NCBI GenBank assembly: GCA_039096225.1 | Contig: JBBPEB010000011.1 | Coordinates: 248,001 to 312,000, forward strand | Direction of reading: 5' to 3' | Length of the DNA stretch: 64,000 nucleotides | Source: Blastocystis sp. Blastoise | Lineage: Eukaryota > Protista > Bigyra: Opalinata | In this document: positions 1 to 64,000 of the stretch, piece after piece | How positions within the stretch are numbered: the first letter of the stretch is position 1 | Layout: the number at the start of each line of letters is the position of its first letter | Notes under the pieces: generated by a model | Database searches by the model: none | Told to the model about the DNA's origin: nothing | The model's input: the letters and a program-made list of their open reading frames with translations, nothing else | Made by a program: the position numbers and the translations under genes

Positions 1-401
1 ATAATGTTCTACCACTTTGATAAGGAAGACCACCTCTGAAAATTTCAAGTCCACTAATAGAAATGACAAGATAAGCAGCAGCAGTAGACGAACCCCATCC
101 ATCACCATAACTATCAATTAATTCAATAGTATGTAAACCACTAGTAGAACAGAATGTATAGGTTTGATCAGTACTAGATACACTTGATGTTCCACTAACA
201 GATAATACTTGTGTACCCGTAGTAGCAGCACCTCTCCAAATAACAAAAGATTCTTCACCAGCATAAGAAGTATAATGCTTCATTACAGTAGCCTCAAATT
301 CACCAGTCTCACAGGAGAAAACTAAATGAAAATAATTTTTTATCTAGAGATAATTATATACCAATAGCTAATAAAAACAATAATGTTGTAGCTAATTTCA
401 T
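1..401 (-). CDS. Secreted/surface protein with DSYGDGW motif (5' part; runs off the window start)
   Basis: ATG at 401 and one GT-AG intron give MKLATTLLFLLAIVFSCETGEFEATVMKHYTSYAGEESFVIW...LHTIELIDSYGDGWGSS. Hydrophobic signal peptide; frame stays open to the window edge. Confidence 0.75.
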
Positions 402-2677
402 GATAAACTTATTTATAATAAATAAATAAAAAATAAGCAAGAAGCTTTATATAATAAAAAGAGAGACTGTAACGAGAAACGATGTCTTTTTCCACGTATA
501 GAAGCGTCAAATTATTCTGATTGTTTAAAATCTTTAAACGTATATCTTTGTCAATGAGTATCTCTTCAAAGGAGACAATTCGATTCTAAGAAACACTAGC
601 GCATTCTATGTCACAAAGTTAATCCAATAAAAAGTGAGATATGTATTCTTTCAAATGACACATCTCCAATGCTTCATGTCCTCATCACATGTCTCTAAAC
701 CTATTGTCCCAAAAAGCCTAAAAAAAAGGGCATTTGAATCGATGTGTTTTCATTCCTAACAACTCTGCGAGTCTCCAACAAAAAGGGGCAAAAAGCGAAG
801 ATGCGTCATCGAGAAAAGATTTTTATTTGTAGGGGGAGTTAGAAACCTTTCTATTTTTAACCTCTAGATATATGCCGCAAAAACTCTTTTATTCCCAATA
901 CATGACTAATGATAAAAGAAATCTTTTCCCTTTAAATGACTAATCACAAATTTGATCTTAATAATATCTCAAATAAAAAAGTTTCCCTGTTTTAAATTTT
1001 TTTTAAATTACAGACTACTAACTGTATCACTTTTAAAAAAGTATTTAAATAGACATAATTTTAGCTGTGTTTATAAAGACAATTTTTCCAAAAGAGCGAC
1101 TAAAAGCGACAATTAATCAAATTGATTGTTTTGGATAAACACAACAAGCATTTTTCTCATTTGTTAATCGTATGGTGAAGTGTAGATGAAGCCGTAGTTG
1201 TTTGAAATAACTTCGTCAACGACAATTGATTAACCGAACTTTTGACAATAGTTTTATTAACAGAAAAACGAATAATCGGACAAATATATATATGAATAAC
1301 CCCTTTAAGGCGATATGCCCATTATCGACACATCTTCAATAAGTTTCCTAAAACGAAGAAAGAACATTCTATCATGGAATAAACGATGAAAAAAGATCAA
1401 GAAATTTATTGGATAATCAAATTACGTTCTAGTTGTCACTTTTTAGGGAATCTTATTTTTTTGGTAATGCAAAAAGCTGTTTGTTCCTTTAAAAGATGAG
1501 GTTTTGTTTGTTGTACACTTATTTAAATGTTGTTTTACTTAGCAACTCAACTTATTTATAATCTGTATATGTATTAGTGAAAAAATAAAAGTCTGAAGAA
1601 ATAATCATTTTTCAAAAATGACAATTTGTGATAATTTTACTATTGTTTTCTTAGTTATGTATCATTTTTAAATATACATTAAGAGAATAAACACGAGTTT
1701 AAGAAAAACAAGAAATTCGAATTAAAAATTGCATTATTTTATCATATAGATGTTATAAATTATTATCTCTATATATGAGAATATGAATTATTATACATAT
1801 ATGAAAAATAAATTCCATAAAAAATTATTTTAAAATTATTTTGTTTTCTTTTAGTCCTTTAATTTTTAAATGAGTATACAAAGGCTTTAGGCAACCATAA
1901 GCAATCATTATTTCAGTGTATAAAAATGATGATGAAATTAAAACCCAAATAATAACAAAATAGACAAAAAATAGTATAGAAATTTCATTCAAATATTTGT
2001 TTAAAAGAAAAGACTCTGGTAACAAGAAGATATAATGTAATATAAATATATTTTGTGATCTCTACAATCTATATATTATAAACAATATGTTCTCTATAGC
2101 ATTACAGGAGAAAATTGTTTATGGTAAGCATTGATGACAATTAAAATCATACCAATATTAGTGAAATTATAATAAAATAACAGATGAGAGTATTGCTAGT
2201 CTATTTGAATATGTATTTCTATTTCTATAATGAATGAGAATAGGATTATAGTTCCTGATGTCTTTCTATGTATTTTACGACGCTTTATTAATGTATGGAA
2301 TTCTGATATATCGTACTTATATAATGATCTATCAAAAACTTGTTGAAATCTCAGTGAATCATCACACAAGGGTTCGCCAAACTCTTCTTTGAGTAAGGTC
2401 TATACTCCAAGAGAGTTTTTTCTCGACGCCTTGAGTACCTGAAAGTATCTGTAAGACTGGTTATTTTTGAAATTTTTGTACTCCAAGAGAGTCTTCATGG
2501 TAAACCCTGGTAACACAAATAAAAAAAGCGAAACAAAACTCTTTTCAAGAAAACAATAATTAAGAAAAATGATTAAAAACATGGTACTAAAAAATCAGTG
2601 GACAAAAATTCTCGACGAGAGGTGTGTTTCAAGAACAATGTGTCACTTTTATTTTTTTGTTTTGCTTTATTATTACT

Positions 2678-3983
2678 ATGACATTACGTTATTTCGTTAT
2701 ATTTGCATTATTTGTTTCTCTTGGATTTGCTCGTGAGTATCGAGAAATCGATTTCTATGATTGTAGTGGAAATGATATCCGACAAGCTCAGAATAAAACT
2801 AATGAGGAACTTATGAAGATCTGTGATGATACAAATGGTTGTATTGCATTTAACACTCTTGGATGGTTGAAGAGAGCATGCCCACTAATGTTTATTAATA
2901 CCAACTCGAATCTTTACATATTAAAAAGCATTGATATTCCTTCTGGAAAAGAACCTAAATTAGTTATATGGCCAAAACCTAACAACTATAAGAATGGAAA
3001 TGAAACTATATTCATTGATTTAAAAAACTTAAAGCTTGAGGCTTCTAATGTCAATCAAGATATTATAGATGCTTTTGAAAGGTAAATTTATATTTATGTT
3101 TATATAAATATAAAATTTTTATTTTTTCATATTATTATTATTATATTTTTATAAAATTGTAATATATGATTATTCTCTATTGCATATACTAGATTTAAAG
3201 TAATGAATTATGATCATTCAGAATTGACATTCAATACTCCTTTTATTAATATATTTCAAGTCTCTATTAAAAACATTAACTGTCCTCTTAATGTATATAT
3301 ATATTGTTATTATATTTATTATATAAATAATATATTCGGTTCTCCTATTTGTGTAAACCATATATATATATATTATATATAATATATATAATATATTATA
3401 TATATATAGGAGGATGTTGATGAAGAGTATCATCTTTCTATCCCTTCCTCTGGAAATATAATTACTATTGAATCGAATTGTGTCTATGGCTATTATCATG
3501 CATTAACGACGTTATCTCAATTAATGCAATTTGCTCCTTCTTATCATCATTATATTATTAAACAATCCCCGTGGGAAATTGAAGATAAACCTTTTTATTC
3601 TGTATATTATTATTATTATATGTTATATATTATTATATGTTATATATAATTATTTAGTATATATATATATATATATATAGTTCCGATCTATGTTAATTGA
3701 TAGTTCCCGCCATTTTATCCCTGTCTCTACAATTAAATCTATTTTGAATACAATGTCTTTTTATAAATATAACATTCTCCACTGGCATATCTCTGATGAT
3801 GAATCTTTCCCAATAGAGATATCTGGTATTGATATATCTGCAACTGCATATTCCGTCTATGAACGATATTCCATCGTATATATATATATATTATTATTAT
3901 TATTATTATTTATATATATAGGAAGATGTTCAGGATATTGTTGAGTTTGCTCGTCAAAGAGGTATTCTATATATATATATAAG

Positions 3984-4034
<51 letters not shown>

Positions 4035-4200
4035 TATTCGTGTTATCCCTGAATTTGATGTTCCTGGACATGCCTCTATCTTTTGTAAACTCATGCCATC
4101 TATTTGTCCCTCCAGCACGTGCACAACTCCTTTAGATCCCTCTAAAGATGAAACGTTTGAATTTATTGAAATGATGATAAAGTCAATTTGTATATATATA

Positions 4201-4242
<42 letters not shown>

Positions 4243-4858
4243 GTATATATAGCTAATGTATTCCCTGATGCTTATTTCCATATTGGAGGTGATGAAGTAT
4301 ATATATATATATATAAATATAATATAATTAATATTATTATTATACATATTTAATTAGGTAAAAACGGATTGTTGGACAAAGACTGCGTCTATCGCTGATT
4401 GGATGAACCAAAAGGGGTTCACAGTTACAGACACTTATTCTTATTTTGTTAATAAGGTATATATATATATATGTTTATATATATTACATTTCGTTTTATT
4501 TTTCATGTGATTGACTACTATATATATATTGTTTATAATATGTTTATATATATATATATATAGGTTTATGAAATTGTTAAGAAATATAATCGTGAAGCTA
4601 TATATTGGGAAGAAGTATATAATAATAAATTAAATGTCCCTAAAGGAGCTATTATTGAAGTATATAATATATACTATTATAATATATACTATTATAATAT
4701 ATACTATTATTTATATACTATATATAGACATGGTTATCTAATGAAAAGAAAGCCAAGAGTATTGTTAATGATGGATATAGAGTTATATATTCAACTATTA
4801 ATGAATGGTACTTCCCTAAATTATTCACTCATTGGGAAGCTTTTTATAATACTAATCC

Positions 4859-4935
<77 letters not shown>

Positions 4936-5007
4936 TGATGGTATAGATGAGGAAGCCCAACAGAAGATGGTTTTAGGAGGAGAAACTTGTATGTGGGGAG
5001 AAACAGG

Positions 5008-5071
<64 letters not shown>

Positions 5072-5361
5072 CATATAATAATAAACATATAATAAATATA
5101 ATATACATTATATATTATCATTTCTATAATAACTCCATATATATAGTGGATACATCTAATATTGAGATGACTATATGGCCTCGTGGTATCGCTGCATCAG
5201 AGCGTCTTTGGACTTCTCCTTCTCTTCTTAATGTAACAGAAGCCAAAGAACGTATTGCTTATCATCGATGCTTATTAAATTGGAAAGGTATTCCTGCTTC
5301 TCCTTCTTTTGCAGATGGAAGATCAAATCCTGTTGGACCTTCTACTTGCTTTATTCAATAA
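2678..5361 (+). CDS. Secreted beta-N-acetylhexosaminidase (GH20) with N-terminal Cys-rich PAN/Apple-like module; about 11 introns
   Basis: Spliced translation contains FRSMLIDSSRHF, HWHISDDESFP, RGIRVIPEFDVPGHA, FHIGGDEV (catalytic DE intact), LGGETCMWGE and WPRGIAASERLW. Signal peptide MTLRYFVIFALFVSLGFA. Confidence 0.93.
4860..4931. repeat. (TA)n microsatellite forming almost the whole intron
   Basis: GT-(AT)n-AG intron of the hexosaminidase gene. Confidence 0.95.
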
Positions 5362-5605
5362 AATATATATATATATATCATACATTACTATTATTTATAT
5401 GATTTATTGATGTTAATGGGTTAGATATATCTATATCTTTATATATAAATTATTCATGAGTTGTTTATTTTACTTAATAAAAGATTAAATATAATTTCTT
5501 AAGAACAAAAAATAATAATTTCTTAAGAACAAAAAATAATATTTTTAAATGAATAAAAAATAATAATACAATAATAATTAAACTTTAGAAAACAAAAAGA
5601 TCAAT

Positions 5606-6136
5606 TTACAATTTTACATGGAACACTTCAATTTCTTTGATTTGGAATGTTTCAGCACCATCAAATAATTTACTTCCATAACCAGTAGTATCTTTAAAGT
5701 CAAATTCAAAGTTAATTGTATTTGACATCGTATTATTATTACTTTCATTACGAACACATAAAGCACCATGCTCTCCAAAACAAGGACCATATTCACGAAC
5801 AGAAAAAATCATTTGATTTCCTGAATCATCTTTGAAACATAGTGGAGATACATTATGAGGATTCTTTAATGAAAATAACCATACATGACTACTTCTTACA
5901 GCACAACCATTCTTATTCAATGTATCAAAGTGATCTGACGTATATCCACCGAAAACATTTCCATTAACAGTTTCAATCACACATAGAACTGAATCATAAT
6001 TATCAATCTTACTATGACATTCAGGGCCTTTGAATCCATCTCTTGAACCACGATAGAGTAAATCATATTTTGGTATACTTTGGAACCAGGCGTTAAGAGA
6101 ATCAAAATAATTATTATTAAGTATCAAAGAATCCAT
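5606..6136 (-). CDS. TLDc-domain-only protein, intronless, 176 aa
   Basis: LLYRGSRDGF, GNVFGGYT, WLFSLKNPH, YGPCFG, FQIKEIEVF. Confidence 0.88.
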   Translation of the reverse strand: MDSLILNNNYFDSLNAWFQSIPKYDLLYRGSRDGFKGPECHSKIDNYDSVLCVIETVNGNVFGGYTSDHFDTLNKNGCAVRSSHVWLFSLKNPHNVSPLCFKDDSGNQMIFSVREYGPCFGEHGALCVRNESNNNTMSNTINFEFDFKDTTGYGSKLFDGAETFQIKEIEVFHVKL

Positions 6137-6455
6137 AAGAAAAACAAATTAATTTAAAAGTTATACTGTTTTAAAAAAAAAAAAAATTATGTAGTCTTCT
6201 CTGTAACAAAAACATGACAAAACGAATCTCTTTTCCTCAGGTTTTTCATGGGGTCGTTTCACAACCTGACTCCTTTTTTATATTTTTGTTATTTATAAAC
6301 TTTTGATAGCGAAATATTTGCTAAAAAGAGTTTTCAACACTCTACACACAGAGTTGAACGTTGTTGCAATGTTTTTATGAATGGAGATTATCTCTTTAAT
6401 AAAAATAATGCTATTCTATGAATAGTGAAATTAAATGAAAAAAAAGTTAAAAAGA

Positions 6456-6529
6456 TGCTCCTACTGGGGGTTGAACCCAGGACCTTCGGTACATAAGACC
6501 AACGCTCTAACCAACTGAGCTATAAGAGC
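6456..6529 (-). tRNA. tRNA-Ile(UAU), intronless
   Basis: Reverse complement GCTCTTATAGCTCAGTTGGTTAGAGCGTTGGTCTTATGTACCGAAGGTCCTGGGTTCAACCCCCAGTAGGAGCA folds to a cloverleaf with A/B boxes, anticodon TAT and a downstream T-run. Confidence 0.95.
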
Positions 6530-7051
6530 AGTTGGTTTTTATCTTTATTGTATCTATATAAATATATTGATACATGCATGATATGTATTCATTCATGCTA
6601 TTTTCTGTTTTATTCGTTTTTATTCTATTGTAAAATTTATCAGAAATGCAACTTTTCCTTATATACAAAATGACAATATTCATTTAAATTTTCCTCAACA
6701 TATTAATTTTGAGTTTTTCTAAATTCCATTTTTTTTGAATACAATAGCCTAATAAGTTAACGTGAATTTATAATGTGATTATATATATATGTAAACATGC
6801 ATCAATTAAATAAGAATAATTGACAAGATCCCTAATCATTATTCAATATTTTAATTAATTCTTCTAGTATCAATTATGTTCTTTAACAAGAGTTCCATTT
6901 TTCTTTATATCAGATAACATATATTAGAAATAGAGATTAAAATGAAACTTGAAAATAATTGATAAAATGTGTGTCAACATACTTTTGTCGATACTTTTTC
7001 CCATGAGAATCTTTTTTTTAAAAGAAAAAGAAGTCTTGTCACTTGTTTAGG

Positions 7052-10933
<3,882 letters not shown>

Positions 10934-11005
10934 TGAATTTAGAAAATTATTTTATTTGCTCTATATATATTCTTTTATATATTTAACTATTCCTCATTGA
11001 AGATG

Positions 11006-11041
<36 letters not shown>

Positions 11042-11997
11042 TGGGTTACTTGATGTATTTTATTATTAGTTTTCTGTAAATTATTCAAATTGTTGTCTTT
11101 TTGTGTATTCTATTTTAAGAATGTCTTTATCTTTTCTCTTTTATTCTTTTTTTTTCATTTTTCTTTATGACTTTTCTCAATTCATTATACTCTATTTTTC
11201 AATTTTGCATTAATATTATCGCCTTTGTTTATGATATAAGCATGAATGCTATTTGTTAGTTTTTGGTTTTACTAATTATATATATAAATATAGTATAATA
11301 AATAGTTATGACCAAGTAGTGTGCTACACATATAACAACTAAAATACTTAATAAACAGAGTTCTCCAGAAGAAGAATTAGCAATAAAAGAAATCATTATT
11401 ACGAAAACAGAAAAGAATAGAAAGAATATGCAAAATAAAAAGTAGACAACTTAATGAAACGATCAGGATAAATAAATAAATAATAAATGTCTGTGAATCA
11501 TATTCATTGGAAAATGAATACTTAAATTATATATATATATGTGAATACAAATATCTGAAAAGAAATTTCTAATAATAGAATAACAGTATAGTTATGAAAA
11601 AGAAATTTAAATATTGAAATGAGAAATGATGATGAAAAAGTTTAACAACTATATGTATATAGAAAATAGGGTGTCTTATAGGACGTTTTAGAGAAATATG
11701 AAAAAGATATATATTAGTGAATATTTATATTTTATAACAAAATGAACAAGTGTATAGATAGAAAGATAAATAAAGTAAATAAAAAAGATATATATATGTA
11801 GAGTTAGTGAGAAAAGATATATAAAAAATGAATATCTAATAATAGAATATTTAATAAACTAAAGAAAGAAAGAAAGAAAAACAATTATATCTATATATAT
11901 ATATTTATAGAATAACTATAATAATTGTATATATAAAAACTATACTAGAAATAGTATTGATATAGATATATGAAAAGAGTAGTAGACAGGATGCGTA

Positions 11998-12868
11998 TTA
12001 GAAGATAGAACAACAACATGTAGTATCAAATATATCCGAAGACTCATCGATATGATGAATTAAAGTATGAAATACACCATCAATATTCTAAAGAGATTTC
12101 ATAATATATAAATAATATAATAAATAATATAATTTAATATATAAATAATAATATAATATAATATACAAATAATATAATAAATAATAATATAATATAATAT
12201 ATAAATAATATATAAATAATATATAAATAGTATATGATATATATATAATACCTTTCCTAGTTTAGCACTGCATTCGACATAAGGACATTTCCAACTACGA
12301 ACTACTGGTATAATATCCTCTTTAAATACTTCTCTATATATATATATTAAATGATAAATTATTATAAAAAGACAAAAAAATGACAAGATGAAAAAAATCA
12401 TTAATATCAATTAACAATAATAATAATATATTTTTACCTTTCATCTTCTAAATCGATTTTATTTCCTACTAATATATAAGGAACTGCCATATATAATGAA
12501 GTAAGTCTTTGCTGTAATTTGCAAACGATGTCAAACGACTGTCTGCTATTAACAGCAAAAACAAGAACGTATCCATCCATACCAATAGAAACTTCTTTAG
12601 GAATTGGCATTTGATCATCCATTCCAGCAGTATCCACAATATGAATATCAAACTTCACTTTATCAATACAAGTTTCTTTATCCCATGTTTGTGAAGGAGT
12701 TGGGCTGTAGGGTTGTTCAAATTCTTTGGTTTTAAAATATCTTGATATACTGGTCTTACCAACAGCAGCAAAACCCATCAACGCAATATTTCTCTTATAA
12801 ATCAAGTGCGTGTTGTTCTCCATTAATGGAGCATGAACGCCCTCATTTTGACTTGAACTGGATGACAT
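11998..12868 (-). CDS. Rheb-like Ras-family small GTPase, 2 introns
   Basis: G1 GFAAVGKT, G3 DTAG, G4 NKID, G5 CSAK; Rheb-like KRNIALMG and GMDGYVLVFAVNSRQSF; C-terminal CAAX TTCCCSIF*. Confidence 0.8.
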
Positions 12869-13341
12869 ATTAGATAAAAGAAATAACAAATAAAAATAAC
12901 AAAAAAAAGAAAAGACCTATCCAATTACCGTCTTCAGGGCTTATTATTTCTTTTCGAGGATTCTAAAAAATATGGCAAAGAAAATAAATTAATCACGATT
13001 CTTGGGTTAGTCATCCTGATTTCTTGTTTCTTAAAATCAGCCAATAAGAATCGTAGAATATCTTTTTCTAGTCAATCAAAAAGCAGATTTACAGAAAACC
13101 ATTTTCTTTTTCTATTCTTTTAGGCGAAACTAGATTCAGACCAGTTCAAAGTAGGAGAAAACGACTGAAGTTGTCTTAAAAAATGTAGAATATATAAAGA
13201 ATAGTATATATGAGTTTTTTTTTGATAATGTTGAATAATCATGAATTTCTTTCTATGATGAGCTGGAATCTCTATTTTTCATTTCTATGTTTCATTTTCT
13301 TTAGATTAATTTTGTTGTTGTTGTTATTTTTCTCTTAAGTT

Positions 13342-14568
13342 ATGAGTTTCCTTTCTAAGATTGTAAATCATCAAAGACATACGAAAACATTAGTTTATAT
13401 CTATGAAAACTATATTCCTGAGTCTATTGAACCTATTGTTAATGTGTTTAAAAGCTTTTATATTAATCAGTTAGAATTAAATGATAAACATGCTTCCATC
13501 TACTCATTACTTACTGTTGTTTTCATCGTTTTAGCTCTTTTTGGTGTTCTTATGAATCTTATTATTTCCATTGTGGATCGCTTCTCAAATAATGGCAAAT
13601 CTAAGAATAATAAATGTGTTTTATTTGGACCTTGTGGTGCTGGTAAAACTGCTTTATTCAATAAGTTTTTATATGGTCGTCATCCCAAGACAGTGACCTC
13701 TATTTCTATGAATGAAGTAAAGGTTATATTAAAAGGAGATGATACAGCTAATCAGAAACGTATTGACCTTATTGATTATCCTGGTCATCCCTCTATGAAG
13801 AAGTATAATGATATTATAATATATTATATATATTATATATTATATTATTTTATTGATATTTATATTATATATTATATTTTTTTATTTATATTTATATTAT
13901 ATTATATTATTGATATTTATATTATATGTTATATTATTTTATTTATATTTATATATTATATTATATATTATAAATTATATATAGTGAATTGAATTCTCTT
14001 CTTACAGGTTGTTTGTGTGGTATATTTGTAATTGATGGTACTAATCCTAAAATACAAGAATGCTGTGAGTATATATTTATGAATATAGCTTATTCTATAA
14101 TAATAAACTATAAATATATTTTTATCTTTTTATATCATAATACTATTACTGATTTACATATATATTTCTCTAATTAGATTATTATATGATTTATTTGTAA
14201 ATACTGAGTTTAATAATAATCCTTCTCCTCTTATAATATGCATTAATAAACAAGATCTTCATAATTGTAAAAACTCGGATATTATTGAAAAGGAATTAGA
14301 ACAAGAATTGTATATATATATATATGTATTCATTCAATTATTATTTATATGAATTTATTATTATTATTTTTTTATTTTATAATTATATTTTAAAATTAAT
14401 ATATATATATATATATGTATATTATGTATATATAGAGATAAAATAAAAGAATCTCGTGGTTCTATTGAAGAAATTGGCAGTAAACAAACATTAAAATTAG
14501 GTGTTGAAGGACAAGTATATATATAATAATAATAATATATACTCATATTAGATTCATGTATTTTCATT

Positions 14569-14607
<39 letters not shown>

Positions 14608-14715
14608 TTTTCATTTGAGAATGACGCTCCTTGTAATGTGTATTTCAAAGATATATCTGTTAATAGCGATAAAGATATCAAATTACTTAATGATTTTATT
14701 CTTGCTAATTTCTAA
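13342..14715 (+). CDS. SRPRB: Signal recognition particle receptor beta subunit
   Basis: N-terminal TM helix, GPCGAGKT, TVTS, IDYPGH, CINKQD, IEKELEQELDKIKESR; 4 GT-AG introns. Confidence 0.88.
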
Positions 14716-15024
14716 ATGTAGTCATTATTCTTATCTTTTATTGATATAATCTTTATTTTAATTAAATAATTAAATATTATATACTAATATAACTTTGGGA
14801 TTTCAGCTTTTTAAAAAGTATTCATATTGTTTTCTTTTATTTTAAATATAAAACAACATAACTGTAATATGCCATATTTACCATTTTCATCTCTTCATCC
14901 TATATATGTTCATTTCCGTTGTCAGACACATTTATTAAATTGTGTTCTATTCTAATAGAACATCTTTATCATACAAAAAATTAATGTTTGATTTAAGAGT
15001 ATAAAAAGTTTATAGAAAACCATA

Positions 15025-16876
15025 ATGCCCACATTATTAGAAATAATTGTTTTCTTGATTGCTTTTGTAATATCATTACTTATTACATTCTTCGTTGTAA
15101 TTTACATTTCCAAAGTATTTTTTAATCATTTCACTTTTTAATCATATAAAGGAACATTATAATGTTGATGGAAAAGTAGCACTAGTTACGGGAAGTGCTT
15201 CTGGACTTGGATTCAAAATCGCGGAACGACTTCTCAAAAAAGGATCTTCTGTTATTTTATGGGATATCAATGAAAAATTACTTGTGGAATCGTATACCAA
15301 ATTGTCGAAATTTGTGAAGAAAGGACAACATTTGTCATATCAAGTAGTAGATTTAGCTGATATTAATTCTGTATGTTGAAATTATTTATTCTATTGAATA
15401 TGAAATTATTGTTGATATCATATTATTGATCTCAAGTAGATTTTCTTAGTATATATATATTTTTATTTGTTTAGATTGAGAAATATGTGACAGAAGCTTT
15501 GGAAAAGCACGGAACAATTGATATCTTAGTCAATAATGCTGGTGTTATGGAAGCTCAATCCTTACAAACTATATCAATATCTGAATCTCAACATGCATTT
15601 TATGTATTTATATAAATGATTTAATTAATTACTTTTTTTTCATATTTTTTTTTATTTGTTATATAAGATGAATATATTATTACTTATTAAAGGTGAATTA
15701 TTTTTCTCAACTTCAATTAATTAGATTACTCTTCCCTATAATGATTCAACAAAAATGTATGTTTTATATATTATATGTATATAATGTATATATAGCTGGA
15801 TATATTATATCAATATCTTCGTTAATGGCCGATTTACCAGGATCCTTTTTATTGTATATATATATATATATTATTAGTTATTTTATGAATTAAATAATGA
15901 TGTTATATAATGAATTATATTATTAGATTATATAATGAATTATATAATTATAAAATGAATTATATAATTGTATTATTTAATGAATTATATATTTAGATTA
16001 TATACTGAATTATATAATTATATTATATAATGAATTATATAATTACATTATATAATGAATTATATGTTAATTATAAAATAAATTACTTTTTAATAAACTA
16101 ATAAAAATAATGAATTCTATACATCAACATATATCTATAGTAATTATTGTACTACAAAGACTTCTATTTCTTCTCTACATGCATGCATTCGACAAGAGTT
16201 ACTCCCTCTCGGCCTCTATAATGATATACATACTTTATGTGTGTATCCCTATATACTTGATACGAATATGTTTAAAGAAGCTATGAATTACACGTATCTA
16301 TATTTATAGTATAAATTTTTATTCTTAACTATTTTATTTTTTATTTTCTGTATAACTATATATTAGTAATTCAATGATTCATAATCTATGTAGAGATATA
16401 TGGGGTCGTTTTATTATGACTATTTTCCCGCGATTATCTGCCGATTGTGTGGCGGATACTATTTTAAAGAGCATCGAAAGAATTGATCATATCCGTTATA
16501 TACCTGTATATTCCTATTCTTATTATTCATTTTTTTTTGGATCTCCTATATATATATATATATATTTTATAGGGATATTTCAGATATTTAATATTATTAT
16601 TACGTTTCTTCCCTTGTTGGTTCCAAGATGTTGTGACTTCTCTTATGGTATATATATATATATATATCTTAATAAGTATGATGATAATAACTAATGAATT
16701 ATTATTATCTTTTTATCTATTAATGTAATTTTATATATTATTAACTAGTATCAATGAAGTATTTATTATATATATCTATATAGGGAGGTGGTCATGGAAT
16801 GGATTCTTATATGAATAATAAACATTCTGATCTTTCTCCTGATTCCATTAGTCTTGAAGAAAAGAAAAATAATTAA
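15025..16876 (+). CDS. Short-chain dehydrogenase/reductase with N-terminal membrane anchor (RDH10/17beta-HSD11-like)
   Basis: TGSASGLG, LWDIN, IDILVNNAG and catalytic YCTTK after splicing 8 GT-AG introns. Confidence 0.88.
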
Positions 16877-17203
16877 ATGCTTTTTCATTATATATATTAT
16901 ATCCTTTATATTCTTGTTCTTTAAAAACTTAAAATATATATATGACCTATGCTCCCGTTGTTTTATCAATTTGTTTATTATGAATGAAATTAAAAATACA
17001 GTTATTACATTTAAAAAACAACTCTATTTAAAAATCAAAGTAATTATTATCATATATAAAAACTCATTCCTATCGTTCTCTTTTAATAAAAATAAAAAGA
17101 AAAAAGAATCCAAATAATTACATAAAATGATTAAAAAAAAAATGAAAACTATGAAAATAAGGAACTAAATAAATAATATATATATATAAACAATATAAAA
17201 TGA

Positions 17204-17755
17204 TTAGTTATGGAACTTTCTCTTTTCAGGAATAGCAACATCTACTTGAACAATTGAGGATATAAGAAGATCAATTACTTCATTTTTATGAGAAGCATAA
17301 TCTTTCTTTAAAGTTTCAATTTCATCAGATGTTTGTTGTTCAAGATTCTTGATTTCCTTTTGTTGATCATCACCAAGTTTCTAAGATAAAATTAAGAAAT
17401 AGCGTACAAGTTTAAAATATATTTAAAAAAAAGAAATTAAAAAAATAATAATAATTCATAATTAAAAGAATTTATATATAATTTCATACAGCTTGTTGTT
17501 TTAACTTGAATTCTTCGTCCATCTTGTTACGATATTTATCTATTTGTTGTTTAGATTCAAGACGACCTTGTTCAACAAGTTGTTGTCTCACTATAGTTTA
17601 AATAGGTTAAACAGTCTTCCATCATGATAATGAAAAGAAAAAAATAAACAAATTGAATAATAAAACGTACTGTTACGAGCATCGGTAATTAATCTTGAAG
17701 CTTCTTCTTCAGCTTTTTGAAGATCATTAATTCCTTGATATCCAGCTTGAGCCAT
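17204..17755 (-). CDS. ATP6V1G: V-type ATPase subunit G
   Basis: Spliced MAQAGYQGINDLQKAEEEASRLITDARN...ESKQQIDKYRNKMDEEF...HKNEVIDLLISSIVQVD; 2 introns; missed by the ORF track. Confidence 0.88.
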
Positions 17756-18230
17756 CTTTCTTTATGTAAATAATATTCAAAACAAAAATGTATTATCAAT
17801 AAAATTGACTGTAACAAAAACAAATCGTTTCAAGTACTCCAAAACGACTTTATTCTTATAAATGGATAAAGACAAAAAAGATCTGTTTCGGAATCTGGGA
17901 ATTCTGTATTTTCCATTAACAAATAGAATATTCCTCACGATTATTTCATCAAAAGATTTTCCATGTTTTTTATTATTATTTTTTATTTATTGAATTTTCT
18001 TAAGATGCATTTAGACTTTCCTATTATGAACTTATGTGGAATCTTGTCAAAGATATATTATTTTCAGCTTGCTGATATAAAAACAATGAAGACAATAGAA
18101 GTTTGTCCATGTAATAACAAACAATATAAATAGAAACAAAAAATATCAAAAACAGAAATACAAAAAAGAATAGACAATAATATATAAAAAAAATAAGAAC
18201 AAGAAGAAAAAAAAGAAAATCACACAAATT

Positions 18231-18828
18231 TTAAAGTTTTATTTTTTTATCAGAAGCTTTAGTAACGGGAACAGAAGGAGAAGGAGCTACTCTCTTTTTG
18301 TTTTCTTTACTTTTATAAAAGAATTTACCATCTTGATCCTTAAAACTAGCTTTTGGCTTTCCAGTTTCGAAATCAACAGTTGTATATCTTCCTTCAAGCT
18401 ATATTATTTGGTAGATAATAGAAAAATATTTAAGATATATTTAAGATATATATAAGATATATTTAAGATATATAAGATATATAAGATATATTTAAAATAT
18501 ATATAAGAAATATATAAGATATATATATATATACTTCAAGTGTACCCGATTTTTTAACAGCATTAAGAACTGAATCTCCTCTTTTATATTGAATATATGC
18601 AATTCCTTTTGTTCTACCTGTTTGTGTCCAACGAGGAATACGTACATTAACAATAGGTCCATATAACATGAAAGCATTTCTAATTTGTTCTTCATCATAT
18701 TCATAAGGAATATTCTTCACAAATACAGTATCACAATTAGCAGGAACAGAAGTAATAGAAGATTTATTTTGAACTACTATATATATATATATTTATTATA
18801 TATGTAGAACAAAATAATAATAAATATG

Positions 18829-18879
<51 letters not shown>

Positions 18880-19037
18880 AGGAACAACTCCATTAGCACG
18901 TTGAACACGTACATATCGTTTCCCCATATATTCGTGATCCTTCTTAAGAGCCTCAGTGATGCAGGACTCGTCATCAAATACCACGTGACAATAACCACGA
19001 CAACGACCACTATCTTGATATCTATATATATAGAGAG

Positions 19038-19069
<32 letters not shown>

Positions 19070-19941
19070 CATATAATAAACATAATAATAAACATAATAT
19101 CTATTTTACCTTGGCATTTTAACTTGTATAATATGAGATTTTAATTCTTTGAAGAATTCTTGAATATCAGCTTCTTGTGTTTCATAAGGTAAGCCATCAA
19201 TATATACTTCTCCTTTACTATATATATAATAATAATTAGTATTATTATAACTCTACATTATCATAAAAAGTAATATAAATATATATCTACAAAATAAATA
19301 TATAAGACATAATAGTAATAAAATAAATATGAATAGAATCATAATATATACGGCGACCCAGTAGATAAAGTAGATTTGATTTCTTTTGATTTTTCTTCTT
19401 TTTGTTTTTCTTCATTATTCTTCTCATCTTCTGTAGCATTACGACTCTTATGATTACGTTTTAAAGCTCTTTTAAACATAGTTATAGAAAGATCAATTGG
19501 TTCTCCATTTATACCAACTTTAAATAATAATAAATCACCAAAAAATTTATCTTGAGGAGGATCAATTGCCATATGAAGAGGGTTTTCTGGAAGATTATCA
19601 CCTGAATAACTAGAAATATGTTCATTATATAAAATTGTCAAATAAACTATATCAAAACACACTAACAAATAATAAATCTATCAAAGGATCATATTAAAAT
19701 ACCTTAAAACAGCAATTTGACTTCCTTCCATTTCACCAATATATTCTAATTCAGCGTTAAAAAGCTTGAAAAGCTCATCTTTATCTTGTAAGTCAATCAC
19801 AACTTCTTCATAATCACCATTTGATCTAGAAATAACACAACGTCTTTTAACATGTTCAGACTCCTTTTGATCATCTTCTACTTGCATTTCATCTACTTTT
19901 TCAACTTCATCTACTTTTTTTCCCATATTTTCATTAACCAT
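18231..19941 (-). CDS. Two-RRM RNA-binding protein (nucleolar Nop12/nucleolin-like)
   Basis: RNP2/RNP1 pairs VYIDGLP with RGYCHVVF, and VFVKNIP with KGIAYIQY; 5 introns; start codon uncertain. Confidence 0.8.
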
Positions 19942-20264
19942 TCTTTTCAATCTAATTATATGTGCCAAATAAACGTTAAATAAATAAAATTAAATATACT
20001 TTTAGAGTTAATTGAAGTCTTTTTTGTTTTCTTTTTAAGAAAATTGGATGGTTTTTTCTCACTCACTTTTCTTATTTTCCCAGAAATCTACTCTTTTTCT
20101 ACCTACTTCTTTATTGACGCTATATATCGATATCTCATAAACAAATTAAAATAATCGTGATTATTTTTCTGGATGGATACAAATGAAATTGCATTTCGAA
20201 TTTCTTTTTAAAATCAAGAATCCATAGAGTTTAAAAACAAAATTCTTTTTTTACACATTTTCAC

Positions 20265-22087
20265 ATGAGCGTATGTTAAATTTATATTTTAATGTATTAA
20301 TCAATCTAGAGAAAAGCGTGGGGTCTTTGGGATCCTGCTGAACATGGGTTAGCACCAGATTTCTGGTTAACCAATTATACTAAAATGAAGGGGTGAGGTT
20401 GTAAGTTACCACAAGCTAAACTGTTGGAATATTTAAAAGCTGTGAAGAATAACGATAATAAATCGAATGAAACCCCTGGACTAGATTGTGCTGTTGTCAA
20501 GTCTAAAATACCTGGATATGTATGATTTATTTAAAATCTAATCATTATTATTCATTTCGTTTTTTTTATTTGTTTGCTTTTATAATTATGAGCATAACTT
20601 TAAAATAGTATTCTAGTATATTATAATGAAAGTAATACCATTTATTTATAGTATTCTATTTCTACTACTGATTTCTTCTATCCTCTAATTGATGATCCTT
20701 ATCTTCAAGTAAGCTTTTATTTAAAGTGTCTATAATAAAAATGATAATAGTTATAATAATAATATAATAATGTTATAATAATAATATAATAATGTTATAA
20801 TATTAATAATAATATAATAATAATTATAATAATAAATATATAATATTATATATAGGGTCGTATTGCTGCTTGTAACGTTATTTCTGATATGTATGCCATG
20901 GGTGTCATTGAGATTGATACGATGCTTATGATTCTAGGTGTTTGTCGAGAGATGCCTGAAAAAGAAAGAGATTATTCTACTCGTGAAATGATTCGTGGAT
21001 TTAATGGTATTTAGAATACATATTATATATTAATATTTTTTATAGAATTTAATTTAGAATTAAATTATTGATTTATTTTATTTATTATTTTTTCTTCTGT
21101 TTATACTTTTTTATTTTTTTTTTAAATATATTATTTCATTTTTCTATTATTATTATTATATTATTATTATTATATTTTTTCATTTTTATATTATTATTTC
21201 ATTATTATTTCATTATTATATTATTATTTCATTCTATATTTTCTTCTTCTAAAGATATTGCTCATATTGCTGCAACAAATGTGACAGGAGGTCAGACAGT
21301 AATGAACGAGTGGCCAATGATTGGTGGTGTAGCTACATCTATTAGTAAAGAACCAAAAATTAAAGGTTTACCTTGTGATTATGATGGTAGTATACCTAAT
21401 GAAGATGAAGAAGGTGATTTCATTTGGCCAGATAGAGGAGAAGCAGGAGATGTTCTTATATTAACTAAACCCATTGGTACACAAGTATTTATTATTCTAG
21501 ATATATTTATTATATTTATATATTTATTATTATTATTTTAATAAAAATATATAATATATATATATATATCTATATAGGCTGCTGTGAATACCTTTGAATG
21601 GATTCGTAAGCCTGCTTCTTGGGCGAATATCGAGGATATTATGACTTATGATGATATTATTAAGACTTATAAGATGGCATGTGACTCTATGTCTTTCCCT
21701 AATTTGATTGGTGCTCAGTTGATGCGTAAGTATCATGCTCATGGTTGTACAGATATTACAGGGTTTGGTATATATGGTCATACAAATAATTTAGCAGAAC
21801 AACAACGTAATAAGATTAATCTTATTATAAAACGTCTTCCTGTTATAGTGAATATGCTCACTGTTAATGATTATCTTCATGATAAATTCCGTTTCCATAC
21901 TGGATTAAGTGCTGAATCTTCAGGTGGTCTTATGATAATGCTACCTCCTCAATATGCTGAAAGTTACTTAAAAGAATATAAGGAGTTAACTGGCCATGAA
22001 GCATGGATTGTAGGAGAAGTTGTTGAAGGAGAGAACAAGTCTATTCTTGATAAAGATATGGAATTATTTGAAGTAGAAGAATGGTAA
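20265..22087 (+). CDS. SEPHS2: Selenophosphate synthetase, Sec-containing (SelD/SPS2 type)
   Basis: ATGAGC, a 39-nt intron, then [29 protein letters not shown](TGA 20394-20396)-GCKLPQ. Also [48 protein letters not shown] and AESSGGL. Confidence 0.95.
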
Positions 22088-22399
22088 AGAGAGAGAAAGA
22101 GAAGTAGTTTTTATTATTTAAGTTTAAAAAATAAGAATTTATATATATATACAAATATGTATAGATTCTTTTTTTTTAGATTTGATTAATGGTACAGTTT
22201 ATATTTAAGGGTTTCATTTATATATTTATTTGAATTATTCTTTCTAACTTTTATATATTGTTAGTTTGATGTAATTTATAATTTTTTAAACATTTATATA
22301 TATATATATCTTATTTTATTTATTTAATATTTATTAATTCTATGAATTGAATGATAATGACATATATTTAATAGAATCCAACAGCTATAAATATATATT

Positions 22400-22462
22400 A
22401 ATAAATTTTTTGATGAAGTGTCATATGAAAGCTTAGCTGTATGAATACAGAACAAATTTATT
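22400..22462 (+). promoter_or_regulatory. Eukaryotic SECIS element in the SPS2 3' UTR
   Basis: Helix I AATAAATTT/AAATTTATT; core ATGAA (22413-22417) opposite AGAA (22449-22452); helix II GTGTCATATG/TGTATGAATAC; apical AAA (22428-22430) plus mini-stem GC-TTA-GC. Confidence 0.85.
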
Positions 22463-22803
22463 CTTTATTGCTTCTATTTTATAGTTTAATTAGTTTATAT
22501 TGTTTTGTAAAATGTAATTTTTTTTTAATCTTAAAAAAAGAAAAGAAAACAATATATATTTAAATAAAAATATATATAATGTATATCCTAAAAAACAATA
22601 TAATTAATAAAGAAATACAATAGTTTTATATGAAAATGAAGTGAAAGCAAGTTGACAAAAAAAAACTAAATAAAACAATACATTGAAATGAAAAGAAAAA
22701 AAGGAATATAAAAAATATAATATTATACATATATAATTCATTATAAAAAGAAAGGAAATCATAAATACTTCTATAAATTCTCTTTAATAAATAGAAATTC
22801 TAT

Positions 22804-26529
<3,726 letters not shown>

Positions 26530-27056
26530 TTTTATAATTAACTTATTACAGAAATGATAGATAAAGTTTAAAAAAATCCTTTTCTTTTGAAGCATGATTA
26601 GGCTACAAAGACGGCACTTTAGCAAAAAAACAATAGCATTTTGTATCGTTTACGGGGAAAACACATGATACAGGGAATTCTTCTATTATTTCATGATAAT
26701 TTAATACTGTTCTTAACAAATAATTATGTTTTGCACTTTTCTATTTTTGAGTCATTCTTGATGGATAATCATGAATAATATAATATTGTTATCAAATATT
26801 TCTGGTTGTTTTTTGGTGGCAAATTATTTGAATAACAGAAACAGCAACTAATTGATTCCCGTTAGTATTCTAGAAATAATGGGGAGAAAACATTTTTATT
26901 ATTAATTGACGACATTTCTAGAACTCCTTTTCTTCAAAAGAAACAAAAGAAATTTCGAATTGCTAGAAAAATGGAAAACTGTTTTTGAACTTTCATAGTT
27001 GAGTAATTTGTCTATTATTTGCTAATTCAGTATTTCCTTAACTATAAATACTTAAA

Positions 27057-29296
27057 ATGAGTGTTACTATTCGTTACACAAGTAAAAAAGAAACTGATAT
27101 AAAGGTACAGTATGAAGATGATTATACTTTTGGTTGGTTAAGAGAGTTTGCTCATAATTCCTATGAAATTGAGAAAGAAAATGTAGTTTTTCTTTATAAA
27201 GGAGAAATTATGGATGTTGATGAAGATATTATGTTCGATTTCGGGATAAAAGAAGATGACGTTATTGTTGTCTTCGATAAAACAAAGAACTATGCTGCAA
27301 AAGTTGAATATCACGAAACAAATCTGACTTGTTATCCCAAAGTTGAATATACTTTTGGAACTTTAAAGTCCAGGCTATTAGAAGTATGTTTTGATAATGA
27401 ATATCTTTTATATTCTTAGTTTATAATAATATATATATGTATATATATATATTTTTTCTAAACATGATGTGATTGTTCTTTTAAGTTTCTCAACTATTTA
27501 AATTTATTATTTATTTTTTAAAACTTTTCTATATGTATATATTTAATGATATCTCTAGACGATAAAGAAAACAACTGGATCTTATTCTGATGTTATAGAT
27601 GGAGGTTTATATTTAATTTGGGAAAAAACTATATTATCGGATGAGAAAACGATTAAAGACATGAATATAAAGCCAGAAAAACTTATTGTTGAATATAAAA
27701 TGATTGTACGTTAGTTATTCTAAATATTAGTCTATGTATTTTATTTTTTTGTATATTATATATATAATTTTTATTTTTTTTTTAATATTCAAATGTATAT
27801 TATAATTCTAATAAATATGATTCAATATTAATTTTATTATATATATATATTAGGAGAAATCTAAAATACATCAAATACGTAATTTACCTGATTTGAATTC
27901 ATCCACTATCTCTACAAGATCCGAGAAAGAACAAGAACGAAAGAAACTTCAAAAGAAAGAATCTATACGTTCATTATTTGGTTTAATACCTTATATAAAA
28001 GATCTTTGGAATCGTAGACCCTCAAAAGAAGAGTTGCGTCATAATACGTTACTTTTATTTGGAATACAAATCATACCGTTACTTATATTCTTTATTTGTT
28101 CTATGTCTCAAGTATTATCGAATTTCGCTTATTTAGTTGTTTTCCTCTTCTTTATCTTATGTGCTAACATAAGTATTCTTTATAATATCATTCAAACTAT
28201 TCATGTATTTAATTCTACATATTTAAATCTTATTTTCGCTATTCCTTTATGTCCAACGGCTACTTACTTTCTTCTTAAATATTGTGTTAGTCGAAAATTA
28301 CTATTTTCATGTCTTGTTGCTATTCCTTTTGAACAAATTGTATATTCTGTTTGCAAATATCAACGACCTAGTATATATATATATTCTATTATTCTATTAT
28401 TCTTTATATAGTTTATAAAAGACCTGTACCTACATCCCGTGTATATATATAATTCTTTTTTTATTTAATATGATATATATATATATACATATTCTATATA
28501 AACACATACTCTCTAGCCTTCTATAAATACATCATATATATCTACACCTCAAAATCGATCTTCTTCTCCTTCTGAACCTGCTTTAAATACATCTACAGCT
28601 TCTTTATTCAATACTTCTATTCATTCTACTACTTCTTCTATTCCTTCTATGGCTAACAATACACCTCTTCTCTATGATTATACTATAAGTTCTCTCTCTT
28701 ATACTCCTGACGATATTACTCCCTTTGTTAAAGAAGCAAAATCTGTATCTTTAGGTATTGCTATACCTACATTCAGAACTATATTACCAGGACGTATTGA
28801 AGGAGCTTCTCTTTGTATATTCATATTTATATATTGTTTTTTTCTAGTTTTATTTTGTTGTTGGTATTGCTCTTTTTATGCAAAATTCATATATTATTCT
28901 TTATATATTAAAAAATTAAATATTATTCCTTATATATTAAAAAATTCATATATTATTCTTTATATATTAAAAAATTAAATATTATTCCTTACATATTACA
29001 ATTCTTATTATTAAAACTATTCTCTTTCATATTGTTAATTATTATTTTATAAAATTTATAATAATCTATAACTTTTTTTTTCTATTTCAACTCTAGTATT
29101 CCCAGATTTATCATTTACTGCTCCTCCTAATTCTCATGTCAATTTCACTGTTTATATGAACGAATATATTTTTGCACAAGGAAATGGTGAAGATATTGGT
29201 GATTATCAAGGTGATGAATATGCATTTACTATCGATTCTCAACAACAATTCAATGGAAAAATCAATTTCAAAGTTGTTTGCTATTCTTTCAATTAA
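27057..29296 (+). CDS. Protein with two N-terminal ubiquitin-like domains, a multi-pass TM segment, Ser-rich linker and C-terminal globular domain
   Basis: UBL patterns TFGWLRE...VFLYKGEIMD...FGIKEDDVIVV and TFGTLKS...LIWEKTILSDEKTIKDMNI; hydrophobic helices in 27893-28370; 5 GT-AG introns. Confidence 0.6.
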
Positions 29297-29813
29297 TTCC
29301 ATTTATTCTCACTGTTCGTTTTCTATCATTTGACTTTCCTGTCCAGTTTTATTTAATTGTTTTTGTTTATTTACATATTTATTGCTGGCTTTTTGTTAAT
29401 TTTTGTTAAATTGTTTTTGATTCTTTGACCAAATGAATTTATCAAGTTTCTAAAACGAGGATCTAGTCAAGAACACTATTTTGTTTCACTGTAATTTTTT
29501 TAAATAAATTATTTTTTATTATACCTTGTATCGTTATTTAATTGTCATACTTCATCAAATACATACTTCATACATCCAGACAGATCCTCTAGTGAGTCAG
29601 TTTTCTGTAAAAAGCAATAAAAAAAACATAAGGTGGATAAGAAAAGGAACTCTATTATTTTGATTGGCTTCTTTGTGTAAACTGTTCAATAAAATTAATC
29701 TGAATTTTCCAGAGATTCTCACCGTATAGAGTTCCATGGAATTAAGGATATTTGTGATTGTTTTATTTAAATGTTTAGAATAGATTATTATTCATATAAA
29801 TAATTTATACAAT

Positions 29814-32804
29814 ATGTTTGCGTGTTTAGCTCCAAATCGTCTCTACAAACTTCCTTATATTGACTACTCGTCAATTCAAGTACTTTTTACTCATTCTTGT
29901 TTCCAATATGTGTCTTTTTTCAATTTTAGAACCCTACTCTTGTTTCCTATCCTATTGATGGTGATCGTAAGCATGGAATTTTTCGACAAACAGGTATTGA
30001 TGAACTTTATACTACTCCATTTCCTGATAAACCTTGGATAAAGACTACAACATATCCTTTCTTATAATATAATGAATAGTTTCATTTATAATTTTTTGAC
30101 TTTATTCTTGTATTGTCCATTTTGTTTCTTTTTTTTTCTTAATATGGAACAGATATGTTAGAAAATAGTTCTAAAGAATATGCAAATAATCGTTCACTAG
30201 GTGAACGTATTGAAAATGCTGATGGAACTTATGGAGAGTATGCTATTTATATATTAAGTCACTTTTTTTTAGAAAAACTATAAAATAGTAGTTATTCTTT
30301 TTTATATTATATTATATATATATAGATATCGTTATATAACTTTTGCTCAGTTATTTACTCGTGTTATCCGTCTTGGCCGTGGTTTACGTCAATTATGTCC
30401 TTTTATAAATCGAGAAGATCCAGTAGGTGTATATAGTGTGAATAGCAGTAACCTTCAAACTGCTTGTCTTGCTATCCATTCTCAAGTATATAGAATATAT
30501 ATATATAATGCTGATTCTTTCTGTATTCGTTTCATTATTATTTTTATAATAATATTTCATATTATACTCATTATTCTCTATTCATTATTATAATCAATAA
30601 TAATTATAATTCTTTTTTTTTATTCATTATTATAATTAATAATAATTATAATTCTATTATTCTCTTTTCATTATTATAATCAATAATAATCATAATAATA
30701 ACTCTAATATTTTCAATAGAGTTTGCGTGTTGTTCCTCTTTATGATACTCTTGGTGCACATGCATGTGAATATATATGTAATGAAACTCAACTTCAAGTG
30801 ATTTTCACCACATTCAATCATCAAGAAGATATGAAGAAACTTATAGGTATATATATTATAATATCTTTATATATATTAATTGCACAATCATATAGATTTC
30901 GTTATTTTACTATATATTATTTACATTATTTTTATTCCTATATTTCTATATAGTAAGTTGTCCTTCAATAAAGGTAATCATTATATTAGATAAAGACATT
31001 GAATCTATTCCTGAAGATTATCTTCCTTCCTCTGTTTCTATCTATCGCTTTGATGATGTATATATATTTAATTATGATTTTAATTATTATTATCTTTATA
31101 TATATGTATATAATTAATTTTTATTTTTCAAATTTATTTATTTTCTTTCATATCGTGAATATATTTATTTAATAATTATAATTACTATATATTTTTCATT
31201 TCTATTTATCTCTATTTTCTATGCCTCTATATATAGGTATTACAGAGTGGTCCAGAAGAATCAGAGTATCATATTCGTGAAGACGACTGGAGACCTTCTG
31301 CTGATACTATATGTCATATATTCTATACTTCAGGAACTACAGGCAATCCAAAAGGAGTATTAATCTCTCATATTGGTATTATGTTTACTGCTGCATCCTT
31401 CTTAAATGGAATTGTAGGTTTATTATTATTATTATTATTATTATTATATTATATTATTATTATATTATATTTAATATATCATTTATTATCATTTATTATC
31501 ATTTATATAAATATCATAGTGATCTACATAAATTATATTATATATAGTTATATCGTGGACAAGAGATAACAGAACGTGATGGTGTATTTTCATATTTACC
31601 TCTTGCTCATGGATATGCAACTTCTGTTGAATTAGCAGTATTATCTCGTGGTGTTCGTATTCCATATTTTACTGGATCTTTAAAGAATATCTTACCTGAT
31701 GTCAAAGAAGCTGCTCCTTCTTTGTTTATTGGTGTACCTCGAGTTTTAAATCGTATTAAAACAGGTATTATTAATCAATTTGCTTCTTTTAATTATATTA
31801 AGCAAATATTTATTTCATGGTGTATACATTTCCAAACCTTAGCTACTCGTAAAGGATATAGACATGCTCTCCTTGATAAACTTGTATTTAATCAATTAAC
31901 TGCTATGTTTGGAGGAAATCTTCGTTTCTTTGCTGTTGGTGCTGCTCCTATGAATCCAGAAGATTCTGAATTCTTATCTGTTTGTTTTAATGCTCCTTTA
32001 TTAGAAGGATATGGATTAACAGAAACTAGTGCTGCTGCATTTATGACTCTTAATAATGATCATAGTGTTTATGGAAATGTTGGTGCTCCTTTTATTGCTA
32101 CTGAATTTAAATTAGTTTCTTGTCCTGATATAGAATATACAGTAGATGACGAACCATGTCCACGTGGAGAAGTTTGTATTCGTGGTGGTTGTTTATTTAA
32201 AGGATATTATAAGAATGAAGAAGAAACAAAGAAAGTTATGGATGAAGATGGATTCTTCCATACAGGCGACATTGGCAGATTAAATCCTGATAATTCACTT
32301 ACAATTATTGATCGAAAGAAGAATATCTTTAAAATGGCTCAAGGAGAATATATTGCTGCTGAACATTTAGAAAGTGTATATGAAGAAAGTCCTTTAATTG
32401 GACAATTATTTATATATGGAAATGGCCATGAACGTTATCTTGTAGGTATTGTAGGAGTTGATCCTGTTCTTGCTATTCAAAAGATGAAAGAATTGAATAT
32501 GGATGTTATTGACTATAAACAAGAAGGATGGGAAGAATCTTTTAAAAAGAATGTTCAAACATCTATTTTCCATGATTATGTATTAGAACTTTTACATCAA
32601 AAAGCTGAAAAAGCACAACTTCGTGGATTTGAAGTTATAAAAGAAATCTATATAGAATCACATTATGAATCAAATAATATGATCTTTGCAGAAACTAACA
32701 ATATGCTTACTCCCTCATTCAAATTAAAACGATATAACTGTCAAAAACATTATCAATCTATTATTGATGATCTCTATAAGAAAATCAATACTACTTCTAT
32801 GTAA
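29814..32804 (+). CDS. Long-chain acyl-CoA synthetase (ACSL/LACS family)
   Basis: VVPLYDTLG, YTSGTTGNPKG, SYLPLAH, EGYGLTE, FHTGDIG, IIDRKKNIFKMAQGEYIA; second intron is AT-AC. Confidence 0.93.
30052..30150 (+). other. U12-type (minor spliceosome) AT-AC intron, 99 nt
   Basis: 5' end ATATCCTTT, branch-like TTCTTAAT at 30136-30143, 3' end ...GGAAC. Contains an in-frame TAA; removal restores WIKTTTDMLENSSKEY. Confidence 0.9.
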
Positions 32805-33583
32805 TACTCTATACACATATTTTCTTTTATACATATTTCTTATTTGTAAAATATATATATTTATATCACATATTCTGTTTTTATTTCTTTTATATAAGTT
32901 TTTTTTAAATTTATATAAACATTTACTTTTGATAACCTTTTGAAATTCTTTTGTTTCTTTTGATATATATTATATGTACTATTTTTTCTGATTTCGTTAC
33001 AGAAGATATTTTTAAGCATTTAGGATAAGTTATATTCTTTGTTTTGTTCTCTTCTCTTACTTCTAGTATTTAAATTTTTACTATTAACGATGTTTTTCTC
33101 ACCATTTTTACTATTTTCAGCAATCATGTGTTTTTCAATTTTGGTAACACTCTAGTTTATTTGTAAATGTCAGGATCTATTATTAGAGTGAACATTAAGT
33201 GTTTTAACTGACTCATTATTAACTGAATTAATTTCTTATTATGAATCTAAGTATGATGATACTCACTAGCTAGAGCAGTTCACTTGTATGTTATACGAAT
33301 ATCATTAATTCTCATATTATATACTAAAAATAATCTGATACTCAAAATTGTAACATAATTTTGATAAAAAAGTATATCAATAAAAACAGAATTCTCTGTG
33401 AAACCCAAAGCAAATATATATAATATTTAAAAAATTATTTTTAGGAATAAAACTCATAAAATATATCCCTGTAACTAAAATTAGTGAACAATATATAAAA
33501 GTTTTATTCGTGTTTTAAAGTATACGTTTTTAAAAAAAAAACACAACATATTATCATTCTTATATTATATATATATAATAAAC

Positions 33584-34934
33584 ATGCCTTCATATAAGAA
33601 CTATTCTGTATTTCTTATTGATATGAATCTTTACTATCCTTTAGAATTCTTGGGATCCATCAAGTGGTTCAAGTCGAGCTAGAGTATACATGTGATTTTC
33701 ACATAAAAATAATATACTATGAATATAGGCATCAAAAACAGTATCAGTAAGTCAGACGAGTTCTACAAAACAAACTCAACCAAATGTTGTAGCAACTGCT
33801 CCGATAAGACAGCCGAACAATGCTTTTGTAAAGGAAGAGCCTAAAAAGGAAAGTAAAACTCATAAGATATGGATGATGATTCGATGGAAAGTTCTTATCC
33901 TTGCGATTATTTTATTAATTATGCTTCTTTTCCAAGTATTCTTTTTTCTTTTCATAAATGAATTAATGTTTTATTTATTTTTCATGTAGATTGCATTCAC
34001 TTTCTTTCCAAGTTTTGTCATCAGTTATTTCTGCATCAAACCTCAAAAAGTACGTTATGTTTAATAAGTCTTTTTCAATGTTTCTTCTTCTTTTTCAATG
34101 TTTCTTTCTCTTTTTCTTCTATTTATTAAAAAACATAATTACTACCATTTTTCATATTATTCTATATCTTTCTAGTCAGCTTCCTTAGTTGGTTTATTGT
34201 TTTCTCCATTTGTACATGATTCTTGGATTTATTTATTGAGTGATCTTCCAGTATTCTTATTATTGTCTATTTTATTGTTATTAAGAGGGAAATCACGATA
34301 TATTTGTGTATCTTTAATTTCTGTTCTTTTTGGAAATTGTTTTGTATTTATTTTTGGAGAATCAGGAAAGATTTATTATGGTCTTGGAGGTATTTATATA
34401 AGTATTCTTTATTGATTTTAAAAATGATATTTTATGTAATATTATTATGAAATTAATATATATCTATAATTCCTGAAGTATCGTTATTTCTAAAGATATC
34501 TTATGAAATTACGTTACTCTATACTATATGATTATCTATAATATATATTCAAATAATAATAGTTTTACCTTATATTATTTTTTATTCTTCTTTATTTCCT
34601 TTAGTCTACGTATTTGGTCTTTTGAGTTATATATATCTTTCTTCGTTATTGGAATTGAATTGGCCACCAAAATGTAATTCACATAGGTATATATATATAA
34701 TACTATAAATAAATATAGGATCTCTATTTTATAGTATGACAGTTATATATATATATGCATATTATTATACTATTATCTATTGTATATATAGTATCAAAGC
34801 TTTTATTATTGCGTTAGTTGCAAGTATGTATATTGTATGATATCTATTATATATTCTATAGCATTGATTCTCATTTTATTTTATTATTTTGATCTCGTAC
34901 CTTTCCAAATTTATGGGTATATACATATTATATG

Positions 34935-34976
<42 letters not shown>

Positions 34977-36674
34977 CTTCTATCTATCCTCTTTAGTTGG
35001 CAGTTGCCTGTAGGCGGTTGTCTTGGAGGTATATTAGCAGCAGTTATTCTCTCTGTTCCTATTATTCAAAAAGTACTTCGTATCTCAACTGTATATATAT
35101 TAGTTTATTTCATTATTATTTTTTATTCTTCATATTATTATTTTTTTAATATTTCATATTATTTTTTTAACTTTTCACATTCTTATTATAATTATTATAA
35201 TTATTGATTTATAAAATGAATATATTTTATCCATGTGAGTAGATAGTGTCTATATACTTATGAGTTTTCTCTCTCTACATATATCTATATATAGCCTTCA
35301 AAATCTAGATCTTCTTCAGTTACAGATACCCATATAAAACAAATTACACAAGAGACGACAAATACTACTACTACTAATAATAATAATACGGATACTACTC
35401 ATGCAAACTCTACTTTACAATCAAAATCAAATACTATTTCTATTCCTATTCCTAATAACAAATCAAATCAAGTAAATTCAAATGTTTCTAAAATGAATTC
35501 TCAATTAGATTCTACTTCATCTTCTTTTCCTCAATCTCAATTTACATCAAATGCTGTTCTTGCTCCTTCTACACTTCCAGAGAAACCAAAACCTTCTTTT
35601 AATCCACTTAATTTAATTGCTGGTTTATTTGAAAAGAAATCAAAACCTATTACATTTAAACCTATGGATGATAATAATCAGGATTCTTTAATTACACCTT
35701 TATTTACTCATGAAAAACGTATGTCTTCTTCTTCTATTCCTACTGAATCAAATTCAGAACTTTCCAGTCAAAGGAATACTAATTTTGATGGACAAGATGA
35801 TTTTGTGAATGAAGTGAAGAATAATCCGTTTATAGGAAGAAGAAGTAGTCAAGAAAAAGATGAAGAAAACGAAGAAAATATATATAATAATAAGAATCCT
35901 TTTGCTACAGAAGAAGAAATAGAGGATAATAATAGTAAAATAAAAGAAAATATATATAATAATAAGAATCCTTTTGCTACAGAAGAAGAAATAGAGGATA
36001 ATAATAATAATAATAAAGGAAGGAATCCATTTAGTAATGAAACAATAGAAGATAATGATGAAAAAGAAAAGTCTCAAGAAAGAAATCCATTTGCTAATGA
36101 AGAATCAAGAATAAATGTTACTACTACTACTTCTCCTGCTATATCTCCTTTTACTGCTCTTACTCAAAAAATGAAAGAATCATTAAAAGAGTCAGATCAA
36201 TTTATTCAATCAATTCAAAATGTAGTTGAAACTGATATAAATAAGAATACTATTTATCAATCAACAAATCCTTTTGATTCTATAGGTGAAAATGAATTGA
36301 ATAGAGAGATATCTGAAGATAATAATAAGAAACAGAAACATCATTTTAAACGTGAATCGTTGAATCCATTTGATATAACAAATCAAGAAGAAGAAGAAGA
36401 AGAAAATAATGATGATGATGAAGAAGAGATTATTACTATTTCTCAAGAGAATAAGCAAAATATTCTTCATCAGTCAACAAATCCTTTTGATATGGTTTCA
36501 ACAGATAGCGATACACAAATTAATTCTAATGAAAATATACATACAAATGAAGTATCGTCATATTCTAAAAAGAAATTATCAAATCCCTTTGATGAACAAT
36601 ATATAGAAATAGAAGAAGAAAAAGATAATCATGATTCTTTGTTAAATCATTCTTTAAATCCTTTTGATTCATAA
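33584..36674 (+). CDS. Rhomboid-like membrane protein (probably inactive) with NPF-repeat C-terminal tail
   Basis: IKPQKSASLVGLLFSPFVHDSWIYLLSD, GKIYYGLGVYVFGL and GWQLPVGGCLGGILAA follow the rhomboid TM pattern; 10 NPF motifs in the last exon. 5' exons less certain. Confidence 0.65.
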
Positions 36675-37465
36675 AATAATCATAAATCTTTATTAAATCA
36701 TTCTTTAAATCCTTTTGATTCATAAGTATGTCATTCTATAACTTTGTATTTTAATTCTATTTCTTTATCAATGAAATAAATCTTGTTTTCAAGTTTTATA
36801 ATTAAAATTTAATTAGTTTTCTTTTATTATATATAGTATATATATCTTTTCAATAGTTCTTTTTTTATTTTTATTTCCTCATTCATTTTTTTTTTATACC
36901 ATGTCTTGTTACTTTTATAGATTAGTTGTTATACACTTTATTTTATATTCATTATATAAAACGTTCTTATTCATTAATAATTCTTTTTTTATTTTTGCAT
37001 GGTTTCGTTTTTTATAGTTCTTTATTTATATCTACAAAAATTGTTACTCTTATATGAAATAACAGATAAAAAGAATAATAGACTTTGTGAGTAGATTCTT
37101 GATAAGAAAAATAAATTGTTAAGCAAAGACATTTATCACATAGATAGAGAGAATTCAGATAAAAGAATTAAAAACTCTAGTTTTAATTGTCGTCATAAAA
37201 TTCTGAATGGCAGATAAATGAAATGAAATGATGATTCTAAAGAATAGAATGAGATTGATAGAGATATCACAAAGATAAAAAAATAAGATATTTTTGTGAT
37301 TTTTTAAGAAAAAACAGTTTGAATGTGCAAATGAATTCTCTGAAAGAAGGGGGGATGAGCCGGTGTTTGTCATAAAAAACAAATGATGATTCTTTTTTCT
37401 TTGTTTAGAGCTTGTTATATGCTTTAATTTGTGATCTATAACGTTCATTTATATATAGGAAAAAT

Positions 37466-39402
37466 ATGGAAGATTCTAAGAAGTCAGTAGAGATGTCAGA
37501 AAGTGAAAAAAGCTTCTTTGAGAACTCATTGTATTCTGTCATGTATGAAACCAAAGTGATCCAACAGCAATTTTCTAATTTCCAACAACTATTTGATACG
37601 TATGTCACAAATACAAATTCATTTCTTGTTTTTGCAGTAGATTTCTTTCACGGTCGATGCAAATCAGCATTCGATACTAATCAGTTATCGAAACCAAGTG
37701 TAAATGATAGTCCTGCAACAAAAAGTGGGTCTTCAACTTCTTCGACATGTCCATCTCCTGTTCAATATAGTTATCCTTTTCGTATGCCATATCCTTCAGT
37801 ATCTTCTACATTTGAATCAGTTAGGAAATTCACAAAAAATAATTTATATCCTACAAATTCAGAGATATCTTTACAGACTTTTAATAGTGACAATACTATT
37901 AAAGAAAGTTTTGATATTCATAATTTATTAGTATCAAGAAAGAATAGATTAGATTCTTTAACTCAGAAAGAAACTAAAGGAAATTCTGTTTCTGGTAAAA
38001 ATAATACAGCAGATAATATATCTGTAAGTTCTTCTACAAAGAGTAGTGAATCTAGTTCTAATGAGAAACAAGGTACACTTCCTGTAGGTATAAAACGAAT
38101 AAGGCAAGAAATAAAAAGAGATAAATCTTATAAACAAAAGAAGAAGCAGAAACGTAGTATAATTGATAAACATCGAATAGAATCATATATAGTATCTTAT
38201 AAAGGAAGCAATACCTTTATTTTAGATCCTTTAGATTATGATTATATTGAGGAAGTCAAGTCTATGTTTGCATCAAATAATCTTATTCAAATACCTATGT
38301 TAAATAGTATATATAAAGATACATTTTTCCCTGATTCTACATTATTAAATGATGAATATTCTAAGTATTTAAGTGGATGGCTAGGAAGAGATAAAACATG
38401 GAAACTTATTTTTCAGTATTTATATATTTGTATTTGTTTTATGGAATCTATATATATTTATTGTTATTATTTTATTTTTATTATTTTTATGAATTTATAT
38501 TTTTTATTACTAATATTATTTTTTATTATTAATATTATATATTTTTTTTATTATTAATATTATATTTTTTATTATTATTATCCTTAATTTATAATATATA
38601 TATCTTTATTAACTTTTAATCTTTTATTAATTTATATATATATCTTAATTATAGTGCTGCAAAAGATGGTTTTGTATCCGGGATATTTCATCAGAAATGT
38701 GATAATAAAGGAGAAACAGTGACGATTTTCAAGTCTCATAATAATGGTATGGATTGCTTGTTCGGAGGATATACTTCTTTATCATGGAATGGAGGTATAT
38801 AAATAGAATTCTATTATTAGTATTATTTTTGATATATAATATATTTTTTATTATTATAAACATTTTATTCTATTCATATTATTATAAATAATATTATTAT
38901 TAAGTATATCATTATATTTTAATTATAATTCATATTTATTATAAATCATGATTATTTTCTTAAAAAATATTATTTAAACAATATACTAATATCATCATCT
39001 TCTTCTTATTCTATATCTACATATATATATATATTATATATATATATATAATATATATATATAGATAATATGCATCATAGAGATCCAGATAGTTTTATAT
39101 TTACATTAAAAAATATGCATGACATTCCTCCAACGAAATATTCTTGTGTATATCCAGATAAAGCAATATTTCAAGGTTCTCATTTAGGTCCTTCTTTTGG
39201 TGCTGATTATAATAATTTAGGAGTATCAGGCTTGAAAGATGCGTTAGGATATATGTATAGTACATTTAATCGTGAACATGCTATTTATGGAGATCTTAGT
39301 GGCTATGGTAATGGATTATTCACGGGAACAGAAGCTGACTGGGGGATGGTCATGTTCTCTGCAGTTGATTATGAAGTATTTGCTATCGATAAAATAGTGT
39401 AA
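37466..39402 (+). CDS. TLDc-domain protein with long low-complexity N-terminus, 2 introns
   Basis: WKLIF|.AAKDGF...FHQKCDNKGETV...LFGGYT...SFIFTLKNMH...GPSFG...DYEVF. Confidence 0.85.
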
Positions 39403-40522
39403 TACTTTATATTCATAAGTATCCCCAAATATGTATATAGTCTACAATATCTTTTTTAAATGTAAATAACATTTTTTATTTATTTTTTTTTTATTTTTTT
39501 TGTTTATAGATCAATATATATTTTTATTATTGGTCTTTCGTGTGTGTTCTCTTATAGGATTCCTTTTTCATTTATAATTCATATATTGTTAATTGTTATT
39601 ATATATTTATTATATTTGGCTTTTTAAAAAATTTTCTTTGAATTTATTACTTCAGTTTATTCTTTTTTCTGCTGTTTGTATATTTGTGTTTTAAAATATA
39701 TACATATATATACATATATATATATATATATAATTATTATTCCCTTTTTATATATTCTATTCTCTTTTCTTCTTTTTAATATATTTGTATATATTTACAT
39801 TCATATTTCTTTTCTATATACATATTCATTATAAACCTATTTAAGAAGGTGAAATAATCTTGGATTATCTCCATTGTATTTGTAATATAACTATGCTATT
39901 CTTTAATTGTTTATTCGTTATATTACTATAATTCCTAATCTATATTCTATATATTTTGTTTTTTTTTAAAATTCTTTTTACATAATAAACTTGATACTCT
40001 TAAAAACATCTTCAACGATTGTTTTCATAGAACAGATCAAATCTAATTCCAAAAAGAATGATTCTTATAAAAGAAAAATCAAATTTCGTAAAAAAAAAGA
40101 GTATAATTAATGAAATGTACATCAGAAAAATAATGAGAGATTGCTAGTTAACATAACATAAGAATAGAATTGCATTTAATAAAAGAAACCGTTGCATTAA
40201 AACAAAATGAAGAAAACCCTCACTTTATACCAAATGGTCGTTCTATTTATATTTCTTGGCATGCCCTTTCCTATCTGTTTTAAAACTGAATAGATAAACA
40301 TCAGTCAGATAAATTCATTTAGAAAACACATCAGGAAAACCATCGAAATAATTTATCAGGTCGACCCTCTTCTTCTTTTCGAATTCGATTTTCATTCTAA
40401 TCGAATAATGTCCCAACCGTTGTACTGAGCTGGCTATTTTGTATCGTTTCTATTTAATTTTGATTTCTTATATATTTATTGTCGTGTACAGAATTTCTTT
40501 TTACAAGTTTCTTTAATAAAAC

Positions 40523-41782
40523 ATGAGTTCTATAAGAAAAGATCACCTTCGTATTGTTTATGTAACAGATAACTTCGATGCTGATAATAATGGAACAACC
40601 ATTTCAGTAAGAAGATTCGTAGAAACACTTCGATCTTTTGGTCATGAAGTAAGAGTTGTTAGTAATGGAAGAGAAGAACCTGATAAGTACGTCGTTCCTA
40701 GTTATACGAAAGGTTTTATTCCATGGTATGTTAAGCGTGAATGCATGGTTTTTGCTAAACCTGATAAAGAAGTTATACGTAAAGCATTCGAAGGTGCTGA
40801 TGTAATTTATTTTCAACTTCCTTTTATATTAGGATTAACAGCTTTAAAAATAGCAAATGAAATGCATATTCCTGTTACTGCTGGCTTTCATTGTCAACCT
40901 GAAAATATCACATTTAATATTGGATTAGGTTGGTGTACTCCATTAAGTGAACTAATTTATGAATTATTTAAAAATATGTTTTATAAGAAAATTGGTCATA
41001 TCCATTGTCCTACTCAATTTTTAGCTGATGAGCTGAAAAGACATCATTATAAAGGTCAAACACATGTGATTTCAAATGGATCTTATATGAAGAAATATCA
41101 TCCTATGAATATAGAACGTGATCCTCAATTACAAGGAAAATTTGTTATCTTAATGTCTGGAAGATTATCTACAGAAAAAAGACAAGATCTACTTATTCAT
41201 GCTGTTGAAAAATCTAAATATAAAAATCAAATTCAGATCATCTTAGCTGGAATGGGACCTTTACAAAGTCGTTATGAAAAGATGTCAGCGAATCTTCCTA
41301 ATAAACCTATCATACGTCTATTCAGTCAAGAAGAACTTGTTTATACTATTAATATGTGTGATTTATATGTTCATGGTGCTGATGCAGAAATTGAGTCTAT
41401 TTCATGTATAGAAGCTTTTTCGTGTGGTCTTGTTCCTGTCATAGCTAATGCTAAGAAATCAGCTACTAAACAATTTGCTCTCTGTGAATACAACACATTT
41501 AAAGGTGGTAATGTTGATGAATTAGTTGAAAGAATCGAATTTTGGATGGAACATGAAGAGCTTCGTAAGGAATACTCTGCTAAATATGTTGAATTTGCAA
41601 AAGAATTTGATATTGTTACTTGTGGTCACAAAATGGAAAATATGTTTTATGAAGCTATGGATGATTATTATCAAATGAATCCTGAATATATTCAAAATAA
41701 TATATCAATTCCTCAAACTAATGAAGTTAAACAACCTATTGAAGAAGGCTCACCTCTTCAAGTCCTTTTACTTTCTTCTTAA
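40523..41782 (+). CDS. GT4 glycosyltransferase, cholesterol alpha-glucosyltransferase-like (H. pylori HP0421/CapJ type), intronless
   Basis: IVYVTDNFDADNNGT, FAKPDKEVIRKAFEGAD, FHCQPENI, HIHCPT, GRLSTEKRQ and EAFSCGLVPVIANAKKSATKQFAL closely parallel my recollection of HP0421. Confidence 0.85.
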   Translation: MSSIRKDHLRIVYVTDNFDADNNGTTISVRRFVETLRSFGHEVRVVSNGREEPDKYVVPSYTKGFIPWYVKRECMVFAKPDKEVIRKAFEGADVIYFQLPFILGLTALKIANEMHIPVTAGFHCQPENITFNIGLGWCTPLSELIYELFKNMFYKKIGHIHCPTQFLADELKRHHYKGQTHVISNGSYMKKYHPMNIERDPQLQGKFVILMSGRLSTEKRQDLLIHAVEKSKYKNQIQIILAGMGPLQSRYEKMSANLPNKPIIRLFSQEELVYTINMCDLYVHGADAEIESISCIEAFSCGLVPVIANAKKSATKQFALCEYNTFKGGNVDELVERIEFWMEHEELRKEYSAKYVEFAKEFDIVTCGHKMENMFYEAMDDYYQMNPEYIQNNISIPQTNEVKQPIEEGSPLQVLLLSS

Positions 41783-42596
41783 GTCACTGTTATTTATATA
41801 TTTCTATATTTGTGTTTTTTTTAAATAATAAATCTTTTTTTTTTTTTTTAGTAAATTGTTACCAGTGATTTGTATTGATATCTATTAGTGTGATGAAGTA
41901 ATATATAGAATCATTATTTAAATAATTCATTCATTTATTCTTTCGTGTCTTTTTTATTATAATAATAAATCGTTCTTTATTATTCGTCTAATTTTTTTTT
42001 TAGTATTTTTTTCATGATATGCCTTATATTTCTATATATATGTATTCTTTAAATTTCATGTTAGTTGAACATAACTTTTAATTTACTTTTTTTTTAATTA
42101 ATATTGAACTATAATATTTTCACTTTTCTTCTTTTTCAAATTTTTTTATTAAAATAATGTTTTGTCTATTGTTTGGTTTCTCTTCAGTATTCTATTATCC
42201 TTTGAATAGACTAAACAATTATAATATGTGTTATGATTCATTCTAATCAATATGAATTGATTCCAAAATGTTAAACAAGATATTTTATATCATCTCTATT
42301 ATCAGTAGATGAATAACAATTGAGAAATATGTTTTAATTCATTTCGATTCATTGCAATCATACATTTATAACAATACCTACCCATCACAATAGTATGTTT
42401 TACAAACAAAACATACCCAACTAACAATAATCTATCTCTTTTACAGAGAATTTCAATAAAATTGCTTTAAAGATATTTCCATGATTATTCTCATAACATA
42501 GAGACCCTTCTGATTATTTTCAAAAAAAGAAAAAAATTTGTTGATATTTTTCTTTGTCTAAATTTCTTTCCATAATATCTATATTATTATATAAGA

Positions 42597-43223
42597 ATGC
42601 CTGAAGACGTCACTATTGAGCAGACAAGTAATGAACAACAAAATGAATTTCGTGATTATCTAGCTACTTCTGGGTTTCTTGGCACTTTCACGAATGCATT
42701 TATCTCTTTATATAATGCTAAACCTAGACCTGAAGATCCTTTTGAGTATGTATTTCATTTGTTTTTATTTGTAGTTGATATATATATGATTTTATGTTCT
42801 TTTATATATTAATGCTATTCTGATTATATCTGTCTATTCTTTTTATGAATATATGTAAATAAATGTATTCATTTCATGTATGAATACGTTATATCTATAT
42901 AGATTTTTGAAAAATATAATATATATATATAAATTTTTGAAAAATATATTATATATATATAGTTTTTTGAAAAATATATTATATATATATAGATTTTTGA
43001 AAAATATATTATATATCTATATAATTTTTTGAAAAATATATTATATCTATATAGATTTTTGAAAAATATATTATATCCTGATTATGAGAAAGAAAAGAAA
43101 AGACTTGAGAAAGATATTGAAGATTTTAATGCAAGAATAAAACAACTTGAAGCGGATATTGTTAAGGAAAAACAAGATTATGAAAAGAAGCTTAATCGAT
43201 TAACTCCTCCTAAACAAAATTAA
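42597..43223 (+). CDS. MYCBP: c-Myc-binding protein (AMY-1)-like small coiled-coil protein, 1 intron
   Basis: EFRDYLATSGFLGTFTNAFISLYNAKPRPEDPFE|FLKNILYP followed by a coiled coil. Confidence 0.75.
42891..43072 (+). repeat. Six tandem units of about 30 bp copying the intron acceptor and exon start
   Basis: ATAT(A/C)TATAT-AG-ATTTTTGAAAAATATATT repeated; AG retained in four units. Confidence 0.9.
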
Positions 43224-43473
43224 TTATTTTTTTTTAAATATTATTGATATTCAAATTGCATGCTTTAAATATATATAAATCAATCTTATGTTTTCTTTGT
43301 TTATATTGTTTAGTTCATGTTTATAAAGATTAAAAAAAAAAAAATGAATTTATTATGATAAACAAACAAATAATTGCAGAATATATATAAAAATTGAATA
43401 CAATATTTATATACATATATAGAAAATACTAAAAATAATAAATAATACATAAAGAATAAAAGAATATATTGAC

Positions 43474-44785
43474 TTAATTACAGTCTTCTCCATCCCAGCA
43501 ATCTTTATAAGTTAATTCAGGAGGTAAACAAGAATCACCTAATACACAACGTCTTCCTTGATCTAATTGTTTAATTTCATTCATTTCTTCTTCAGTTAAA
43601 GAGAAATCAAAGATATTCATATTTTCAACAAGACGAGTAAGAGTTGTAGTTTTAGGAATACAAATAGTACCTCTTTGAATAGCCCAACGAATACATATTT
43701 GAGCAGGAGATTTATTATATTTCTTACCAATAGCAATTACACGAGGATCTTCAGTAGGAGCTATCTTATTAGGACTATATATATATATTAATTATTATTA
43801 TTATTTTATTATATTAATAATAGTTATTATTTTATTATATTAATAATAATATTATTATATATTTATATACTCTGTATTATTAGGATCAGGTCTAACTAAA
43901 GGAGCATAAGCAGTTAAATAAATATTATGTTCTTTACAGAAATTGAATAAATTCCATTGTTGAAGACTAGGATGTAATTCGACCTATAATCAATATAAAG
44001 TATATAGGTATAGTATATTTATAATATTAATTATATTATGTTAATTTATTTGTAAAAAAAAAATATTATCTATTATATATATACTTGATTATTACAAGGT
44101 AATATATTACAATGAGGTAAGAATTCTTTCAGTTTCTTTACAGTAAAATTACTTACACCAATACTACGAATTTCTCCCTTTTCAACTAATTTTTCTAATT
44201 CTCTCCATGTATTTGTCATTCTATCTACATTCCAACTATATATATAAATAAATTAATAAATAAATTATTAAAAAAAAAAATAAAATTAAAATAAATAAAT
44301 ATAAATATAAATATAAATAATAAAAAAAAACACAAAATATACCCTAATCTTGTTTCAGCTCTTCTTTCATTAAAGAAAGGAACAGAGAACCAATTATTAG
44401 GATCACGTTTAGCTTCATCTTCAGGAAGAGTAGCATATTCAAAAGGCCAATGAATTAAGTAAAGATCTAAATAATCAACTTGAAGATTCTTTTTACTTTG
44501 AGCAAAAGCTTTAGATACATTTTCAGGAGCAAAATCAGTACACCATAACTTGGTTGAAATAAATAACTCTTCTCTCTTAACAAGTCCATTATCAATAGCT
44601 TCTTTAATAGCTTCACCAACATATTGCTCGTTACTGTATGCAGCAGCACAATCGAAAAGTCTATAACCAAGCTTAATAGCCTCGATTACAGAATCATGAA
44701 TCTTCTGAGGTTCACTCTTCCAAGTTCCTAAACCAAAAATAGGCATCATATAACCAGAAGATAATTTAATTGAAGGAATAGACAT
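43474..44785 (-). CDS. Aldo-keto reductase, paralogue A (3 introns)
   Basis: [50 protein letters not shown]. Confidence 0.93.
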
Positions 44786-45210
44786 TGTGATATCAAATAC
44801 AAAGGAAAATAACTTGTTTTAATTATTAAATGAATAATAAAATATGTGAAATACAACATTCATAAAGATTTTTTCTCGAAAAACGAATATTTGAAAGCAG
44901 TTGTTTCGTTTTATTTTTGCAAATGAAAAGGAGATTCTTGTGGCTAATCTTTTGATTGTGTTTAATATCATCATATATGATTCTATAGGTGTCAAATAAC
45001 GTTATTTTTGTGTATGTTTATTTTTATCTGTTCATTTAATTATAGGTTATTAAATTATAAAAGGTGCTTATTTGTTAACATTAAAAAGTATATTTATCAA
45101 AATAAAAAAAAAAATAAATAAAACAGAACTATTTATAAAACTATAATCTATAATATAATATAATATATATGAAGAATTATGAGAATACAAAGATTTGGGA
45201 AATAATCAAC

Positions 45211-46476
45211 TTAATTAACATTTTCATTATCCCATATTTGTTCCTTTGTCATTTCAGGTTTAGTTAAGATATCTCCAACACATCCTCTTCTTCCTTCATC
45301 AAGTTTCTTGATTTCACTCATTTCTTCTTCAGTTAAAGAGAAATCAAATACATTCATATTTTCAGGTAAACGAGAAATAGTTACTGTTTTAGGAATACAA
45401 ATAGTACCTCTTTGAATAGCCCAACGAATACATATTTGAGCAGGAGATTTATTATATTTCTTAGCAAGTGAAAGAATTAAAGGCTTTGTCATAGGAGATA
45501 TCTGATTTTCACTATATTTATTATTTATGATTATATATATTATATTTATAATCATATATATTATATTTATAATTATATGTTATATTTATAATCATATATA
45601 TTATATTTATGATTATATATATTAGATTTATGATTATATATTTATATACTCTGTATTATTAGGATCAGGATGTCCAAGAGGATAATAAGCAGTTAAATAA
45701 ATATTATGTTCTTTACAGAAATTATATAATTCCCATTGTTGTAACTGAGGATGTAATTCGACTTGATTATTACAAGGTAATATATTACAATGAGGTAAGA
45801 ATTCTTTCAGTTTCTTTACAGTAAAATTACTTACACCAATACTACGAATTTCTCCCTATATTAATATTAATAATAATAATAGTATTATTATTATATCCCT
45901 TTTCAACTAATTTTTCTAATTCTCTCCATGTATTTGTCATTCTATCTACATTCCAACTATATATATAAATAAATTAATAAATAAATTATTAAAAAAAAAA
46001 TATAAAATAATAATAAAAAAACACAAAATATACCCTAATCTTGTTTCTTCAGTTCTTTCATTAAAGAAAGGAACACTAAAATAATTATTAGGATCACGTT
46101 TAGCTTCATCTTCAGATTTAACTACAGTTTCAAAAGGCCAATGAACCAAATATAAATCTATATAGTCAAGTTGAAGGTTCTTTTTACTTTGAGCAAATGC
46201 TTTAGATACATGTTCAGGAGCAAAGTCATTACACCATAGCTTTGTTGTGATAAATACATCCTCTCTCTTAATCAATCCACATTCAATAGCTTCTTTGATA
46301 GCACTACCTAATTCAACTTCATTACCATAAACAGCAGCACAATCGAAATGTCTATAACCAAGCTTAATAGCCTCAATCACAGCATCATGAACTTTATTAG
46401 GTTCACTTAAATAAGTTCCTAAACCATATGAAGGAATTTCATAACCACTAGATAACTTTATATAAGGTACAGACAT
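45211..46476 (-). CDS. Aldo-keto reductase, paralogue B (2 canonical introns plus a 43-nt non-canonical insert; could be a pseudogene)
   Basis: Same AKR motifs as paralogue A; the frame is restored only if the insert at 45856-45898 is removed. Confidence 0.8.
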
Positions 46477-47832
46477 CTTAACTATATTAATAAAACAATT
46501 CTTAAAAAAAAATTAATTTACAAAAAATAAATAAATCTTTATTAAGACAGTATTCTTCCAGATTCTTCTTCATATGCCAAGTTATTAGCAACTGATTTTT
46601 TTTTTAATTTTTATTGAAAATCACAAAGTTTTCCATTGTTTTTTAAATAAAACCGTTTTTATTTATTTATGTCGACTTAGGAATTCTGTTTTTCATTTGC
46701 TTTATTTTGTTCTTTTTTGAGATATTCTTTTTATTGAAATACTCCACAGTATCTTTTAGTATATTAATAATCTTGATGCAATTGAGTTCTTCATCAATTT
46801 TATCTCTTGCATCATATTAAAATATATTGGAGTAAGTAGATTTATCTGAGAATTAATTTTTAATATTTGTTTTTAGATTCAATAAAAATATACAGAGATT
46901 AGAAAAACAAGGTATATTCATATTTGAAAATATTTCTAACAAAACAACCATGATGTATTCTTCATTATCTCAAAAACAAGTGAAATAAGCTTTAAATATA
47001 GAGTATTCATATAGGATCTATCTTTTACAATAAAGATATAATTTCTTAAGACAGTAAAATCTTTGTTTATAAAGAAAAATAGAAAATGGATTACGTAGAA
47101 CTTTTTTTTATTATTATATTATATATATATGAACAAACAATGATGAGATCAAAATAGAGAATAACAATAAATTCAAAAAATTTAAAAAATTATAGACAAT
47201 TACAAAACAAAATTTAAAAAAAACTAAATATATTGCAAACAAAACAAAACAAATAAACAATTTTCTTTTAAGGAAATGTAGTAATGAAAAGTGGTTAAGT
47301 TTTAAGTATATACTTGAATAAATAGGATTCTTATAATATATATATATATATACAATGAATACTAGAATATGTTTAATAATTGATACTACTATGAATATTT
47401 AAAAAGAAAAAAATAGTTTAATAAATCATAAATTATGAAGAAGAATATATAGAATATGTAATAAATATTAAACATAAGAATATATACTATATATAAAAAA
47501 TAAAAAATATTAATATATATAAAAAAAAATCTTCTTGACAAAAAAAATATGAAAAAATGATGAAAAAAAATAAAATCATAATTAAATAGAAAATATGAAG
47601 AGAGCCTAAGCATTGAACAAAAAAAAAAGAATTGAAAAATGATAATAAAACAAATAAAAAGAAAAAAAATGATTATCTAAATACATTATTATATAACTAA
47701 TTATAACAAATATACAAAAATATCAGTTTAATAAACAAAACACACTGATCAATTACAAATGAAATTATTAATTACTTAAAATTATTAATAATGATGTTTA
47801 TAGTATATATTCGATACAGAGAAATAGTTTGT

Positions 47833-53010
<5,178 letters not shown>

Positions 53011-53499
53011 TAATATATTTTGAAAAATCAATTCTAAATATTTGAATTTTTTTTAGATTCAATTTGTCTGATTCTTTCTTAAAACTGATGTAAACACATT
53101 ATTTAAAAATATTTTTCTCTTTTTTAATATCATCTCTTCATAAAATGATCATTCTATAAATTGTACTCGTTAAGATATATATAGACCATGAAGGACCATA
53201 ACGTTTTATCGTTTTTTAGTCACGTTTAAAAGAGAATGTCAACTAAAAGTTTGACTTTAATTACTAATGACATTTATTTCTTGTTTAACACATGTTTAAA
53301 ATCATGTTCATGGCAAAATAAAATAGAAATCAAATTATTATTATTAATTCGTTTACAAATAATTACGAAATAATTCATGGTTATTACATATAATTATTTA
53401 AATAAACACAAACAAGAAATTTCAAGATGTAATCTAAAACAAAACAATTACTAGAATTTACAAAAATACAATTCAAACGTTTCGTTTAAATATGATGAC

Positions 53500-54144
53500 T
53501 TACAATTCTTCTGAGTCATCATAATGAATAGAAAAGACTTCTACTTCTTCACATTTCCAAATTGGTTGACCATCAAATAATTCATTTCCTTTTCCTGTAG
53601 AATCTATGAACGAATAAGGAAAGTTCAAATTATTAGACATTCGACTTATATCACAATTGTTTCGGATTGTTAAATCACCTTTCTTTCCAAATGAAGCAGA
53701 ATAACCACCTACATAATAAATAGAACGACTTTGGGAATTAGAACTAATTTTCGTAGGAGGAATATCATAAGGATTCTTTAATGTAAATAACCATAACTCG
53801 TTAGCTTCCATGAATTGTCCTGTTCCTTTTGAACTGTCCCAGGCTACATCAGTAAAACCACCAAAAATATTTCCATTCTGGCTTTTAATCACAGTTAGTG
53901 TATTTTTATGATCGTCCACCATTCTATGGAAATCCTTACCTTCAAATCCATCTCGACTTCCACGATATAATAACTCATATTGAATTGGATGCTGAGTCCA
54001 TTCATCAATATATTGATTGTAATCTTCAGAGAGAATATTACTATCGATCTAATACATAATTAAATTCAATAACAGAAAACATACGTTGACAGCTGAAGCA
54101 ATTGTCCATACAAAGAACATATATATATAATTTACATTCATCAT
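53500..54144 (-). CDS. TLDc-only protein with signal-peptide-like N-terminus, 1 intron
   Basis: MMNVNYIYMFFVWTIASAVN|IDSNILSED...YELLYRGSRDGF...GNIFGGFT...WLFTLKNP...EEVEVF. Confidence 0.82.
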
Positions 54145-54536
54145 TTTATATATATGCGTATAACTAAGTTTATTAGGTAAATACTTTGAAGAAAAAATAA
54201 ATGAAAAAAAGAAAAAGTTGTTGGTTTCAAGTATTCTTCTTTATATTTTTTACTTTAGACTTTTCCTTTATAAATTAAAAAAAAAATATTTTTTATGAAT
54301 TTCATTTTTTGTTTATTATATATATACTTGAAAATGATAGAAAACAGTATAAAATGATAACAAAAAACAGAGTACCATTTGAACATTTCTTATTCCCTCC
54401 AAAAAAAGAGTAGCAACGGGTTGATATTTTTAAGCAAAATTCAGATTAATTTTACAAATATATTAAACATCTGAATTTATTTAAGGATTTCATTTTTTTA
54501 AATTAAGAGAAGAATAACAGGAATAGATATTTCGAT

Positions 54537-56781
54537 ATGCATGTCAAAACAATTGAGATTGCCTGGCATCGAAGAGAAGATTCGGCAGTAAATGACCCAA
54601 TTCTCTCGATCCATTTCTTAACAAATTCGTTTTTTGCTACTGCAGGTAACGATAACGAAATCAGATTATGGAAAATTGTTCCCACTGAAACTGATTTTAA
54701 CATTGTGTACTGTTGCTCTCTTCATGGACATTCTCAAGCTGTTAATGTAGTCCGATGGTCTCCAGATGGTACGTTGTTTTATTATTTTGATTTATTTATT
54801 AACTAAAATTATGTAATAATCGTGTTTACCATTTATAGGCCATTATTTAGCTTCAGGAAGTGATGGTATATATATATATTATTATTATTCTGATATAGTT
54901 GGATAGATGGTCTTGTTATAATATGGAGTTTAAATAAAGATCAATGTCAAAATTGGGAGGAATGTTCTTCAGATAAGTTTGTTATTCGTAAGATATTAAG
55001 GTATTTATATAGAATATGATTTTGGTTTTTAATGAATATAATTGTTTATGTATATTATTTTATATAGAGGTCATTCAATGGATGTATATGATCTCTCTTG
55101 GTGTCCTGATTCTATACATATATGCTCTGCTTCTATTGATAATAGTGTCATTATATGGAATGTTGCCAAAGGTAGTTATATATATATATATTGTATTAGT
55201 TTATGTATATATGATAAATAGAACATGTTCTATGAATTTCAATAAAATTATAATATATATATATATATAGATAAGAGTATTCTTCAAACAATTTCAGAAC
55301 ATACACAATTTGTATTAGTAAGTTTTATTTAATAATAATATATATATGAATATTTTAAAACGTTTTTATTGTCCACTATTCAATTGTGTTTTTAGGGTAT
55401 CACGTGGGATCCCCTTGACCGTTATATTTGTAGCGAGAGTAACGACCGTACGGTTAGAGTCTATGTATCCAATCAAAACACTCCGATCTCTGATTACAAA
55501 ACATTTCCAAATTTAAATTGTAAATATTCGTTAAAACGACGTAATTATACAAATGAAAAAGATGAAACTACAGATACTGTATATATATATATATATTATA
55601 TATATAATAGTTATTTATATTTCTTTGAATTATTATTTATATACTTATTATAATTCCATTATATTTTTAACACTATATATATATATAGCCTGAAATTCGT
55701 AAAATAAAAAGTCATAATTTATATTTGGATGAAGCAGTTCTCTCTTTTTTTAGACGATTAACATTCTCTCCCCGCGGGGAAATACTGATTACTCCCACGG
55801 GAATGTTTCAAGAAGCATATGATAGACCCATAGTTAATTGCTCTTATGTGTTTATACGAGATCTTTTTGATATGTATATATATTATCTTTAAATATTATA
55901 TATATATGTAATAATTATAATATATAATCAATATAATCAATATAATCAATATAATCAATATAATCAATGTAATCAATATAATAAATAATCAATATAATCA
56001 ATATAATCAATATAATCAATATAATCAATATAATAAATATAATAAATATAATAAATATAATAAATATAATAAATATAATAATATAATAAATATAATAAAT
56101 ATAATCAATATATAGTCCTTGTGCTTATCTGCCTTCTCCCTCTCCTACTACTTGTATTAAATTCAATCCTCATATGTATAAACTACCCTCCAATTGTATA
56201 TATCAGTTATATCATATATTATATTATATGTATTTTAATTATGATTATCTTTTATATACTATTCTTTATATATACTTATGATTATATCTTAAATAATATC
56301 CTATATATATGTATATATATAGGTAATGGCGTTGTTCCTGTTGGATCTCTTTCTGATTTAGCAGATATCAAGTATAGAATACTTATAATAATATAATATA
56401 ATATATATATATATAGAGGTGTATATTATTATGCAGTGATTAACAATGAGGGAATTTTGATCTATAACACAATTAGTTTCTCCCCTATTTTTTATATTGG
56501 AGATATTCATTATGCACAAATCAATGATATTGACTGGTATTTATATATATATTTATATAGATCTATTTTATATATAATATAATCATTCTTAATTCAGGTA
56601 TTAATAATTTTTATATATATAATATATCTATATAGGAGTCCTGATGGAACAAAATTGATTTGTGTTTCAACAGATGGTTATGCTACATATATAGATGTTT
56701 CTGAGGATTTAGGAGATATTATAACTGATGAAACACAAATAAATAAGATGAATACAATGGATATTGATATAGATGATCCAC

Positions 56782-56820
<39 letters not shown>

Positions 56821-56849
56821 TGGATACTGTTCATATAACTACTACAGCT

Positions 56850-56928
<79 letters not shown>

Positions 56929-57164
56929 TCTCAAATAATAATAATAATAATAATATCTCAAATAATAATAATAATAATAATATCTCAAATAATAATAATA
57001 ATAATGCTACTACTACTTCAAATACTACAGATAATAATACAGAGCAATCTGAGCGATCGATGTCTGTAGCCAATAATAATACTATACTAATTGAATCTTC
57101 TCAAGAGAATAACAATACAAATGAAGGTGAAGACAATAAAAATCAAATGGAAATTGAACAATAA
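54537..57164 (+). CDS. CHAF1B: Chromatin assembly factor 1 subunit B (p60/Cac2), WD40
   Basis: MHVKTIEIAWH, FATAGNDNEIRLW, GHSQAVNVVRWSPDG, GHSMDVYDLSW, WDPL, SFFRRLTFSP, DIHYAQINDIDWSPDG; 10 GT-AG introns; poly-Asn tail. Confidence 0.9.
55921..56112. repeat. Intronic 8-9 bp minisatellite (ATATAATCA/ATATAATAA)n
   Basis: Seen directly in a CHAF1B intron. Confidence 0.9.
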
Positions 57165-57736
57165 ACTTAATATATCTATAAATAAATATCTCTTGAATTC
57201 ATTTCTTTACTATTGCTTCTTATTTATTATCCTTTTTTAATATATATATATGTATGTGTTAAAGATTTTTTGTTATATATAGTTGTTGTTAATGATTTTA
57301 TATATATATATTACTACTTTATTAGATCATTAATCAGAATAGCCTTATATAATGTATATTTACATTATCAATTTCAAATATCGATTAACTAAAATATACT
57401 TTTATTTCTATATAATTATAATATATTATTATTTAAACAAAACAATTGAGAATTATTCATTAGAAACTAAAACTGAAAAACAAAGAGAAAAAAGAGTAAA
57501 GAAAAAGAAGAGTTAAAAAAAAGTGGAAAATACAAAAGAAAATTATCATGATATACTATTAGATATATATATATATTAGGAATAGAAAATGTAAAATAGT
57601 TCATTATAGGAATAAACAAAAAGAAAGAAAGTATGAATAGTATATATACATATATATATCATGACAAATAACCCATTATTATATGAAAAAAAGAAGATAT
57701 AAATAAGAATATATTTTACGATATTTATACAGATAT

Positions 57737-59564
57737 TTATGAATCTGAATATTTGACTGTTTTTTGGATATAAACTAAGATATATCTATAAAGAAAAGAA
57801 TAATAATAGTTATTATATATATATATATATATACGGCTTTAAATTTTCAATTGTTTTCTCTGTATATTCATGTATTTTAAGATTATCAAATAAAAACCAT
57901 TTATTGTCTATCTTCACATAAGATACATAATGACCTCTATATATAAATAATAAGTAGAATAATAATAAGTATAATAATAATATACTCATTCACATTTCCT
58001 GTATGAACAATGCAAGCAAATAAATCATATATATATGAATCATTTCTATATATAATGTTAATAATAATATAATAATAATAATGATAATAATACTATATAC
58101 ATTGTAGAATCAACATAATGAGTAAAATCAAGATTTGTAATTGGGAAAGAAATATAGCTATTATCTTTATTTATATGATTCGAAACAGTTTCAATTCTCT
58201 AAATGAATAAAGAATATATATATATATATATATACATACATTGATTCGAAGAAAGAGGACAACAGGTAGTTTTTTTATACGTACATATCGAGTTTGTTGC
58301 TATATATAAATATATAATAGCACAACATTATATAATAACAATTAAAAGAAGAATATATATATATACAACAAAATTAAATGAGTTTGAAATAACTTCTTCG
58401 GCGATATACTGATTTAAACAATCATATAACGTACATCCATCTATATATATATATATAGTTCATTATATGTATATACTGAAAGGAATAGCTAATGAGATAT
58501 CAAAAAAATCTTCATAACTATATATATATAAATATAGTTTAAATAATTAGAATATTATATAAATAACAATATACGTTTTTGAAATATCATTTTCATGTGT
58601 AGAATTAACAGAATAGGTTGTCAAAACACCGCCAAATAATGTGTGAATAATACATGTGCATATATTGGGTTGAGTTGAAACTATAGAATTATAACAAATA
58701 TCGTCATAAAACAGTATTAGAAATCTAATAGAATCATAAATAAAAAGGAATACAATATATATATATAAATATATATACATTTTTGAATAAGTGATTGATG
58801 AAGTAATTCAAATAAACACAAATAAAACTCTTGTACATCTTGATGGTCGCACGTTGAAAGGGAGGAAGAAGACTTTAAAGGTAGGGAATCAAATAGATGA
58901 ATAGAATAAAAATAAATTTATAATAATATTGTATATAATTCTAGTGTACGTATTATTATTGTATAGAAATGTATATATACTTTAAAGACAGTATATAATA
59001 GAGAATAAGGAATAAGAGGAGTTGTTGACTTATCACTATTCACCTATTTATAGTATATTTATAGTATATTTATAGTATATTTATAGTATATTTATAGTGT
59101 ATTTATAGTGTATTTATAGTATATAGAGTATATTTATAGTATATATAGAGTATAAACTATATATATAGTATATAGAGTAAATATATACATAGAAGAATAG
59201 GTCACGTAAGACACATGCGGCACATTTATGTTTTTCATCTGGTACAATCACATTGTTAATAAAACAATCCTATATATAATATATATAATATCTATAATAT
59301 ATATATAATATATACAAGATAAGAATGTTTATCTGACAGAAAGAAATTCTTTAATGGCGTGATATGAAGTAATACTTGTAATACACTATATATACATATA
59401 TACATAATAACTATAACTAACTATATATATATACCTATTCATATAACAAGTATTTCCCATATCACAAATCCCTCGAATACTACAATCTATATATATACAT
59501 ATATACATATATATATAGTTATATATATATTATCACTAAGCTTTAATAAAAAGAAAAGAAATAA

Positions 59565-59601
<37 letters not shown>

Positions 59602-60380
59602 TATATATATATGAATACTATATTTCTTTAGATCTTCTGCACTATCATAATTTGTAGTTGAACATATATATGAATATTTATCCGTACTAACTACATATAT
59701 ATATATATAATTAATCATATACTAAAAGAATAGATACTAATAACTAAAAATAATAAAATTTATATATATATAGAAATACTTGAAAAAACAGGTAATGAAT
59801 GGGATAAGAAATATTTCAGACATTGAATCCCTTCATTATCATAACATTTTAGAGCAAATTGTTTATATAATGAACATTCTTTATGATATACAACATCCCC
59901 ACACCAAATACAAAAACTAAAAAAATGATATAGATAATTAATGAATTAGGAAATGAAACTAGATTGAATAAATATACATATCAAATGTTATAGACGAAAC
60001 ACAAAAATGATGGTTGGTTTCTAACATGTGTTCTCTCATGTGATATAAACAATGGCTTGTACAACACTAATATATTAATAATTATATTTGAATTCATTCA
60101 TTATTACATTCAAACATATCCATGGATCTGAAATCTCGCATTGGAGACAGTCTTTTTGATGTTTCACGTTCATATTCTAGAAATAATGTATTTAAAGTGA
60201 TACAGATCAATATTAGAAACTATATATAAAAATAAATGCAAAAAATACTGATAAAAACTTGTCAGGATTCAATTTTAAAAGTAAAATGATCAAAATATAT
60301 CGTTTATAAAAATTTGGATCTCCATCTATAATAGATGGCATATGATCACAATCTTTTGATATATACAAATTGAAATTCAT
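57737..60380 (-). CDS. ZnF-UBP ubiquitin-specific protease (USP22/Ubp8-like); 17 introns
   Basis: Cys box RGICDMGNTCYMNSVLQ, HQDVQEF, CIIHTLFGG, His box CIVHTG...GHYVSY...WFLFDN; N-terminal ZnF-UBP Cys/His pattern. Confidence 0.85.
59044..59150. repeat. Intronic 11-bp minisatellite (TATTTATAGTA)n
   Basis: Seen directly in a USP gene intron. Confidence 0.9.
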
Positions 60381-60556
60381 TGAAAACAAAAGAAACAAAT
60401 CAAATAGTAACAATCCTTGATTATTTGCTGAAAATGTAGTGAAAAACTAATTTTTTCTATAGGAATACAATCTTTTGAAAAAGAATTTTTAAATCGTTGC
60501 TTTCTTATTACTTTATTTAAAGAACACATCTATTTATATTTTAGAACTGTTCACAC

Positions 60557-61700
60557 ATGATTGCTTCACTTCGTAATACGTTCATTTTGTCAAGCACTTT
60601 ACTGAAAAGAACTTTTTTCCGAGAACTTCTTGAGGCTCCATATGTAACGAAAGAGACAAGTCCATCATTAAAGATATTTGGTTGTAATTATCAAGGGAAT
60701 ATCTCTGATTTTGATAAGGCATTAGGAAACACATGTAGTCAATATGAGAAGGTATGTATGTTTTTTTCGCATGTTGTATTTATTTCTTGGCTTATTTATG
60801 TCCAAATTATGTATATTTATTGAGAAACTATGAATATAGATTGTCAAAGCCCCATTAACCTGTGAACGTTTTGGATGTATCAATTTTACTACTTCAGAAC
60901 AAGCATCTAAAGAAAGTATGTATATAGTTTTTTAATTATTATTATATGTATATATACTAGAAATGGAATGGTCTTGTTTTGTTGTTCTTGATGACCCTAC
61001 TGTGATTGAAGCACTTCAAACAAATAGTATACCAAATCATTATTCTGTTGATATTAGTCCTTATAATGTTTTACAGTATTTATTTATTATTATATTTTTA
61101 TTTATTATTATGGTTTTATTTAATTTTATTATTATATTTTTATTTATTATTATATTTTTATTATTTATTATTATATTTTTATTATTTATTATTATGTTTT
61201 TATTTATTTATTATTATATTTTTATTATTTATTATTATATTTTTATTTTTATTTATTATTATATTTTTATTTAATTTTATTATTAATATTCTATATTTTA
61301 TTAGTTGTAAAATGCAACATAAAAATAAAATGTCAACTTTAGCTGCTGGAATTCGTGTGTATATATATATTTAATCACTTAATAACATTTTTTAAATACT
61401 TTTTTCTTATTATATCATTATATAACAGTCAATGACTTGCGAGATATTTTGTTAAAATTACAATTTATTATTATCTATAGATATCCTGCTTTTAATCGTT
61501 ATATAAAGAAATACACACTTCCTGCTATAACAACCTCAATTGAACTTTATTATAATGATATGAGATATCTTGAGTATATACATAGGAATATTTCTATTAT
61601 TTATTACGATATATATAGGTATTATGCATATTTAGAAGGAACAGAATTCTTCGATTCTATTAGAAAAAATAATCCATTTATATTAACGAAAGATATATAA
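60557..61700 (+). CDS. Hypothetical protein with mitochondrial-presequence-like N-terminus
   Basis: MIASLRNTFILSSTLLKRTFF (R/S/L-rich, no acidic residues); in frame through 5 GT-AG introns. Confidence 0.55.
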
Positions 61701-62136
61701 AAACATGTTTTTATTATTTATTATTTATTTCATTATTTTATAGTTTTTAAGATAATTGTTTAATATTTTTCTATTTAACAATATAAATATAGTGTAGTTG
61801 TTTTAAAAACTGTTTTGAATAACCATATAACTAGTTGATTATTAGTGAATTCAGTTATATATGAGTAAATAATTTATTTTAAAAAGTTGTTACTTGTGAT
61901 ATTATGTAAAAAAAATTATTTTTAAAGATATCTGTTTCTTGTAACAGTTTTATGCTTATGAAATAAACATTATAAATAAACAATTAATTCTTAAATATAT
62001 AATACTTTACTATATTAATAAACAGCATTGATAATTGTTTATATAAATAAATATGATAATAATAAAAATGAAACGAAAGAATATATATATATATGAGTTA
62101 AATTAAAAAATAGTAATACTTGTTGTATAATATATA

Positions 62137-63709
62137 TTATGCTCTTCCCCAGACTTCATAATCTTCTACTGTAAAGTAATTTTGAGTATCAGAATTATTA
62201 GTATTCACAAATAAGGATGATTTTTGAGGCGTATTCACAGTAGTAAATGAGTTTGAATTATTATATGCATTATCATTAGTAGCATGACAATTATTAACAA
62301 TAACTATATCTTTTCCACCTCCAAATGTAGGACCATACGAAGAAGAACAGTAGATACCATTACCTGTACCATTATGTAGATATTGAGTAGGAGGAATACC
62401 ATGCTCATTACTTAAGGTAAATAGAAACTCTTTAGAAGCAGGTTTATCACAGTTACTTGTTCTAGATTCCCAACTTTGATCTGTATATCCTCCAAATATA
62501 TTCATATGATTATTATGACCTATATGCTTGATTAGAGTAACTGTTTCTCCTTTATTATCGCAATAGTTATGAAAGAAAAATACAAAATAATCATATTCAC
62601 TTGCTCTATATATTATTTAAATTATTAAAATATATATATATATATATTCAAATTATTTATATTATAGAATTATACCTAAATAATAATTTCCATCTCTTTT
62701 CTTTACCTAACCAATTCACCAAGGGAGTTTCAAAACGTTTCTTTTCAATTATAGTGGAGTTTATAAATACATTTGGTTTTCCCATCATTGATTCTCTCAC
62801 TTCTTCTCTTCCTTTCTTGCCAAATAATTCAATCATTTCTTTCTCGAATAATTCTTTATTAATATCATTTATCTTATCTTCTTCTATATTTATATATCTA
62901 TTATTCACATATTGAGTAATATATTCAATATATTCATATTTCTTATTCATATATAAACTATCTTCAATATGATTATAATCAATAAATCCATTATCATAAT
63001 TCATTACATAATTATTCCATAAGCCATTCTTTATTAAATACTCTTTAATATTATCATTCTGATTTCCATTAATAAATAAAGAAACTTCATCACCGTTCTT
63101 ATACTGTTTCTTTTTAGTATCTCTTCTTTCTCTACATGCAACCAAATCTAAAGGAATCACTAATCCACAAAATTCATATAAATCCAATAATTCTAATTGA
63201 TCTTTATAACATAAACCTGTAATATCTACTTTCTTTCCATTCAAATAATCTATTACATAATAAGCCATAATATCATTTCCTCTATAATCTAGATATACAG
63301 TTCCATCACTTTCTCTACTCTCTTGATCACACGATTCATAAAGAAAAGAACCTTCTATTGTATCTATTATTCTTTTTGATAAAGGAAAAATAAGATCATT
63401 ATTTGCGAAACGAATTAAATCAAAACTAGTATCATCATACGTATTCCTACTTACATTTATACCTGTATCGTTATTCATATGAATATTATGAGGTAACGAA
63501 TCAAAAACAAAGTTTTTCTCATTTGCTTCAACAAATCTACCTTTATATGTAATAGCGATGTTTCTTACAAATTCTTCAAGATTGTATCCAATATTAGCCA
63601 TAGATTCAAATCTTCTTATTTGATCTTTTATCATATCTTCATACATTATCAAATATTCTTTCAAAATAAGCAACAAATTCTTATCATATCCATTCTTTTC
63701 TATATCCAT
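62137..63709 (-). CDS. BTB/POZ-like plus TLDc domain protein, 1 intron
   Basis: DGTVYLDYRGND...YYVIDYLNG...LELLDLYEFCGL (T1/KCTD-like BTB); WKLLFR|AS...FHNYCDNKGETV...IFGGYT...YGPTFGGG...EDYEVW. Confidence 0.85.
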
Positions 63710-63791
63710 GAATCCAAATAATTCACTAATTCCAAGAAATACAAGCAATTCAAAAAATAACTAATTTTTTTTTAAAGAATCAACAAAAATA

Positions 63792-63863
63792 AGCAGCCAG
63801 GCGGGTTTGAACCACCGACCGCACGATCTGCAATCGTATGCTCTACCACTGAGCTATGGCTGC
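63792..63863 (-). tRNA. tRNA-Cys(GCA)
   Basis: Reverse complement GCAGCCATAGCTCAGTGGTAGAGCATACGATTGCAGATCGTGCGGTCGGTGGTTCAAACCCGCCTGGCTGCT; anticodon GCA, U73 discriminator, downstream T5. Confidence 0.95.
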
Positions 63864-64000
63864 TAGTTGACTTCTATTTTTATTTATATTATATAGGAGC
63901 AAATAGAAAAAAAAAAGAATTCCTTTTATGAACAAAGTTATAGTATAATTCTTCACTCTGCATTTTTTTATGTTATTATCAACAAATATAATTGTTTAGT

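Follow-up and report, generated by a model that had tools for sequence, protein, structure and literature searches.

Two tandem AKR genes of Rus-B, an AT-rich tortoise-gut Blastocystis isolate named 'Blastocystis sp. Blastoise' in GenBank, share an identical core and nevertheless differ in the introns that lie within it and at its edge. The locus raises the question of whether introns were gained here faster than point mutations accumulated, or whether old introns were lost from genes that had also exchanged sequence. The initial annotation of the window, the whole 64,000-nt stretch of DNA analyzed here, had proposed very rapid intron gain or, failing that, a cDNA-mediated conversion that erased introns.

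The two genes, A and B, form a tandem pair on the minus strand, 1.7 kb apart, with the following exon and intron structure:

43474..44785, minus strand: AKR gene A (WA158_008367, P0121), 335 codons from the conserved MSIPS start, recognized from exon translations and PF00248
44785-44343, 44235-44085, 43983-43871 and 43774-43474, minus strand: exons of gene A
44813..44863, minus strand: annotated upstream start of A, with an ATG at 44863 and a 42-nt GT-AG intron at 44854-44813, taken from the N-terminus of P0121
44236..44342, minus strand: intron 1 of A (site p3), 107 nt, GT-AG, phase 2 after residue 147
43984..44084, minus strand: intron 2 of A (site p5), 101 nt, GT-AG, phase 0 between NQ and VE, after residue 198
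43775..43870, minus strand: intron 3 of A (site p6), 96 nt, GT-AG, phase 2 after residue 235
45211..46476, minus strand: AKR gene B (WA158_008368, P0001), 335 codons, P0001 fitting the exons exactly, with matches to PF00248
46476-46034, 45956-45899, 45855-45650 and 45511-45211, minus strand: exons of gene B
45957..46033, minus strand: intron 1 of B (site p3), 77 nt, GT-AG
45856..45898, minus strand: intron 2 of B (site p4), 43 nt, GG...AG, phase 0 between EK and GE, after residue 167
45512..45649, minus strand: intron 3 of B (site p6), 138 nt, GT-AG, with an internal repeat of 21-nt period

The GenBank protein P0121 equals our exon model of A with 12 extra residues at the N-terminus. The Aldo_ket_red domain (PF00248) was matched exon by exon, the full-length queries being the database proteins, and scored 85.9, 32.3, and 46.5 bits on exons 1, 2, and 4 of A and 76.6, 41.3, and 48.7 bits on exon 1, exons 2b+3, and exon 4 of B (cut-off 24). 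Of the four residues of the AKR catalytic tetrad, Lys79 and His112 show no variation in the AKR alignment and Asp45 and Tyr50 hardly any, and all four are present in both copies. Both A and B are intact AKR genes.

The exon maps agree with the initial annotation that the intron discordance between the copies is real, 101 nt being found in A only and 43 nt in B only. The insert of B lies where it had been placed and is absent from A, but its description needed correcting as it has no GT: GT-AG, GC-AG, and AT-AC are all missing among the six equivalent cuts of the 43 nt, and the single cut with AG at its end, which keeps the frame, starts with GG. A 5-nt direct repeat, AGGGA, is found on both sides. 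If retained, the 43 nt would shift the frame and lead to a stop after 18 codons; GenBank P0001 omits them exactly, and the GenBank models remove both discordant introns exactly. The gene-model pipeline for this genome favored introns supported by RNA-seq (PMC12129017), and the evidence that the 43 nt are spliced as predicted, that the GG base is correct, and that the locus is correctly assembled is indirect, coming from the GenBank models and that pipeline. Two other ways of splicing were considered and rejected. A U12-type or AT-AC intron has no AT...AC cut to use, and no U12-type branch-site motif was seen by eye. A GT donor nine bases upstream (TTA|GTTGAA) is in frame but would drop VEK, which is kept in the GenBank protein, and all GT donors mapped in these AKR genes carry A at +3.

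The view that A and B are diverged paralogues with a recently homogenized core was borne out. Their coding sequences are 81.4% identical overall, and their dS is 0.56 in exon 1 (pS 0.39) and 0.70 at the end of exon 4. The values outside the core are similar to the exon 1 dS of A and B against L004, another member of the family (0.69 and 0.77, respectively), and A and B are thus old paralogues. Within the tract, none of the 34.7 synonymous sites differ (dS 0). The longest identical coding run, at CDS 430-609, is 180 nt, somewhat longer than the central identity of about 165 coding nt first noted; the permutation maximum was 67, with 0/20000 trials reaching 180, and the run was also significant when scored on silent codons alone (P = 4.5e-4, permutation test). 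The identical segments are the following:

44083..44279, minus strand: converted core, A side, with exact blocks 44279-44175 and 44179-44083, plus 43983-43969 past the intron
45748..46000, minus strand: converted core, B side, with exact blocks 46000-45896 and 45857-45748, the sole interruption being the 43-nt intron
43649..43726 of A, matching 45463-45386 of B, minus strand: second identical block, 78 nt, in exon 4

The core consists of a 105-nt block covering 44 nt of intron 1 and exon 2a (A 44279-44175, B 46000-45896), a 97-nt block covering exon 2b (A 44179-44083, B 45857-45761), and a 15-nt block coding for a conserved VELHP motif (A 43983-43969, B 45762-45748). Exon 2 of A is identical to B over all its 151 nt. 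Intron 1 had been called nearly identical, which holds for its first 19 nt and its last 44 nt but not for the middle, where there is a 30-nt length gap and several mismatches. Further blocks of 33 nt and 37 nt span the borders of exon 1 with intron 1 and of exon 3 with intron 3. As the identity runs across exon-intron borders, the identical core is the product of gene conversion at the DNA level; selection alone was ruled out by the matching silent sites and intron bases. The 78-nt block in exon 4 is less certain as conversion, since that region is strongly conserved in all paralogues. Flanks of middling divergence around the tract suggest repeated conversion events.

The tract is not unbroken. 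Within it stands the 43-nt intron of B, and the 101-nt intron of A, which is GT-AG and missing from B as had been described, sits at the tract edge, rather than inside it, with only 15 identical bases beyond. In the concerted evolution of tandem duplicates, a short island of perfect identity that includes noncoding bases is familiar, and the 81%-identical pair A/B resembles it in this respect; on the other hand, the A/B tract encloses one intron difference and ends at a second. Because an intron difference is enclosed, the tract must have been discontinuous or made of two patches, or a deletion must have followed.

The age of the two introns was assessed from six paralogues of the same genome: A, B, L003 (C22:332k), L004, L005 (C34:431k), and L006 (C18:488k). 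Introns p3 and p6 are present in 6/6 paralogues, and four of the six intron sites are variable. Site p4 is occupied in B (43 nt, GG), L003 (146 nt, GG), L004 (159 nt, GT), and L006 (55 nt, GT), and p5 in A (101 nt), L005 (361 nt), and L006 (187 nt); L006 thus has both introns, L003 and L004 have p4 only, and L005 has p5 only. The position and phase of p4 and p5 are constant among all carriers, and the first 29 nt of the B intron, GG donor included, match the p4 intron of L003, on another contig, at 28/29 positions. The initial annotation had itself named what would undo its reading, namely that both introns were ancestral and had been lost long before the conversion; the first part of this is borne out, p4 and p5 being shared in phase with the other paralogues. 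The comparison shows that both sites are older than the A/B duplication and that the p4 intron of B is homologous to that of the distant paralogue L003.

Trees and codon tables were built from concatenated exons, and the tree computed without the converted columns was ((L004,(A,B)),(L003,L005,L006)). The AU tests rejected the groupings A+L005 (p = 9e-4) and B+L003+L004 (p = 6e-4). This rejection, which stands even without the converted columns, disposes of two ancient intron types (A+L005 versus B+L003+L004) masked by conversion. The minimum number of changes on the tree is 2 for p4, 3 for p5, and 2 for p1; since the trees reject grouping by intron pattern, p4 was lost at least two times and p5 at least three times. 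Losses were polarized with the paralogues in place of orthologues from sister isolates, protein searches having given no orthologue from the other two tortoise isolates among the best 120 matches listed. In related metagenomic Blastocystis-like AKR genes, p4 and p5 are both empty, so the introns either arose at some point ahead of the family's expansion or disappeared from the lineage of those relatives.

Conversion islands in diverged tandem duplicates, reciprocal intron loss, intron loss by the Fink model, and intron deletion through microhomology are all known processes. As in other families whose paralogues have reciprocally lost ancestral introns, the losses in the AKR genes are exact and their pattern conflicts with the gene tree; what differs is that the same p4/p5 swap is found in two pairs, A/B and L003/L005. 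The intron discordance is differential loss of old introns, without the birth of new ones, and our preferred account, to which we give a probability of roughly 55%, combines such loss with DNA-level conversion between the tandem genes. The common ancestor of A and B would have carried introns at both p4 and p5; later, p4 (after residue 167) would have been lost from A and p5 (after residue 198) from B, similar losses being repeated across the six-gene family. In a separate event, conversion between the neighbors would have homogenized about 210 bp, comprising the 3' end of intron 1, the whole of exon 2, and the start of exon 3. The tract would end at the p5 intron of A and leave the 43-nt intron of B unconverted, either because the tract was discontinuous, the 43-nt heteroduplex loop having been repaired independently of the mismatches beside it, or because two short patches each ended at the heterology. 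Here we infer both the order of intron loss and conversion and the survival of the heterology. A single continuous tract cannot leave a 43-nt heterology midway, and a discontinuous tract and two very recent patches of about 100 nt are each uncommon; both points count against the preferred account.

The explanation that comes closest to it, though clearly less probable, places conversion first. A continuous tract would then have run from the intron 1 indel to the p5 intron of A while both genes had the 43-nt GG intron, and A would have lost p4 afterward, either by a precise deletion from AGGGA to AGGGA (through slippage or microhomology-mediated end joining) or through its own spliced cDNA. Only one tract with about 240 bp of contiguous homology is needed, instead of two of about 100 bp, and the repeats fit well: the GG introns of B and L003 are bordered on either side by AGGGA, and removing the DNA from one repeat to the other recreates precisely the junction of A and L005. 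The genes without p4, A and L005, have as their sisters or nearest relatives genes of the GG/AGGGA form; in L004 and L006, where the p4 donor is GT, the intron ends share 0-1 nt of homology and both introns are retained. Conversion first has the corollary that intron loss at this locus was faster than point substitution, and a rare deletion must arise and become fixed before any substitution within about 250 bp. Moreover, p5 underwent three or more losses in spite of having only 0-3 nt of microhomology (2 in A), compared with 5 nt at the GG-type p4, which indicates that microhomology is not the general route of loss. The locus resembles known microhomology-mediated deletions in the 5-nt repeat spanning the GG-type p4, of which the intronless copies keep exactly one unit, but this likeness is limited to p4. 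No deletion intermediate was observed.

A bolder reading, which we consider a little less probable still, takes GG-AG introns with AGGGA-type repeats as a class in this Blastocystis lineage that is excised from DNA both precisely and quickly, so that loss outruns substitution at such sites. The route would be microhomology deletion or repair templated by a paralogue transcript, and the loss in A would be younger than the tract.

We consider it improbable that a spliced or partly spliced cDNA or RNA of B was copied into exon 2 of A and erased p4 in the same event. This explanation predicts a precise loss with identical exon sequence flanking the lost intron, both of which are seen, and the complete identity of exon 2 of A to B agrees with it. 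However, the 44 nt of identity in intron 1 and the blocks straddling exon-intron borders are impossible from a spliced template, and the transcript would have to keep intron 1 and yet already be without the weak GG intron. Nor are the losses biased toward the 3' end or shared by neighboring introns, and p6, the last intron, is present in every gene of the family. The AKR introns were removed singly, precisely, and with the frame intact, as in reverse-transcriptase-mediated loss (the Fink model), but the losses are internal, and the identity extends into introns. The earlier proposal of cDNA-mediated conversion erasing introns is therefore possible but unsupported.

An artefact of assembly or polishing, producing the identical tract, an intron difference, or the GG base, is less probable again. 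The genome comes from a xenic culture, whose nanopore reads were assembled with Flye as a metagenome and then polished using racon and short reads (PMC12129017), and by a rough, uncomputed estimate the genome-wide number of GG donors is of the order of the residual consensus error. Against this, the exact removal of both introns in the GenBank models is expected if the transcripts fit the assembly, the same GG within a near-identical stretch is found at the homologous site on another contig, and the unique, diverged flanks would allow long reads to place each copy.

Recent gain of one or both inserts, through double-strand-break repair with short repeats or as an introner-like element, is scarcely credible: the AGGGA repeats around the 43 nt do recall the short repeats reportedly found at new introns of Daphnia, and both sites are empty in the metagenomic relatives, but p4 and p5 occur in the same phase in paralogues that diverged before the A/B split, L006 carries both, the insert of B has its homologue in L003, and the same two sites would need three or four hits. 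The very rapid intron gain proposed at the outset thus fails on the occupancy of both sites in more distant paralogues, on the homology of the B and L003 introns, and on the lack of an introner-like family. Searches for near-identical intron copies in the own genome, made at the DNA level with a search that skips simple repeats and is therefore a weak test, gave no multicopy family; the matches of both introns were the locus itself, the L003 intron, and AT-rich low-complexity sequence (78-94% over part of the query). An introner origin of both introns was rejected on these searches. Compared with introners (PMC9860276), the insert of B is similarly short and AT-rich with a short flanking direct repeat, but the AKR introns form no near-identical family and their sites are shared with old paralogues.

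An intron difference within a converted tract mimics a newborn intron, and here it is the paralogues of the same genome that show it to be differential loss of old introns combined with concerted evolution. Scans for intron discordance between paralogue segments that look young should be read with caution. The six-gene AKR family may be useful for studying intron loss, as it shows three sites with seven or more independent losses in all, and two reciprocal pairs; at p4, a weak GG donor is accompanied by a 5-nt repeat through which exact deletion might be favored. The main text of the genome paper (PMC12129017) mentions neither GT-AG nor noncanonical splice sites; should reads bear out the GG-AG introns that recur here, they would add a small new fact on splicing in tortoise Blastocystis. 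Six cyclophilin intron sites that were read for comparison all have a GT donor.

In the Rfam search, the retained introns had no match and exon 4 gave one miRNA match at chance level (E = 0.85). No contig encoding P0001 was returned from records other than the genome of the window itself. Among public sequencing runs, words of the window were shared by one run at a fraction of 0.40, its material guessed to be RNA, and by a poly-A gut metatranscriptome at 0.24.

The two tandem aldo-keto reductase (AKR) paralogues, A and B, each contain 335 codons and are organized as follows:

Gene A, minus strand: exons 44785-44343, 44235-44085, 43983-43871 and 43774-43474; introns of 107, 101 and 96 nt
Gene B, minus strand: exons 46476-46034, 45956-45899, 45855-45650 and 45511-45211; intervening stretches of 77, 43 and 138 nt

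Exons were queried singly in profile and database searches and joined solely for codon comparisons and trees. Searched in this way, every exon of both genes matched Pfam Aldo_ket_red, and both genes encode the full catalytic set of Asp, Tyr, Lys and His. The window spans C34:248001-312000 of the source genome (33.3 Mb, 34 contigs, ~23% GC), in which the GenBank protein P0001 (WA158_008368) equals our exon model of B exactly, with the 43 nt taken out, and P0121 (WA158_008367) equals that of A plus 12 residues. The additional N-terminal residues result from starting further upstream, at the ATG at 44863, and removing a 42-nt GT–AG intron (window 44813-44863, minus strand), and they are found in no paralogue, the conserved start being 44785. 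Downstream of A lies a tandem repeat with a period of ~30 nt and 6-7 TATATATAGATTTTTGAAAAATATAT-like copies (window 42860-43103).

The coding sequences of A and B are 81.4% identical, and their longest identical run covers 180 nt (CDS 430-609) in comparison with a maximum of 67 nt in 20,000 permutations; for the run of silent codons without change, P = 4.5e-4. The dS between the copies falls from 0.56 over residues 1-120 of exon 1 to 0.17 just 5' of the tract and 0 within it, then rises to 0.34 in exon 3 and reaches 0.70 where exon 4 ends. At the genomic level, the core is made up of three exact blocks of 105 nt (exon 2a, the part of exon 2 before intron site p4, preceded by 44 nt of intron 1), 97 nt (exon 2b, the part after p4) and 15 nt (where exon 3 begins). 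The first two blocks are separated by B's 43 nt and the last two by A's 101 nt, and two more identical blocks span exon–intron borders. Because intron sequence is included, the tract reflects an event at the DNA level. The initial annotation was thus right about diverged tandem copies with an identical center and two intron differences, but intron 1, described as nearly identical, is so at both ends and not elsewhere, and A's 101-nt intron, real and missing from B, borders the tract instead of lying within it. The copies also share an exact 78-nt block in exon 4 (window 43649-43726 = 45386-45463); silent sites there are unusually conserved in all paralogues, so conversion and constraint are not separable.

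Searching the same genome with exon 1 revealed four additional AKR paralogues, L003 (C22:332k), L004 (C22:318k), L005 (C34:431k) and L006 (C18:488k). Intron maps, made by placing GenBank proteins P0002, P0003 and P0030 on their loci and by mapping L004 by hand, gave six intron sites across the six genes, including the discordant p4 (phase 0 after residue 167) and p5 (phase 0 after residue 198).

States of p4 and p5 in the AKR family (p4 donor in parentheses)
A: p4 absent; p5 101 nt
B: p4 43 nt (GG); p5 absent
L003: p4 146 nt (GG); p5 absent
L004: p4 159 nt (GT); p5 absent
L005: p4 absent; p5 361 nt
L006: p4 55 nt (GT); p5 187 nt

L006 carries both introns, and the first 29 nt of B's 43 nt are identical to the L003 p4 intron at 28 positions, GG donor included. 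DNA searches of the genome found no copy family for either intron, matching only low-complexity AT repeats. The shared sites, the homology to L003 and the lack of a copy family together rule out new introns at p4 or p5 in A or B, and with them the intron gain proposed earlier. L004 (L004:1501-3043; G000:C22:318696-320238, plus strand) looks intact by its exon map and has five introns, one at a private site after residue 110; its protein was not among the best 120 matches listed by either protein search, nor were orthologues from other tortoise isolates among the matches listed.

The six genes form one clade, sister to a group of metagenomic proteins. Among the nearest outside relatives (metagenomic ORFs), L030 (L030:1733-2812) lies on a 37%-GC contig; its frame is uninterrupted across all six sites mapped in the tortoise-isolate genes, and a 30-nt stop-containing insert after GLG has the typical Blastocystis intron size. 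Leaving out the converted columns yields the topology ((L004,(A,B)),(L003,L005,L006)), and AU tests reject the groupings A+L005 (p = 9e-4) and B+L003+L004 (p = 6e-4). On this tree, p4 and site p1 each require at least two changes and p5 at least three; intron loss is thus recurrent in the family. The reciprocal p4/p5 pattern of A and B is found again in L003 and L005. Two known processes, recurrent ancestral-intron loss and gene conversion between the tandem copies, account for the observation, and the undescribed process suggested initially is unneeded.

One continuous tract would copy or erase B's 43 nt, leaving three possible histories. Most likely, with a probability of about 0.55, the losses predate the conversion, which spared the 43-nt heterology; the tract would then be discontinuous, or consist of two short patches stopping at the heterologies. 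B's insert (45898-45856) is real, as first described, but has no GT; its sole AG-ending cut begins with GG, and a copy of AGGGA stands at either end. A deletion from AGGGA to AGGGA yields precisely A's junction, each of the two p4-less genes is nearest to a gene of the GG/AGGGA form, and GT-type p4 introns, with a repeat of 0-1 nt, are retained. These patterns would fit a conversion that came first, when both genes had the GG intron and a single ~240-bp tract was converted, A's loss following later, an order to which we give roughly half the credence of older losses. A paralogue's spliced transcript as the template agrees with the exon identity but not with the intron identity, and losses in the family lack 3' bias; this history is improbable.

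Older exchange may also have occurred between contigs. Despite a dS near 1 between L003 and B, a ~132-nt stretch of L003 is ~94% identical to B:

L003:1349-1451 and 1320-1348, versus window 45870-46000: end of the intron at p3 (intron 1 of A and B), exon 2a, start of the p4 intron

The final 45 nt of the p3 intron are identical at 40 positions (shuffles: mean 34.8, maximum 40), exon 2a at 56 of 58 and the start of p4 at the 28 of 29 already noted. Judged from sequence, the stretch looks like a trace of older conversion, suggesting that exon 2a may be a family-wide conversion hot spot; the GG donor may have spread via such conversion.

What remains is a neat, modestly interesting case and a side lead on GG–AG introns. 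Keeping B's 43 nt shifts the frame and gives a stop 18 codons later, and the GenBank models of both B and L003 remove the GG intron exactly. In the Rus-B gene models, junctions needed three reads and RNA-seq-supported introns were favored in model choice (PMC12129017), which together with the exact removal gives indirect support for splicing of the GG intron. Residual T-to-G consensus errors may explain isolated GG donors but are a poorer explanation for a GG common to B and L003. GG–AG introns may form a small class in the Rus-B genome. A GG donor looked for in a cyclophilin gene was not found, the six intron sites read there all having GT. The L003 intron (L003:1203-1348) opens with GGATATAATAATAATA, as does B's, and has no GT donor. 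A YbaK-like gene contains a 75-nt intron (L029:1939-2013; G000:C22:665804-665878), GCA/GGAATT...TTCTTAG/GGATTA, with an internal in-frame stop, and by eye GG...AG is again the sole AG-ending cut.
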